A stretch of 62,311 bases of DNA, filler included. It is 5 parts of 5 records of this genome, joined end to end, with 100 filler letters (N's around TTAATTAATTAA, not from the genome) between each part and the next. Parts side by side here need not be neighbours in the genome. Positions count along the whole stretch, not along the records: positions 9,878 to 25,816 come from DRR723986_5747; 4 more parts are not named here. One strand, written 5' to 3'. This document shows positions 1 through 62,311 of the stretch, one piece after another (within the stretch, counting starts at the first letter, position 1; each line of letters begins with the position of its first letter). Below the pieces are notes generated by a model. That model made no database searches and was not told the DNA's origin. It saw only the letters and a program-made list of their open reading frames with translations. A program made the position numbers and the translations under genes.

Positions 1-2
1 AC

Positions 3-338
3 ATCTCCAGCGACTACTATGAAGCAGCGGCACTGGACGGGGCGACACGCTGGCAACTGTTCACCAAGGTCACCTGGCCTCTACTCTGGCCGGTAACCGC
101 TCTTGTCCTGACCCTTCAGCTGATCCTGCAGCTCAAGATTTTCGACCAGATCTACCTGTTGTCGTCCGGCGGACCGTTCAATTCGTCCTACGTTCTGCTT
201 CTGATGGTCTACCGGGAAGCCTTCCAGTTGAACCACGGCGGCTATGCCTCTGCCATTGCACTTGTTCTGTTTGTGCTGATCGTGGTCGTGTCGGTGCTGC
301 AGTTTCAGTTGCTGCGTGCGGGAGGGAACAAGCAATGA
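3..338 (+). CDS. Carbohydrate ABC transporter permease (5'-partial)
   Basis: Hand translation from nt 3 gives ISSDYYEAAALDGATRWQLF (EAA loop) ... LKIFDQIYLLSSGGP. TGA at 336-338 overlaps the next ATG (ATGA). Confidence 0.9.
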   Translation: MSSDYYEAAALDGATRWQLFTKVTWPLLWPVTALVLTLQLILQLKIFDQIYLLSSGGPFNSSYVLLLMVYREAFQLNHGGYASAIALVLFVLIVVVSVLQFQLLRAGGNKQ

Positions 339-1162
339 AGACCCGCAAACTGGAAAACTGGGTTCTGGGCATCGGCAGCCTCTTGGCCGCGGCCATCTGG
401 ATCTTCCCTCTCTACTGGGCGTTCATCACCTCGATCCGCACCGAGGAAAGGGTCGTCAGCGAGGGCGCGGGTGTCATTCCCGACGAATTCAACCTGACCT
501 CCTATATCGACGTTCTGTTCGATACCAAGCTGCTCAACTGGTACTGGAACTCCATCGGCACATCCGTGATCATCACGCTGGTTGTCATTGTGTCCGGCAT
601 GATGTGCGCCTATGCCATCTCCCAGATGCGCTTTCCCGGCCGGAGGCTGCTTTACGGCGTGGTGCTCGCCAGTTTCATGGTGCCTTCGCAGGCGCTTGTG
701 GTGACGCAGTTCATCCTGATGAACGACATGGGCCTGATAAACACCTGGGCCGGCATCATCCTGCCGCAGCTCATCGTTCCGGTGGTGATCATCGTCTACA
801 AGCAGTTCTTTGACGCCGTGCCGAAGGAAATGCGCGAGGCCGTCGTCCTGGATGGCGGCGGTGACTATACGCTGCTGTTCAGGATCTACCTGCCGCTCAA
901 CTGGGGCATCACGACCGCTCTGGCGATCATCACCTTCATCATGGCGTGGAACCAGTTTCTCTGGCCCTTCCTCGTCATCACAACGGAAAACCAGATGACG
1001 ATCCCCGTCGGGATCACCCAGGTGAACGATGCCTTCGGCGTCTATTACGCCCGTCTGATGTCCGTCGCGCTTCTGGGTGCCATGCCCGTTGCCGTTGCCT
1101 ATCTGATCTTCCAGAAGAAGGTGACGGAAGCCGTCATGATCTCCTCGGGCGTGAAAGGCTGA
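335..1162 (+). CDS. Carbohydrate ABC transporter permease (MalG-type)
   Basis: Hydrophobic helices, EAVVLDG loop, WNQFLWP motif. Confidence 0.93.
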   Translation: MKTRKLENWVLGIGSLLAAAIWIFPLYWAFITSIRTEERVVSEGAGVIPDEFNLTSYIDVLFDTKLLNWYWNSIGTSVIITLVVIVSGMMCAYAISQMRFPGRRLLYGVVLASFMVPSQALVVTQFILMNDMGLINTWAGIILPQLIVPVVIIVYKQFFDAVPKEMREAVVLDGGGDYTLLFRIYLPLNWGITTALAIITFIMAWNQFLWPFLVITTENQMTIPVGITQVNDAFGVYYARLMSVALLGAMPVAVAYLIFQKKVTEAVMISSGVKG

Positions 1163-1364
1163 AGCCTGCCCATTCGGGAGCATTTCTTCTTCCGGTTTCC
1201 TGAAACTCTTCAACCCCGCGAACAATGTCGCGGGGCAATCGGTCTTCTGCAGGCACTTGGATGCAGGCGTTGCAGTTCATATGTCTACGTCAACAAGATC
1301 AGAATGACGAAGACAGTTGAGCACTCACACCGTGTGTGTTTGGCAGACGGATGAGGAATTCAGA

Positions 1365-3359
1365 ATGACAGTTGGAGCCGGTCTCCCGACAGTCCTGGCG
1401 GGACCGATCCTGCGCCATGTCACGGCGAATAACGTTAGCGTCTGGCTCGCCACATCCCGACATTGCGATGTTCGATTTGAGTTTTTCCCCGAAGCAAAGC
1501 CGGACCTCAACCAGACCTATGAAACCGGCGATCAGGACTGGCAGGTTCTGAAGGCGGGAGAGAACCTCTATTATCATCTCGTCGATATCGAACTGGGCAC
1601 TTCGCTCCCCATCGATGTCCTGATTTCCTATCGCCTGAGCGTCAAGCCGACTGGTGACGCTGAGAATGCGTGGCAGGATCATACGGTGTGGGCACCCGAT
1701 CTCTGCTATCCGGGACGTGACTTGCCCTGTTTCAAGGTGCCGGACCGTATCACCTCCCTGTTTCACGGGGCCTGCCGCAAGCCGCATGCGCAAACCCCTG
1801 ACGGCCTTGCCGGAGCCGACGTTGTTCTGAGGCAGGCCCTTGGCCCTGAGGGCGAAACCACAGCCGGCAGTCCCGCCTTGCCATCGCTGCTCGTGATGAG
1901 CGGTGACCAGGTTTATGCTGACGACGTTGCCGGACCGATGTTGCAGGCAATCAGCCTGCTTGTCGAAAAACTGGGCCTGCCGGACGAACCGCTGGACGGC
2001 GTTGAGCCTGGCCTGCCGGCGTCTGGCAACGAACTGCGGAATGTCGGCAACCTGCTCTATCACCGCGATACGCTTCTGCCCCGGGTCTACAAGAACAAGA
2101 CCGTGTTCGACGTCCTGTTCGGAGGCACCGAAAAACCGGTTTTCACAACCCAGCACGCCCGCAACCACCTCGTCACACTTGGCGAAATGCTGGCCATGTA
2201 TCTGCTGGTCTGGTCGCCGGCGTCCTGGCAAGGCATGCCGGAGCTGAAAGCGCCGGAAGGCCTGGAGGCCAAGGACGCGGAAATGTATGCCGAAGAGACG
2301 GAGACGCTGAAGGATTTCCGGGCTGATCTGCCTGCCTGCAGACGGGTCATGGCGCATCTTCCGACGGCGATGATTTTTGATGATCACGACATCACCGACG
2401 ACTGGAACCTGTCGCTTGCGTGGGAACAGGCCGCTTACAGCCACCCCTTGTCGCGCCGGGTTATCGGCAATGCGTTGGTCGCTTATGCTCTGAACCAGGC
2501 CTGGGGGAACCGGGCACGCACGATCGGTCCGGACATTCTTCCGCCCGTGCAGGCCGCGCTTGCCGATCCCGGCTCCGAGGCGCATGAGACCGCGATCACC
2601 ACGCTGCTTGAATACGAGGAGTGGGACTACCAGTGGCAGACATCCCCGCCGTTGATCGTTCTGGACACGCGAACGCGGCGCTGGCGGTCAGAACGCAACG
2701 CTCATAATCCGTCTGGCCTTCTGGACTGGGAAGCGGCCACCGACCTTCAGACCCACCTGAAAGGCAAGGACGCCGTTCTGCTTGTGTCCGCTGCCCCGAT
2801 CTTCGGCGTCAAGCTGATCGAAACGGTGCAGAAGATGTTCACGCTGGCCGGCAAGCCGCTGACTGTCGACGCGGAATACTGGATGGCGCATTCGGGAACC
2901 GCCAGTGCGATCCTGAATGTGTTCGGTCACCGCGGCACCCCCCAGCACTTCGTCATCCTCTCCGGCGATGTGCACTACTCGTTCGTCTATGACGTTGAAC
3001 TGCGCCAGACCGCACCGAGCCTGTCCGGTGCGACCGACGACGGTCCGAAGATCTGGCAGATCTGCAGCAGCGGGATAAAGAACAAATGGCCGGACAAGCT
3101 GATCAAGATTCTGGATCGCGGCAACCGATGGGCTTTTTCGCCCCGTTCGCCGCTGAACTGGTTCACCAAGCGCCGTGGTATGCGTGTCATCCCGCGCAAG
3201 CCCGTTGGAACGCCACATGGCCGCCGGATCCTGAACGCGTCGGGGATCGGCCTTGTGGAGCTGGACGAGACGGGCGCGCCCGTCGACATTCACCAGGTTC
3301 TGCCGGACGGTTCGCTGGTGTCGTTTGAACGCCGTGAAGCCGAAGCCCGGGACGACTGA
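1365..3359 (+). CDS. PhoD-like (alkaline phosphatase D family) metallophosphoesterase
   Basis: GDQVYADD, MIFDDHDITDDW, LDTRTRR and SGDVHYS motifs. ATG at 1365 follows GAGGA. Confidence 0.85.
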   Translation: MTVGAGLPTVLAGPILRHVTANNVSVWLATSRHCDVRFEFFPEAKPDLNQTYETGDQDWQVLKAGENLYYHLVDIELGTSLPIDVLISYRLSVKPTGDAENAWQDHTVWAPDLCYPGRDLPCFKVPDRITSLFHGACRKPHAQTPDGLAGADVVLRQALGPEGETTAGSPALPSLLVMSGDQVYADDVAGPMLQAISLLVEKLGLPDEPLDGVEPGLPASGNELRNVGNLLYHRDTLLPRVYKNKTVFDVLFGGTEKPVFTTQHARNHLVTLGEMLAMYLLVWSPASWQGMPELKAPEGLEAKDAEMYAEETETLKDFRADLPACRRVMAHLPTAMIFDDHDITDDWNLSLAWEQAAYSHPLSRRVIGNALVAYALNQAWGNRARTIGPDILPPVQAALADPGSEAHETAITTLLEYEEWDYQWQTSPPLIVLDTRTRRWRSERNAHNPSGLLDWEAATDLQTHLKGKDAVLLVSAAPIFGVKLIETVQKMFTLAGKPLTVDAEYWMAHSGTASAILNVFGHRGTPQHFVILSGDVHYSFVYDVELRQTAPSLSGATDDGPKIWQICSSGIKNKWPDKLIKILDRGNRWAFSPRSPLNWFTKRRGMRVIPRKPVGTPHGRRILNASGIGLVELDETGAPVDIHQVLPDGSLVSFERREAEARDD

Positions 3360-3382
3360 TCGTTCCGGCGGACGGTTCTGCT

Positions 3383-4003
3383 TCAGCGCGTTACCGCCAT
3401 CAAGGCGCTTCCACCGATCATGAACCCGCCCCCGGCATAGCCCATGCGGCGCCGGGCTAGTCGAGTCTGAAAAAGTTTGCGCGCACGCGCGGCGATCAAC
3501 GCATAGCCCGCCAGAAGCACCATGACGACAACGCTTGAGGTCAGCGTCAGCACAACGAGTTGAACCGTCATGTCCGCGGCCGGGTCGATGAACTGGGCGA
3601 GGAAGGCCATGTAAAAGACGATCGCCTTGGGATTGAAGATAGCCGTCAGGGTACCTGCCCAGAAGCTGCCCCACGCAGACCCTGTGCGTACGTCCGGTTC
3701 AAGGGAAACGCGGTCGCGATGTGCCTCCCTGATCTGGCTGTACCCCAGCCAGGCGAGATAGACGACGCCTGTCCATTTCACGATCTGGAACAGCACCGTG
3801 GACGCGGCCAGAATGGCGCCGACACCTGCGAAGGAAAGGCCTGTCAGAACGATACTTCCGACAACGTCGCCGAGAATGCACATCACAGCAGCAGTTTTGC
3901 CGCGCATCAAGGTTTGCCCGACAACCAGCATGACACTCGGACCCGGAATGATGGTCAGAACAACACAAGCGAGTGTGTAGGCAAGCCAGGTTTCCAGAGA
4001 CAC
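3383..4003 (-). CDS. LysE/RhtB family exporter
   Basis: IPGPSV, KWTGVVYLAWLG and FNPKAIVF motifs. GTG start at 4003 follows GGAGAG. Confidence 0.92.
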   Translation of the reverse strand: MSLETWLAYTLACVVLTIIPGPSVMLVVGQTLMRGKTAAVMCILGDVVGSIVLTGLSFAGVGAILAASTVLFQIVKWTGVVYLAWLGYSQIREAHRDRVSLEPDVRTGSAWGSFWAGTLTAIFNPKAIVFYMAFLAQFIDPAADMTVQLVVLTLTSSVVVMVLLAGYALIAARARKLFQTRLARRRMGYAGGGFMIGGSALMAVTR

Positions 4004-4005
4004 GT

Positions 4006-4959
4006 TCAACTCTCCCTTGGGGTCAGGCAGCGGCGGGTTGCGGCAAGAGGCAGTGAGGCGAGGAGCGCGGCACACCCGATGAGGAGTATGCCGGCCAGAT
4101 CCGCCCTGTCTGGCATATCCGCGAAGAAGACGACACCCCAAACCACCGCGAAAACGAGGTAACCATTGTCGAAAAGCCCGATCAGAGGTGCCGGGGCCAA
4201 CTGATAGGCAAATGCCACGGCCACCGTGATGAGGGCAAGCAGCAGACCCAGCAGGATCAGAAGTCCCCACGCAGCAGCTGAAAGAGCTGGCCAGGCGCTC
4301 AGCAGGAACCCTGCCCCGGCAGGGACGGAAAAGAGATGAAGCCCCAGCACGTAGGCACCGCCCGCCAAGGCAAGCACCAGGTTCAGGTTGAACGCCATTG
4401 CCAGCGGTGCCTCCTTCCGGCACCTGGCCGACGTGACGACCGCCGCAAGCGCATAAAAGAAACCTGCCAGCAAGGGCAAGACCGCTGACGGAGACATGTC
4501 ATCAATTCCCGGCCGCAGGAGCATGACAACACCTGCCATCCCGAGAACAATTGCAACCGTGCCTTTTGCACCGACGGGCCTTCCCTGAAAGACAGATGTC
4601 AGAATGGCCATCCACAGGGGCGCGGTGTAATAGCAGGCTGCCGCAAGTGACAGCGGCATCAGCGGCAATGCGGCGTAGTAACAGCCCCACATCAGAGCAA
4701 GGCATACGCTGCGCGTCCAGACCCAGACGTTTGCCGCAAGAAGGGGCTTCGATGGGCGCCCGGTGTACGCGAATGCCAGCCCAAGCAGAATGGCTGCGAC
4801 GAATGAGCGGACCAGAAGCAACTGCCCAAGCGCGATACCGCCGCTGTTCAATTTGACCAAGGCGTCGGACAAGGACAGCAAGAGCACTGCTCCCGTAATC
4901 GAAATGATCCCGGCAAGGAGCGATCCAGCTTGTTGTTTCGGCAGAAATAAAGATATCAT
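4006..4959 (-). CDS. DMT/EamA family transporter
   Basis: About 10 hydrophobic segments with duplicated EamA pattern (YYTAPLW; AFAYQLAPAPLI). Confidence 0.88.
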   Translation of the reverse strand: MISLFLPKQQAGSLLAGIISITGAVLLLSLSDALVKLNSGGIALGQLLLVRSFVAAILLGLAFAYTGRPSKPLLAANVWVWTRSVCLALMWGCYYAALPLMPLSLAAACYYTAPLWMAILTSVFQGRPVGAKGTVAIVLGMAGVVMLLRPGIDDMSPSAVLPLLAGFFYALAAVVTSARCRKEAPLAMAFNLNLVLALAGGAYVLGLHLFSVPAGAGFLLSAWPALSAAAWGLLILLGLLLALITVAVAFAYQLAPAPLIGLFDNGYLVFAVVWGVVFFADMPDRADLAGILLIGCAALLASLPLAATRRCLTPRES

Positions 4960-5019
4960 TTCAGCATGGAAGCATGTCCACTATCTTTGTAAAAATGAGA
5001 AATTTCGAGAAATACATGA

Positions 5020-5922
5020 TTGAAACGCATGCATAAGGACGACCTCTCACTGGCCCGCCTGAAACCGTTCGAGGCTGCTGCGCGATATGAAAGTTTCACA
5101 CGCGCGGCCGATGAACTCGGCCTGACCCAGACGGCCATCAGCCGGCAAATTGGTCAGCTTGAAGAAGAACTGGGTGTCCGCCTGTTCGAGCGGCGCAACC
5201 GCGCGGTGTTCCTGACCGAGGAAGGAAAACGCCTGGGCCAGGTTGTCGGAGAAGCACTCAGGGCAATCCGCACGGAAGTTGCTGCCATCCGCGGGACAGG
5301 CGATCCAGATACCATCGTCCTGCGATGCCAGCTTTGCGAAGCTTTCTACTGGCTGATGCCGCGTCTCTCGGGTTTCCACGCGGCACATCCTGAAATTCAG
5401 CTTCAACTGGTCAGCGCATTGGAACCCCTGACGGAGGCGCGCGAACCATTTGACGTCGCCCTTCAGACCACCGGGCGGGCGGCCGGAGCGGCCCGGTTGG
5501 TGTTCACGGCATCCGACGAGATCTTCCCGGTTTGCGCTCCGGCGCTCTTGAAGGACGTGTCGTTGCCGCTGACACCGCAAGAAGTCTCCACCTTGCCTCT
5601 CCTGTCGCACCGGGTGGTGCCACAGGACTGGTTTGACTGGCCGGACTGGTTCGAAGCTGTCGGCGGTCCACGACCCGCCCACAAGAAGGTCATCTATTTC
5701 GACAGCTACCCGCTTGTCCTTCAGGCCGCCGTTGCCGGTCAGGGGGTTGCCCTCGGCTGGAAGCGCACGGTTGACGGCCTGATCGACGAAGGCAAGTTGC
5801 GCTCCATCTGTGATATTGCCCTGAGGAGACCAAGCGAAATCTCGGTTTACCGAGGCACCAAACAGTCGCGGCACAGTGCCGTCGACCAGTTGATCGCCTG
5901 GCTCCGCTTAGAGCTGGCGTAA
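5020..5922 (+). CDS. LysR family regulator (GcvA-like)
   Basis: N-terminal HTH FEAAARYESFTRAADELGLTQTAISRQI. Divergent from the DMT gene. Start could be ATG 5029. Confidence 0.93.
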   Translation: MKRMHKDDLSLARLKPFEAAARYESFTRAADELGLTQTAISRQIGQLEEELGVRLFERRNRAVFLTEEGKRLGQVVGEALRAIRTEVAAIRGTGDPDTIVLRCQLCEAFYWLMPRLSGFHAAHPEIQLQLVSALEPLTEAREPFDVALQTTGRAAGAARLVFTASDEIFPVCAPALLKDVSLPLTPQEVSTLPLLSHRVVPQDWFDWPDWFEAVGGPRPAHKKVIYFDSYPLVLQAAVAGQGVALGWKRTVDGLIDEGKLRSICDIALRRPSEISVYRGTKQSRHSAVDQLIAWLRLELA

Positions 5923-5976
5923 CTCGGCGATACCCTGTGGGAACCCGAGTTTATCCAGGTCAAGAACGCATCCTGG

Positions 5977-7014
5977 TCAGTTATAGCGCTGTGCCATCGC
6001 TTCCAGCGGCAGCGGGCGAATGCGGCTGGCGTGGCCGGCTGTTCCGAAAGCCTCGAAACGGTCGCGGCACACCTGCGCCATCAACTCCATGGCCGGCTTA
6101 AGGTATTTCCGTGGATCGAATTCGGAGGGATCGTTCGTCAGGGCCTTGCGTACGGCTGCCGTCATTGCCAGGCGGTTGTCGGTGTCTATGTTCACCTTGC
6201 GCACACCGCTCTTGATGCCGCGCTGGATTTCCTCGACCGGAACGCCCCAGGTCGGGCGAATATCGCCACCGTAGGAATTGATGATTTCCTGGAGATCTTC
6301 CGGCACCGAAGACGATCCGTGCATGACGAGGTGCGTGTTCGGCAGACGGGCGTGAATGGCCTCGATCACATTCATTGCCAGAACGCTGCCATCCGGCTTG
6401 CGCGTGAACTTGTAGGCACCGTGGCTGGTGCCCATGGCAACGGCAAGCGCATCGACGCCCGTGTCGGCAACGAAGCGTTCAGCCTCTGCCGGATCGGTCA
6501 GCAGCTGGTCTTCGCTCAGCTTTTCGGTTGCGCCATGTCCGTCTTCCTGATCGCCCATGCCGGTTTCGAGTGACCCGAGCACGCCAAGTTCGCCTTCCAC
6601 CGACACGCCGGCCGCATGAGCCATGTCGACGACCTGCCGGGTGATGCCCGCGTTATAGGCATAGTTGGCAGGCGTCTTGCCATCCGCTTCCAGCGACCCG
6701 TCCATCATCACGGAGGTGAAGCCATGCTGGATAGCCGTCACGCAGGTTGCCAGGTTGTTGCCGTGGTCCAGGTGCATGCAGACGGGAATATCGGGATAGG
6801 TTTCGGCGAAACCATCGATCAGGCGAGCAAGCACCCTGTCGCCGGCGTAGGCCCGTGCACCCCTGCTTGCCTGCAGGATGACCGGCGCATCGCAATCGGC
6901 CGCGGCGCGCATGACAGCCATGCCCTGTTCCATGTTGGAAATGTTGAACGCAGGCACAGCGTAGCCGTTGTCAGCTGCGTGATCCAGCAGCTGACGCAAA
7001 GTGATGCGGGCCAT
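5977..7014 (-). CDS. fba: Fructose-bisphosphate aldolase class II
   Basis: [53 protein letters not shown] upstream. Confidence 0.96.
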
Positions 7015-7024
7015 CAAAAGCTCC

Positions 7025-8011
7025 TTAGGTGTTGTCCGTGCAATAGGTAATGAACATGTCGACGTTTTCGGGTGACCCGAAAATCAACGGAATGTTCTGG
7101 TGCAGGCTCTCGGGCATCAGGTCGAGGATGGGCGTTTGCCCGTCCGTCGCCTTGCCGCCGCCCTGCTCGATCAGAAACGCGATCGGGACCGCTTCATAGA
7201 CCAGACGCAGGCGCCCGTTCTCATAGCCGGGCCGCCGGTCGCCGGGATAAAAGAACAAACCACCCTGAAGCAGGATCCGGTGAAATTCGCCAACCGCCGA
7301 GGCCAGCCAGCGCATGTTGTAGTTTTCACCAAGACGCCCCTCCTTGCCTTTCAGAACGTCATCTGAAAAGCGCCGGACCGCATCCGGCCAATGACGGGCA
7401 TTGGAGGCGTTGAAGGCAAGTGTTCTTGATTTAGCGGGCACCTGATGGTTCTCCCGCAACATGCGGAACACGCCCGCAGCGCGGTCGAAGACAGCAAGGT
7501 GAAGGCCGTTGCCCAGGCTGAACCCCAGGTCTGTGGAATGGCCAAACGAAACATATCCCGCCGCAATGACGGATCTGCCCGTGCACAGAAATCCCTGGTC
7601 CGATGCCGGCAGGATCGAGAACAGGGTCCCGAGCGGAGCGCCTGTTCCGATACTGCCGGACCCGTCGATGGGGTCGATGGCAACGTCGAGCGTGCCTTCC
7701 GGGTTGAGAAGAATGATCTCTTCGGCTTCTTCTGAAAGCAGCTGGCGGACACCTGCTGCCCGCAGCACCTCGACCATGTGAAGATGGGCACCGACGTCGA
7801 GTGCCTTCTGCTTGTCGCCACTTTCATTGGTGCCGACGACTTCGCCGGGGTCCCCCGGCAACCGGCCCGCGGCAAGCCTGTCTGCCAGGACGCCGGTCGC
7901 ATCCGCAATGGCCTGAAGGACGGCGGCGGTATCGCTCGCCCCATGCTGTCTTGCCAGATACGCCTGCAGCGTTTCGGCATTCACGTCCGTATCGTTCGGA
8001 AGTCTCAGCAT
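7025..8011 (-). CDS. fbp: Class 1 fructose-1,6-/sedoheptulose-1,7-bisphosphatase
   Basis: [42 protein letters not shown]. Confidence 0.93.
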
Positions 8012-8043
8012 GGTCTCATCATTCCTCAGGTCAGCAATTTCGA

Positions 8044-8499
8044 TCAGACCGCATGATACTTCGAATCGACGGCATTGATCGCGTCAACATTGCTAGCAGA
8101 ACGGCCGTTGACGTCGAATGTTTCCTTCAGGAAGGCGTCGGCGATGGATTTGGCGAGTTCGGGGCCAACCACACGCGCGCCCATGGTGATGATCTGGGCA
8201 TTGTTGGAAAGGGCTGCCCGCTCTGCGGAGTAGGTGTCGTGGGTCAGTGCGGCGCGAATGCCCGGCACCTTGTTGGCGGCAATGCACACCCCGATACCGG
8301 TTCCGCACACCAGGATCGCCCGGTCGTAGGCACCGGAGATCACCTGACTGGCAACACGCTCGGACAGATTGGCGTAAAACGCATCCGGCCCTTCGGGTGT
8401 TCTGGAGATCTCGTCGACCTCGAAACGATCCTTCAGGTAGTCCGCCAGCAGTTTCGCAAGGCCTTCGCCTGCACTGTCGCCCGCAATTGCAAGTTTCAT
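8044..8499 (-). CDS. eryI: RpiB-family isomerase, D-erythrulose-4-phosphate isomerase type
   Basis: [40 protein letters not shown]. Lies directly downstream of a TpiA2-type gene. Confidence 0.85.
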
Positions 8500-8500
8500 G

Positions 8501-9280
8501 TCAAACCTCTCCGAGTTTCGACGAGCACCTGGCGAGAATGTCGAGGTAACCCTCGACTTCCCAGGCTGATCGTCCGATGAACAGCCCGTCCACATGAGGA
8601 CAGGAAATGAGCTCTTCGCAGTTTCCGGGATTGACCGACCCGCCATAGAGGCAGGGGATACGCCGGTTGAGAACGTCCTCGGCAACGGCAATGATCTCCG
8701 CCTGGCGGGCGTCGGCATAGTCCGACGTTGCCGGCACACCATTGACGCCGATTGCCCAGACCGGTTCATAGGCAAGCAGGATCTCGGCCTGTTTCTGCCC
8801 ATTGGACAGATTGCCAAGAGCCGCGCGAACCTGCGCCTCAAGCACCGCCTGTGCCTGTCCGGCCTCTTTTTCCGCCAGCGTTTCACCGATGCAGATCAAC
8901 GGAACGAGCCCGTGACGCACGGCCGCTTCGGTCTTCAGGCCGACGGTCTCATCGGTTTCACCGAAAAAACTGCGCCGTTCGGAATGCCCAAGTTCGACAA
9001 TGTCGAGACCGCAATCGGTCAGCATGAGCGGCGAGACTTCTCCCGTCCACGCCCCTGCATCTTCCCAGTGCATGTTCTGCGCGCCGACCTTCACCGATGT
9101 GCCTGCGAGCATCGCCTTCACTTCGCGCACCGCGGTGAAGGGAGGGATGACAAACCGCTGGATCCGGGGATCCCGATCCGCGTCGGACGTGACAAGCCCG
9201 TCCGCAAACCGTCTGGCATCTGCCAGCAGCTTGTTCATTTTCCAGCTCGTACCGACCCATTTTCCGGTGAGGGCAGCCAT
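8501..9280 (-). CDS. eryH: TIM-family L-erythrulose-1-phosphate isomerase (TpiA2/TpiB)
   Basis: GTSWKMNK (not canonical GNWKMN), [30 protein letters not shown]. Matches the rhizobial/Brucella erythritol TpiA2 as I recall it. Confidence 0.87.
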
Positions 9281-9284
9281 TCGC

Positions 9285-9777
9285 TCAGTCCTTTGCGATC
9301 ATCAGCTTGAGCCCCGCAGCCTCGATTTCCTTCGCCGCATCTCCGGCCGGCTGGTCATCCGTGATGATCCAGTCGAACCGATCCAGATCGGCAAGGGTAT
9401 GAAGTGCGGTGCGTCCGAAACGCGTGTGATTGACGAGCAGGCAGCGCCGAGACGCAGCACCCATCATCTTTTGCTTGGAACGAACGACGTTGTCGTCCAT
9501 GTGAAAGGCCTTCAGGTCCGCTACGGCCGGGGTCGACACGAAAGCGATATCCGCGCGCAACTGCGACAGCGCCGCTTCGGTAACGACGCCGAAAAAGCCG
9601 TTGAACTTGGCCGAATAGACGCCACCGAGGCCCAAAAGGGTTATGCCGGGCTCATCCCGCAAACCATCGAGAATGGCGGCGTTGTTGGTGATGACCGTCA
9701 GCGGCCGCTTTTCTGGCAGCATCGAGCCGAACACTGCGGCCATCGAACCGTCGTTGATCATCACGGTCATGCCGGGT
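9285..9777 (-). CDS. DeoR/GlpR family regulator (N-terminus cut by contig end), EryR-like
   Basis: DeoR sensor domain: LTVITNN, LLGLGG, ADIAFVS, TRFGRTAL, FDWIITD. Confidence 0.85.
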
Positions 9778-9877
9778 NNNNNNNNNNNNNNNNNNNNNNN
9801 NNNNNNNNNNNNNNNNNNNNNTTAATTAATTAANNNNNNNNNNNNNNNNNNNNNNNNNNNNNNNNNNNNNNNNNNNN
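9778..9877. other. Artificial contig linker
   Basis: 100 nt of N with central TTAATTAATTAA (stops in all six frames). Confidence 0.99.
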
Positions 9878-9878
9878 G

Positions 9879-10871
9879 TGGAACTGGCCGATGAACCAGA
9901 TCACGCTCAAGGTCGGCGCCGCTGCCGTTGCCGGGTGTACCATGGTTCTGAAACCATCCGAGCAGAGCCCGCTGAATGCCATGATCTTTGCCGAAATGAT
10001 GGACGAGGCAGGATTCCCAGCCGGTGTCTTCAACCTCGTGAACGGTGATGGTGTTGGTGTTGGCTCACAGCTATCGGGTCACCCGGACGTGGACATGATC
10101 AGCTTTACCGGATCGACTCGCGCCGGGACTGCGATCTCAAAAAACGCGGCTGACACCCTGAAAAAGGTTCACCTCGAACTGGGCGGCAAAGGCGCGAACG
10201 TCATCTTTGACGACGCCGACGAAAAGGCCGTCAAACGGGGTGTTCTGCACATGATGAACAACACCGGTCAAAGCTGTAACGCGCCATCGCGGATGCTGGT
10301 TCAAAAGGGAATCTATGATCAGGCCGTTGAAACCGCCGCCGCTGTCGCCAGCGCCGTCACGGTTGGTGTCGCGTCAGAAGAAGGCCGCCATATTGGCCCG
10401 GTTGTAAACGAACTCCAGTTCAACAAAATTCAGGACCTGATCCAAAAGGGCATCGACGAAGGCGCCAAACTGGTTGCAGGCGGCACAGGGCGTCCCGATG
10501 GCGTCAATCAGGGCTTTTTCGTCAAACCAACTGTCTTTGCCGATGTGAACAACCAGATGATCGTCGCCCGCGAAGAGATCTTTGGCCCCGTTCTGGCAAT
10601 GATCCCGTTCGAGACCGAAGAAGAAGCGATCGAGATTGCCAACGATACGCCCTACGGTCTGACCAACTACGTTCAGACCCAAGACCCAGCCCGTGCCAAC
10701 CGTCTGGCCCGTCAGCTGCGGTCCGGCATGGTTGAAATGAACGGCCAATCCCGTGGCGCAGGTGCGCCTTTTGGCGGCATGAAACAGTCCGGCAACGGTC
10801 GCGAGGGCGGTCTGTTCGGTCTCGAGGATTTCCTTGAAATCAAAGCCGTCGGCGGCTGGGCCGCTGAATAA
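9879..10871 (+). CDS. Aldehyde dehydrogenase (5'-partial)
   Basis: WNWP, KPSE, FTGST, LELGGK, GQSC (catalytic Cys), EEIFGPV. Confidence 0.96.
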   Translation, partial: WNWPMNQITLKVGAAAVAGCTMVLKPSEQSPLNAMIFAEMMDEAGFPAGVFNLVNGDGVGVGSQLSGHPDVDMISFTGSTRAGTAISKNAADTLKKVHLELGGKGANVIFDDADEKAVKRGVLHMMNNTGQSCNAPSRMLVQKGIYDQAVETAAAVASAVTVGVASEEGRHIGPVVNELQFNKIQDLIQKGIDEGAKLVAGGTGRPDGVNQGFFVKPTVFADVNNQMIVAREEIFGPVLAMIPFETEEEAIEIANDTPYGLTNYVQTQDPARANRLARQLRSGMVEMNGQSRGAGAPFGGMKQSGNGREGGLFGLEDFLEIKAVGGWAAE

Positions 10872-10890
10872 AGCCCCCTGAATGAAACGC

Positions 10891-10925
10891 AGAAAGCCGC
10901 CCCATTGGGCGGCTTTCTTGTTTTT
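10891..10925. terminator. Intrinsic terminator between convergent genes, possibly bidirectional
   Basis: AGAAAGCCGCCC-catt-GGGCGGCTTTCT followed by a T-run. Confidence 0.85.
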
Positions 10926-10943
10926 GGGATCATGCACATGATG

Positions 10944-11378
10944 CTATTCCGGCATCACGACCAATTGCGGTTCCCCATCCGAGGTTTTGCGCGTTGATCG
11001 GCCATCCCAGCCGATTTCGCCACTCACCCGCTGACGGAACGACGAAAAGCTATCGAATTTCACCACATCCACCGGCTGGTCAAAATGCAGCGTAATACGG
11101 CGGTGCGAACCATCGGCAATGTTCGACAACGCGCGAACTTCACCCACAAACGGTTGACCCAGATAGCGCCCGCGCACCCGGTCCCCAACCCGCAACAACA
11201 GCTTGTTCCCAGCCATCGCGTGCAATGTGTTCCAGTCCCGCACGCCGTGCTGGGTCGCAACCAGCTCAAGCGAGTCGCTATGGCTTAGCTGAACGCCAGT
11301 GCCACGCAGTTTTTCCCGCAGACGTTTTGCCTGCGCTTTCAGCTCCGTCACCGGAGCGATATTTTGAATACTCATCAT
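10944..11378 (-). CDS. 'Glyoxalase superfamily' protein (Glyoxalase_8-like helical N-domain plus beta-rich C-domain)
   Basis: N-terminal LKAQAKRLR...LSHSDSLELVATQHGVRDWNTL is the signature of this family. ATG 11378 or 11375 follows GAGG. Confidence 0.8.
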   Translation of the reverse strand: MMSIQNIAPVTELKAQAKRLREKLRGTGVQLSHSDSLELVATQHGVRDWNTLHAMAGNKLLLRVGDRVRGRYLGQPFVGEVRALSNIADGSHRRITLHFDQPVDVVKFDSFSSFRQRVSGEIGWDGRSTRKTSDGEPQLVVMPE

Positions 11379-11425
11379 CCTTTGCCTCGTTTCTTTCAAA
11401 CGGACACGCGAATAAAATGGACGGG

Positions 11426-11528
11426 GCTCGCATTGCCACCCGGGCGCGCCGTGAAAGGGGCGTCAGATGTATCAAACAGGGTTTCACCAAAGCCAAATGG
11501 CCGCGAGCGGCAGGGGACCCAAACCTGA
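11426..11528 (-). ncRNA. Candidate structured 5'-leader RNA (nested three-helix stem)
   Basis: Minus-strand pairings: GCUCGC/GCGAGC (11503-11508 with 11426-11431), GCCAUUUGG/CCGGGUGGC (11493-11501 with 11435-11443), GUGAAA/UUUCAC (11482-11487 with 11451-11456). Lies between the promoter and the RBS. Confidence 0.6.
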
Positions 11529-11534
11529 GCCCGT

Positions 11535-11563
11535 GATCTAGGAACCCGCTTGGCGTCTGTCAA
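11535..11563 (-). promoter_or_regulatory. Sigma70-type promoter
   Basis: TTGACA (11563-11558), 17-nt spacer, TAGATC (11540-11535). A -10 box lacking the final T is common in Rhodobacteraceae. Confidence 0.75.
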
Positions 11564-11635
11564 CCACCTGCGCTGGTCATGCTGGGTCAGAGCGCCTAAA
11601 CAGACACAGCGACCACATCACAAGGATTGCCAGCA

Positions 11636-12481
11636 ATGATCATCACCCGCCTGCATGGCCGTCTCGGAAATCAGATGTTCCAATACGCCGCCGCCGCTGG
11701 TCTTGCGGCCCGTCGCAACACGCAGGTCGCGTTGGATTCCCGTGGGGCCATTTCCCGGGGCGAGGGTGTGTTGACTCGCGTGTTTGATCTCTCGCTTGTG
11801 GACCCGGCCCCCCTGCCCCCGCTCAAATCCGAAGCCCCGGTGCGCTATGCCCTGTGGCGCAGCAGCGGCAAGGCTCCCAAGTTTCGCCGCGAACAGGGTT
11901 TGGGCTATAACCCCGGCATCGCTGGATACGCCGACGGCAGCTATCTGCATGGCTATTGGCAATCCGAACAGTACTTCACCCAGATCGCCGACCAGATCCG
12001 CAGCGATTTTACCTTTCCCGACTTCACCAACACCCAGAATGCTGAAATGGCGGACCGCATCGCCAACAGCACCGCCATCTCATTGCATGTGCGGCGTGGC
12101 GATTACCTGACGCTGGGCGCGCATGTTCTGTGTGATCAGGCGTATTACGAGGCGGCGCTGGCGCAGGTTCTGGATGGGCTGCCCGGAACGCCCACGGTCT
12201 ATGTCTTTTCCGATGATCCACAATGGGCCAAGGACAACCTGCCCTTGCCCGTCGAAAAGGTGGTTGTTGATTTCAACGGGGCCGACACCGATTTCGAAGA
12301 CATGCGCCTGATGACCCTGTGCCAGCACAACATCATCGGAAATTCTTCGTTCTCTTGGTGGGCGGCATGGTTGAACCAAAACGCGCAGAAACGCGTCGCA
12401 GGCCCGGCCAAGTGGTTCGGGGATCCCAAACTGGTGAACCCCGACATCCTGCCCCCCAACTGGCTATCCGTCAGCGTTTAG
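11636..12481 (+). CDS. Alpha-1,2-fucosyltransferase (GT11)
   Basis: GRLGNQMFQYA, GYWQSEQYF, HVRRGDY, FSDDPQW, NSSFSWWAAWL. Confidence 0.93.
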   Translation: MIITRLHGRLGNQMFQYAAAAGLAARRNTQVALDSRGAISRGEGVLTRVFDLSLVDPAPLPPLKSEAPVRYALWRSSGKAPKFRREQGLGYNPGIAGYADGSYLHGYWQSEQYFTQIADQIRSDFTFPDFTNTQNAEMADRIANSTAISLHVRRGDYLTLGAHVLCDQAYYEAALAQVLDGLPGTPTVYVFSDDPQWAKDNLPLPVEKVVVDFNGADTDFEDMRLMTLCQHNIIGNSSFSWWAAWLNQNAQKRVAGPAKWFGDPKLVNPDILPPNWLSVSV

Positions 12482-13125
12482 AAATCAGCCGGAGCACGGA
12501 ATTTCAACGCAGCACCCCCATCGGGGTGCTTCAGGCGTAATTCTTCGGAATGTAACATCATCCGTGGGAAATCCCGGGCCGGGCCTTCGGCATAAAACGG
12601 GTCGCCTAGAATGGGGTGACCCAGCGCCAACATATGCACACGCAACTGATGGGTGCGCCCGGTTTGGGGCATCAGCCGAACCCGCGTTGACTCCTCATCG
12701 TACCGCGCGACACGCCAATCGGTGTGCGCTTTCTTGCCTGTCTCGTGACACACCATCTGACGCGGGCGATTGGGCCAGTCGACGATCAGGGGCAAGTCGA
12801 TTGTCCCTGTCTTGGGCTCTAAACGCCCCCAAACCTGCGCGATATAGGTCTTTTTCGTGTATCGTTTCTCAAACTGCAGCCCCAGATGGCGCTGCGCATG
12901 TGGGGTCTGGGCAAACACCATCACCCCGGATGTATCCCGGTCCAGCCGGTGCACCAGCAATGCTCCGGGAAACGCCGCCGCCACGCGGGTCATCAGGCAA
13001 TCGGCCAGATGCGCGCCCTTGCCCGGAACCGACAACAAACCGGCAGGCTTGTTCACGATAATCAGCTGCGCATCTTCGTGCAGCACGTCCAGTGGGGTTT
13101 GGGGCGGGTTATAATCATCACTCAT
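12478..13125 (-). CDS. rluA: RluA-family pseudouridine synthase
   Basis: VNKPAGLLSVPG, HRLDRDTSG, TGRTHQLRVH, ILGDPFY. Confidence 0.92.
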   Translation of the reverse strand: MSDDYNPPQTPLDVLHEDAQLIIVNKPAGLLSVPGKGAHLADCLMTRVAAAFPGALLVHRLDRDTSGVMVFAQTPHAQRHLGLQFEKRYTKKTYIAQVWGRLEPKTGTIDLPLIVDWPNRPRQMVCHETGKKAHTDWRVARYDEESTRVRLMPQTGRTHQLRVHMLALGHPILGDPFYAEGPARDFPRMMLHSEELRLKHPDGGAALKFRAPADF

Positions 13126-13232
13126 GCGCGCCTGCCTACAGCGCTTGCGCGGTTCCCGCAACGTCGTCCTTGCCGTGCTAGCACACAACAGCAAAGCTAC
13201 GGTCAAGTTGAGACTAAGGGAGAGAAAGACAC

Positions 13233-13643
13233 ATGCACCCCACGATCACCAAAATGCAGGAAGTTGTTGCCAAGGGCGACGAAACCCTCATTCACGACCT
13301 GCTGGCCGATGATGTAAAATTCATGCCACCGACCTATTACAAAACATGGACAGGTCGCGACCCGGTGGCCGCTGTTCTGGGGCACGTGGGCAAGGTGTTC
13401 AGCGATTTCAAATATCGCCGCGTTATGGGCGACGGCAAAGACTGGGCGCTGGAATTTCAGTGCAAGGTTGGCGATCTGGATGCGGTCGGCGTTGATTTGA
13501 TCACCCTGAACGACGATGGGCTGATCGAAACGTTCGAGGTTGTGATGCGCCCCTATAAAACCATTGGCGCCCTGCGCGATGCGATGAACGCCCGTGTGAT
13601 GACAGATGCGCGGTTCCTCAAGTTCCGCGAAGCGCTATCCTGA
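13233..13643 (+). CDS. SnoaL/NTF2-like protein
   Basis: LLADDVKF, GRDPV, GVDLITLNDDGLI, VVMRP pattern. Confidence 0.82.
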   Translation: MHPTITKMQEVVAKGDETLIHDLLADDVKFMPPTYYKTWTGRDPVAAVLGHVGKVFSDFKYRRVMGDGKDWALEFQCKVGDLDAVGVDLITLNDDGLIETFEVVMRPYKTIGALRDAMNARVMTDARFLKFREALS

Positions 13644-13649
13644 CCTTAG

Positions 13650-14360
13650 ATGATAGCCGTTGATCAAATCCTGCGTGTGCCATTGCTGCCTGTATTGGCC
13701 GCGCAGGGTCTGTTGGTCCGTCGCAAGGCGCAACTGCTGCCTGAACCCGTCGGCGCACGTCATGGGCAATCCGGCAGCGGGCCGGAATTGCGACTGCTGA
13801 TTGCGGGTGACAGCTCGGCCGCTGGTGTTGGGGCGCAAACCCAAGACACCGCGCTCAGCGGGCAGCTGGTGACCCATCTGGCCCCGCATTTTTCCGTTGA
13901 TTGGCGGTTAGAGGCCACAACCGGGCACATCACCCCCGACACCATCGCCCGGCTACAGGATCTCCCCCCACAACAGTTTGACGTGGTGGTCTTTGCGCTT
14001 GGCGTCAACGATGTCACCCGCGCCACCACATCGGGTCAGTTTTACCAGCGGCAAGCCGATCTGATGACCCTTTTGCGGGATCGTTTCACCCCAAGCCTGA
14101 TCCTGACTTCAGGCGTCCCCAAGATGGAGCTGTTCCCCGCTCTACCGCAACCTTTGGCTTGGGTTCTGGGGCAACAGGCGGCCCGGTTGGACCGGGCACA
14201 GGCAAGGCTTGCGGACACAGTGCCAGAACTCCGACGCCTGCCCCTAGATATCCCCGTGGACCCCCGCTTTGCGGCCACAGACGGCTATCACCCCAGCCCG
14301 GCGTTCTATCGCCTCTGGGCGCGGTCGCTTGGCGATCAGATCCTCGCACACCACGCTTAG
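13650..14360 (+). CDS. SGNH/GDSL hydrolase
   Basis: GDSSAAG, GVND, DGYHP. Confidence 0.92.
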   Translation: MIAVDQILRVPLLPVLAAQGLLVRRKAQLLPEPVGARHGQSGSGPELRLLIAGDSSAAGVGAQTQDTALSGQLVTHLAPHFSVDWRLEATTGHITPDTIARLQDLPPQQFDVVVFALGVNDVTRATTSGQFYQRQADLMTLLRDRFTPSLILTSGVPKMELFPALPQPLAWVLGQQAARLDRAQARLADTVPELRRLPLDIPVDPRFAATDGYHPSPAFYRLWARSLGDQILAHHA

Positions 14361-15253
14361 GCAGCGCGGCGCATACCCCGGACCAACGGGATCGAATAAA
14401 TCACCAGCGCGGCCCAGATCATCGGGAATGCGATCATGCGGCCCGTGTCGAACTCTTCGCCAAACACCAACACAGCGACCAGAAAGATCAAGGTCGGAGC
14501 GATGTATTGCAAAATGCCAACGGTCGACAGTCGCAACAGCTTAGCCCCGTTCGCATACAGGATCAGCGGCACAGCCGTCACCAAACCACAGCCAACCAAC
14601 AACGCCGTGTTGTCCAAAGAGGTGGAAAAGTGGCTGTTCCCTGTCATCGCCAGATAGGCCAGATACCCCAATGCCGGTGGCGTCAGGATCAGTACCTCTA
14701 ACAAAAAGCCCTGATTTGGACCAATCGGCAGCGATTTTTTGAAGAACGCATAAAAGCCCCATGTCAACGTCATCCCCAGAGCAGCCCAAGGCAACTTGCC
14801 CGCCTGCAGGATCAAAATGATCACCGCTAATGTCGCCAATCCAATCGCCATCAACTGCGTTCTGCTCAGCCGTTCCCGCAACAAGATCGCGCCCAAGGCC
14901 ACGCTGAACAGGGGATTGATGTAATACCCAAGCGCCGCATCCAACGCATGCCCGGATGCAATCGACCAGACATAAATCCCCCAATTCATGGAAATCAGCG
15001 CCGCCGTCACACAGGCCATACCTAACATGCGTGGGTTCACCAGCGCCGCGCGCAGCTCTTTGGTGCGCCCCAACACGATGAGCAAAATACCGGCAATCGG
15101 CACTGACCAGATCACCCGATGTGCCACAATTTCTGCCGCGGGAATATGCGCCAGCGCTTTCATATAGAGCGGCAGGAACCCCCAGAGCAAATAGGCACTG
15201 ACCGCAAAGGCGAGGCCACGCGGGGAATCAACGTTGTCTGTTGTCTGTACCAT
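14357..15253 (-). CDS. rarD: EamA family transporter RarD
   Basis: AYLLWGFLPLY, HRVIWS, LGYYINPL, GILQYIAPT. Confidence 0.92.
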   Translation of the reverse strand: MVQTTDNVDSPRGLAFAVSAYLLWGFLPLYMKALAHIPAAEIVAHRVIWSVPIAGILLIVLGRTKELRAALVNPRMLGMACVTAALISMNWGIYVWSIASGHALDAALGYYINPLFSVALGAILLRERLSRTQLMAIGLATLAVIILILQAGKLPWAALGMTLTWGFYAFFKKSLPIGPNQGFLLEVLILTPPALGYLAYLAMTGNSHFSTSLDNTALLVGCGLVTAVPLILYANGAKLLRLSTVGILQYIAPTLIFLVAVLVFGEEFDTGRMIAFPMIWAALVIYSIPLVRGMRRAA

Positions 15254-15352
15254 CTGATCCCCTCAAGCGATGCGTTTGGCATGTATGGCAGGTTCCCAAC
15301 CAAAGGAAATTCGATTTCTGTGCGCTGGGGCATCACGGATCGTGATGAGACC

Positions 15353-15679
15353 TCAGGACGCCCCCGTTTCCCCGGCGCGCGGCTCCAGCAATTCGACCTC
15401 GATAAATGAACACTCAAAATCATTTCCGTTGATGACATCATGCTCTGTCCCGATTTCACGGCAATAGGGCACGCCGGTTTTCAATTCGGCCACCATCCGT
15501 TCGCCACCGGGCAGGTCGATCTCCAAAATCCCGTCAAACATCGGGATCACCACATAATCATACTCGTGCCGATGCCAGCCCGTATTATCCCCCCGCTTTG
15601 GGAACCGCCATTCGGTGACACGCACCCGGTCGTTCTCCAATTTCTGCGTTCCAATTGCTGTCCCTGTCGAAGTGCACAT
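15353..15679 (-). CDS. Small cupin (BauB-like)
   Basis: ENDRVRVTEWRF, TGWHRHEYDYVVIP, EHDVIN. Confidence 0.8.
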   Translation of the reverse strand: MCTSTGTAIGTQKLENDRVRVTEWRFPKRGDNTGWHRHEYDYVVIPMFDGILEIDLPGGERMVAELKTGVPYCREIGTEHDVINGNDFECSFIEVELLEPRAGETGAS

Positions 15680-15740
15680 AGCGGGCCTTTTCTTAAAATG
15701 TTGGTGTCCAATTCCGCAGAACCAGACCAAGAATTGGGCA

Positions 15741-15776
15741 AAAAGAAAAGAGCCGCCTCATAAAAAGCGGCTCTTT
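15741..15776 (-). terminator. Intrinsic terminator of the DUF3604 gene
   Basis: AAAGAGCCGC/GCGGCTCTTT stem with a U-tract on the minus strand. Confidence 0.8.
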
Positions 15777-15798
15777 CAGAATTTGTTATTGGGTCGCC

Positions 15799-17757
15799 CT
15801 ATTTCGGCGGCGTATACCAAATTGGCGACGAATAGGCGCGTTCCTGATGGATCAACTGCGCCTCTTTGGGCAGTTCGATGCCAAAACGAACCTTGTCATA
15901 CACCACCCAACGCGGTGTCGGAATTTCCAACACCCGCACGTAATAGAATGCGCGCTCCGCCGCGTCGAAATCTGGATCCACCCAAACACTCAGCAACTCG
16001 GAACTGCCGATGGTGTTGGTCCAGCTCGCCTTTTCCAGATCAACGGTATTGCCCACATCTCCGATGTTTCCATCGGCATCAGCTTCGCGATCCCCGGACC
16101 AGGCCACGTTATAGACCTTTTCCTGCAACGCACCCTCGGAATCCATCCAACCTTTGACCACCTGAATACGGTCCAAATTAGCGCCGATTGGATCACGTAG
16201 GGCAAAGATCAGAAAACTCGGCACGGCTTCGTCCGTGCGTGGGCGCATATCACTGCCCATCGGCACACCCTTGGCATACCCCGCCTCGGCCAATGCACGC
16301 GATCGCAGATCCTCGTCTGTGAATGACCAGCCGCCAAAGAACCGCAACCCAATCCGGGTGCCTGTTGTGGCATAAGTTTCACGCCGCTTGAACGCGTCAA
16401 AGATCGCTTTGCGGGTGTTTTCCTCGGCCCAGACCGCGGTGTAGCCCGACGCGACCAGTTCATACCCTTCGACCCGGCCCAACTCGCTCGCGATAAAGGG
16501 GTGTTCGATCCGCGTTGGCGACGGTTCAACACTGACCGACTTACCAAAAAAGTTATCCTCTTCGGCAGTTGCCAATGACGTATGGCTGTCTGTCGCCCCG
16601 CCAAAACCAAACTTATAAGGGTTGATGCCGAATTCTTCTTCTAACGCCAAACCTTGTTTCAAAGCTTCGCGCGCATACTCCCCTTTCAGCATCTCATCGG
16701 TCTTAAGCTCGGTCAGGTCCAGATTGCCCTTGTCCCAGTTTTCATAATCCGCAAACGAATCCTCGGGGCTGAGGAATGGATGCGCCTCGCCGTCCCCTTT
16801 GATCTGGGTGACCTCGTAATGGGGCTCCCACTTGGCCCGCTGGCGCACGTAATCCTCATCCACGACGCCGCCGTGATAAGTATCTTTGGTCGGGAACATC
16901 CACCCATTCGACAAGTTCCCATTATGGGAAAAGGCCACGGCCCGTCCGCCAGTTTTTTCCTGATACGCCTCAAGCCACTTGTACAGCTCCAGCGGATCGG
17001 TTGACCCATAGGGCGGTTGCGTTACAGGCGGAACAACCTGCAAGGCCCGCGACGGACCATCACGCAACATCACGTTGCGATGCAAATTGAACCCCTTGGG
17101 AACCGAGGTCCATTCGAACCCAATAAACGCCGTGAATTCACCCGGATCATTGGCGCGCTCGGCGGCCTCGACGATTTCTTCCCACACAAAGGCAAACGCA
17201 TCTGAACCCGGGCTATATGCCTCTAGCAACGCTTCAGGCAGGGTCATTTGTGCAAAATTGGTGATCAGATCAAACGCAGATTTCCCAGCCGCCTCACCAC
17301 CCTTTTTGTAGCCTTCGTGCCATTCCCGTCCTTTCGGATCTGCAAGAACTGCGGGCGCACCAGCCTGCAAATCAGGTGCAAACCCCATCAAATCGGTGTG
17401 GTCCGTCAACACCATCCAGTCCAAAGGACGGCTCAGCTTGACCGGCAGCCCCGTGGACGAAATGACTTTCTTACCCTTGGCAAAATCCCAAGCCGTATTC
17501 GGCCCTAAGATATTCCCAAAGGCACCCGCATCCAGCGACAGGCTGGTGTGCAAATGGGTTTCCCCCCACAAAGGCCGAATTGGAATGGCGCGATTGGCAT
17601 AGGGTGAATAGGCCTCAGCTGGGAATGCGCTGGCGGCGGATTCTTCGGTCGTTACGATCTGACTCACAGAAACGGATGGGTACACTATGGCAGCGATTGG
17701 AATAGCCCACAGGGCTGACTTGGATAGATAACTTGAGTTGCGCTTGGCCTTCATCAT
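15799..17757 (-). CDS. DUF3604 secreted PHP-like metallohydrolase
   Basis: Signal-peptide-like N-terminus; [50 protein letters not shown]. Confidence 0.85.
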
Positions 17758-18016
17758 TAAATCTCCCCTCGTAAATATCGCAGCAAATTCAAATCATTGA
17801 TGACCTGAAATCGCCCACAAAAATTACGGAAGACGAACAAGAATTTGCTGGAACATATGCATAGTTTCCTATTTGAAACTCTGACTTGTCAACATTCTTG
17901 TGATCCGACCGACTACATCGAAGTATGAATTTGAGACAAATCAGACGCGCGCGCATTCCAGAACCTGAGATTTAGCACATACTACCCCACTCTCTTTTTT
18001 GGCGATCTGCAGAACA

Positions 18017-18050
18017 TAAAAGGCGAGATAGGTTGCCCTACCCCGCCTTT
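18017..18050 (-). terminator. Terminator hairpin after the GcvT-family gene
   Basis: Minus strand AAAGGCGGGGTAGG-gcaa-CCTATCTCGCCTTT. GNRA loop, and the G-U pairs form only on this strand. Confidence 0.75.
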
Positions 18051-18077
18051 CTAATCTGTCTCTATGTACAGGTAGCC

Positions 18078-20528
18078 TTAAACCTTCACGCGCTCCGATT
18101 TGGGATCATACATCGGCTTTAGCAACGCCTCGGCTTTGACACGGGTGCCCATGACGTCGATTTCATAGGTCGATCCCAATACATCAGCTGGCTTTTCACC
18201 AGGACAAGGCACATAGCCCAAGCCCATCGCGCCGCCCAGATGGTGACCATAAGCCCCCGAGCTGAGGAAGCCGACAATCTCTCCATCCCGCAAAATCGGC
18301 TCGTTGTGATACAACAGCGGTTCGGGATCGGTCAGTTTGAACTGCACCAGACGGCTTTGCAGCCCGGTTTCTTTTTTGCGCAGCACCGCGTCACGACCAA
18401 TGAAGTCCGCCTTATCGGTCTTAACCGCAAACCCCAGACCCGCCTCAAGCACGTGATCCTCAGAGGTGATGTCGTGACCAAAGTGGCGGAACCCCTTTTC
18501 GATCCGGCAGGTGTCCATCATGTGCATGCCGCACAGCTTCATGCCCAGATCCTGACCCGCCTCATGCAGCGTTTCAAACGCATGGCCAGCCATGTCGGAT
18601 GAGACATAGATCTCCCACCCCAATTCGCCCACGTAAGTCACGCGATGCACACGCGCCAACCCCATGCCCAACTCGATCTCTTGCGCTGTACCGAATGGAT
18701 TTGCCTCGTTTGAGAAATCATTGGGCGACACAAGGTTCATCAGCTCGCGCGCCTTGGGGCCCATCACCGCCAAGACACCTTCGCCGGCGGTCACGTCGGT
18801 GATCACCACATTGAAATTGCCCTGATTGCGGCGCATCCATGTTTCATCGGCCAAACGTGTCGCCGCTGGTGTCACCACCAGATAGGCGGTTTCCGACATG
18901 CGGGTCACGGTCACATCCGCCTCGATCCCGGCGCGCGAATTCAGGAACTGTGTGTAGACGATCTTGCCCACGGGCACATCATACTGACCACCACCCACAT
19001 AGTTCATAAAGGCAACCGCATCCGGCCCTTCGACCCGGATTTTACCAAAGGACGACATGTCATACATGCCCACATTGGTCCGAACCGCGGTGTGCTCTTC
19101 GGCAACGTTGTCGAAAAAGTTCTGACGTTTCCAGCTGTATTCGTATTCGGCTTTTTGACCGTCCCGCGCGAACCAGTTCGCCCGTTCCCAGCCTGCCAAT
19201 TCCCCAAATACACCACCCTGACCTTTCAGGTGTTCATGGAATGGTGTCCGGCGCACCCCGCGCGACGTGGCTTTTTGCCGATACGGGAAATGATCCGCAT
19301 AAAGCAGCCCCAACGTTTCCGAGGCGCGTTCGACCAGATAGGATTTGTTGCCTTGGAACGGCTGCATCCGGCTGATGTCCACATCGCCCAGATCGAATGG
19401 CTTTTCGCCATCATCCATCCATTCAGCAAGCGCCATACCCGCGCCGCCCGCCGACTGAATCCCGATCGAGTTAAACCCGGCAGCAACCCAAACGTTGTCC
19501 ATATCGGGCGCGAGACCCAAATGATACGCATCATCCGGCGTGAACGATTCAGGACCGTTAAAGAAGGTGTGAATACCCGCTTCGCCCAGCATCGGAACCC
19601 GGTTACAGGCGGCCTCCAAAATGGGTTCAAAGTGATCGAAATCTTCGGGCAACTGGTCAAATTCAAAACTGTCCGAAATGCCGTTCATGCCCCAAGGTTT
19701 GGATTTCGGCTCAAACGCGCCCAACAGGATCTTACCCGCATCTTCTTTGTAATAGGCGCACTCATCGGGCACCCGCAGCACAGGCATCTGCGTCAGACCC
19801 TGAATTGCCTCGGTCACGATATAGAAATGTTCGCAGGCTTGCAGCGGCACGCTCACACCGGCCATCTTGCCAACTTCGTGGCCCCACATGCCAGCACAAT
19901 TCACGATCATATCGCACTCGATGTGACCCTGTTCAGCCCCATCATCGCTGATCCAATCCACACCTGTAACCTTGCGGCCTTGTTTGGCGATGTTTGTGAC
20001 CTTGATCCGTTCTTTGACAACCGCGCCACGCTGGCGGGCGCCTTTGGCCAAAGCCAGCGCGATGTTCGCCGGATCACCCTGACCATCCAACGGCAGATAC
20101 ACACCGGCGGTGACATCGTCGATATTCAGATGCTCGTATTTGGCTTTGACTTCGGCGGGCGAAATCTCTTCGACCTCAACACCAAAGGCGCGCGCCATGG
20201 CGGCTTGGCGGAAAATCTCTTCCTTACGCTCTTCGGTCAAAGCGACTGTGATCGATCCACACCGTTTGAAGCCCGTGGCAACGCCCGTTTCGGCCTCAAG
20301 ACCCCCGTACAATTCTTGCGAATACTTGGCCAGTTTGGTCATGTTTGCAGTTGCGCGCAGCTGCGCGATCAATCCCGCTGCGTGCCAAGTTGTGCCCGAC
20401 GTCAGCTGCTTGCGTTCCAGCAGCACAACATCCTTCCACCCCTTTTTGGTCAGGTGGTACGCCACCGAACACCCAACCACACCACCACCGATAATGACCA
20501 CACGGGCCTTGTTGGGTAGATCAGCCAT
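18078..20528 (-). CDS. Sarcosine/dimethylglycine dehydrogenase-like FAD oxidoreductase with GcvT domains
   Basis: IIGGGVVG, LTSGTTWHAAG, GPESFTPD, GWERANWF, RIEKG. Confidence 0.9.
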   Translation of the reverse strand: MADLPNKARVVIIGGGVVGCSVAYHLTKKGWKDVVLLERKQLTSGTTWHAAGLIAQLRATANMTKLAKYSQELYGGLEAETGVATGFKRCGSITVALTEERKEEIFRQAAMARAFGVEVEEISPAEVKAKYEHLNIDDVTAGVYLPLDGQGDPANIALALAKGARQRGAVVKERIKVTNIAKQGRKVTGVDWISDDGAEQGHIECDMIVNCAGMWGHEVGKMAGVSVPLQACEHFYIVTEAIQGLTQMPVLRVPDECAYYKEDAGKILLGAFEPKSKPWGMNGISDSFEFDQLPEDFDHFEPILEAACNRVPMLGEAGIHTFFNGPESFTPDDAYHLGLAPDMDNVWVAAGFNSIGIQSAGGAGMALAEWMDDGEKPFDLGDVDISRMQPFQGNKSYLVERASETLGLLYADHFPYRQKATSRGVRRTPFHEHLKGQGGVFGELAGWERANWFARDGQKAEYEYSWKRQNFFDNVAEEHTAVRTNVGMYDMSSFGKIRVEGPDAVAFMNYVGGGQYDVPVGKIVYTQFLNSRAGIEADVTVTRMSETAYLVVTPAATRLADETWMRRNQGNFNVVITDVTAGEGVLAVMGPKARELMNLVSPNDFSNEANPFGTAQEIELGMGLARVHRVTYVGELGWEIYVSSDMAGHAFETLHEAGQDLGMKLCGMHMMDTCRIEKGFRHFGHDITSEDHVLEAGLGFAVKTDKADFIGRDAVLRKKETGLQSRLVQFKLTDPEPLLYHNEPILRDGEIVGFLSSGAYGHHLGGAMGLGYVPCPGEKPADVLGSTYEIDVMGTRVKAEALLKPMYDPKSERVKV

Positions 20529-20618
20529 TATCTTATCTCCGAATCTTGCAAAGTTGCACGATCCTGCCACGGAGAGGCGACAGCAAAAGCACCAAAAACG
20601 TCAATAATGACTAGGAAA

Positions 20619-21602
20619 TCAACCCTGCGCCACACGCCTTTGACGACGTAATGCAAACGGGGTCACACCATAAAAGCTCTTGTAAACAGAGGAAAATCCG
20701 TTCGGGAATCCGCACGCCATGCCAATTTCGCGCACGCTCATCGTGGTGTTCAACAGCAGGTTGTTGGCCTTGGCCAGTCGCATTTCCCGATAAAACGTAT
20801 TTGGGGTCGCCCCCAGAAACGTTTTGAACTTGCGTTCCAACGACCGGTTCGAAAGATCAAGCGCCGCGACGATCTCATTGATCGGCACCGGGTCTTCGAC
20901 ATTGGCCTGCATGATCTTGATGCACTGATCCAGCTTATCGTCGCCCGTAGTCGTCGCTTTGACCCCCGAAAAAGGCTGCTGCGAGCCAAAATCACGGATG
21001 TTTTCGTGCAGCAGAATATCCGCAACCGTCATCCGGGCAGCACCCGATATGTGGCGCCCAATAACGGCCAGCGTCACATCAACAGTGGCGCCCATGCCGG
21101 CACAGGTGACAACAGGTCCGTTTTCAGTCGCTATCGCAAAATTGGCATCAAACACGCCAGTACGCTCACGCAAAAACGCCGAGTTCTCCCAATGAGTGGT
21201 GTGCACAGAGTCTTCGTTGTTTTCGTTGATATAACGGCTCGCGGCCTCGGCCAGCAAGAACACCTGCGCGCCCCGAAAGGTATAGTCAGAAATCTTGCGC
21301 CCAAGCGCCAATTCCGCGCAATCCGGGTCCGCGTTGCCAATCACAAAGGCATAGTCCGCGGTCGGCTGATCGCTCAGCCGCTCGGTCGACACCACCGCAC
21401 CAGCGCTGCTTTCCACCATCCCGCCAGACAAGGACCGATAGGTCCATGTGAACGGCGGACTGGGGCAGACCCGATTGGCCAAGCGGATGACATCAACAAC
21501 ACCCGCCAGTTCGGTCAGAACAAACCCATCGGCAACAATGATATCAAACTGCCACTGCCTGTCGCTGTTTATGACAAGATGCAGTTTGCTCTTTCCACCC
21601 AT
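20619..21602 (-). CDS. GlxA-family AraC regulator
   Basis: DJ-1-like N-domain (TTHWE, TCAG) and C-terminal AraC HTH (RSLERKF, EIGMACGF). Confidence 0.9.
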   Translation of the reverse strand: MGGKSKLHLVINSDRQWQFDIIVADGFVLTELAGVVDVIRLANRVCPSPPFTWTYRSLSGGMVESSAGAVVSTERLSDQPTADYAFVIGNADPDCAELALGRKISDYTFRGAQVFLLAEAASRYINENNEDSVHTTHWENSAFLRERTGVFDANFAIATENGPVVTCAGMGATVDVTLAVIGRHISGAARMTVADILLHENIRDFGSQQPFSGVKATTTGDDKLDQCIKIMQANVEDPVPINEIVAALDLSNRSLERKFKTFLGATPNTFYREMRLAKANNLLLNTTMSVREIGMACGFPNGFSSVYKSFYGVTPFALRRQRRVAQG

Positions 21603-21614
21603 AATGCCGCCTCC

Positions 21615-22511
21615 TCAGACGATCTCGTGCCCTGCCGTTTTCAGCTGGCTGGCCAATTCTGCAATATGTTCGGGACCCACTTCACAACAACCACCGACAA
21701 TTGAGGCCCCTTGCGCGACCCATTGCATCGCATGCGCGGCATAGGCATCCGGTCCCAGGTCCTGTCGCTGCTCTAATGCGTCGACCGTTGGGGCGTCTTT
21801 CAAGAACCCATCGGTGATGCGGGTGAACCCATTTGCATAGGCTCCAAAGGGGCGGCCAAACTCTTTGATGATATCCAGCGCCGCTGGCATCGCCTCGGGG
21901 CGCGAACAATTGATCAACACCGCTTGCGGGGCAAACCGATCCAACACGGGTGCGATGTCAGCCAGCGCCTCGCCAGAGCGCAGGCGGGTTCCATCGTCAT
22001 CCATCACCGACAGGGCGATCCAAACCGGCTTGGTGCTGTCCTTGCAGCCCAACAACGCGCCTTCGGCCTCTTGCAGGGACGAAACCGTTTCAATCAAAAA
22101 CAGGTCGACATGATCCTGCATCAGCCCAACCAGCTCACCAAACTTTTCAGCCGCATCGATAGGGTCAGGATTCAGATCCGGGCGATAGGATGCCAACAAA
22201 GGCCCCAATGACCCTGCAATGCGTCCCCCGTTAGTTTGGGCGCGGGCGGCCTCTGCTTGTTCCAAAGCCGTCGCGATCAGCGCAGGCATTTGTGAATCCA
22301 TTCCAACCCGGTTCAGACGCGAACGGTGCACCGCATAGGTGTTGGTCGTGGCCACTGTCGCGCCTGCATCAAAATACGACTGATGGACCTGCCCCACCAG
22401 ATCGGGGTGATCAATCATCACACGGGTCGACCACAAAGGCGTCGCCCGGTCACCGCTGCGTTTGACCAATTCCTGCCCGATCGAGCCGTCCAAAAGGGTG
22501 ATCTGTGCCAT
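21615..22511 (-). CDS. Homocysteine S-methyltransferase family (betaine-homocysteine methyltransferase-like)
   Basis: LLDGSIGQEL, INCS, YANG, VGGCC Zn ligands. Confidence 0.9.
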   Translation of the reverse strand: MAQITLLDGSIGQELVKRSGDRATPLWSTRVMIDHPDLVGQVHQSYFDAGATVATTNTYAVHRSRLNRVGMDSQMPALIATALEQAEAARAQTNGGRIAGSLGPLLASYRPDLNPDPIDAAEKFGELVGLMQDHVDLFLIETVSSLQEAEGALLGCKDSTKPVWIALSVMDDDGTRLRSGEALADIAPVLDRFAPQAVLINCSRPEAMPAALDIIKEFGRPFGAYANGFTRITDGFLKDAPTVDALEQRQDLGPDAYAAHAMQWVAQGASIVGGCCEVGPEHIAELASQLKTAGHEIV

Positions 22512-22521
22512 CTCTATTCTC

Positions 22522-23568
22522 CTATGGGATCAAGACCAGTTTGCCAGCAAAGGCTTTAGCCTCAAAATCCGCTTGCGCCACTTTTATGTCGCCAAGAGGA
22601 TAAGTTTTCGAAATCAGCGGTCGAATGCGCCCGGCGTTCATCAACGCAACGAGACGACCGAACACTTCGGGCGATTGATGCGTGCAGCCGTGAATGGTGA
22701 TGTCGCGCAAATAGATCTCGCGCAGGTCCGCCTGCACCATCGGCCCCGCAATCGCCCCCGACACGGCATAATGCCCGCCGGGCTTTAACGCGAGGATCAG
22801 ATCCGCCCAAGCCGGACCACCCACCACGTCAATCACACAATCATAGGTATCGGTGGGCAGAGATGCGCCACGATCCAGCGTCTCAACCGCGCCCTGCCCC
22901 TGCACAATCTCGGCTTTGGCGGGACTGGTCACGCCCGTCACTGTGGCCCCGCGCAGCGTTGCCAGTTGCACCGCTGCCAAGCCCACGCCACCCGATGCCC
23001 CGGTGACAAGAACGCGATGCCCCGCCGTGACGCCTGCACGGGTCAGCAGGTTCTCCGCCGTTCCAAAGGCGCAAGGGATCGCGGCGATTTCTTCATCCGA
23101 CAAAGGCGACGCCGTGACATCATACAAATCATCCGCCTGCACCAAACAATATTGGGCAAACGCCCCGTCCATTTCCGACCCCAAAGCAATGAAACCCTGT
23201 GGATGTCCCGGACCCGGTCGCGGCAGGTTGATCGGGCAAGTCACCCGTTGCCCCGGTTCAAATCCCGCGCCCTCGCCGACCTCTTCGACGATGCCACACA
23301 GATCACCGCCCTGAATACGCGGAAAGGCCAACGCCCCGCCCCAACCGCCAGCTTCAACATCCTGATCCACAGACTCCGTCGCGCCGGTAACCTCCGAGGA
23401 ATACCACCCAACCCGCGTGTTAATGTCGGTGTTGTTCACGCCAGCAGCGGCCACACGGACCAACACCTGCCCCGGTCCAGGGACCGGAACAGGAATATCA
23501 TCGCGCCATTCCAGCGCATCCGGCCCGCCGTGTCTGGTGAGATAGACGCCGTGCATTGTACGACTCAT
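22522..23568 (-). CDS. MDR-family (alcohol dehydrogenase/quinone reductase-like) oxidoreductase
   Basis: AAAGVNNTD, PRIQGGD, VTGASGGVG, GKLVL. Confidence 0.88.
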   Translation of the reverse strand: MSRTMHGVYLTRHGGPDALEWRDDIPVPVPGPGQVLVRVAAAGVNNTDINTRVGWYSSEVTGATESVDQDVEAGGWGGALAFPRIQGGDLCGIVEEVGEGAGFEPGQRVTCPINLPRPGPGHPQGFIALGSEMDGAFAQYCLVQADDLYDVTASPLSDEEIAAIPCAFGTAENLLTRAGVTAGHRVLVTGASGGVGLAAVQLATLRGATVTGVTSPAKAEIVQGQGAVETLDRGASLPTDTYDCVIDVVGGPAWADLILALKPGGHYAVSGAIAGPMVQADLREIYLRDITIHGCTHQSPEVFGRLVALMNAGRIRPLISKTYPLGDIKVAQADFEAKAFAGKLVLIP

Positions 23569-23605
23569 GGGTCTCTCCTTTTTTCAGCGGGCCGAGTTTA
23601 GCACA

Positions 23606-25816
23606 TTACGCGCGCAGGCGTTCGTTTGCGGGATCCCAAAGCGGCTGATCTTCCTGAACCACAGCGCGGCATTTCACGCCATAGATCTCGACCTCCAGCT
23701 CAGTCCCCGGAACCGCCAGATCAGACCGCACCATGCCCAACGCGATCGACTTGTTGATCCGGTGACCCCACCCACCCGAGGTGGTTTCGCCAACGATCTG
23801 ATCGCCACTGTGAATACACGACATATAGGGCGCATCCGCATCCCCAGCCTCAACCACCAAGGTTACAAAGCTCTTCTTTACGCCTTGCTGCTTTTCGTTC
23901 TGAATCGCTGCCTTGCCCGGGAAATCCTGCGGCTTGTCCAGTTTGACAAAACGGCCCAGCCCCCCTTCGAGCAACGAATAATCGGTGCTCAGATCGCCTT
24001 TCCACGCACGATAGCCTTTTTCCAGACGCAAACTGTTCAGCGCATACATGCCAAACGGCTTGGCACCACCCGCCAGCAACGCGTCATAGATCGCGTCCTG
24101 ATCGGCGTTGGCGCAATGCACCTCCCAACCCAGCTCACCAGCGAATGAAACCCGCGCCAAGAACGCAGGTTTGCCCGCCACAGTGGCTTTCTGATGAGTC
24201 AGCCAGCCCAAGCTCAGATCCGCATCGGAAATCGCAGCAAACAGGTCACGCGATTTTGGACCAGTCACGATCATGGTGCCGAATTCGGTGGTGTGATCGG
24301 TCAACGACAGACCCGCAGGCAGCGCGTTTTTCAGAATCTCGAAATCATGCCACTGTGCGCCACCGGCGGTGATCATGGTGAAATGATCCTCATCGTGACG
24401 GATACAGGACATTTCAGTCAAAATCCGGCCCCGGTTGTCCGAGAAATAGACCAGATTCATCCGGCCCACTTTGGGCAGACCACCCGTCACCATACCGCGC
24501 AGAAATTCAGCCGCACCTTCGCCAGTCAGGTTAAAGCGCGAGAACCCCGGCAGGTCGAGAACGCCAACGCCATCACGGACCGCTTCGCACTCTTCTTTGA
24601 TGCGCGCCTCCCATGGGCCGGACCGGCCCCAAGTGTGCGTCGCCTCAAGCGAGGTATCGTCGCCATCCTGCGCAAACCAGTTGGCGCGTTCCCAACCGTT
24701 ATAGACGCCCATAACGCCGCCCAGCTCTTTGACCTTGGCGTGAACGGGCGAGACTTTCTTGTCGCGTGCCGCAGGCCATTCGTGCTGAGGGAAATGCATG
24801 GCGTATTCGTTGCCGTACACCTCCATGCCCTTTTGGTTGCAGTAATCCTGATCGGTGTAATCGGTGTAACGACGTGGATCGACGGCCCACATGTCCCACT
24901 CGGTCTGACCGTCCACGATCCATTCCGCCAACACCTTGCCGGCACCGCCACCCTGAGCGATGCCAAAGGTGAACACACACGCCTCAAACGCGTTTTTCAC
25001 GCCGGGCATTGGGCCAATCAACGGCAGACCATCTGGCGCATAGGGGATTGGTCCATTGATAACGCTGGACACGCCCGAGGATTCCATCAGCGGCACACGT
25101 GCCATCGCATCAACCACGATATCTTCGATCCGGTCCAGATCCTCTTGCCACAGCTGGAAGCTGAAATCTTCGGGCATCTGATCGTTGTTCTCGACCCAAT
25201 GCGCCTTACAGTTCGGCTCGTACGGGCCAAGGTTATAGCCGTTCTTTTCCTGCCGCAGGTAATAAGACACATCCACATCGCGGATCAAAGGCAGCTTGCC
25301 ACCGTGCTCCTTGGACCACGCCTCGATCTCGGGGATCTGTTCGGTCAGCAGATACTGGTGCTCCATCACCATCATCGGAACGGTACGGCCACCATAGGGC
25401 TTGAACCATTCACCAATGCGCTGCGCATAATATCCGGCGGCATTCACCACATAATCACAATCAATGTCACCCTTTTCGGTGTGCACCGTCCACGTGCCAT
25501 CGTCGTGCTGCGTCACGCCAGAGGCCGGGCAAAAGCGGATGATCTTTTGCCCCATGTCACGGGCACCTTTGGCCAACGCCTGCGTGACCTGCGCAGGGTC
25601 GATATCCCCATCAGACGGATCCCACAGAACCCCAGCCAGATCGTGCGTTTCCAGAAACGGATAGCGCTCTTTGGCTTCTTCGGGGGTCCACATCTCCATC
25701 TCGATGCCCTGATACCGGCCCATAGACAGGGCGCGCTCAAATTCCTGCATCCGCTCTTGGGTGTGCGCCAAACGGATCGACCCCGACTGGTGATAGTTCA
25801 TCGGGTAATCGACCTC
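23606..25816 (-). CDS. Dimethylglycine dehydrogenase-like GcvT-family protein (5'-partial)
   Basis: DGDIDPAQ, NGPIPYAPDG, GWERANWF, SFAGELGWE, LRLEKGY. Frame is open to the contig end. Confidence 0.9.
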   Translation of the reverse strand, partial: EVDYPMNYHQSGSIRLAHTQERMQEFERALSMGRYQGIEMEMWTPEEAKERYPFLETHDLAGVLWDPSDGDIDPAQVTQALAKGARDMGQKIIRFCPASGVTQHDDGTWTVHTEKGDIDCDYVVNAAGYYAQRIGEWFKPYGGRTVPMMVMEHQYLLTEQIPEIEAWSKEHGGKLPLIRDVDVSYYLRQEKNGYNLGPYEPNCKAHWVENNDQMPEDFSFQLWQEDLDRIEDIVVDAMARVPLMESSGVSSVINGPIPYAPDGLPLIGPMPGVKNAFEACVFTFGIAQGGGAGKVLAEWIVDGQTEWDMWAVDPRRYTDYTDQDYCNQKGMEVYGNEYAMHFPQHEWPAARDKKVSPVHAKVKELGGVMGVYNGWERANWFAQDGDDTSLEATHTWGRSGPWEARIKEECEAVRDGVGVLDLPGFSRFNLTGEGAAEFLRGMVTGGLPKVGRMNLVYFSDNRGRILTEMSCIRHDEDHFTMITAGGAQWHDFEILKNALPAGLSLTDHTTEFGTMIVTGPKSRDLFAAISDADLSLGWLTHQKATVAGKPAFLARVSFAGELGWEVHCANADQDAIYDALLAGGAKPFGMYALNSLRLEKGYRAWKGDLSTDYSLLEGGLGRFVKLDKPQDFPGKAAIQNEKQQGVKKSFVTLVVEAGDADAPYMSCIHSGDQIVGETTSGGWGHRINKSIALGMVRSDLAVPGTELEVEIYGVKCRAVVQEDQPLWDPANERLRA

Positions 25817-25916
25817 NNNNNNNNNNNNNNNNNNNNNNNNNNNNNNNNNNNNNNNNNNNNTTAATTAATTAANNNNNNNNNNNNNNNNNNNNNNNNNNNN
25901 NNNNNNNNNNNNNNNN
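25817..25916. other. Artificial contig linker
   Basis: N-run with TTAATTAATTAA. Confidence 0.99.
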
Positions 25917-25945
25917 CGGGCGTTCGAATCGCCTCGCCCGCTCCA
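25917..25945 (+). tRNA. 3' fragment of tRNA-Gly (cut by contig start)
   Basis: T-arm GGGCG-TTCGAAT-CGCCT, acceptor strand CGCCCGC, discriminator T, CCA. This implies a 5' GCGGGCG with U73, typical of tRNA-Gly. Anticodon not visible. Confidence 0.8.
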
Positions 25946-25973
25946 TTCGGATCCTGTCACCCAACAGGACATC

Positions 25974-26000
25974 AAGAGGCCGCCTTCGGGCGGTCTTTTT
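25974..26000 (+). terminator. Intrinsic terminator of the tRNA
   Basis: AAGAGGCCGCC-ttcg-GGCGGTCTTTTT. Confidence 0.88.
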
Positions 26001-26198
26001 GGTTTTTACGGTCGCTTTAAACGATCTTGCAAATCGGCAACAATTTGCATAGCCCCTGCGTATCTTCTCGAAAAATACCAAATGTGCGGGCAATGTGGGC
26101 ACCAGCGTCATAATTTCGCCGATTTCTCAGGGTTAATGGATGGCAAAGATGACATTCCACTTGCCAGACGGCGCGGGAAAAAATCGGAAAGGTACGCA

Positions 26199-27191
26199 AT
26201 GAGACTCTTGGCTGTTGATGATGATCCACTGATCCTTGATCTTTTGCCGCTTGTGTTCAAACAGGCCGACCTGCCGGACATTACCCTTGCCAGCAATGGC
26301 CCTGCCGCACTGAACCATCTGGCCGATCCTGATGTCGAATATGATTGTCTCTTACTGGATGTCGAGATGCCCGAGATGGACGGCATCACCCTGTGCGAGC
26401 GTATCCGCGCCCTGCCGCGCTATCGCAATACGCCAATTCTGATGTTGACCTCGGTCACTGATCACAAACGCATCGAAAGCGCCTTTGCCGCCGGAGCCAA
26501 CGATTACATCACCAAACCTTTTGACGTCAAAGAGATGGTCACACGGGTGCGGGTTGCACGCCGGATGACCGAAACCACGGACCTTGTGCCGCGTCTTGAT
26601 CCGCTCGAACAGATCGTCGCAGAACCGGGCCACCATGCCTTTGATCTGGCCGATCCGGTGCGTATCTCACATCTCAACCAGTTGATTTTGCCCTTTTCTC
26701 TGGGCAATTACCTGTCGCAGTTGTCGCGTCGCCGGCTGGATGCCTGCACCATCTTTGCCACCAAGATCGAAGATATTGACGGGCTGTATGCCCGGTGCCA
26801 GACCCATGAATTTGCCATCGCACTGACCGAGGTGGTCGATGCCATTTCGGAAGTGGTGGATTGCCCGCATATGTTGATGACCTATCAAGGGGACGGCGTG
26901 TTCCTGTCGATCATGCAGGGCAGCGAGCCGCCGCAATGGCCCGAAATCGAGGATCAGGTGCATGCGGTTCTTGATCAGGGGGCGGCACTTTTTGATGACG
27001 GCACCTCAATGGGGCTCAGCGTGTCTATCGGCAATCCGATTACCCCAAACGCCAGCCGCAATCAGCGGGTGAAAAAGACCTTTGACCGTGCCATTGGCCG
27101 CGCCATGATGCGCGAAAAGAGCAAAGCCAAGATTGGCCGGGCCTCCGCTGCGGCGCGCAAGGCCACGACGCCGGGCGTGCATTTGGTCTGA
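26199..27191 (+). CDS. Response regulator (PleD-like REC) with degenerate GGDEF/cyclase-like C-domain
   Basis: LAVDDD, LLDVEMPEMDG, MLTS, GANDYITKPF. The C-domain has YQGDGVF and SVSIG. Confidence 0.82.
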   Translation: MRLLAVDDDPLILDLLPLVFKQADLPDITLASNGPAALNHLADPDVEYDCLLLDVEMPEMDGITLCERIRALPRYRNTPILMLTSVTDHKRIESAFAAGANDYITKPFDVKEMVTRVRVARRMTETTDLVPRLDPLEQIVAEPGHHAFDLADPVRISHLNQLILPFSLGNYLSQLSRRRLDACTIFATKIEDIDGLYARCQTHEFAIALTEVVDAISEVVDCPHMLMTYQGDGVFLSIMQGSEPPQWPEIEDQVHAVLDQGAALFDDGTSMGLSVSIGNPITPNASRNQRVKKTFDRAIGRAMMREKSKAKIGRASAAARKATTPGVHLV

Positions 27192-27193
27192 TC

Positions 27194-27547
27194 CTAGTTG
27201 ATCGGGAATTGCGCCAGACAGCGTGCGGCGTTGCGCCGGTAGTCATCCAATGTGTCGGGAAAACTGCGCCGGTCGCGGACAATCTCCAGCGCGGCTTTCT
27301 TTTGCCGCCATGTGCCGCTGACGTGCCGCTCAAGGATCAACACGGTCACGCCCAGCATGATCTCTTTTTCCTGATCCCCGATCAGATCCGCCCCGGCCAA
27401 TACAACAGCGGTCAGCGCCAGCATATTGGCACAGCGCAGCGCCGCGGCCTCCTCCCCTTCGTAGGTGCGCGCGGCAGAGGCCGGATACGCAAGCAAACAA
27501 GCCGCGAGAACCGCAGCCCATAGCGCCAAAGGTCGGCGCAAGATCAA
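27194..27547 (-). CDS. Small secreted hypothetical protein
   Basis: Signal peptide ending YPASA, two Cys in the mature part. Overlaps the upstream stop codon. Confidence 0.7.
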   Translation of the reverse strand: MILRRPLALWAAVLAACLLAYPASAARTYEGEEAAALRCANMLALTAVVLAGADLIGDQEKEIMLGVTVLILERHVSGTWRQKKAALEIVRDRRSFPDTLDDYRRNAARCLAQFPIN

Positions 27548-27783
27548 AAAACCTTGAATGTCATCGTGGTGAGCGAGCGTTCAATCCCGTCGATATCCAG
27601 CAGTTTGTCGTTGATATAGACGCCAACATCCTCCCCCTTGGGGATATAGAGTTTCATCAGCAAATCATAATCCCCCGAGGTGGAGTACAGCTCTGAGTGG
27701 ATTTCGCGCAGGGCAATTTCTTCGGCCACACGGTAGGTCGAACCGGGGCGGCAACGGATCTGGATAAAGACGCAAGTGCTCAT
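27544..27783 (-). CDS. Stand-alone Lrp/AsnC ligand-binding domain protein
   Basis: [14 protein letters not shown] and IDGIERSLT. 79 aa, no HTH. Confidence 0.85.
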
Positions 27784-27913
27784 AACAGCCTCATTCTGGT
27801 TTGGCCGAGCCTCTCACATGCCCCAATGCGCCGCAATCCCTGATCGTAGGCGCCATTGCCCTTGGCCTGCCCGCCTGCGCTGGTATAAGGGCGCGAAACC
27901 GCAGGAGACCGCC

Positions 27914-28501
27914 ATGCGCACAGCCACCCTGACCCGCACCACCGCCGAAACTGATGTCACAGTTGAGATCAATCTCGACGGCACCGGCGCATATGATAAC
28001 CAGACCGGCGTTGGCTTTTTCGATCACATGCTCGACCAACTGGCGCGGCATTCGCTGATTGATATGAAAATCCGCGCCAAGGGTGATCTGCACATTGATG
28101 ATCATCACACGGTTGAGGATGTGGGCATCACACTGGGTCAGGCACTGGCCAAGGCCTTGGGCGACAAACGTGGTATCCGCCGTTATGGCGCCTGTCTGCT
28201 GCCGATGGATGACGCACAGATCCGTACGGCGCTGGATCTGTCGGCGCGGCCATTTTTGATCTGGAACGTGGACATTCCCACCGCCAAAATCGGCCAGTTC
28301 GACACCGAGCTGGTGCGTGAGTTTTTTCAGGCGTTTGGCACACAGGGCGGCATCACGCTGCACGTTGATATGCTGCACGGGATCAACAGCCACCACATCG
28401 TTGAGGCGGCGTTCAAATCCGTGGCCCGTGCCCTGCGCGAGGCGGTCGAGGTTGATCCGCGCAAATCGGGGGATATTCCTTCGACCAAAGGCGCCCTCTG
28501 A
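27914..28501 (+). CDS. hisB: Imidazoleglycerol-phosphate dehydratase
   Basis: [36 protein letters not shown] before ATG 27914. Confidence 0.97.
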
Positions 28502-28512
28502 GGAAAAGCTGT

Positions 28513-29151
28513 ATGCTGACCGCGATTATTGACTACGAATCCGGCAATCTGCATTCGGCGCACAAGGCGTTTGAGCGGATGGCCGATGAAGTTGGCGCAG
28601 GCGAGGTGATCGTCACCGCCGATGCAGATGTTGTGGCAAAAGCCGACCGTCTTGTGCTGCCCGGAGACGGCGCGTTTCCGGCCTGTATGGCCGCGCTCAA
28701 GGGGTCTGGCGGACTATATGACGCGATGGTCGAGGCGGTTGAAGAGAAAGGCCGCCCCTTTCTTGGCATCTGCGTCGGGATGCAGCTGATGGCGACATTG
28801 GGCCGCGAATACTCTGACACCTCCGGCCTGGATTGGATTGGCGGGGAAGTGACCAAAATCACCCCGGCGGACCCCGGTTTAAAGGTGCCGCATATGGGCT
28901 GGAACGATCTGGTGATCGATCATCCTCACGCGGTGTTTGATGGGATCAAGACCGGCGATCACGCCTATTTTGTGCATTCTTATCATATGGTTGTGCAAGA
29001 CGAGACACAGCGGCTCGCACATGTCGAATACGCCGGTGATGTGACCGCGATCATCGGACGCGGTACCATGCTGGGCATGCAGTTCCACCCGGAAAAGAGC
29101 CAAGCCACTGGCTTGCGGCTGATCGCCAATTTTCTGAACTGGAAGCCCTAA
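28513..29151 (+). CDS. hisH: IGP synthase glutamine amidotransferase subunit
   Basis: GICVGMQ, PHMGWN, YFVHSY, QFHPEKS. Confidence 0.97.
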   Translation: MLTAIIDYESGNLHSAHKAFERMADEVGAGEVIVTADADVVAKADRLVLPGDGAFPACMAALKGSGGLYDAMVEAVEEKGRPFLGICVGMQLMATLGREYSDTSGLDWIGGEVTKITPADPGLKVPHMGWNDLVIDHPHAVFDGIKTGDHAYFVHSYHMVVQDETQRLAHVEYAGDVTAIIGRGTMLGMQFHPEKSQATGLRLIANFLNWKP

Positions 29152-29555
29152 CGCAGGCGTTTCCAAACCTGATCGTGACAACCATCATCCCCGCAGGCCC
29201 GCAGATGCAATTTGCCCGAACGCGCCTCAATCCGGGTTTCGGACAACCAGTTGCCCTGGCTGTCCACCATTTTCCCCAGAAAGCTGCCATCTGGCTGCGG
29301 CTTCAGATCCCAGAGCACTTTTTGCCCCACCATGGTTGAAGGCGTGTCATAGCCGCGCCTGTCCTTGACCCGCTCCACCCGTCCGCACATCGACCGGCCG
29401 CAAGGCTTGGTCCGCACATTCAGCACAATGCCGCGCCGATCCGGCTCGGACTTCCACAATCCCAGCGGCACCTCCACCTGCGCACTTTGCGCCAGCGCGG
29501 CGCTGCTTAGGACAGCGGCGTATGCACTGGCAGCGATCACTCTGAAGACGGTCAT
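29148..29555 (-). CDS. DUF2147 secreted protein
   Basis: Signal peptide, GLWKS, PCGRSMCGRV, terminal W-x-R. Confidence 0.78.
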   Translation of the reverse strand: MTVFRVIAASAYAAVLSSAALAQSAQVEVPLGLWKSEPDRRGIVLNVRTKPCGRSMCGRVERVKDRRGYDTPSTMVGQKVLWDLKPQPDGSFLGKMVDSQGNWLSETRIEARSGKLHLRACGDDGCHDQVWKRLR

Positions 29556-29571
29556 GGCCGGGTCTCCCACC

Positions 29572-29610
29572 AAAAAGAAAAGGCGCAGCAAGGATTACCC
29601 TTCTGCGCCT
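29572..29610 (-). terminator. Intrinsic terminator between the two DUF2147 genes
   Basis: AGGCGCAG...CTGCGCCT stem with a U-tract on the minus strand. Confidence 0.7.
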
Positions 29611-29633
29611 CAACTTTCAATGTCTTGACGACG

Positions 29634-30020
29634 TCAGTTCAGGCGTTGCCATGTCTGTTTGGAGCAGATCAAGCCGCCCGCAACGCAGCCCGACAGCTTC
29701 AGCGTATTGCCCGAGACCGCCATTTTGCCGATATAGATCTTATCGTTCGAGGGCCGCCAAACCTTGCCTTTGTACTTGCCACCGCCTTCGGCCTTCATAT
29801 CAATAACAAGGGTCTTGCCCAGGTTTTTGGACTTGTATTCGCCGCTGTCATTGAAGGTGCGAGCAATGGTGCCGCAGACCGCAGCGCCGCAGGGCGCCAT
29901 TTTGACATGAGCATATGCCCCGTCATCGACTTGTGTTTTCCACGTCCCAATCGCAGGTTCGGCCAACGCGCCCCCTGCCAATCCAAAGGCAAACAGCGCC
30001 GCAGTGATTATCGTTTTCAT
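29634..30020 (-). CDS. DUF2147 secreted protein
   Basis: Signal peptide, GTWKT, PCGAAVCGTI, GCVAGGLICSKQTWQR. Confidence 0.88.
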   Translation of the reverse strand: MKTIITAALFAFGLAGGALAEPAIGTWKTQVDDGAYAHVKMAPCGAAVCGTIARTFNDSGEYKSKNLGKTLVIDMKAEGGGKYKGKVWRPSNDKIYIGKMAVSGNTLKLSGCVAGGLICSKQTWQRLN

Positions 30021-30153
30021 GTCATTCCTCCCCGATTTCTGAGGCCAGTTTGTGCGATCACCCCCCTTTCAGGCAAGGCTGACCTTGGGTCGCGTTGCAA
30101 ATCGCCCCGCAACATGCATAACCGGACCCAACCTCAGATCATAAGGACAGGCC

Positions 30154-30873
30154 ATGATCCTCTATCCCGCAATTGACCTCAAAGACGGCCAGGCTGTGCG
30201 CCTTGTACATGGCGATATGGACCGCTCGACCGTGTTTAACGACGATCCCGCCGCGCAGGCCCGCAGCTTTGTTGAGGCGGGCTGTGAATGGTTGCATCTG
30301 GTTGATCTCAATGGCGCTTTTGCCGGAACACCTGTGAATGCGGCGCCGGTTGAGGCGATCCTGAAGGCTTGTGACGTGCCCGCACAATTGGGCGGCGGCA
30401 TCCGCGACATGGCCACCATCGAGGGCTGGCTGGAAAAAGGGCTGGCGCGGGTCATCCTTGGCACCGTTGCCGTCGAAAACCCCGATCTGGTGCGCGAGGC
30501 TGCAAAAACCTTTCCGGGCCAGGTTGCAGTGGGCATTGATGCCCGCAATGGCCGCGTGGCCACCAAAGGCTGGGCCACAGAGACCGATGTGATGGTCACC
30601 GATCTTGCCAAATCCTTTGAGGACGCAGGCGTTGCGGCCATCATCTACACTGACATCATGCGCGATGGCGCAATGGGCGGGCCAAACATCGAGGCCACCG
30701 CCGAACTGGCCCGCGCGGTTTCGATCCCGGTGATTGCCTCGGGCGGCGTGGCTTCGCTGGACGATCTTATTGCGCTCAAACAGACCGGCGTGATCGAGGG
30801 GGCCATTTCAGGTCGCGCGCTTTATGATGGCGCCATTGATCTCAAGGCAGCGCTCTCGGCTCTCGCCGCCTGA
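30154..30873 (+). CDS. hisA: ProFAR isomerase
   Basis: [35 protein letters not shown]. Confidence 0.97.
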
Positions 30874-30928
30874 CTTCATTTGGCTCAAAAACCTCTGCGG
30901 GGGGCCGGGGCGCGCAAAGCCCCCCGGC
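30874..30928 (+). repeat. Short intergenic palindromic element (Rhodobacteraceae type)
   Basis: CTTCATTTGGCTCAAAAACCTC head plus GCCGGGG...CCCCGGC hairpin. The head resembles 35576-35601. Confidence 0.45.
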
Positions 30929-30965
30929 GCTTGCCCCAAGGACAACAGCGGATTAAACCACCCTC

Positions 30966-31727
30966 ATGCTCAAAACCCGCATCATCCCCTGCCTTGACGT
31001 TGCCGATGGCCGCGTTGTCAAAGGCGTGAACTTTGTCGGCCTGCGTGATGCGGGCGATCCGGTGGACGCCGCCATCGCCTATGACGCCGCTGGCGCGGAC
31101 GAGCTGTGCTTTCTCGACATTCACGCAACCCACGAAAACCGCGGCACGATGTTTGATCTGGTGCGCCGCACAGCCGAACATTGCTATATCCCGCTGACAG
31201 TGGGGGGAGGGGTGCGCACTTCTGCCGATGTGCGGGCGCTGTTGTTAGCGGGGGCGGACAAGGTCAGTTTCAACTCCGCTGCCGTGGCCAACCCGGATGT
31301 GATCGCCGAGGCCGCCAACCAATTTGGCAGCCAATGCATCGTCTGCGCGATTGACGCCAAAACAGTCTCCCCCGGCAAATGGGAAATCTTTACCCATGGC
31401 GGCCGCAAGCCCACAGGCATAGACGCGGTGGAATTTGCCCGCACCGTGACAGCGAAGGGCGCGGGCGAGATCCTGTTGACCTCAATGGACCGGGACGGCA
31501 CAAAACAGGGGTTCAACCTGCCGCTGACCCGCGCCATTTCGGACGCTGTCCATGTTCCGGTGATCGCCTCTGGCGGGGTTGGCACGCTTGATCATCTGGT
31601 GGATGGCGTGACCCAAGGCGGCGCCTCTGCGGTGCTGGCCGCCTCGATCTTTCACTTTGGCGAATATACCATCGCCGAAGCCAAGGCGCATATGGCCGCC
31701 GCTGGCATCCCGATGAGGCTGACATGA
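30966..31727 (+). CDS. hisF: IGP synthase cyclase subunit
   Basis: [35 protein letters not shown]. Confidence 0.97.
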
Positions 31728-32035
31728 CCCTGGACGATCTTTACGCTACCATTCTCGCCCGCAAGGATGCGGATCCATCCAGCAGCTGGACCGCACAGCT
31801 TTTGGCCAAAGGCCCGGAGAAATGCGCCGAGAAGTTCGGCGAAGAGGCCGTGGAAGCCATCATCGAAGCCGTCAAAGGCGACCGCGATGCCCTCACGGGT
31901 GAAGCGGCAGATGTGCTTTATCATTTGCTGGTGATGCTGGCCGCGCGGGATGTGCCTCTGTCTGATGTGCTCGATAGGCTTGCCGCACGGCAAAACCAGT
32001 CTGGCATCGCTGAGAAAGCGTCGCGCGCGCCCTAG
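31724..32035 (+). CDS. hisE: Phosphoribosyl-ATP diphosphatase
   Basis: [17 protein letters not shown]. Confidence 0.96.
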
Positions 32036-32499
32036 AGCTTGCTGGAAATCACGCCCGTGGCAAAGCCGCCCTGCCGCAGCTCTCCGAACAGGCGTTGATA
32101 TTCGATCTTGGGACAACGGTTCTGCACCACATCGACGCCCCTCGCTTCGGCTTTGGCCGCAGCTTGCGGGTGTTCGACGCCGATCTGCATCCAGATTGTT
32201 TGCAGGTTTGGGAATGCCTCAAGGGCCTCATCCACAATCTCGGGCACAGCTTCGGAGCGGCGGAAAATATCCACCATATCAACAGCGCCTTCGATTTCGC
32301 CAAGGCTGCCAACCACAGTCTGACCAAAAAGCACCTCGCCTGTGTGGCGCGGGTTGACCGGGATCACCTGATACCCGCGCAGCCCAAGGTATCGCGCCAC
32401 ATAATAGCTGGGGCGCACGGGATTCATCGAAACCCCAACCACAGCAATGCGTTTGCTGCGGGTCAGGATGGTTTTCAGCCAGGCATCGGAATAGGTCAT
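32032..32499 (-). CDS. CoA-binding protein (YccU-like)
   Basis: IAVVGVS, VIPVNP, DMVDIFR, WMQIG, NRCPKIE. Confidence 0.92.
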   Translation of the reverse strand: MTYSDAWLKTILTRSKRIAVVGVSMNPVRPSYYVARYLGLRGYQVIPVNPRHTGEVLFGQTVVGSLGEIEGAVDMVDIFRRSEAVPEIVDEALEAFPNLQTIWMQIGVEHPQAAAKAEARGVDVVQNRCPKIEYQRLFGELRQGGFATGVISSKL

Positions 32500-32522
32500 G
32501 CCTCACCCTACCCCCTTGCATC

Positions 32523-32620
32523 AAAAGAAAAAAGCGCCCCGATTGCCGAAGGGCAATGGGGCGCGAAGGTACGGAACGAGGGACAGTAAAGCATCAGCCG
32601 GTGGTTCCAAACCGGCCTGC
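32523..32620 (-). ncRNA. Candidate small regulatory RNA (~95 nt)
   Basis: 5' hairpin GCCGGU/ACCGGC, single-stranded C/U-rich linker UGUCCCUCGUUCC, strong 13-bp terminator stem plus U-tract. No convincing ORF. Confidence 0.55.
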
Positions 32621-32672
32621 ACATAAAAGGTAAGTTTCTTGCGCTGCTTTCAAAGGGGTAGCAGGGCGCGGA

Positions 32673-32688
32673 TGAACATTCTGTTAAC
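32673..32688. promoter_or_regulatory. CtrA-like binding site
   Basis: TGAA-cattctg-TTAAC, one mismatch from TTAA-N7-TTAAC. Confidence 0.45.
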
Positions 32689-32720
32689 AAACGGGCAATA
32701 TCCCGCCGATCCGCGCGGCT

Positions 32721-33032
32721 TCAGTCAAAGATGTCTTCGACAAAATCGAACAGATCCTCGGCGAAATCCTTGAACTTGCCGCCGAAGATCTTCTTTTTCT
32801 TGGGCTTTTTCCGGCGTTTGCGCTGTGGCTGCGCCTGTCCGGCAAAATCACGCAACGCCGGTTGGTGGCTGATCGCCGCCGGGCGCTGTGCGGGTTTCAC
32901 CGGCAGCGCCTTGAGCTGGCGCAGGGGCGCACCGCAGCTGGCACAGGACAGCTCTTGCCGCCCCTTGCCCAGTTTCAGTGCCGCCTTGCTGCCGCAGTGA
33001 CAGCAGGTCGCGATCTTGGTTGGTCCGCCCAT
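32721..33032 (-). CDS. Small zinc-ribbon hypothetical protein
   Basis: CCHCG and CASCG, a basic tract, and an acidic-aromatic tail DLFDFVEDIFD. Confidence 0.78.
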   Translation of the reverse strand: MGGPTKIATCCHCGSKAALKLGKGRQELSCASCGAPLRQLKALPVKPAQRPAAISHQPALRDFAGQAQPQRKRRKKPKKKKIFGGKFKDFAEDLFDFVEDIFD

Positions 33033-33041
33033 TGTGCCCTC

Positions 33042-33818
33042 TTAGGAATGATCCTTGGTGGCATATAGGGCGATTGCGGCGGCGTTGGAGACATTGAGCG
33101 ATCCAAACTGCCCTGATGCGTCAATCCGTACCAGCGCATCGACGGTTTCACGGGTCTTTTCGCGCAAGCCCGGCCCCTCGGCCCCCAGCACCAGTGCCAC
33201 AGGGCGATCGCGTTTGCCCGCCACTGCCGCTTCGATAGTCTGGGTGGCCTCGCCATCAAGGCCCAACACCAGATAGCCCATGTTCTGCAACGCCCGGATC
33301 GCATCTGCCAGATTGCGCACCCGCAAATAGGGCTGCCGTTCAAGCGCACCAGAGGCGGTTTTGGCCAGCGCCCCGGTTTCAGGCGCCGAATGGTGCCGTG
33401 TGCCCACCACCGCAGAAGCGCCCAGCACCTCGGCAGAGCGCAGGATCGCGCCAACGTTATGCGGGTCGGTCACCCGGTCCAACAGCAACACACGGGGCGC
33501 AGAATCGCCGATGCAGACATCCTCAAGCCGCCCCCAGTTCAGCGGCTTGACCTCCAGAACAGCCCCCTGATGCACCGAACCGGGATCAATGGGCGGATGG
33601 AACTTGCGCGGATCAACAACCTGCGGCGTGATGCCTGCCTCTGCAATCGCCTCTTCCAGTTTGATCTGCGCGTTTGGTGTCACCATCAGCGTCAGTTTCT
33701 CCCGCGCCGGGTTCACCAAGGCATCGCGCACCGCATGCAAACCAAAGAGCCAGAGCGTCGCATTTGCCTCGGCTTTTTTGTCCTGCTCTTTCTGCACGAC
33801 CCACTTTGGTTTTTTCAT
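33042..33818 (-). CDS. rlmB: 23S rRNA Gm2251 2'-O-methyltransferase
   Basis: DRVTDPHNVGAILRSA, LGAEGPGL, SLNVSNAA (SPOUT motifs). Confidence 0.95.
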   Translation of the reverse strand: MKKPKWVVQKEQDKKAEANATLWLFGLHAVRDALVNPAREKLTLMVTPNAQIKLEEAIAEAGITPQVVDPRKFHPPIDPGSVHQGAVLEVKPLNWGRLEDVCIGDSAPRVLLLDRVTDPHNVGAILRSAEVLGASAVVGTRHHSAPETGALAKTASGALERQPYLRVRNLADAIRALQNMGYLVLGLDGEATQTIEAAVAGKRDRPVALVLGAEGPGLREKTRETVDALVRIDASGQFGSLNVSNAAAIALYATKDHS

Positions 33819-33864
33819 TTCGCCATCCTCAAAAAATTGTCGCGCCCTTTGGTCGGTTTTCGCC

Positions 33865-33893
33865 TTGACGCCTGTCAGGGTCGCTTGTAATCA
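33865..33893 (+). promoter_or_regulatory. Sigma70-type promoter of the tRNA
   Basis: TTGACG-17 nt-TAATCA upstream of the tRNA fragment. Confidence 0.65.
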
Positions 33894-33929
33894 CGCCTCC
33901 ACGTTCGGTGCAATGCACAGAAGGTAAGT

Positions 33930-33956
33930 GGGCGACAGGCCGCAAGGTGTGGCAGG
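33930..33956 (+). tRNA. 5' fragment of tRNA-Tyr (cut by contig end)
   Basis: GGGCGACAGGCCGCAAGGTGTGGCAGG matches the Rhodobacteraceae tRNA-Tyr 5' end as I recall it. Divergent from rlmB, as is typical. Anticodon not visible. Confidence 0.7.
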
Positions 33957-34056
33957 NNNNNNNNNNNNNNNNNNNNNNNNNNNNNNNNNNNNNNNNNNNN
34001 TTAATTAATTAANNNNNNNNNNNNNNNNNNNNNNNNNNNNNNNNNNNNNNNNNNNN
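33957..34056. other. Artificial contig linker
   Basis: N-run with TTAATTAATTAA. Confidence 0.99.
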
Positions 34057-35064
34057 GCCCTTGATGCGCGGCACGTTGACCATGCCCACGGAACAGCCAA
34101 GCAGCGCACCGCCTGGGAAAACCATCTTCGGCATCGACTGATAGCCGCCTTCCGAGATCGCCCGCGCGCCATAGGCGATCCGCTTGCCGCCTTCCAGCAG
34201 CTCCGCAACCATCGGATGATGCTTGAACCGCTGGAATTCCATATAGGGGAAGAGATGCGGGTTCTTGTAGTTCAGGTGAACCACGAAGCCCACGTAAACC
34301 TGATTATTCTCAAGATGATAGATGAAAGACCCGCCGCCCGCATTGGACCCAAGCGGCCAACCCATTGTGTGGGTCACGGTCCCTTCGCGGTGCTTTTCCG
34401 GGTCAATCTCCCAGATCTCTTTCATGCCGAGGCCGAATTTCTGCGGCTCGTGTCCATGCGAGAGGTCGTATTTCTCGATAACTTCCTTGGCCAGCGACCC
34501 GCGCACACCCTCGGACAGGAACACGTATTTGCCGTGCAGCTCCATCCCCGGTTCGGTGTTCTCTCCGATGGTGCCGTCAGCCTCCAGACCGAAGACACCA
34601 GCAACAACGCCCTTCACCTCGCCATTGTCACCATAGACCAGTTCGGAACAGGCCATGCCGGGGAAGATCTCGACGCCCATTTCCTCGGCCTGCTCGGCCA
34701 TCCAGCGGCAGACATTGCCCATGGAGACGATGTAGTTGCCGTGGTTGTTCATCAGGGGCGGCATCGGGAAGTTCGGCACGCGGAGCTGTCCCGCGGGTCC
34801 AAGAACGTAAAAGTTGTCCTCCTTGACGGCCGTGTTCAGCGGCGCACCCTTTGCTTTCCAGTCGGGGATCAGCGCGTCGAGGCCACAGGGGTCCAGAACG
34901 GCGCCGGACAGAATATGCGCCCCAACCTCGGATCCCTTTTCAAGCACCACGACACTCAGGTCGGCATCAAGCTGCTTCAGCCGGATCGCAGCAGACAGAC
35001 CGGCAGGCCCCGCCCCTACGATCACGACGTCATATTCCATCGACTCGCGTTCGATCTCGGACAT
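34057..35064 (-). CDS. Electron transfer flavoprotein-ubiquinone oxidoreductase (3'-partial)
   Basis: RESMEYDVVIVGAGPAGL, EKGSEVGAHILSGA, YGARAISEGG, NVPRIKG. Confidence 0.96.
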
Positions 35065-35142
35065 TCCTGAATTCCCTCTGGTTCGGCGCCCCCTGAGCGC
35101 CAAGAATTTCGGTTCGGGATGGGGTAACGCGGCCTGCCTGCC

Positions 35143-35158
35143 GCGTCAATTGCGACGC
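35143..35158. promoter_or_regulatory. RegA/PrrA-like inverted repeat
   Basis: GCGTC-aattgc-GACGC fits GCGNC-(AT-rich)-GNCGC and lies upstream of a respiratory gene. Confidence 0.4.
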
Positions 35159-35240
35159 AACATCACTTTGCCTTTTGGCGTCGCAGACTAACTATGTTTC
35201 GTCGCCCATTGGTCGCCGCCCCCGAAAAAAGGAAGACGTC

Positions 35241-35546
35241 ATGACCCCAACCCGCCTTTTGTTCTTTGCTCTCGCGATTCTGGGCACGGTTCTGCCAATG
35301 CGCTATTTTCTGGCCTGGTTTGGCGAAAACGGTTTTTCGATCATGGGCATGGTGGACGCGTGGCACGCCAATGCCGCGACGTCCGGGTTGGTCTGGGATC
35401 TGACCATCGCTGCGCTGGCCCTGACCTTGTGGGTGCTGATCGAAACGGTGCGGGGTCGCAACTGGTGGGGGTTGGTGGCGATCCCTGCCACGTTTTGCAT
35501 CGGGGTCAGTTGTGGCCTGCCGCTCTACCTGGCCTTGCGCCGCTAA
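35241..35546 (+). CDS. DUF2834 membrane protein
   Basis: GLVWDL, IPATFCIGVSCGLPLYL. Confidence 0.85.
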   Translation: MTPTRLLFFALAILGTVLPMRYFLAWFGENGFSIMGMVDAWHANAATSGLVWDLTIAALALTLWVLIETVRGRNWWGLVAIPATFCIGVSCGLPLYLALRR

Positions 35547-35684
35547 CCTCGGGCAAGGCTATTGCGCTCTATGGTCTTCTTCTTGGCGGAAATACTCAAA
35601 TAAGCCCGATCACGCTGAACATCCGACCTTTCAGATTCACGCGACGGGAAAAGGCGCTTCAAAGCGCCTTCCCCCGCGCATCCT

Positions 35685-36662
35685 TCAAAGGGTCAGGATT
35701 GTTGAGCCGGTGGTCTTTCGCGCCTCAAGCGTGCGGTGTGCTTCGGCAACGGCGTCCAGCGGGAATGTCTGACCGATGCGGATCGTCACATCTCCGGCAA
35801 CCACCTTCCCGAACAGTTCACGCGCCATTTCCTGGCAGGTGGTCCCATCCGCGATATGGGTGAACAGGGTCGGTCGTGTGATCTTGAGCGAGCCTTTCTG
35901 ACCCAAGATCCCAACCGAGAACGGCGGCACAGGGCCAGAGGCGTTGCCAAACGAAATCATCATCCCAAGCGGCCTGAGACTGTCGAGCGAGCCCTCGAAC
36001 GTGTCGGCCCCTACGGCGTCCATCACCACATCCACGCCTGCGCCGCCGGTTAGCTCCTTCACGCGGGCCACCCAGTCCTCGTTGCGATAGTTGATGCAGT
36101 CCGACGCGCCATGATCCAGAGCCAGCTGGCACTTTTCATCGGTTCCGGCAGTGCCGATCAGGCGGATGCCCTCGGACCGCGCCCATTGGCAGGCGATCAG
36201 CCCGACGCCCCCGGCAGCGGCGTGGAACAGAACCGTGTCTCCCGGCAGGATCGGTGTGGTGCGACGGAAGAGATACTGAACGGTCAGCCCCTTCAGCATC
36301 ATCGCCGCGCCCTCCTCGAAGGAAATCGCGTCAGGCAGGGGGCAGACTTGCGCGGCGGGCATCACCCGCGCCTCGGCATAAGCGCCGGGGGGCTGCGCGG
36401 CATAGGCGGCCCGGTCGCCCGCTTTCAGATGCGTCACGCCTTCACCTACGGCTTCGATCACGCCTGCCGCTTCCATGCCAAGCGCGTGGGGCAGTTGCAT
36501 CGGATAAAGCCCGGTGCGCTGATACACGTCGATGAAGTTCAGCCCCACGGCCTTGTGCCGGATCAGCACTTGCCCCGGTCCGGGCTGCCCGAGATCCAGA
36601 TCGACCAACTTGAACTTCTCTGGGCCGCCATGCTCCTCGATCACCATTGCCTTCACGGTCAT
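35685..36662 (-). CDS. qor: NADPH:quinone oxidoreductase
   Basis: GLNFIDVY, LKGLT, HAAAGGVG, SFGNASG, TTGS. Confidence 0.92.
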   Translation of the reverse strand: MTVKAMVIEEHGGPEKFKLVDLDLGQPGPGQVLIRHKAVGLNFIDVYQRTGLYPMQLPHALGMEAAGVIEAVGEGVTHLKAGDRAAYAAQPPGAYAEARVMPAAQVCPLPDAISFEEGAAMMLKGLTVQYLFRRTTPILPGDTVLFHAAAGGVGLIACQWARSEGIRLIGTAGTDEKCQLALDHGASDCINYRNEDWVARVKELTGGAGVDVVMDAVGADTFEGSLDSLRPLGMMISFGNASGPVPPFSVGILGQKGSLKITRPTLFTHIADGTTCQEMARELFGKVVAGDVTIRIGQTFPLDAVAEAHRTLEARKTTGSTILTL

Positions 36663-36796
36663 CGCACTTCCCTCCTGCGGATGAGACATCGTTGCGACAA
36701 GAGCTAGGCGCGACGTTTGAACAAGTCGAGTATCTCTTTGAATTTTCCCCGTCAGGTGCTACCTGCGCCCCGCGTTCCCCCGAAAGGTCGACCCAG

Positions 36797-38062
36797 ATGG
36801 ATCACTTCCTGTATCGCGATGGCATCCTGCATGCCGAAGACGTCCCCCTGCCCGAGATCGCGGCAGCGGTCGGCACGCCTTTTTATGTCTATTCCACCGC
36901 CACGCTGACGCGGCACTACCAGTTGTTCAAGGACGCGCTGGACGGGGTGCCGAACATGGTCTGCTACGCCATGAAGGCCAATTCCAACCAGGCGGTGCTG
37001 AAGGTGCTGGCCGGGCTTGGGGCGGGTATGGATGTCGTGTCGGGGGGGGAATACGCGCGGGCCAGAGCGGCGGGTGTGCCGGGCGATCGCATCGTCTTTT
37101 CGGGGGTCGGCAAGACGCGTGAGGAAATGCGTCTGGCGTTGGAGGGCGGTATTCGCCAGTTCAACATCGAGAGCGAGCCGGAGATGGCTGTTCTGTCCGA
37201 GGTCGCATCTTCCATGGGTGCAACGGCCCCGGTGACCATCCGTGTGAACCCCGATGTGGATGCGCGGACCCATGAAAAGATTGCGACCGGTAAATCCGAG
37301 AACAAGTTCGGCATCCCCATTGCCCGCGCCCGAGAGGTCTATGCCCTGGCCGCCAGCCTGCCGGGGCTGGAGGTGATCGGGATCGACGTGCATATCGGCA
37401 GCCAGTTGGTGGAACTGGAACCGTTCGAGCAAGCCTATCAGAAAGTCGCGGAACTGACCCGCGTGCTGCGCGCGGATGGCCATGACATCCGACGGTTGGA
37501 TCTCGGCGGCGGCCTGGGCATTCCCTACACCCGATCCAACGAAGCGCCGCCCCTGCCCTTGGACTACGGTGCGTTGATCAAGCGCTCGGTCGCGGGGCTG
37601 GATGTCGAGGTCGAGATCGAACCGGGCCGCCTGATTGCGGGAAATGCCGGGCTGCTGGTATCGTCGGTCATCTATCTCAAGGAAGGCGAAGGCCGGAAAT
37701 TCCTGATCCTCGATGCGGCGATGAATGACCTGATCCGCCCGTCAATGTATTCGGCCTATCACGATATCGACCCGGTCGTTGAACCCGCGCCGGCGACAGA
37801 GCGAGAGGTTTTCGACATTGTCGGTCCGGTCTGCGAAAGCGGCGATACCTTCGCCAAGGGACGCGAGATGACACCGCTTGGCGCGGGCGATCTGGTGGCC
37901 TTCCGCTCGGCCGGTGCCTATGGCGCGGTCATGTCGTCGGAATACAACACAAGGCCGCTGATCCCCGAGGTTCTGGTGAAGGATGATCAATTCGCTGTCA
38001 TCCGGGCGCGTCCGACGTTTGACGAGATGATAAATCGCGATATCGTTCCAGAGTGGCTCTAA
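36797..38062 (+). CDS. lysA: Diaminopimelate decarboxylase
   Basis: YAMKAN, HIGSQ, DLGGG, EPGR, GPVCESGD, GAYG. Confidence 0.97.
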   Translation: MDHFLYRDGILHAEDVPLPEIAAAVGTPFYVYSTATLTRHYQLFKDALDGVPNMVCYAMKANSNQAVLKVLAGLGAGMDVVSGGEYARARAAGVPGDRIVFSGVGKTREEMRLALEGGIRQFNIESEPEMAVLSEVASSMGATAPVTIRVNPDVDARTHEKIATGKSENKFGIPIARAREVYALAASLPGLEVIGIDVHIGSQLVELEPFEQAYQKVAELTRVLRADGHDIRRLDLGGGLGIPYTRSNEAPPLPLDYGALIKRSVAGLDVEVEIEPGRLIAGNAGLLVSSVIYLKEGEGRKFLILDAAMNDLIRPSMYSAYHDIDPVVEPAPATEREVFDIVGPVCESGDTFAKGREMTPLGAGDLVAFRSAGAYGAVMSSEYNTRPLIPEVLVKDDQFAVIRARPTFDEMINRDIVPEWL

Positions 38063-38105
38063 GCTGCTCTGGTCCCGTTTCGGGGCGTAACCCGCGAAAG
38101 GTCGC

Positions 38106-40637
38106 ATGACCGAAAAGACCCCTATCACGCAGGCGACACTGGATCGTCTGGCATGGCCGCTTCGGCTGACCCGCCTTGGTATTGGGGCGGAACGTTTTGT
38201 GCGGGCGTTCTGGCCGGTCTGGACGATTCTGCTGACCGTGGTGGCCGCGCTTGCCTTTGGCTTGGCTGATGCGGTGCCACCTGTCTGGCTGATCGGCGGC
38301 TTGTCGCTTGTGGCAGTGGCGCTGATCTGGACCGTGCTGCGCGGGCTTCGGCAGTTTCACCTGCCGTCCCGAGCCGAGGCGATGGACCGGCTGGATCAGA
38401 CCATGCCGGGGCGGCCCCTGACGGCCCTGGTGGATCATGCGGCTATCGGGGCGGACGACGCGCAGTCGATGGCCGTCTGGCAGGCGCATCAGCGCCGCAT
38501 GGCGGACCGCGCCGCACTTGCCCGCGCGCCGGAACCGGACCTGCACCTTCACGATCGCGACCCCTATGGCCTGCGCTTCATGGCCGCGACCGCCTTTGCC
38601 ATGGCGCTGCTCTTTGGCACGATCTGGCGGGTGGCGGATGTGGGCGACGCCATGGCCGGCGCGCCGCAATTGCCCGCAACAGGTGGCCCAAGCTGGGAAG
38701 GCTGGGTGGAACCACCGCTTTATACCGGGCTGCCGTCGCTTTACCTCAATGACATCGTGGTGGAGGAATTCGAAGCGCCTGTCGGCTCGTGGATCACCCT
38801 GCGGCTTTATGGCGAGGCGGAACAGATCGGCATCGAGCAGAGCTTGCAGACCGAGATTGCCCCCGCTGATCCTGCCAGCCTGTCGCGCCAGATCATTGTT
38901 GAACAGACCGGGGATCTGTCCATTACAGGTGCCAACCCTCGCAGTTGGCGGATCGTCATGCTGGCCGACCGCGCGCCTTCGGTCAGCTTGGCCGAGCCTG
39001 TGGAAGGGGTGCCGCCGGGTGCGTTCCAGATGACCTATTCGGCCGAGGATGACTATGGCGTGCGTGGTGGGCAGGCAATCCTGACGCTTTGGCCCGAGGC
39101 CGCCGACCGCCGTTATGGCCTGATCGTCGAGCCAGAGCCGCGAGAGGCGCTTGTGCTGGATTTGCCGCTGCCATTCCGCGGTGGACGGCAGGAGTTTTCC
39201 GAGGCGCTGATCGAAGACCTCTCTCAGCATCCGTTCGCCAACCTGCCCGTGAGGCTGGAACTGAGCGTCGAGGATGACGCAGGCCAGACCGGACAAAGCG
39301 TGGTGGAACTGGACCGGCTGCCCGGACGGCGGTTTTTTGATCCGATTGCCAACGCACTGATCGAGATGCGCCGCGATCTGCTGTGGTCGCGGGAAAACGC
39401 CCCACGAGTGGCGCAGTTGCTGCGCGCGATCACACATCGGCCTGACGAATTCTTCGACGATGAAGAGGTCTACCGGCAGGTACGCTCGGTCATCCAACGG
39501 CTGGAAGCGGCGGTGGACGGGATCTCTGCCGACACCCGTGACGAGGTTGCGCAGATCCTCTGGGATGCAGCGATTGCGCTGGAAGAGGGTGATCTGTCCG
39601 ATGCGCTGGAACAGTTGCGACGCGCCCAGGATCGGCTGGCCGAGGCAATGCGGCAGGGCGCCAGCGACGAGGAAATCTCTCAGCTGATGCAGGAACTTCG
39701 CGACGCAATGCAGGACTATATGCAGGAACTTGCCGACAACATGGAACCGGGCGACGGCACCGACCAGCCCGACCAGTCTGGCGAGAGCATGGAAATGTCC
39801 ATGAACGATCTGGAAGAGATGATGCGCCGGATCGAAGAGCTGATGCAGCAGGGCCGCATGGCAGAAGCGCAAGAGATGCTGGATGCGCTGCGTCAGATGA
39901 TGGAAAACATGCAGATGACGCAAGGGGGCGACGACCCTAACGGCCCGCGCAGCCCCGGCCAACAGGCGATGGAGGGCTTGCAGGATACGTTGCGTGATCA
40001 GCAGGGGCTGGCGGATGAGGCGTTCCGCGATCTCCAGGATCGGTTCAACCCCAACAGCCCGCGCCCCGAACCGGGCGAAGAGGGGCAGGAAGGCAACCAG
40101 CAAGGTGGCCAGCAGGGCGGAGAGAACGACGAGGGCAGCCTGGCCGAACGTCAGCGCCAGTTGCTGGAACAGCTGCGCGACCAGGCCCAGAACATGCCGG
40201 GGCGTGGCACGGAAGAGGGCGAAGAGACGCTGCAACGCCTGGAAGAAGCCGGCCGCGCGATGCGCGATGCGATCGAGGAACTGGAACGCGGCGATCTGGC
40301 CGAGGCATTGGACAGCCAGTCCGAGGCCATGGAAGGTCTGCGCGAAGGCATGGAAGCGCTGAGCGAGGCACTCGCAGGTGATGAGGGCGACGACCCGGGT
40401 CAAGGTCAGGCCGAAGGAAACATGCAAGCCGAACGCCCGCTGGAAGACCCTCTTGGCCGTCAAGCCGGAAACTCGGGCGCACTTGGATCCGAGGAAAGCT
40501 TCGAGCAGCGCGAAGAGGCCTTCCGCCGGGCACGCGAGTTGCTTGACGAAATCCGCCGCAGGTCTGCGGAACAGGACCGCCCCGACGTGGAACTGGATTA
40601 TCTGCGCCGCCTGCTGGACCGCTTCGCCGCCCAGTAG
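38106..40637 (+). CDS. TIGR02302/DUF4175 family membrane-anchored coiled-coil protein
   Basis: DPYGLR, WVEPPLYTG, EDDYGV, Q/M-rich coils, DPLGR, ELDYLRRLL. Lies downstream of lysA. Confidence 0.9.
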   Translation: MTEKTPITQATLDRLAWPLRLTRLGIGAERFVRAFWPVWTILLTVVAALAFGLADAVPPVWLIGGLSLVAVALIWTVLRGLRQFHLPSRAEAMDRLDQTMPGRPLTALVDHAAIGADDAQSMAVWQAHQRRMADRAALARAPEPDLHLHDRDPYGLRFMAATAFAMALLFGTIWRVADVGDAMAGAPQLPATGGPSWEGWVEPPLYTGLPSLYLNDIVVEEFEAPVGSWITLRLYGEAEQIGIEQSLQTEIAPADPASLSRQIIVEQTGDLSITGANPRSWRIVMLADRAPSVSLAEPVEGVPPGAFQMTYSAEDDYGVRGGQAILTLWPEAADRRYGLIVEPEPREALVLDLPLPFRGGRQEFSEALIEDLSQHPFANLPVRLELSVEDDAGQTGQSVVELDRLPGRRFFDPIANALIEMRRDLLWSRENAPRVAQLLRAITHRPDEFFDDEEVYRQVRSVIQRLEAAVDGISADTRDEVAQILWDAAIALEEGDLSDALEQLRRAQDRLAEAMRQGASDEEISQLMQELRDAMQDYMQELADNMEPGDGTDQPDQSGESMEMSMNDLEEMMRRIEELMQQGRMAEAQEMLDALRQMMENMQMTQGGDDPNGPRSPGQQAMEGLQDTLRDQQGLADEAFRDLQDRFNPNSPRPEPGEEGQEGNQQGGQQGGENDEGSLAERQRQLLEQLRDQAQNMPGRGTEEGEETLQRLEEAGRAMRDAIEELERGDLAEALDSQSEAMEGLREGMEALSEALAGDEGDDPGQGQAEGNMQAERPLEDPLGRQAGNSGALGSEESFEQREEAFRRARELLDEIRRRSAEQDRPDVELDYLRRLLDRFAAQ

Positions 40638-40643
40638 GGCGCA

Positions 40644-41381
40644 TCAGCTTCCGGCGGTGTTGGCCAATTGACTGGCCAGAGATTGCACCAGATCATCGAG
40701 TTGCAGGCGCAACTGGTCGACCTGTTCTACGTATGGCGTCAGAAAGGGCTCTGCTTGCGGTAGCGCGGCCACGATCTCTGGCTGGAACGCGTAGGCACAT
40801 ACTGCGACTGCCGCGATCAACAGCATCAGCATGAAACCGGCCCGAAACCCCCGGCGTCGGCGCGGACGGACATCCATGGAGTCTATGTCCGATGTGCCAC
40901 GGTCGCCGCTGCTGCGGTCGGTCGTGGCCCTTAGGGTCGAGTTGATTTCTTCGATGTCCGGGAACATCTCTCGGGCGCCGCGCCGATCTTGGCGGCCGGC
41001 ATCTGCGGCCACCATCTCGCGGATCGCGATTGTGTCCTCGTCCTCCTCTTCGTCGGGGACATCCGTGTCCGTGGCGCGAGTCACAGGCGGAGGCGGGCTG
41101 TCGAGCGCCATCTCTTCCTGTTCTTCGACCGGCGCGGCGGCGCGGCGCAATTGTTCCTCGCGCTCGCGTTCTTCCCTCAGGATGTCGCGAAGGGCGGGAT
41201 CAAGGTCGCGCCGGGGTGCAGCGCCTGCGGGAGCGCCCGCTGGCTCTTCCATTCGGGCGCGGTTGCCGGGCTGAAACCAGGTGGTTGCGCAGTTGGAACA
41301 TTGCACGTCCCTGCCTTCGGGCGGGACCAGAGAGTCGTCCACCTCGTATCGGGCACTGCAATTGGGACATGTCAGACGCAT
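40644..41381 (-). CDS. MJ0042-type zinc-ribbon membrane protein (ZitP-like)
   Basis: MRLTCPNCSARY...VQCSNCATTW, disordered linker, C-terminal TM. Divergent from ftsE. Confidence 0.88.
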   Translation of the reverse strand: MRLTCPNCSARYEVDDSLVPPEGRDVQCSNCATTWFQPGNRARMEEPAGAPAGAAPRRDLDPALRDILREEREREEQLRRAAAPVEEQEEMALDSPPPPVTRATDTDVPDEEEDEDTIAIREMVAADAGRQDRRGAREMFPDIEEINSTLRATTDRSSGDRGTSDIDSMDVRPRRRRGFRAGFMLMLLIAAVAVCAYAFQPEIVAALPQAEPFLTPYVEQVDQLRLQLDDLVQSLASQLANTAGS

Positions 41382-41530
41382 TGTGATCCTCGTTCCGTCG
41401 CCCGTGGGGCGGCTTGGGGCGGACTCTAGCAACGGGCATCCGCCATTCCAAGTCATTGCATGGGGTTACGATTGCATGAAAGCCCCGGGTGAGGCATGAC
41501 GGTCTCAGCACTGAGGGACGGAGCAGACCA

Positions 41531-42208
41531 GTGATCGAGTTGCAAGAGGCCGCATATGGCTATGGGGGCGGCCCGCTTTTGTCGGATATCAGCCTTCGGC
41601 TTGCGCCGGGGTCGTTCCATTTTCTGACCGGTCCTTCGGGATCGGGCAAGACCACGTTCCTCAAGCTTTGCTACGCCGACCTGCTGGCGACCGGCGGTCG
41701 CGTGACCCTGTTCGGTCAGGATACAAGCGAAATGAGCCGGGACGACGTGGCCAAGGCGCGTCAGCGGATGGGTGTCGTTCATCAGGATTGCGAGTTTCTC
41801 GATCACCTGCCTTTGTCGGAAAACATCTCGCTTCCCCTTACGGTGACGGGCCGCAGCAGCGAGGCGCAGGATGCCAACCTGTCGGAACTCATGGGATGGG
41901 TCGGCCTGTCGGCACGAGCGGATGCCCTGCCGCCGGAACTGTCGGGCGGTGAACGTCAGCGCGCCGCCCTGGCGCGTGCCGTCATCACCGACCCGGACGT
42001 GATTCTGGCCGATGAACCCACGGGCAATATCGACTGGGACATGTCCTTGAGGTTGCTGCAATTGCTGGTCGAGCTGAACCGCATGGGCAAAACGGTGCTG
42101 ATCGCCACCCATGACCTTGCCCTGATCCGTGCTGCCAAGGCGCAGGTGTCTGCCCGGGTTCTGCGGATTGCGGGCGGTCGGCTGCAACTGGCGGGGGCGG
42201 ATCTATGA
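41531..42208 (+). CDS. ftsE: Cell division ATP-binding protein
   Basis: GPSGSGKT, LSGGERQR, LADEPTGN, IATHD. Confidence 0.93.
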   Translation: MIELQEAAYGYGGGPLLSDISLRLAPGSFHFLTGPSGSGKTTFLKLCYADLLATGGRVTLFGQDTSEMSRDDVAKARQRMGVVHQDCEFLDHLPLSENISLPLTVTGRSSEAQDANLSELMGWVGLSARADALPPELSGGERQRAALARAVITDPDVILADEPTGNIDWDMSLRLLQLLVELNRMGKTVLIATHDLALIRAAKAQVSARVLRIAGGRLQLAGADL

Positions 42209-43107
42209 GCGTTCTGTCCGGGGTTTTCGAGATCCTGAAGGGTGACGCGCAGGCCGACCGCGTGGTGCCCCGTCGCGGCCATTCGGTGCGGCTGACCCTG
42301 TTCACGTCGGGCGCGATGGCGTTTCTTGCGGTTTTCGCGCTGGCGTTATCGCTGGCCTCCGGCCGACTGGCCGACCGCTGGTCGGACGCCTTGGCGCGCA
42401 GTTCAACCATTCGCATATCGGCCCCCGCTGCCCAGATGGAGGCGCAAATCTGGGCGGTGCTGGAAGTGCTGGAACAGACACCCGGCGTCGCCTCGGCCCG
42501 CGCCCTGACCGAAGACGAACAGCGCGCCTTGCTGGAACCATGGTTCGGCCCCGACCTGCCCTTGGAAGATCTGCCTGTCCCGCGTCTGGTTGAGGTCATC
42601 GAAACCGCAGAGGGATATGATCCTGACGGGTTGCGCTTGCGCCTGGCCGCCGAGGCGCCCGGTGCGGTTCTGGATGATCACACCCGCTGGCGCAGGCCCC
42701 TGGTGCGCGCGGCGGAACGATTGCGATCGCTTGGCTGGGTGTCACTGGCGCTGATCCTCGGGTCGGTCGCGGCAATGATCACGCTTGCCGCGCAATCGGC
42801 ATTGGCCGCGAACGTCAAGGTGATCCGGGTCTTGCGGCTGGTGGGGGCGCGTGACGTCTATATCGCACGGGCATTTGTGCGGCGGTTCACCCTTCGGGCG
42901 CTGTCGGGTGCGGCTGTGGGCACCGCGCTTGGCATGATCGCCGTTGCCCTTCTGCCTAGCGCGCAGGAACAGGGCGGCTTTCTGACCGGCCTCGGATTTG
43001 CCGGGTTGCACTGGCTGTGGCCCCTGACCATACCGATCCTGTCCGCCTTCACCGCCTTCTGGGCCACCCGCGCCGCCGCTTTCCGTACATTGAGGAGCTT
43101 GCCATGA
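42205..43107 (+). CDS. ftsX: Cell division permease
   Basis: LLEPWFG, DLPVPRL, LDDHTRW, LRLVGA. Confidence 0.92.
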   Translation: MSVLSGVFEILKGDAQADRVVPRRGHSVRLTLFTSGAMAFLAVFALALSLASGRLADRWSDALARSSTIRISAPAAQMEAQIWAVLEVLEQTPGVASARALTEDEQRALLEPWFGPDLPLEDLPVPRLVEVIETAEGYDPDGLRLRLAAEAPGAVLDDHTRWRRPLVRAAERLRSLGWVSLALILGSVAAMITLAAQSALAANVKVIRVLRLVGARDVYIARAFVRRFTLRALSGAAVGTALGMIAVALLPSAQEQGGFLTGLGFAGLHWLWPLTIPILSAFTAFWATRAAAFRTLRSLP

Positions 43108-43826
43108 TCCAGTGGATCCGATCGCTGATCTTCATCGGCCAGATGTATCTGATGATGTTCATCATGGCGATTTTCTTTACCCCATGGGCCATTGTGGACA
43201 AGCGAGGGGCGTTTGCGGCTGTGAACACCTATTGCAGATGGGTGCGCTGGACAGCGGGCTGGATGGTTGGACTGCGGTCCGAAATTCGCGGTGAGGTGCC
43301 GACCGGAGAGGTTCTGATTGCCTCCAAACACCAAAGCTTTTTCGACATCATCATGATCGTGTCGGTGGTGCCGCGGCCCAAGTTCATCATGAAAGCGTCG
43401 CTGAAATACGCGCCCATTCTGGGCTGGTACGGCAAACGCATCGGCTGCGTCGCGGTGGATCGGGGCAAGCGCGCGCAGGCCATTCAGCAGATGCTGGCGG
43501 GGGTGCAGTCGGGCACGCAGGAGCCGGGGCAGCTGATCATCTATCCGCAAGGCACGCGTGTCGCGCCGGGCGCGGATCGGCCCTACAAGATCGGCACCGG
43601 GGTTCTCTATCAGCAGACCGGGCAGGCCTGCGTGCCCGCCGCCACCAATGTGGGCGTCTTCTGGCCGCGCCATGGTATCCTCCGCAAGCCGGGGCTGGCA
43701 GTGGTGGAATTTCTGCCAGTGATCGAGCCGGGCCTGTCGGTCGACGATTTCATGGTCGAGCTGAAACAGGTGGTGGAAACCCATTCCGACCGGCTGATGG
43801 CTGACGCTGGTTTTCACATCCGCTGA
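43104..43826 (+). CDS. plsC: 1-acyl-sn-glycerol-3-phosphate acyltransferase
   Basis: KHQSFFD (HX4D), YPQGTR. Confidence 0.9.
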   Translation: MIQWIRSLIFIGQMYLMMFIMAIFFTPWAIVDKRGAFAAVNTYCRWVRWTAGWMVGLRSEIRGEVPTGEVLIASKHQSFFDIIMIVSVVPRPKFIMKASLKYAPILGWYGKRIGCVAVDRGKRAQAIQQMLAGVQSGTQEPGQLIIYPQGTRVAPGADRPYKIGTGVLYQQTGQACVPAATNVGVFWPRHGILRKPGLAVVEFLPVIEPGLSVDDFMVELKQVVETHSDRLMADAGFHIR

Positions 43827-43828
43827 TC

Positions 43829-44920
43829 TTACAGAAGAACGGCCTGACCCGTTGCTGCCGATTGCTGAGCGGCAAGTCCCATCCGCACAGCCCATGCCCC
43901 GTCGGACAATGACACGTGAGGTCGGCCGCCCGTCCGGGCGGCATCCGCGAAATACTTGTGCTGGTAGTAGGTGGATCCGTTGTGGTCGCCCGCCTCCAAC
44001 AATTCGGGATCTACCGGGATGTCCAGTTCCCTTGGACCTTTCGGGTCTCGCGGGCTGACGATCAGCTTGGGCACCGGGGGTGCGCCCAGGTGCTCGGGCC
44101 AGAAACGGCCGGGGCCCGGCACTAGCGCCTCGATCTTTCCGGTGGGGCCGACGGCGCTGATTTCCTCCTGATAGCGGCTGCCTTCGGCGAACATGCACAG
44201 CTCCAGCATCGCCCGCGCGCCATTGGCGAAATCGACAATCACATAGGCATTGTCCCAGATATCCGGCGTCTGCCCGTCATAGCGTTCGTCCAGATGGTTC
44301 ACCGATTGCCCACCTGACGCCATCACGCGCACCGGGTCCGATTTCAGCACCAGCCGCATCAGGTCAAAGAAGTGGCAGCACTTCTCTACCAGGGTGCCGC
44401 CGGTCTGGTGGTTGAACCGGTTCCAGTCGCCGACCTTTTCCAAAAACGGAAAGCGATGTTCGCGAATGGTCAGCATTCGAATTCCGCCGGTCGCGGTCTC
44501 GGCCTGTTCCAGCAACGCGGCAACGGGGGGCATGTAGCGGTATTCCATCGCCACCCAGATGATCTGCGGATAGTCGGCCTGCAAACGCGCAATCCGGACG
44601 GCATCGGCAGGGTCGGTATAAAGCGGCTTTTCCACAAGGATCGGCAGCGTCCGCAGCTTGGCGATCTCTTCCAGCTGGTCGACATGCCGGAAATTGGGCG
44701 AGGCGATGAGAAGCGCGTTGACCTCTTCCATTGCAAGCAGATCCGCGATGCTGCCTGCAAAGCGCAATCCGGGCACCAGCTTTGCCGATTCAGCCTGCAT
44801 TGCGGGATCAGGTTCATAGACCGCTACAACTTCGGCCCCGTCGATCAGGGCGATATTGCGGATATGTTCCTGGCCCATCATGCCGCAGCCGATGATGCCG
44901 TAACGCAGTTGGGTTGTCAT
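43829..44920 (-). CDS. Gfo/Idh/MocA-fold protein, probable NAD+-dependent sulfoquinovosidase (GH188)
   Basis: GCGMMGQEH, VEKP, MEYRY, REHRFPFL.KVGDWNRF, EKCCHFFDL. Co-oriented with the smoD-like regulator in an smo cluster that shows no GH31 SQase. Confidence 0.75.
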   Translation of the reverse strand: MTTQLRYGIIGCGMMGQEHIRNIALIDGAEVVAVYEPDPAMQAESAKLVPGLRFAGSIADLLAMEEVNALLIASPNFRHVDQLEEIAKLRTLPILVEKPLYTDPADAVRIARLQADYPQIIWVAMEYRYMPPVAALLEQAETATGGIRMLTIREHRFPFLEKVGDWNRFNHQTGGTLVEKCCHFFDLMRLVLKSDPVRVMASGGQSVNHLDERYDGQTPDIWDNAYVIVDFANGARAMLELCMFAEGSRYQEEISAVGPTGKIEALVPGPGRFWPEHLGAPPVPKLIVSPRDPKGPRELDIPVDPELLEAGDHNGSTYYQHKYFADAARTGGRPHVSLSDGAWAVRMGLAAQQSAATGQAVLL

Positions 44921-44927
44921 GTGTGGG

Positions 44928-45638
44928 TTACCTCATGCGGGCGACATAGCGCGCCACGTTGCTGTCAAACCAGTTGCGGGAAACTTCGGCGACGCTGCCG
45001 TCGCGGGCGCGGCTTAGGCGTTCCACCAATCCGCAGGCCATGCCGGGGCGTTGGCCAAAATCGGGGGGTGCCCAATCGGGGCAGGGGGCGACGCCGACCT
45101 GATCTTCGTAACCGGTGATCCAGAGGTCGAGCGTGTCCCGGTAATACATATAAAGAGAGTGCAGCAAATCCTTGGGCTCCAGCTGTTCGGCATAGCTGGA
45201 ATCAAGCCAGATTTCCTCGACCGCCGCCGGTGTTCCCCCAAGGAATCGCATCCGGCGAATCCGGTGCGCCTCGATTGATGCACCGAATGCGGGCAGTTCG
45301 ACGGGCTTTTTCATCCGGGCCACATCCAGAACGGAAGCAGTGGGCAGGCCACCGCCGCCGACAAGTTCCAGCCGGAACAGCGCGTAGATTCCTTCTGGCG
45401 TTGTCTTGGATCTTATATAATTGCCAGAGCCTTGCCGTCGGTCCAGAAGCCCCCTGTTCTCAAGCTCTGATAAAGCTTTTCTGAGTGTTCCAACCGAGGT
45501 GTCCAGCGACTTTGCCATATCCCTTTCCGGGGGCAGACGACTGCCATCCAACAAGCGCCCCGCCGCGATGTCTCGGATCAGCATCTCGCTGATTTGCAGG
45601 TAGATTGGCAGGGCACCACCGGGTTGGTTTGGGGGCAT
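44928..45638 (-). CDS. smoD: GntR (HutC/UTRA-type) regulator of the sulfo-SMO cluster
   Basis: LPIYLQI, LPPERDMA, RRQGSGNY. Divergent from smoC. Confidence 0.75.
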   Translation of the reverse strand: MPPNQPGGALPIYLQISEMLIRDIAAGRLLDGSRLPPERDMAKSLDTSVGTLRKALSELENRGLLDRRQGSGNYIRSKTTPEGIYALFRLELVGGGGLPTASVLDVARMKKPVELPAFGASIEAHRIRRMRFLGGTPAAVEEIWLDSSYAEQLEPKDLLHSLYMYYRDTLDLWITGYEDQVGVAPCPDWAPPDFGQRPGMACGLVERLSRARDGSVAEVSRNWFDSNVARYVARMR

Positions 45639-45657
45639 GTCGATCACCGGGCGAAAA

Positions 45658-45684
45658 ATTGATACAGTATTGATCTACATACTG
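45658..45684. promoter_or_regulatory. Candidate SmoD operator
   Basis: CAGTAT-N8-ATACTG inverted repeat (45665-45684) and ATTGAT direct repeats 11 bp apart, in the divergent intergenic region. Confidence 0.45.
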
Positions 45685-45732
45685 GCGAATGCTACGCAAG
45701 TAGAAAATGACACATCTGGGAGGAATGTTTTC

Positions 45733-46887
45733 ATGACCGTGGTTCCCATCACGTCAGCCGATCTCGACGCGGCGGAAGTCTCGTGGTTTGCGGCGCTCTG
45801 TTCCGACGATTACCAGTTCCTGGGCGTGCCAGATGGCGACCTGCGGTCGAGCTGGGATCATTGTTCCGGCATCCTGAAAGAGGCCGAGCGTCAAGGCTTT
45901 CGCAACATTCTTTGTCCGTCCTCCTACCAGGTGGGTCAGGACACGCTGTCCTTCGTGGCGGGCTGCGCGCCGATCACCGAGCGCATCAACATGCTGGCCG
46001 CCGTGCGCTGTGGCGAGATGCAGCCGATCATGCTGGCGCGCACCATCGCCACGCTGGATCACATGCTGAAGGGACGGTTGACGGTCAACATCATCAGCTC
46101 GGACTTTCCCGGTGAAGTGGCCGACAGCAAATTGCGCTATCAGCGCAGCCGCGAAGTGGTGGAGATCCTGAAACAGGCGTGGACGCGCGATGAGATCAAC
46201 CACAAGGGCGAAGTCTACAGCTTCAGCGGTGTCACGACCGACCCCGCCAAACCCTATCAGACCGGCGGCCCGCTGATGTATTTCGGCGGCTATTCCCCCG
46301 ACGCGCTGGAACTGTGCGGGCAGCATTGCGACGTCTACCTGATGTGGCCCGAACCCAAGGAAAACCTGGCCGAGCGCATGAAGGCCGTGAACGCGGTAGC
46401 AGACCGGTATGGGCGGACGCTGGACTATGGTCTGCGGGTCCACATGATCGTGCGCGATACCGAGGCCGAGGCGCGTGAATACGCCGACTACATCGTAAGC
46501 AAGCTGGACGACGAATATGGGCGCATGATCCGTGACCGGGCGCATGATTCCATCTCGCTCGGTGTGGCCCATCAGGCCAAGGCGCGGGAACTGGCCGACA
46601 AGTTCGGCTTTGTAGAGCCCAACCTTTGGACGGGAATCGGTCGGGCGCGGTCGGGCTGCGGCGCGGCTTTGGTCGGCTCGGTCGATCAGGTGCTGACCAA
46701 GATAGATGAGTACAAGAAGATGGGCATGCGCGCCTTCATCTTCTCGGGCTATCCGCACATGGAAGAATGCAAGATTTTCGGAGAGAAGGTGATGCCGCAT
46801 CTGACGACATGTTCTCTGCCACAGGAATATGGCCGCGTACCCGCAGACACCCCGATGACACCCCTTGGCGCGGGAGAGCGCAAATGA
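45733..46887 (+). CDS. smoC: Sulfoquinovose monooxygenase (LLM flavin-dependent)
   Basis: MTVVPITSADLDAAEVSWFAALCSDDY, NILCPSSYQVGQD, GIGRARSGCGAA, TPLGAGER. Closely matches Agrobacterium SmoC as I recall it, with smoB/smoA/smoD context. Confidence 0.88.
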   Translation: MTVVPITSADLDAAEVSWFAALCSDDYQFLGVPDGDLRSSWDHCSGILKEAERQGFRNILCPSSYQVGQDTLSFVAGCAPITERINMLAAVRCGEMQPIMLARTIATLDHMLKGRLTVNIISSDFPGEVADSKLRYQRSREVVEILKQAWTRDEINHKGEVYSFSGVTTDPAKPYQTGGPLMYFGGYSPDALELCGQHCDVYLMWPEPKENLAERMKAVNAVADRYGRTLDYGLRVHMIVRDTEAEAREYADYIVSKLDDEYGRMIRDRAHDSISLGVAHQAKARELADKFGFVEPNLWTGIGRARSGCGAALVGSVDQVLTKIDEYKKMGMRAFIFSGYPHMEECKIFGEKVMPHLTTCSLPQEYGRVPADTPMTPLGAGERK

Positions 46888-47780
46888 CCGACCGTCTGAA
46901 CCTGTCCGATCAGCTGGAAATCTCGCGCCTCGTCTACGGGCTGTGGCGCGTCGCAGATGATGCCGATACCTCGCCCGCCCATGTGCAGGCCAAGATCGAG
47001 GCCTGTCTCGATCAGGGCATCACAACCATGGATCAGGCCGATATCTACGGCGATTATGGTGCTGAAGAAGTGATGGGGGCGGCCCTGCGCGCTGCACCCG
47101 CCTTGCGCGACCGGATCGAGATCGTCACCAAATGCGATATCGTCGCCCCGATCGGAAAGTATTCGGACAAGCGGGTGAAGTATTACGACACCTCTGCTGC
47201 GCATATCACCGCGTCGGTCGAGGCATCGCTGACCAACATGGCCACTGACCGGATCGACCTGTTGCTGATTCACCGGCCCGATCCGCTGATGGACCACCAT
47301 GAAACCGGCGCGGCCTTGGATGCGCTTGTGGCGTCGGGCAAAGTGCGCGCCGTCGGTGTGTCCAACTTCAAGCTGAATGACTGGACGCTGCTGCAATCTG
47401 CGATGAAGACTCCGCTTTGCACCAACCAGATCGAAGCGAGCGTGTTGAACTTCGCCCCCTTCATCGACGGCGACATCGCCTGGATGCAGGAACGTGCCAT
47501 TCACCCGATGGCATGGTCACCGCTAGGCGGCGGGCGCCTGTTCACGGATGAGGGCGGGGCCGTGCGCGCCGTGCTGGACCGCGTTGCCGCAGAACAAGGC
47601 GTTGATGCAACGGCGGTTGCGGTGGCGTGGCTGTTGGCGCATCCGGCCAAGCTGGCCCCGGTCATGGGCACCAACAACCTGTCGCGTATCCGGACGATTT
47701 CGGACGCGGACAAGGTCGAGATCGATCGCCAGACATGGTTCGAGATCCTGACCGCAGCCATGGGGCACGAGGTTCCATGA
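46884..47780 (+). CDS. smoB: Aldo/keto reductase, 6-oxo-glucose reductase
   Basis: YGLWR, DQADIYG, TKC, LIHRPD, AWSPLGGG. ATGA-coupled to smoC. Confidence 0.82.
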   Translation: MTDRLNLSDQLEISRLVYGLWRVADDADTSPAHVQAKIEACLDQGITTMDQADIYGDYGAEEVMGAALRAAPALRDRIEIVTKCDIVAPIGKYSDKRVKYYDTSAAHITASVEASLTNMATDRIDLLLIHRPDPLMDHHETGAALDALVASGKVRAVGVSNFKLNDWTLLQSAMKTPLCTNQIEASVLNFAPFIDGDIAWMQERAIHPMAWSPLGGGRLFTDEGGAVRAVLDRVAAEQGVDATAVAVAWLLAHPAKLAPVMGTNNLSRIRTISDADKVEIDRQTWFEILTAAMGHEVP

Positions 47781-48289
47781 CCATGCAAGACGGGATGAGC
47801 CATTTCAGCCCCGGCCCCGAGATGGGCCGCGAATTACGCGGTGCGCTGGCGCGGTTCGGCACCGGTGTGACCATTGTTACCACGGCCAGCGATGCGGGCC
47901 CCGTGGGGATCACCGCGAACAGTTTTTCCTCTGTGTCGCTGGATCCGCCGCTGGTGTTGTGGTCCGCGTCACGCGGGTCGCGCCGGTATCCGTTCTTTCA
48001 GGAGGCCGAACATATGGCGATCCACGTTCTGGCGGAAAGCCAGATGGATCTGTGCCGGGCGTTTTCGGCTTCGGCCCATGCGTTCGATCAGGCCGATTGG
48101 AATAGCAGCGAAAACGGCGTGCCTTTGCTGGAGGGCTGCCTCGCGCGGTTCGAATGCGAGCGCTACGCGGAATATGATGGCGGCGATCACGCAATCATCG
48201 TGGGCCGGGTGCTGAAAGCCTCGGTTCGGACCGGATTGCCGCTGCTGTTCTTTGGCGGCCAGTTCGGCCAGTTCGCGGCCAGCGCATGA
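47777..48289 (+). CDS. smoA: Flavin reductase
   Basis: FGTGVTIVT, ANSFSSVSLDPPLV, GGDH. ATGA-coupled. Confidence 0.82.
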   Translation: MTMQDGMSHFSPGPEMGRELRGALARFGTGVTIVTTASDAGPVGITANSFSSVSLDPPLVLWSASRGSRRYPFFQEAEHMAIHVLAESQMDLCRAFSASAHAFDQADWNSSENGVPLLEGCLARFECERYAEYDGGDHAIIVGRVLKASVRTGLPLLFFGGQFGQFAASA

Positions 48290-49197
48290 CAGGGGCCGCC
48301 CTGCGCGATCGTCTGGCGAAGGCTTTGGGGCCGGGGTTTCCCGGCGCCGGCTTTCGCACGGCGACATCGCAGGGCACCCGCGACTGCCACGGCTGGATCC
48401 TCGAGGATCTTCTGTTTGAAACAGTGGCTGGGGAAATCATCCCCGCTTTCTTCCTGCGCCCGCCCGACAGTCACGCCCCCGTTCCCGCGCTTGTCTACTG
48501 CCACGCCCATGGCAATCGCTACACGATGGGGCGAGAGGAACTGCTTGAGGGACGGCCCTCACTGCAAGGTTCTTACGCGGGCGATCTGGTCAGGCTAGGG
48601 GTGGCGGCGCTGTGCATGGACATGCCCTGTTTTGGCGGGCGGCAGGTGCCGGAAGAATCCGAGCGGGCAAAGGCGGCCTTGTGGCGGGGTGACACGCTGT
48701 TCGGCCAGATGCTGGCGGAACAGATGGCAGGGCTGAGCTTTCTGGCGGATCATCCGGCGGTTCAGGCCGACCGGCTTGGGGCGCTTGGCTTTTCCATGGG
48801 CAGCACGTTGGCCTGGTGGCTGGCGGCAATGGATGGCCGGGTCAAGGCGGCCTCGGCCTTGTGTTCTTTCGCAGATCTGGAAACGCTCGTGGATCTGGGT
48901 GCCCATGACGGGCATGGTATCTACATGAGCGTGCCGGGTCTGCTGCCTCTTGCGCGGAGCGGTCAGATTGCCGGGCTTGCCGCGCCCCGCGCGTTGCAGA
49001 TCTGTGTCGGCCTAAAGGACTGGTCGACGCCTGAGAAGGCGTTCAGCCGGGGGCGGCGCGACCTGGAAGCGGCCTATGATGGTTATCCGGGGCTGGCGTT
49101 CCATGTAGAGCCTGAAACCGCCCATGAGGAAACGCCTGACATGCGCGCGGCCGTGTTGCAATTTCTGGCAGAACATCTTGTCAGAGGGCAGGTGTGA
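48286..49197 (+). CDS. Alpha/beta serine hydrolase (dienelactone hydrolase/esterase-like)
   Basis: YCHAHG, GFSMG nucleophile elbow, C-terminal TAHEET. ATGA overlap with smoA. Confidence 0.82.
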   Translation: MTGAALRDRLAKALGPGFPGAGFRTATSQGTRDCHGWILEDLLFETVAGEIIPAFFLRPPDSHAPVPALVYCHAHGNRYTMGREELLEGRPSLQGSYAGDLVRLGVAALCMDMPCFGGRQVPEESERAKAALWRGDTLFGQMLAEQMAGLSFLADHPAVQADRLGALGFSMGSTLAWWLAAMDGRVKAASALCSFADLETLVDLGAHDGHGIYMSVPGLLPLARSGQIAGLAAPRALQICVGLKDWSTPEKAFSRGRRDLEAAYDGYPGLAFHVEPETAHEETPDMRAAVLQFLAEHLVRGQV

Positions 49198-49202
49198 TGC
49201 GT

Positions 49203-49931
49203 TTAGCCGTCCGATATGTCGAAGAATTCCCGGTTGGCCTCGATCAGGCCGGACAGGGTTTTCAGCACATTGCGCAGATGGCGGCGCATCCGGTCCAGCG
49301 CTTGGCCGGAATACCCGTTTCGCACGGCATCCAGAATGCCCTCATGCTCGGTCAGCAGCCGGGTCATGTGGTCGGCGTCGTTCAGGGACAGCACCCTCAG
49401 ACGGTCCAACGCGGCCTTTTCCCGGATCAGCAATCCACCAATGCGGTTGAACCCGGTGGCATCCGCAAGCATCGCGTGAAACCGATCGTCAAGCGCCTGA
49501 AACGCGGCCTTGTCGCCCCTCGCGACGGCGATGCGCTGCTGCGCAAGATTATCGTCCAACGCGGCAAGCGCTTGGTCGCCGAGCCCTTGCGTGGAAAGCC
49601 GTTCAACAACCGCGACCTCCAATGCCTCGCGCAGGAACTGCGCGCTTCGGATCTGGTGTTCAGACAGCTTGGAAACATAGGTGCCCCGGCTTGGCCACGT
49701 CACAATCAGCCCGTCGTCGCGCAACTGGGCAAACGCCTCTCGCACCGGGGTGCGACTGGCGCCGAAAAGCTGCCCGACCTCGTTTTCAGAGATCAGGGTT
49801 CCCGGTGCAATGCTGGTGTTCAGGATGGCCGTTTTCAGGGCAGAGGCAATTTGTTCCGCCGCCGGGCGCGACAGGTCCAGCGACGTTACGGGCAGGGCCG
49901 AAACGTCAATGACGGGCGACTTCTTGTTCAC
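49203..49931 (-). CDS. GntR/FadR (FCD) regulator
   Basis: ISENEVGQLFGASRTPVREAF, PSRGTYV, DDRFH, EHEGI. GTG start. Confidence 0.9.
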   Translation of the reverse strand: MNKKSPVIDVSALPVTSLDLSRPAAEQIASALKTAILNTSIAPGTLISENEVGQLFGASRTPVREAFAQLRDDGLIVTWPSRGTYVSKLSEHQIRSAQFLREALEVAVVERLSTQGLGDQALAALDDNLAQQRIAVARGDKAAFQALDDRFHAMLADATGFNRIGGLLIREKAALDRLRVLSLNDADHMTRLLTEHEGILDAVRNGYSGQALDRMRRHLRNVLKTLSGLIEANREFFDISDG

Positions 49932-49966
49932 GCTCGGCCTCCGGTATCCGTCTCTTTGATCTTGCC

Positions 49967-50010
49967 TGTATACCGGTATGCAAAAGAGTTGACAACCGGT
50001 ATACCGGTAT
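49967..50010. promoter_or_regulatory. Tandem palindromic GntR operators flanking a TTGACA -35 box
   Basis: ATACCGGTAT at 49970-49979 and 50001-50010. Perfect 14-bp palindrome ACCGGTATACCGGT at 49995-50008. TTGACA at 49989-49994. Confidence 0.75.
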
Positions 50011-50048
50011 GTCTGAGTGACGCGGTGAGCATTGAGGGATCTTTCGCG

Positions 50049-51086
50049 ATGGCGGACGTGCTGCCGAAAAAGGCGGTTCTGTTTGGCGCGGGCATGGTGG
50101 CCCGCACCCATGTCGCGGCGTGCCTTGCGGCGTCCGGCGTGGCTTTGCGCGGCGTGCAGTCGCGCAGCGCCGATCGTGCGCAGGCCCTGGCTGATGCGTC
50201 CGGGCATCCCATCCGGGTCTATGCCGACCTGCAAAGCGTTGCCGCTGACCCCGAGGTCGATTTCGCCATCGTCCTGACGCCGCCCAATGCGCGGGCTAAT
50301 ATCATCGGACCGCTGGCTGCCGCCGGTAAACACATTCTTCTGGAAAAACCGATAGGCCGCGACGCGGACGAGGCACGGCAGGTCGTGACGATATGCCGGG
50401 ATGCGGGCGTGCGGCTTGGCATCGTACTCCAACACCGGATGCGCGCGGCGTCGCTAAAGGCGGCAGAGCTTGTGGCGGGCGGATCGCTCGGCGCGCTTGG
50501 ACTGGTGGAAATCGCGGTGCCGTGGTGGCGCGATCAGGCCTATTACGACGAACCGGGCCGCGGCACCTATGCGCGTGACGGGGGCGGTGTTCTGATCTCT
50601 CAGGCGATCCACACGATTGACCTCGCGCTTTGCCTTGCGGGGCCGGTGGATCGGGTGCGCGCGATGGCCACGACCACCCGGTTCCACAAGATGGAAGCCG
50701 AGGATTTCGTGGTCGCCGGACTGGAATTTTCGAATGGTGCGGCAGGGTCTCTGGTGGCCAGTACGGCCAGTTTTCCCGGCGGAGCAGAAACCATTACCCT
50801 GCATTTCGACAAGGTCAGCCTGCATCTTGGGTCCGGTCAGCTCCAGCTCCGCTGGCGGGACGGACGCGAAGAGCTGTTTGGTGAAGCTGCCGGCACCGGT
50901 GGCGGTGCCGATCCCATGGCCTTCACCCATGAATGGCACCAGGGCATTATCGAGGATTTCGCCGCCGCGCTGACCGAAGGTCGCGACCCTGCCGTGAGCG
51001 GGGAGGCCGCGCTTGCCGCCCATTGCCTGATCGACGCCATCGCGCTTTCGGCCCGCAGCGGCCATCCGCAGGAGGTCACTCAATGA
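50049..51086 (+). CDS. Gfo/Idh/MocA oxidoreductase
   Basis: GAGMVA, LLEKP, WWRDQAYY, GGGVLISQAIHTID. Confidence 0.9.
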   Translation: MADVLPKKAVLFGAGMVARTHVAACLAASGVALRGVQSRSADRAQALADASGHPIRVYADLQSVAADPEVDFAIVLTPPNARANIIGPLAAAGKHILLEKPIGRDADEARQVVTICRDAGVRLGIVLQHRMRAASLKAAELVAGGSLGALGLVEIAVPWWRDQAYYDEPGRGTYARDGGGVLISQAIHTIDLALCLAGPVDRVRAMATTTRFHKMEAEDFVVAGLEFSNGAAGSLVASTASFPGGAETITLHFDKVSLHLGSGQLQLRWRDGREELFGEAAGTGGGADPMAFTHEWHQGIIEDFAAALTEGRDPAVSGEAALAAHCLIDAIALSARSGHPQEVTQ

Positions 51087-52093
51087 CCCGTCCCCTGCGC
51101 ATGGCCGCTATCGGCATCGACCACCGCCATGTCTATGGCATGGCCGCGAATATGGTCGATGCAGGCGCGGAGTTTGTCGGTTGGTGGACCGAGGGCCATC
51201 CGAATACCGAAGAGGGGTTTGTCAAACGCTTCCCCGATGTGCCGCGCGCCGCGCGAGGCGAGGATCTGCTGGCCGATCCGACGATCGGCCTGATCCTTTT
51301 GTCCGGCATTCCACGCGACCGCGCCGGATGGGCCGTGAAGGCGATGGAGGCGGGCAAGGACGTGCTGTCCGACAAGCCCGGATGTACTACGGTTGAACAG
51401 CTTGATGCGCTGAAAGCCTGCGTCGCGCGCACGGGCCGCATCTGGTCCATCGACTTTTCGGAACGGTTCGAAGTGCCCGCCGTGACCCGCGCCGCGGAAC
51501 TGGTGGCCGAAGGCGCGATTGGCAAAGTGGTGCAGACGCTCGGTATCGGCCCGCACCGGCTGAACCGTGACACGCGCCCCGACTGGTTCTTTGATCGCGA
51601 CGCCTATGGCGGGATCATCACCGATATCGGCAGTCACCAGATCGACCAATTCCTGTTCTTCACCGGCTCTGACGAGGCCGAAGTGACCTTGGCCCATGTG
51701 GCCAACTACGCAAACCCCGACGACCCCGGCCTTCAGGATTTCGGTGAAATCGCGCTTCGCAGTCCGCGAGGGCATGGCTACATCCGGCTCGATTGGTACA
51801 CGCCCGACGCGCTGCCCACATGGGGCGACGGGCGGCTGACGATCTTGGGGACAGAGGGCTATATCGAGCTGCGCAAATACGTGGATGTTGGCAGCGAAGG
51901 CACCGACCACCTTGTGTTGGTCAATGGCGACCGTTGCGAGAAGATTGATGCTTCAGGGGCGGGGATGCCGTTCTTTGCGCGTCTGATCGAAGACATTCGC
52001 AACCGCACGGAAACGGCGATGACACAGGCGCATGTCTTCAAGGTGTGCGAATTGTCACTTGCCGCGCAAGCCATGGCCGAGGCGCGCGGGTGA
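51083..52093 (+). CDS. Gfo/Idh/MocA oxidoreductase (atypical GIDHRH/DKP variant)
   Basis: AIGIDHRH, SDKPG, FSERFE, GGIITDIGSHQIDQF. Confidence 0.88.
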   Translation: MTRPLRMAAIGIDHRHVYGMAANMVDAGAEFVGWWTEGHPNTEEGFVKRFPDVPRAARGEDLLADPTIGLILLSGIPRDRAGWAVKAMEAGKDVLSDKPGCTTVEQLDALKACVARTGRIWSIDFSERFEVPAVTRAAELVAEGAIGKVVQTLGIGPHRLNRDTRPDWFFDRDAYGGIITDIGSHQIDQFLFFTGSDEAEVTLAHVANYANPDDPGLQDFGEIALRSPRGHGYIRLDWYTPDALPTWGDGRLTILGTEGYIELRKYVDVGSEGTDHLVLVNGDRCEKIDASGAGMPFFARLIEDIRNRTETAMTQAHVFKVCELSLAAQAMAEARG

Positions 52094-53157
52094 TCCGGGT
52101 TGCGATCATAGGGGCCGGGATCGGGGCCGAGCATCTGGCGGGCTACCGCGCGCTGCCAGACCGGTTCCGCGTGGCCGTGATGTGCGATCTGGACAAGGCG
52201 CGGGCGGCACAGGCCACCGAACACGATCCCGACATCGCGATTTCCGACGATCTAGACGCGGTGCTTGCCGATCCGCATATCGACCTGATCGACATTTGCC
52301 TGCCGCCGCATCTGCATTTCCCTGTGACGGTGAAGGTGCTGGAAGCGGGCAAGCACGCGATCTGTGAAAAACCGATTGTCCGGTCGATGGTTGAAGCGGA
52401 CGCGCTGCAAGAGGTGGCGGAGCGCACCGGCAAGCTGGTCTTCCCGGTCTTCCAGTATCGGTTCGGCAAGGCCATGGCGCAGTTGATGGCGCTGGAACAT
52501 GCGGGGCTTGCGGGCAGGGCCTATGCGGCTGCCCTTGAAACGCACTGGAACCGGGACGCTGCCTATTACGCGGTGCCGTGGCGGGGCACTTGGGCGGGTG
52601 AATCTGGCGGTTCGCTGCTTGGTCACGCCATCCATGCCCATGATCTGCTATGCCATGTGATGGGCCCGGTTGCGCAGGTCTTTGCGCTGACCGACACCCG
52701 CGTGAATGAGATCGAGACAGAGGATTGCGCGGCGTTGACCTTTCGTATGGCCAATGGCGCTTTGGCGACCAGTTCAGTCACGCTTGGCGCGGGCGAGGAT
52801 ACCTCACGACTGCGGTTCTGTTTCGAAGGCTTCACCGCCGAAAGTGGCACCGCGCCCTATACGCCCGCGCAGGACACATGGCGCTTCATTGCCCGTGCGC
52901 CCGTGACCCAGGACCAGATTGATGCCGTGGTGGCACAGGTGCCCGCAGGACATGCGGGTTTTGCGGGCTATCTTGATGCCATAGCCGATGCCCTGACGGG
53001 TATAGGCGGACAGGAAGTGACGCTGGATGATGGCCGCCGATCCATCGAATTGGTGACGGCGATCTATCAATCTGCGCAAGCTGGAGCCCCGGTGAGTCTG
53101 CCACTGACCGCCGAGGACGCGCTTTACCAAGGGTGGATGCCATCTGCCCAGACCTAA
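52090..53157 (+). CDS. Gfo/Idh/MocA oxidoreductase
   Basis: GAGIG, CEKP, FQYRFG, GGSLLGHAIHAHD. GTG start overlaps the upstream stop. Confidence 0.9.
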   Translation: MIRVAIIGAGIGAEHLAGYRALPDRFRVAVMCDLDKARAAQATEHDPDIAISDDLDAVLADPHIDLIDICLPPHLHFPVTVKVLEAGKHAICEKPIVRSMVEADALQEVAERTGKLVFPVFQYRFGKAMAQLMALEHAGLAGRAYAAALETHWNRDAAYYAVPWRGTWAGESGGSLLGHAIHAHDLLCHVMGPVAQVFALTDTRVNEIETEDCAALTFRMANGALATSSVTLGAGEDTSRLRFCFEGFTAESGTAPYTPAQDTWRFIARAPVTQDQIDAVVAQVPAGHAGFAGYLDAIADALTGIGGQEVTLDDGRRSIELVTAIYQSAQAGAPVSLPLTAEDALYQGWMPSAQT

Positions 53158-53192
53158 CCAAGACCAAACAGGACCAAAGGGAGGAACCTGAA

Positions 53193-54464
53193 ATGAAGAA
53201 GACCGTATTGATGACCACTGCCATGGCGGCAGTCCTCGGCGTGGCGGCAGGTGCCGCTGCGGCGCAGGAAGTCCGCTTCATGTGCTATTCGGACGGCAAC
53301 GAATGCGAAGTCTACGAAGACGTGCTGAGCCGTTTTGAGGCCGCCAACCCGGGAATCGACGTCATTGTTGACGTGGTCCCCTATCAGGCCATTCTGGAAA
53401 ACCTGCCGGTGCAGCTGGCTGCCGGAACCGGGCCTGACATCGCGAAGGTCACCGACCTTGGCGGTCTGAACGAATACTATCTCGACCTCGCGCCCTATGT
53501 GGATCGTGACTATTGGGAATCCAACTTTGGCGGCACGCTCGGCTGGTATCGCGGTGCGGCAGGTGGCGACGGCATCTATGGCATGCACAGCCAGCTGACC
53601 ATCACCGGCGCCTTCGTCAACGCCACCCTGTTCGAGCAGGCGGGTGTCGAAATGCCCGCAAACGACGCGACCTGGGACGAATGGGCCGCAGCAGCGCGGG
53701 CCGTAGCAGAGGCAACCGACGCCGACTTCCCGATGGCGATCGACCGCTCCGGCCACCGCGTGGCAGGCCCTGCGATTTCCTATGGTGCGCAGCTGTTTGA
53801 CGAAGATGGCAATGGCCGCCTTGTCGATGACGGCTTTACCGCCTTCGCTCAGCAGTTCGTGGATTGGCACAATGACGGCACCATCGCGCGCGACGTGTGG
53901 GCCGGTCAGGGTGGGTCGACCTACCGCGATGCGGCACAGGAATTCATCAACGGCGATCTGGTGTTCTACTACTCCGGTTCGTGGCAGGTCGGCCGCATGG
54001 ACGAACAGGTTGGTGACTTCTTTGACTGGCAGGTTGTCGGCAGCCCCTGTGGTCCCGCTGGTGCCTGTTCCGGCATGCCGGGCGGCGCAGGTGTCGTTGG
54101 GTTCAGCCAGACAGAACACCCCGAGGCCGTTGCCGCTGTGATCGACTATCTCGCGCAAGCAGATGTCTATGCAGAAGTGACTGCACGCACCCGCAACCTG
54201 CCGGCCCATCTGGGTGTGGCAAACGCGGGCGTCGAGTTCGAAGGCGCATCCCCGGCAGCAGCCGCTGCCCTGTCGGCCTTCGCGTCGGATCTGGGTGACG
54301 TGTCGCCGATTGCCTTCGCCTATCAGGGCTATGCAGGCAACCGCGCGATGTACGGCATCACCGTGGAGCGCCTGAGCCAGGCCATCGTGGGCGAACTGAC
54401 CGTGGCCGAAGCCATGGAACGCGCTGCCGCCGATCTGGAAGCAGCCATGGCGGAAGCCAACTGA
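53193..54464 (+). CDS. Sugar ABC transporter substrate-binding protein (AguE/digalacturonate-like)
   Basis: Signal peptide ending AAA-Q, GPDIAKV, AIDRSGHR, SGSWQ. Strong GGAGG RBS. Substrate is inferred. Confidence 0.85.
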   Translation: MKKTVLMTTAMAAVLGVAAGAAAAQEVRFMCYSDGNECEVYEDVLSRFEAANPGIDVIVDVVPYQAILENLPVQLAAGTGPDIAKVTDLGGLNEYYLDLAPYVDRDYWESNFGGTLGWYRGAAGGDGIYGMHSQLTITGAFVNATLFEQAGVEMPANDATWDEWAAAARAVAEATDADFPMAIDRSGHRVAGPAISYGAQLFDEDGNGRLVDDGFTAFAQQFVDWHNDGTIARDVWAGQGGSTYRDAAQEFINGDLVFYYSGSWQVGRMDEQVGDFFDWQVVGSPCGPAGACSGMPGGAGVVGFSQTEHPEAVAAVIDYLAQADVYAEVTARTRNLPAHLGVANAGVEFEGASPAAAAALSAFASDLGDVSPIAFAYQGYAGNRAMYGITVERLSQAIVGELTVAEAMERAAADLEAAMAEAN

Positions 54465-54475
54465 TCTGACCCTTG

Positions 54476-54502
54476 CCCCCCGCGCCAGACAGGTGCGGGG
54501 GG
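54476..54502 (+). other. Intercistronic GC hairpin after the SBP gene (probable mRNA stabiliser)
   Basis: CCCCCCGCGCC-agaca-GGTGCGGGGGG with no U-tract. Confidence 0.55.
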
Positions 54503-54522
54503 TCTTCCTGACAGGAGATCCC

Positions 54523-55491
54523 ATGCTGAGCATTCTCACGCCTCTCATGCGGCTGATCGAGATTCCCATGCTGGCGCTGCAACGCCTTCTGGGCATCAAC
54601 CGGCTTGCCTGGGTTTTCCTGCTGCCGAACCTGATCCTGTTTGCCCTGTTCGCGTTCCTGCCGGTGATCCTGAACATGGTCTATGCCCTGACCGGCAGCG
54701 ACAATGTACTGTTGGCAGACCGGCCTTTCGTTGGGACGCACAATTTCGGAACGCTGCTCGATTGCAGCAACTATCTTGATCCCAACAGCTGCCGCGAAGA
54801 CAAGTTCTGGCGCGCGGTCTGGAACACGACGTGGTTCGTGACCTTGCAGGTTGGGTTCATGGTCGGCTTTTCCTTGCTGACCGCGATCATTCTCAACCGC
54901 GATATCCGGGCACGCGGCTTCTTTCGCTCGGTCTTTTTCTTTCCCGTGTTGCTGTCGCCCGTGGTCGTGGCGCTGATCTGGAAGTGGATCCTGCAACGCG
55001 AAGGCGTGATGAACGCGTTTCTCGATTGGACCGGGATCGGCGGCTATAACTGGCTGGTGGATGCGCAATGGGCCTTTGCATGGTCGGTGTTCATTTCGGT
55101 CTGGGCCCATATGGGGTTCTACACGCTGATTCTGCTGGCAGGCCTGCAAGCCATTCCGCGCGATGTCTATGAGGCCGCGATCATGGACCGTGCCAGCCCC
55201 TGGCGCACCTTCCGCCGGATCACCCTGCCGCTGCTGTCGCCCACCATGCTGGTGGTGCTGGTCTTGGCGCTGATCAAGGGCGTGCAGACATTTGACGAAA
55301 TCTATGCCTTCACCGGCGGCGGTCCCGGCACGGCGACCACATTCATCATTCAGTACATCTACGAGGAAGGCTTTGCCGGGGCGCCGCGCCTGTTTGGCCT
55401 TGCCGCCGCCGCGTCGCTTTTGGTGGCGCTCGTGCTGGTCGTGCTGACGCTGGTGCAACTGTGGGTCAACAGGAGGAACGTCAATGGGTAG
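54523..55491 (+). CDS. Sugar ABC transporter permease (MalF-type)
   Basis: FLLPNL, FFPVLLSPVV, AGLQAIPRDVYEAAIMD. Confidence 0.93.
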   Translation: MLSILTPLMRLIEIPMLALQRLLGINRLAWVFLLPNLILFALFAFLPVILNMVYALTGSDNVLLADRPFVGTHNFGTLLDCSNYLDPNSCREDKFWRAVWNTTWFVTLQVGFMVGFSLLTAIILNRDIRARGFFRSVFFFPVLLSPVVVALIWKWILQREGVMNAFLDWTGIGGYNWLVDAQWAFAWSVFISVWAHMGFYTLILLAGLQAIPRDVYEAAIMDRASPWRTFRRITLPLLSPTMLVVLVLALIKGVQTFDEIYAFTGGGPGTATTFIIQYIYEEGFAGAPRLFGLAAAASLLVALVLVVLTLVQLWVNRRNVNG

Positions 55492-56536
55492 AGCGATCTC
55501 TTTCCTGACCGCTACGCGCGGCAAGGGGCGACTGCATTGGACCGATTGGGTGTCCTACACTTACCTCATAATGGGTGTCTTCCTGATGTTCGGCCCGGTG
55601 GTCTGGCTGGTCCTGTCCAGCTTCAAGACCCCGAACGAACTGGACCGCTTCCCGCCCCGTTTCCTGCCCTATGCGCAAGAAACCATGGAAGTGCCCGGAT
55701 TTGACGAGCCGCTGCTGCTGTTCACCGTGACCGAGGGCGAATATGCGGGAGAGATCGTGGCGCAGACCCGCCGTGCCGCGGGCCGAGCCGAAGTGGTGCT
55801 GCCGGTCGACCCGGAAAACCGCATTCGCCTGCAAGCCAACCAGCTCGAACCGATTGAACATGTCGCCTTCGCGACCGAGAATTTCACCAGCCTGTTCGAG
55901 CGGTTCAATTTCCTGCGCTTCTTGTGGAATTCGACCTTCATTACGGTCACGGCGACGTTGTTGATGCTGCTGGTCAATTCCATGGCGGCCTTCGCCTTGT
56001 CGAAATATGAATTCAGGGGGCGCACATCGGTGCTGCTGCTGGTCGTGGGGACGCTGATGATCCCACAAACCGTGGTTCTGGTGCCGCTCTTCCTGATCGT
56101 GACGGAACTGGGGATGTTCAACTCGCTTTGGGGTGTGATCATACCGGGGGCGGCGACGCCGACGGGGGTGTTTCTGTTGCGCCAATACATGATCACCATT
56201 CCGGACGAGATCCTGGATGCCGCCCGCATGGACAAGGCCAGCGAATGGAAGATCTTCTGGCGGATCATCATCCCGCTATCGGCCCCGGCCATCGCGGTTC
56301 TGGCGATCCTTGCGATCATGTGGCGGTGGAATGATTTCCTCTGGCCGCTGATCGTGCTGACGCAATCGGAAAACTTCACCCTGCAACTGGCGCTGAATTC
56401 TTTCCAGGGCGAGCTTCAGACAGATTGGCCAAGCTTGCTGGCCATGACCGTTTTGACGCTGCTGCCAATCGCGACGGTGTTCATGTTCCTGCAAAAATAC
56501 ATCGCGACCGGCATCGCCTCGACAGGCGGCAAATGA
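55484..56536 (+). CDS. Sugar ABC transporter permease (MalG-type) with periplasmic insert
   Basis: LSSFK, FLLRQY, EILDAARMD, WNDFLWPL. Confidence 0.93.
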   Translation: MGRAISFLTATRGKGRLHWTDWVSYTYLIMGVFLMFGPVVWLVLSSFKTPNELDRFPPRFLPYAQETMEVPGFDEPLLLFTVTEGEYAGEIVAQTRRAAGRAEVVLPVDPENRIRLQANQLEPIEHVAFATENFTSLFERFNFLRFLWNSTFITVTATLLMLLVNSMAAFALSKYEFRGRTSVLLLVVGTLMIPQTVVLVPLFLIVTELGMFNSLWGVIIPGAATPTGVFLLRQYMITIPDEILDAARMDKASEWKIFWRIIIPLSAPAIAVLAILAIMWRWNDFLWPLIVLTQSENFTLQLALNSFQGELQTDWPSLLAMTVLTLLPIATVFMFLQKYIATGIASTGGK

Positions 56537-56568
56537 CCGGGCGCGCAAGGACAAGAAAGGGCTGACAG

Positions 56569-56697
56569 ATGGCCAGAATTGAATTGAAGGACGTGCGCAA
56601 ATCCTACGGCGCGGCGGATGTGATCAAGGGGATCGACCTTGATATCGCACATGGGGAGTTCTGTGTGTTCGTCGGGCCTTCGGGCTGCGGCAAGTCC
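56569..56697 (+). CDS. Sugar ABC ATPase (3'-partial)
   Basis: Hand translation gives [14 protein letters not shown]...[11 protein letters not shown] up to the contig end. Confidence 0.9.
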
Positions 56698-56797
56698 NNN
56701 NNNNNNNNNNNNNNNNNNNNNNNNNNNNNNNNNNNNNNNNNTTAATTAATTAANNNNNNNNNNNNNNNNNNNNNNNNNNNNNNNNNNNNNNNNNNNN
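56698..56797. other. Artificial contig linker
   Basis: N-run with TTAATTAATTAA. Confidence 0.99.
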
Positions 56798-57736
56798 GGC
56801 TGCGGCAAGTCCACGCTTCTGCGGATGGTGGCGGGGCTGGAAAGCATCACCTCGGGCGAGGTGTCCATCGGCGAGAAAGTCGTCAACACGCTTGAACCGG
56901 CCGACCGTGACATCGCCATGGTGTTCCAGAATTACGCGCTTTATCCGCATATGACGGTGCGTCAGAACATGGCCTATGGTCTGAAGATCCGTAAAATGCC
57001 CAAGGCCGAGATTGACCGGAAGGTGCAGGAAGCCGCCGAGATTCTGGAAATATCTCAGTATCTCGACCGCAAGCCCCGGCAATTGTCCGGCGGTCAGCGG
57101 CAGCGCGTCGCCATGGGTCGCGCCATCGTGCGTGATCCGCAAGTGTTCCTGTTTGACGAGCCGCTGTCCAACCTCGACGCCAAGCTGCGCGTACAGATGC
57201 GACTTGAGATCCGCAAACTGCAAAAGCGCCTTGGGGTGACCTCAATTTTCGTGACCCACGATCAGGTCGAGGCAATGACCCTTGGCGACCGTCTTATGGT
57301 GCTGAACGGCGGCTATGTGGAACAGTTCGGCACGCCGATCGAGCTTTATGAACGCCCCGCATCGGTCTTCGTGGCCGGCTTCATCGGCAGCCCCGCGATG
57401 AATTTCTTTTCCGCATCAGCCGATGGCCAGTCCGTTGCGCTGTCCAACGGTGCCGTGCTGCCAACCAGCCAGGCGGCACAGGGCGCGGTGACCTGCGGTT
57501 TCCGGCCAGAGCATCTGGTCCGCGATCCAGAAGGCCCGATCGGTATGGACGTCGAGATGCTGGAACATCTGGGCGGTGTCACCCTGCTCCATGGCCCGCT
57601 TCAGGGCACCGATCATCAGATGGTGGTCAGCCTTGATGGTATTTCCGACGTGAAGATGGGCGACAGCCTGCGCTTTTCGGTGCCGGTGGACCTTGTGCAT
57701 CTGTTCAACGCCAGCACGGACAAGCGGATTGGCTGA
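56798..57736 (+). CDS. ugpC: sn-glycerol-3-phosphate ABC ATPase (5'-partial)
   Basis: [42 protein letters not shown]. Followed by a GDPD gene. Confidence 0.82.
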
Positions 57737-57737
57737 G

Positions 57738-58712
57738 ATGACGGACCGGCTTTCCCCCCTGCGCCGGGCCCCCGGCATCGTGCGGCTTCACGGACATCGG
57801 GCCGCGCGGGGGGTGTTGCCTGAAAACACGTTGCTGGCCTTTCGCAACACCTTCGATATCGGCGTGCAGGTGGTGGAGCTGGATATCCTGTCCACGCGGG
57901 ACGGGATCCCGGTCATCACCCACAATCCCCGGCTCATGTCCGCCTCGACCCGCGATGCGGAGGGCAACTGGCTGTCGGGGGAGGGGCCGCGCGTTCATGA
58001 CCTGACGTATCAGGACCTCAGTCGCTATGATGTCGGCGGCCTCAGGGCCGGCACGAGCTATGCTGCGCGCTACCCCGACCAGGCCTTTCTGAATAATTTG
58101 CATATCCCCAGGTTCGAAGATCTCGCCAAGATGCTGTCCGACCCCGCCTATCGAGACATCTGGCTCAATATCGAGATCAAGAGCAGCCCGGACCACCCCG
58201 AGGATACGCCGCCAATTGCCGATTATGTCGCCTCTGTCCTGTCGGTTCTGCGCGGCCATGATCTGGAAGACCGGGCGATTTTGCAGAGCTTTGACTGGCG
58301 GATACTGGAAGAGGTGGCCCGCAAGGCGCCGGACCTGCCCCGGTCCTACCTCAGCTACCTGCCGCGCCCGAACCCGCCGATGGATGTGAATGTGTATGAA
58401 GGGTCGCCCTGGATCGGATCGGCCCCATGGGCGCGGTTCGATGGGTCGTTGCCACGGATGATATCGCATATGGACGGCATGGTCTGGTGCCCCTATCACG
58501 AAGACCTGGATCCCGAAGACGTGGCCCTGGCCCGTGATCTGGGGCTCATCGTCAATACTTGGACGGTGAATGCCCCCGAGGACATCTTGCGCGCAATAGA
58601 GACGGGCGTGGATGGCATCATCACCGATTATCCGGGCCGCGCGCAGCGTCTGTTGCTGGACCGTGGTCTAAGCTGGCGAGAGGATATCCACCCAGTCCGG
58701 GCCACCGGCTGA
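57738..58712 (+). CDS. ugpQ: Glycerophosphodiester phosphodiesterase
   Basis: HGHR, PENT, ELD, NIEIK, QSFD, WTVN, GIITDYP. Confidence 0.9.
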   Translation: MTDRLSPLRRAPGIVRLHGHRAARGVLPENTLLAFRNTFDIGVQVVELDILSTRDGIPVITHNPRLMSASTRDAEGNWLSGEGPRVHDLTYQDLSRYDVGGLRAGTSYAARYPDQAFLNNLHIPRFEDLAKMLSDPAYRDIWLNIEIKSSPDHPEDTPPIADYVASVLSVLRGHDLEDRAILQSFDWRILEEVARKAPDLPRSYLSYLPRPNPPMDVNVYEGSPWIGSAPWARFDGSLPRMISHMDGMVWCPYHEDLDPEDVALARDLGLIVNTWTVNAPEDILRAIETGVDGIITDYPGRAQRLLLDRGLSWREDIHPVRATG

Positions 58713-58758
58713 CGTCCTTTCTGCTTGATCGGGTGATGGCGACGAAATCCCGTAAGTG

Positions 58759-59541
58759 TCAGGCGGCCAGCTCGATCCAGACCGGAACGTGATCGGACGG
58801 CTTCTCGCGCGCCCGGATGTCCTTGTCGATCTGGCAGCCTTCCAGCAGGTCTGCGGCCTGCGCGCTCAGCAACAGATGGTCGATACGGATGCCGTCATTT
58901 CGCTGCCATGCGCCCGCCTGATAATCCCAGAAGGAATAGTGATCCGGCCCCGCGACCCGTGCGCGAAACGCTTCTGTAAAGCCAAGGTTGAGGATGCGGC
59001 GATAGGCGGCGCGGCTTTCGGGGCGGGCCAGCGCATCGTCCTTCCATGCATCGGGGCGGGCGGCGTCTTCGTCCTGCGGGATGATGTTGTAATCACCCGC
59101 CATCACCACCGGCATTTCCTCGGCCAACAGCGCCCGCGCGCGGGCTTCCATCCGGTCCATCCAGGCCAGCTTGTAGTCATATTTGGGGCCGGGGCAGGGG
59201 TTGCCATTGGGCAGGTACAGCCCGCACAGCCGCACCGCATGGGCGTCGCCCATCACGGTCGCCTCGATCCAGCGCGCCTGTTCATCGCTGTCGTCGCCCG
59301 GCAAACCGCGCGTCACATCCTCCAGCGGCAGTTTCGACAGGATCGCCACACCGTTGAAGCCCTTCTGTCCGTGGGTTTCGACATTATAGCCGCGATCTTC
59401 GAACATCTCGCGGGGGAAGTTTTCGTCCACCGACTTGATTTCCTGCAACAGCGCAACGTCTGGTTGTGATTCGTCCAGCCAGTCGCACAGCGCCGGATAC
59501 CGCGCCTTTATTCCATTGATGTTGAAGGTGGCGATCTTCAT
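58759..59541 (-). CDS. xth: Exodeoxyribonuclease III
   Basis: ATFNING, LQEIK, YLPNGNP, GDYN, RIDH, SDHVP. Confidence 0.96.
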   Translation of the reverse strand: MKIATFNINGIKARYPALCDWLDESQPDVALLQEIKSVDENFPREMFEDRGYNVETHGQKGFNGVAILSKLPLEDVTRGLPGDDSDEQARWIEATVMGDAHAVRLCGLYLPNGNPCPGPKYDYKLAWMDRMEARARALLAEEMPVVMAGDYNIIPQDEDAARPDAWKDDALARPESRAAYRRILNLGFTEAFRARVAGPDHYSFWDYQAGAWQRNDGIRIDHLLLSAQAADLLEGCQIDKDIRAREKPSDHVPVWIELAA

Positions 59542-59685
59542 GGCGCGTGTCCAGTTCGTGTTCAATGTACAGATATTGCACCCATTTTTGCCGGTCCCGC
59601 CCGCAATGCCAAGGGGGCTTGCGATCAAAGTGTTAATGTGACACTATTGTGGAAAGCGATGTGACCCAAGCAGTGGACCAGACCC

Positions 59686-59811
59686 ATGCGTAATTTCCTG
59701 ACTGTCCTGTTCGTGATCTTCCTGCTCCTGCCGATGCGGGTGATGGCTGATGATGAGGCATCGACAGCGGATGCGCCGGGCGCCGCCAGCCTGGAGATCA
59801 CGGCACAATAA
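59686..59811 (+). CDS. 41-aa secreted micropeptide (below the ORF-track cutoff)
   Basis: MRNFLTVLFVIFLLLPMRVMA-DDEASTADAPGAASLEITAQ*. Sec-type signal with a VMA cleavage site. Confidence 0.6.
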   Translation: MRNFLTVLFVIFLLLPMRVMADDEASTADAPGAASLEITAQ

Positions 59812-59828
59812 ATCGAGCGACCAGACCC

Positions 59829-61085
59829 ATGATCAGACAAACCGTCCTGCTAATCGCCATCCTGCTTGCGCTGCCCTTTGCCGCGCGCGCCCAGGAGGAT
59901 GCGCTCATTTCCGGGTATCGGGCGGACCTGACCGAATTGCGGGAAACGGCCGCCCCGACGCCGGCGATTGGCATTGTCCGCGGTCAGCTTAGCCGCGCCT
60001 TCATCGAAAATGATATCGTCTTTTCCCGCCGCTATCTGGACAACTGGAGCCAGCTTCTACAGGACCGGTGGGCTCAGCATGACACGTTCTTCGCCACGCA
60101 GCTTCTGACCCTGTCCGACTGGGATCAGGCCCTCGCCCTTGGCACAGTCACCCATGAAGAAGCCGAGGCCGCGCTGGCCCCTGCCATGACACAGGTCGGC
60201 CAGATCGCAGCCCATATCCCTGATTGGCTGGAAGATGATGTGGCCCGCATGGCCGAACGCGCCTTCTGGACGGATCTCGCGCAGGAAATCGGCTGCTGCG
60301 ACCCGCTGTATTACCATGCCTTGTCCGAGGCCGATGCGGTCTGGGGCGTCGCGCTCAGCCCTGATCCGGCGGCGATCGCGGCCTTGCAGATCCTTCCCGC
60401 CGTGCCAGACCCGAACCGCCCGGATGTGACCACCGGAGACCTGGCATTCGCCTGGCTGGCTGCGCGGGCCGAAGGTCTGATGGCGGATGGGGCCGCCAGC
60501 CCCGCCCGACGCCGCGCGCTGCTGGTCGAGGCGCATCTGCTGGAAGAGCTGTTCGGCCTGCCCGGTGACGCCCCGCTGGAACGCAGTCTGACAACGCTGG
60601 CCACCCGCGAAGGCTTTGCCGCGCAGCCGGTCGCCCCGTTGATCCGAATGGCCGCGCTGACCGAGCCGGGGCCGTTACGCGACCTGTTGCTTGGCCATGC
60701 CGCCGCCCGTCTGGATAGCCGCGCAGAGCATCTGCGCCCGGCCCTGCGCGCCGCCGCCGAGGCCGAGGGTGTGCCGCTCAACCGCTCTGTCACCGCAGAT
60801 GCCGCTCCAAGCCGCCAGATGGCGGGGGCCAGCACCGGCTTCAGCAGCCTGGGCGTGGCACCCGCACCGAACCCGGTCCCCGCCGCGCCCGTCAATCGGC
60901 ACGCGGATGTGGAAGCCGCTCAATTGGTCGATCAGGCCCTTGCCACGCTGTTGCAGCAGGGATCGGGGACAGGCGATATCAGCTTCTTCATCACCATCGC
61001 CGACATGGCTGAACGGGCGGATGACCTGATTGGAACCGGAACCGTGCTCGACCTGGTGGACACGCTCTCCGCAGAAACAGAGTAG
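59829..61085 (+). CDS. Secreted hypothetical protein (Ala-rich, helical)
   Basis: Signal peptide ending ARA-Q, 418-aa ORF, no motif I recognise. Confidence 0.72.
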   Translation: MIRQTVLLIAILLALPFAARAQEDALISGYRADLTELRETAAPTPAIGIVRGQLSRAFIENDIVFSRRYLDNWSQLLQDRWAQHDTFFATQLLTLSDWDQALALGTVTHEEAEAALAPAMTQVGQIAAHIPDWLEDDVARMAERAFWTDLAQEIGCCDPLYYHALSEADAVWGVALSPDPAAIAALQILPAVPDPNRPDVTTGDLAFAWLAARAEGLMADGAASPARRRALLVEAHLLEELFGLPGDAPLERSLTTLATREGFAAQPVAPLIRMAALTEPGPLRDLLLGHAAARLDSRAEHLRPALRAAAEAEGVPLNRSVTADAAPSRQMAGASTGFSSLGVAPAPNPVPAAPVNRHADVEAAQLVDQALATLLQQGSGTGDISFFITIADMAERADDLIGTGTVLDLVDTLSAETE

Positions 61086-61093
61086 CCCGCGAC

Positions 61094-61483
61094 CTATTCT
61101 GGCACGCTCCCGGTCAGCCACGAGCGTGCCGCGATCTCGGCATCGGGGGCGAAGGATCGGATTTCCAGGTTCGGAACCAGCAGGCTTTCAACTGCGGCAA
61201 GGTTCCTGACCCAGCCCTGATCGGTCAGCACCGCCACCTTGTCGACCTTGCGGATCATCGCCATCAACTGCCCCCAGTGGCGCAGTTCCACGCCAATGGC
61301 ACCAAGCGTCGGCCATTCGACCCCTTGCGCCCGCATCAGTACCCCACCGTGGTTCATGTCGCGCACTTCCGGCACCAGCAGGTCCAGCGCGATCTCCATC
61401 GCCACAGCGGTCATTGCGCCAGACGCCTCGACAACCAGCAGGTTCGGGGCCTCAAGCACGGCGGTGAATGTGGGTTGGGTCAT
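61094..61483 (-). CDS. STAS/SEC14 (SpoIIAA-like) protein
   Basis: KVAVLTDQGW, EIRSF, ARSWL. AGGAG RBS. Confidence 0.85.
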   Translation of the reverse strand: MTQPTFTAVLEAPNLLVVEASGAMTAVAMEIALDLLVPEVRDMNHGGVLMRAQGVEWPTLGAIGVELRHWGQLMAMIRKVDKVAVLTDQGWVRNLAAVESLLVPNLEIRSFAPDAEIAARSWLTGSVPE

Positions 61484-61570
61484 GGGGCAGCTCCTTTTCG
61501 GCTGCCTTCAGCCTGCGCCATATTGCAGGCGCGGGCCTTGATCGGGGTCAATCCCCCGAAGGTGCGCGCC

Positions 61571-61900
61571 TTACATCGAGAAGGACGTTCCGCAGCCGCA
61601 GGAGGATGTGGCGTTCGGGTTCTCGATGGTGAACCGTGCGCCGATCAGCTCCTCGGAGAAGTCGATGACCGCATCGGTCAGAAACGGCAGCGACACCGTG
61701 TCGATCACCACTTTCTGTCCGTTGCCTTCCAGAACCATATCGTCCCCGGCCGGATCGTCGAGCGTGATTTCGTACTGAAACCCGGAACATCCGCCGCCCT
61801 CGACGGCCACGCGCAATGCCTTGGCCTCACCCGATGCCTCGTTGATTTCGGCAAGCCGGGCAAAGGCGCGGTCGGTCACTTTCGGGGGCAGGGTCAGCAT
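61571..61900 (-). CDS. erpA: Iron-sulfur cluster insertion protein (HesB/IscA family)
   Basis: GGGCSGFQY, NPNATSSCGCGTSF. Confidence 0.93.
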   Translation of the reverse strand: MLTLPPKVTDRAFARLAEINEASGEAKALRVAVEGGGCSGFQYEITLDDPAGDDMVLEGNGQKVVIDTVSLPFLTDAVIDFSEELIGARFTIENPNATSSCGCGTSFSM

Positions 61901-62105
61901 AGCCGGGTCACCATCTGTGTTTCTCGGGCGGTCTTCCGCATTCCTGACAAAAATAGGCGCTGTTTTCCGGCTTCACAAGGGACCACGCAGCGCACGGGGC
62001 AGTTGCGCCTGTATATGGCGCTCGAATCTGCTGTCTGGCCCTGCTATAGCCTTGAAAATAGGCGGGCAATGATCCGTCGGGGACATTCAATCAGGAGGCG
62101 GGGCA

Positions 62106-62311
62106 ATGGCAGCACCCTATGCCTGTAGACCGGACCTGAGCCGGGGCCGGCTCTACCCGGAAGAAGAGAGCGCCTTTCGCTCTCCCTTTCAGCGGGATCG
62201 TGACCGGATCATCCATGCGGGGGCGTTCCGGCGGCTCAAGCACAAGACGCAGGTCTTCGTGGAACATGAGGGCGATTACTTCCGCACCCGCCTGACCCAT
62301 TCCATCGAGGT
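62106..62311 (+). CDS. dgt: Deoxyguanosinetriphosphate triphosphohydrolase (3'-partial)
   Basis: Hand translation gives MAAPYA...[24 protein letters not shown]...RTRLTHSIE. Confidence 0.95.

Follow-up and report, generated by a model that had tools for sequence, protein, structure and literature searches.

The locus between positions 10944 and 11563 of the window, meaning the whole stretch of 62,311 nucleotides that was analysed, raises the question of whether the sequence between a putative promoter and the gene downstream is a regulatory RNA and, if so, what reads it. The coding sequence of the gene occupies positions 10944–11378 on the minus strand, as do the promoter and leader features given below, and specifies 144 amino acids plus a stop codon, with an N-terminal domain (approximately 11205–11378; the N-domain) followed by a beta-barrel C-terminal domain. 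The open frame as listed (10944–11399) begins at an upstream TTG; comparison with relatives, together with a ribosome-binding site (Shine-Dalgarno sequence GAGG, 11385–11388, read from the sequence), points to the ATG at 11378 as the start of the gene. The product is a full-length match to PF20066 (Glyoxalase_8; E = 2.8e-56, 190 bits versus a cut-off of 23.7), residues 8–142 aligning with positions 5–141 of the 143-position profile, the queries for both the Pfam and structural analyses, which spanned 10944–11381, being one residue longer at the N-terminal end.

An AlphaFold2 model of the window protein, computed with 40 sequences (mean pLDDT 89), comprises helices at residues 11–27, 34–44 and 50–58 followed by a five-stranded barrel. 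Foldseek comparison of the whole protein with the PDB gave no match at E ≤ 0.001. A full fold scan with the C-terminal domain returned a Tudor domain as the best match (6if4; Z 7.3, rmsd 2.4, 59 residues aligned), with further matches to the C-terminal Tudor domains of UvrD/PcrA (Z 6.1–6.3) and to CarD (Z 5.8), scores that are middling throughout. The C-terminal domain is accordingly modelled as a Tudor/SH3-like barrel and not as a VOC fold, and the Pfam scan of the window protein gave no match to PF00903 or PF19581. The preliminary description had presented the product as a 'glyoxalase superfamily' protein, which agrees with the match to PF20066 but finds no support as regards a VOC fold, the C-terminal domain being all-beta with five strands in the model; the family name appears misleading for this protein because of the predicted Tudor/SH3-like architecture. 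Whereas the window protein is PF20066 over its full length, relatives carry the same N-domain joined to PF19581.

The N-domain consists of approximately 55 residues in three helices, the first of which is basic, and constitutes the shared first part of nearly all leader-associated products. It lies at the extreme N-terminus, beside the leader, whatever C-terminal domain comes after. When it was folded alone (pLDDT 84.5), no solved structure proved telling as a match, the best being DUF1244 (3fyb; Z 5.1, rmsd 2.5, 55 residues aligned), and comparison with PDB sequences revealed no relative at E values up to 1. Scans of Pfam and NCBIfam assigned the N-domain to no known RNA-binding family, although in NCBIfam the N-terminus of PRK05973 (named 'DNA helicase') showed slight similarity at E = 0.006, well short of its cut-off; a Protein Atlas search returned PF20066 clusters only.

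Upstream of the gene, the promoter elements noted in the preliminary description are present: a predicted −35 hexamer, TTGACA (11558–11563), and, after a 17-nt spacer, a predicted −10 hexamer, TAGATC (11535–11540), both read from the sequence. Transcription is predicted to start near 11528, approximately 150 nt 5′ of the ATG, a distance that likewise agrees with the preliminary description. A consensus promoter scan listed no site at this position, since TAGATC breaks the rule applied to the last base of the second hexamer. In the upstream regions of relatives, TTGAC precedes an invariant GGUGAA by a nearly constant distance of approximately 73–79 nt. A TTGACA hexamer with at most one mismatch was found in 95 of 176 leaders when a 50-nt window upstream of GGUGAA was searched, mostly 72–77 nt upstream, and most leaders with no such match have CTTG-type boxes. 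The start predicted from promoter elements falls at the 5′ edge of the first leader helix (P1, below) in alphaproteobacteria and in Pseudomonas, where the −10 element is of the extended type. The leader would be approximately 145 nt in length and transcribed from its own sigma-70-type promoter. On the upstream side lies a family-11 glycosyltransferase gene in divergent orientation. On the downstream side an aldehyde dehydrogenase gene is read towards this one, and the two meet at a terminator-like stem-loop that is two-way and located 3′ of the gene (10891–10918, 12-bp stem, reading on both strands).

Conservation of the leader was examined with alignment A1, which comprises the window sequence and 57 loci of less than 90% identity taken from 75 loci with a GGTGAA anchor. 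Folded alone, the window leader (166 nt) has an energy no better than that of its shuffles (z = +0.53). When applied to the MAFFT alignment, RNAalifold recovered only a long-range helix, GCUCGC/GCGAGC, which is paired in all 58 sequences and at one position of which the pair is CG in 28, UA in 21, UG in 8 and GU in 1. Pair statistics computed column by column on that alignment failed to detect the helices that bear indels; four more helices that covary between lineages, P1, P1a, P2 and P3, were found by eye in the alignment.

The conserved motif occupies 11380–11526 and its helices are arranged as two domains. Domain 1 is a three-way junction of P1, P1a and the long-range helix, in which the joining strands CCnGCC and GGUGAA do not vary. 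P1 is formed by the strand just 5′ of CCCCUGCC and the bases directly after GGUGAA; it occurs in variants that include UCGGGU/ACCCGG, UCAGGAC/GUCCUGA and GAGAG/CUCUC, and in the window pairs UUGGGU (11517–11522) with ACCCUG (11477–11482), with one U-U mismatch. Next comes the highly conserved junction strand CCCCUGCC (11509–11516), placed directly before GCUCGC as the preliminary description had recorded, in which C, C, G and C are invariant in the 58 aligned leaders. It is followed by GCUCGC itself (11503–11508), by the P1a hairpin GGCC-AUUU-GGCU (11491–11502), which is variable in length, 83–95% paired with compensation at 4/4 pairs, and missing in two loci (L069 and L075), and by the junction strand UGGUGAA (11483–11489), of which GGUGAA is invariant in 58/58 leaders. 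A linker of variable length and sequence (11451–11476), which bears additional hairpins in loci L041, L059, L070 and L078, joins the two domains. A reading of GTTC-N7-GGTC in the Rhizobium-type linkers as a LexA box was dropped on inspection; other lineages are without this sequence.

Domain 2 is a long P2/P3 hairpin. Its lower stem, P2, is formed by 11444–11450 and 11403–11409, in a register set manually, and its upper stem, P3, by GGGUGG (11436–11441) and CCGUCC (11419–11424), which is 80–98% paired. The P3 loop, CAAUGCGAGCC (11425–11435), contains GCGAGC (11426–11431), which pairs with the GCUCGC strand of the junction, and the long-range helix is therefore a pseudoknot relative to the new P1 and P3. 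This same helix was the P1 of the preliminary description, in which three nested helices had been proposed. As a helix it stands, paired in 76/76, 85/85 and 27/27 sequences with changes on both sides in 5/6 pairs of the 85-sequence set, albeit as a pseudoknot in the supported fold, whereas the P2 and P3 proposed with it do not, only 47–73% of cells being paired with few compensatory changes.

Support for the revised fold was quantified in four sets of sequences, the pseudoknot helix being added to the nested helices for the counts. In 76 distinct sequences, 89.1% of cells were paired, compared with 77.8% when shuffled and 28–46% when partners were slid, and changes on both sides were found in 26/28 pairs. 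The corresponding values were 87.1% versus 72.7% and 31–47% for 85 sequences, 90.9% versus 70.1% and 33–41% for 28 sequences that include Pseudomonas, and 97.8% versus 87.6% and 31–46% for 77 distinct Rhizobiaceae sequences. In each of the four sets, none of 500 shuffles equalled the observed value by any measure, a comparison in which kin sequences can exceed shuffles without structure, and the counts for the nested helices lean upward because alignments A4, A5, A9 and A11 were fitted to those helices. The pseudoknot helix was 100% paired in the 76-, 85- and 28-sequence sets and 99.1% paired in the 77 Rhizobiaceae. For P1 the values were 77–85% in the first three sets and 99.5% in the Rhizobiaceae, with changes on both sides in 6/6 pairs, and for P2 they were 86–99%, with 6/6 pairs compensated in the 85- and 28-sequence sets. 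There is very little doubt that the leader is a genuine conserved structured RNA, and its covariation is that of a conserved structured aptamer, as would be looked for in a riboswitch.

Two covariance models were used to search for the leader, R1 having been built from the nested helices only and the pseudoknot helix being included in neither. The window leader scored 117.8 bits with R1 and 119.5 bits with R2 (E = 1.5e-31), E-values from both models being rough; it was the single match to R1 in the window and the single significant match to R2 in the 62 kb. A loose sequence pattern run against the whole collection yielded 120 loci, of which three are true by R1, and R1 gave no match in the other 117 (approximately 0.9 Mb), which served as a negative control. 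Two weak model matches (L315, E = 9.6e-4; L316, E = 4.1e-4) were judged false, neither having an N-domain or MATE gene downstream.

The absence of an Rfam family for the leader, anticipated in the preliminary description, was confirmed: a search of 11380–11563 with the covariance models of Rfam 15 gave no match at E values up to 10, and 20 diverse loci with the leader gave none at the gathering score. No description of the leader, of Glyoxalase_8 or of PF20066 was found in a literature search from which subscription journals were largely absent. A preprint mentions one cluster of motifs that precedes glyoxalase, monooxygenase or NmrA-like genes (bioRxiv 10.64898/2026.10.21.760802); as described there, the gene set of the cluster differs from that of the leader, and the 5.14 million clusters of the same work could include the leader RNA.

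The extent to which the RNA accompanies the N-domain was then examined from the side of either partner. A scan for relatives of the protein, with one genome per species, yielded 78 Glyoxalase_8 loci from Rhodobacterales, Rhizobiales/Hyphomicrobiales, Rhodospirillales-type lineages and Sphingomonadales. The conserved leader is evident within 230 nt upstream in all except three of these, and R1 matched 76 of 77 (all except L074) in addition to L077, in which the RNA lies approximately 1.5 kb upstream of the Glyoxalase_8 gene, before an intervening MATE gene. Conservation upstream of homologues, which the preliminary description had set as a check, was thus found in 77/78 loci. A scan for N-domains of the VOC type, for which the narrower alignment A8 was used since the broad alignment A7 was too diverse, returned at least 565 stretches. 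The best 80 of these are all from Rhizobiaceae, including R. leguminosarum, R. etli and R. phaseoli; each of the 80 frames encodes an N-domain plus VOC domain and is preceded by the leader, which extends up to the start codon (E values from 4.6e-16 to 9.7e-6).

In a sample of 151 genomes from the class to which genome G001 belongs, taken to be Alphaproteobacteria from the titles of the locus records, R1 matched in 13, and in a sample of 151 from its phylum R2 matched in 12. A profile of the N-domain run on the same 151 alphaproteobacterial genomes identified 15 genes in 14 genomes, of which 13 correspond to the R1 matches and two more have the RNA directly upstream by R2. Coupling is therefore 15/15 in a sample unbiased towards either partner. 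The true leader copy in a Pseudomonas genome was met by chance, through a false pattern locus. A class sample around that genome gave 2/151, namely the centre and one weak, probably false match (E = 4.1e-4), and in a sample of the genus Pseudomonas 19/151 genomes score, counting the centre and the unpublished genome G538, which contributes to this tally and to no other result; coupling to the N-domain in Pseudomonas is 11/11 loci. The association between RNA and N-domain hence spans two proteobacterial classes, and carriers of the leader include many marine, soil and plant-associated bacteria. The preliminary description had placed similar leaders before other genes with the same N-terminal domain, which is confirmed (77/78, 80/80 and 15/15), and its broader proposal of an uncatalogued, conserved and structured 5′ leader closely tied to N-domain genes is supported.

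Genes downstream of the leader were examined in 41 loci identified by the RNA first. In every one of them the motif ends at the start codon or no more than approximately 100 nt from it, and the first gene encodes an N-domain protein in 38 and a MATE pump in three. Domain assignments, which were made on representatives only, divide the 38 into 15 Glyoxalase_8 proteins, 18 with the N-domain plus PF19581 (a VOC domain), two in which a ClpX zinc finger follows the N-domain (one gene being frameshifted), one with the N-domain plus a Lon substrate-binding domain (E = 3e-43) and two with the N-domain plus other sequence. Comparison of the VOC domain placed it closest to ZbmA, a protein that binds zorbamycin (E = 4e-5), with a weak likeness to BLMA-family bleomycin-binding models, below their cut-offs. 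The three MATE-first loci (L084, L136 and L223) are each monocistronic with no N-domain gene in cis, while in L083 and L221 the MATE and Glyoxalase_8 genes share one operon behind a single leader. Each of the three genomes with a MATE leader that were checked (G004, G269 and G296) also has a leader-bearing N-domain gene. Genes for an O6-methylguanine methyltransferase and a HIT protein occur as neighbours, once each. The leader is thus placed as a predicted 5′ UTR in cis to genes that include non-homologous ones, as for a riboswitch, and at the same time upstream of the gene for a candidate binding protein, as for an autoregulatory leader.

The means by which the RNA might act on the gene was considered by local folding, in 57 leaders, of the region that begins with the P2 3′ strand and runs six bases beyond the start codon. 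These leaders are the 58 of alignment A1 less L039, the start codon of which was unaligned. At least two Shine-Dalgarno bases are paired in 49/57 of these folds, and in 38/57, mostly close roseobacter relatives, the pairing is with bases of the P2 3′ strand, the energies of the local hairpins being ordinary. The local fold of lowest energy for the window leader has 11403–11406 paired to the GGCA within its ribosome-binding region, making the P2 3′ strand (11403–11409) a possible anti-Shine-Dalgarno strand also. Among 23 dissimilar representatives, pairing between the Shine-Dalgarno sequence and the P2 3′ strand was stronger for the cognate than for the median non-cognate combination in 16, and was not above that of shuffled Shine-Dalgarno segments. 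The alternative pairing suggested in the preliminary description, between the 5′ strand of its P1 and the ribosome-binding site, is not supported, showing no preference for the cognate combination (12/23 representatives). If the Shine-Dalgarno sequence does pair with the P2 3′ strand, then P2 and sequestration of the Shine-Dalgarno sequence would exclude each other, and the folded, presumably bound state would be the ON state.

Of the explanations considered, the one that we favour, though at somewhat less than even confidence, is that the leader is a new riboswitch-type translational switch, acting in cis in response to a small-molecule or ion ligand. Binding of ligand would stabilise the docked fold, P2 included, and the stabilised P2 would withhold its 3′ strand from the ribosome-binding site, such that the gene is switched ON. 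The complex and deeply conserved core argues for this interpretation, as do the non-homologous genes served, which include a transporter, the monocistronic MATE leaders, the strong promoters and the apparently varied platforms. The regulon can be read as one N-terminal domain borne on varied C-terminal domains, with MATE pumps in addition, and the mixture of bleomycin-binding-like VOC, Tudor-like barrel, ClpX zinc finger and Lon substrate-binding domains with such pumps suggests that the signal may be a xenobiotic or damage. Counting against a riboswitch, no enzyme of the regulon hints at a ligand, and the presence of the RNA on each N-domain gene of the 15/15 sample fits a protein partner too. 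RNA and gene are also more tightly coupled here than in most known riboswitch–gene pairs. The anti-Shine-Dalgarno pairing, no better than that with shuffled segments, and the unexceptional energy of the single-sequence fold count against this interpretation as well.

It is this coupling that keeps alive the idea that the N-domain binds the leader. The leader would then be an operator through which free N-domain protein controls how its own mRNA and, in trans, the MATE mRNAs are translated, in the manner of ribosomal-protein leaders where the real cellular target of the protein competes; promoter, leader and N-domain would form one travelling cassette to which varied C-terminal domains have been fused. 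We regard this as a tentative alternative to the riboswitch and a less probable one. It draws on the one-to-one coupling (15/15 in the 151 genomes, 77/78, 80/80 and 11/11 in Pseudomonas), on the invariably N-terminal position of the domain next to the leader, on its basic first helix, and on the leader-bearing N-domain gene in all three of the MATE-leader genomes checked. On the other side, the three MATE genes that follow the leader but lack a cis N-domain gene speak against autoregulation strictly in cis, the N-domain fell into no known RNA-binding family in the Pfam and NCBIfam scans, and a regulator that serves mostly itself requires an extra rationale. Moreover, the fold supported by covariation, if it is the bound state, frees the Shine-Dalgarno sequence, which is poorly suited to repression, although steric blocking is conceivable. 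In its fullest form, which we hold to be equally tentative, leader and N-domain would be matched to each other, as an RNA operator and the new family of RNA-binding domains that recognises it. With the promoter they would make up a portable self-regulating cassette that also governs MATE pumps in trans and that has received, by fusion in bacteria, domains of the drug-binding, Tudor-like, ClpX-zinc-finger and Lon substrate-binding types.

It is unlikely that some other trans-acting factor or a physical signal (an unrelated protein that binds RNA, a small RNA, temperature or processing by RNase) reads the leader, or that a stable small RNA with targets of its own is liberated from its 5′ part. 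Any specific binder could make use of the fold and its conserved single-stranded junctions, and the strong, consensus-type promoter elements hint at regulation mostly after transcription, but no conserved neighbour gene for such a factor was present in the loci read, the terminator scan of the window found no terminator between leader and gene, and the RNA always lies next to a start codon. Ribosome-mediated attenuation through a leader peptide, as for some antibiotic-resistance genes, was rejected as highly improbable in spite of the efflux pumps and drug-binding-like proteins downstream and an AUG within GGCAAUGCG of the window, since in 28/82 scored leaders ACG or AGG stands in place of the one recurrent AUG, there is no ATG anywhere in 3/85 and 4/28 leaders, and variable-length indels with compensatory changes fit RNA structure rather than coding.

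The leader can be compared with several known systems. Orphan and efflux-linked riboswitches such as guanidine-I (ykkC) are complex, aptamer-like 5′ leaders found before transporter and detoxification-type genes and equipped with varied platforms. The present leader resembles them in being complex, conserved and located before genes of these types, apparently with varied platforms, but differs in matching no Rfam model and in that nearly all of its downstream genes share one protein domain. The ZTP (pfl) riboswitch is composed of two sub-domains with a variable-length linker and a pseudoknot tie, an arrangement shared by the two domains, variable linker and intervening pseudoknot described here; however, the conserved nucleotides and helices are other than those of ZTP, the genes are unrelated, and Rfam gave no match to the window leader at E values up to 10. 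Ribosomal-protein autoregulatory leaders and the ThrRS operator are structured leaders that control translation initiation and occur before essentially every gene of a family. The same placement before essentially every gene of one protein family is seen here, but, unlike in those systems, the N-domain is not known to bind RNA, is fused to non-ribosomal domains, and shares its leader with MATE genes.

Should the leader prove to be a riboswitch, as we favour, it would represent a new class in the tractable Rhizobium, roseobacters and Pseudomonas, and a new stress or antibiotic signal could come to light through its association with efflux pumps and bleomycin-binding-like proteins. If instead the N-domain binds the leader, the pair would comprise a new RNA-binding domain and its operator. 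Either way, the leader provides a first functional handle on PF20066 and PF19581, which are annotated as belonging to the glyoxalase superfamily.

The protein encoded by the gene at 10944-11378 (minus strand) carries a family name that its predicted architecture does not appear to support. Beyond the three-helix N-domain, the C-domain (the remaining portion of PF20066, encoded at 10944-11204) is predicted by modelling to form a Tudor/SH3-like five-stranded barrel rather than a VOC fold, and the gene appears to be misnamed as 'glyoxalase superfamily protein'. Downstream of it, and convergent with it, an aldehyde dehydrogenase frame (9891-10871) is truncated at its 5' end. At 9778-9877, two runs of N enclose TTAATTAATTAA, a linker with stops in all six frames of the type used for contig joining, from which it follows that the window is a concatenated draft.

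At the Pseudomonas loci (L317-L327 and L313), an extended -10 element resembling TGTGTATCAT, located 10-20 nt upstream of the conserved leader RNA, takes the place of the TTGACA box, and the transcription start predicted from its position again falls at the 5' edge of helix P1. The Neorhizobium leaders (loci L274, L280, L285, L290, L295 and L303) contain an additional insertion of ∼20-30 nt directly 3' of the 3' strand of the pseudoknot, inside the 3' hairpin, which could possibly form an additional hairpin. Rhizobiaceae leaders upstream of genes encoding the N-domain with a VOC domain (alignment A9) contain CAUCC(UU) once or twice in the linker, complementary to the GGAAGGAUG ribosome-binding region; the anti-Shine-Dalgarno strand in this lineage may differ from that of other leaders.

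Genes immediately 3' of those encoding the N-domain and VOC domain include ones for an O6-methylguanine DNA methyltransferase and a HIT-family protein (L219:2219-2809, L094:2213-2641), each observed once and only possibly part of the same operon. At L096:1195-1503 (minus strand) and downstream, the N-domain frame is broken, with the ClpX zinc-finger motif carrying on in a different frame; the cause is a frameshift, an error in sequencing or decay of the gene.

Finally, the N-terminus of NCBIfam PRK05973 ('DNA helicase') weakly resembles residues 9-57 of the N-domain encoded in the window (E 0.0063; 15.6 bits versus a cut-off of 156). RecA-like ATPases may also have the N-domain at their head.
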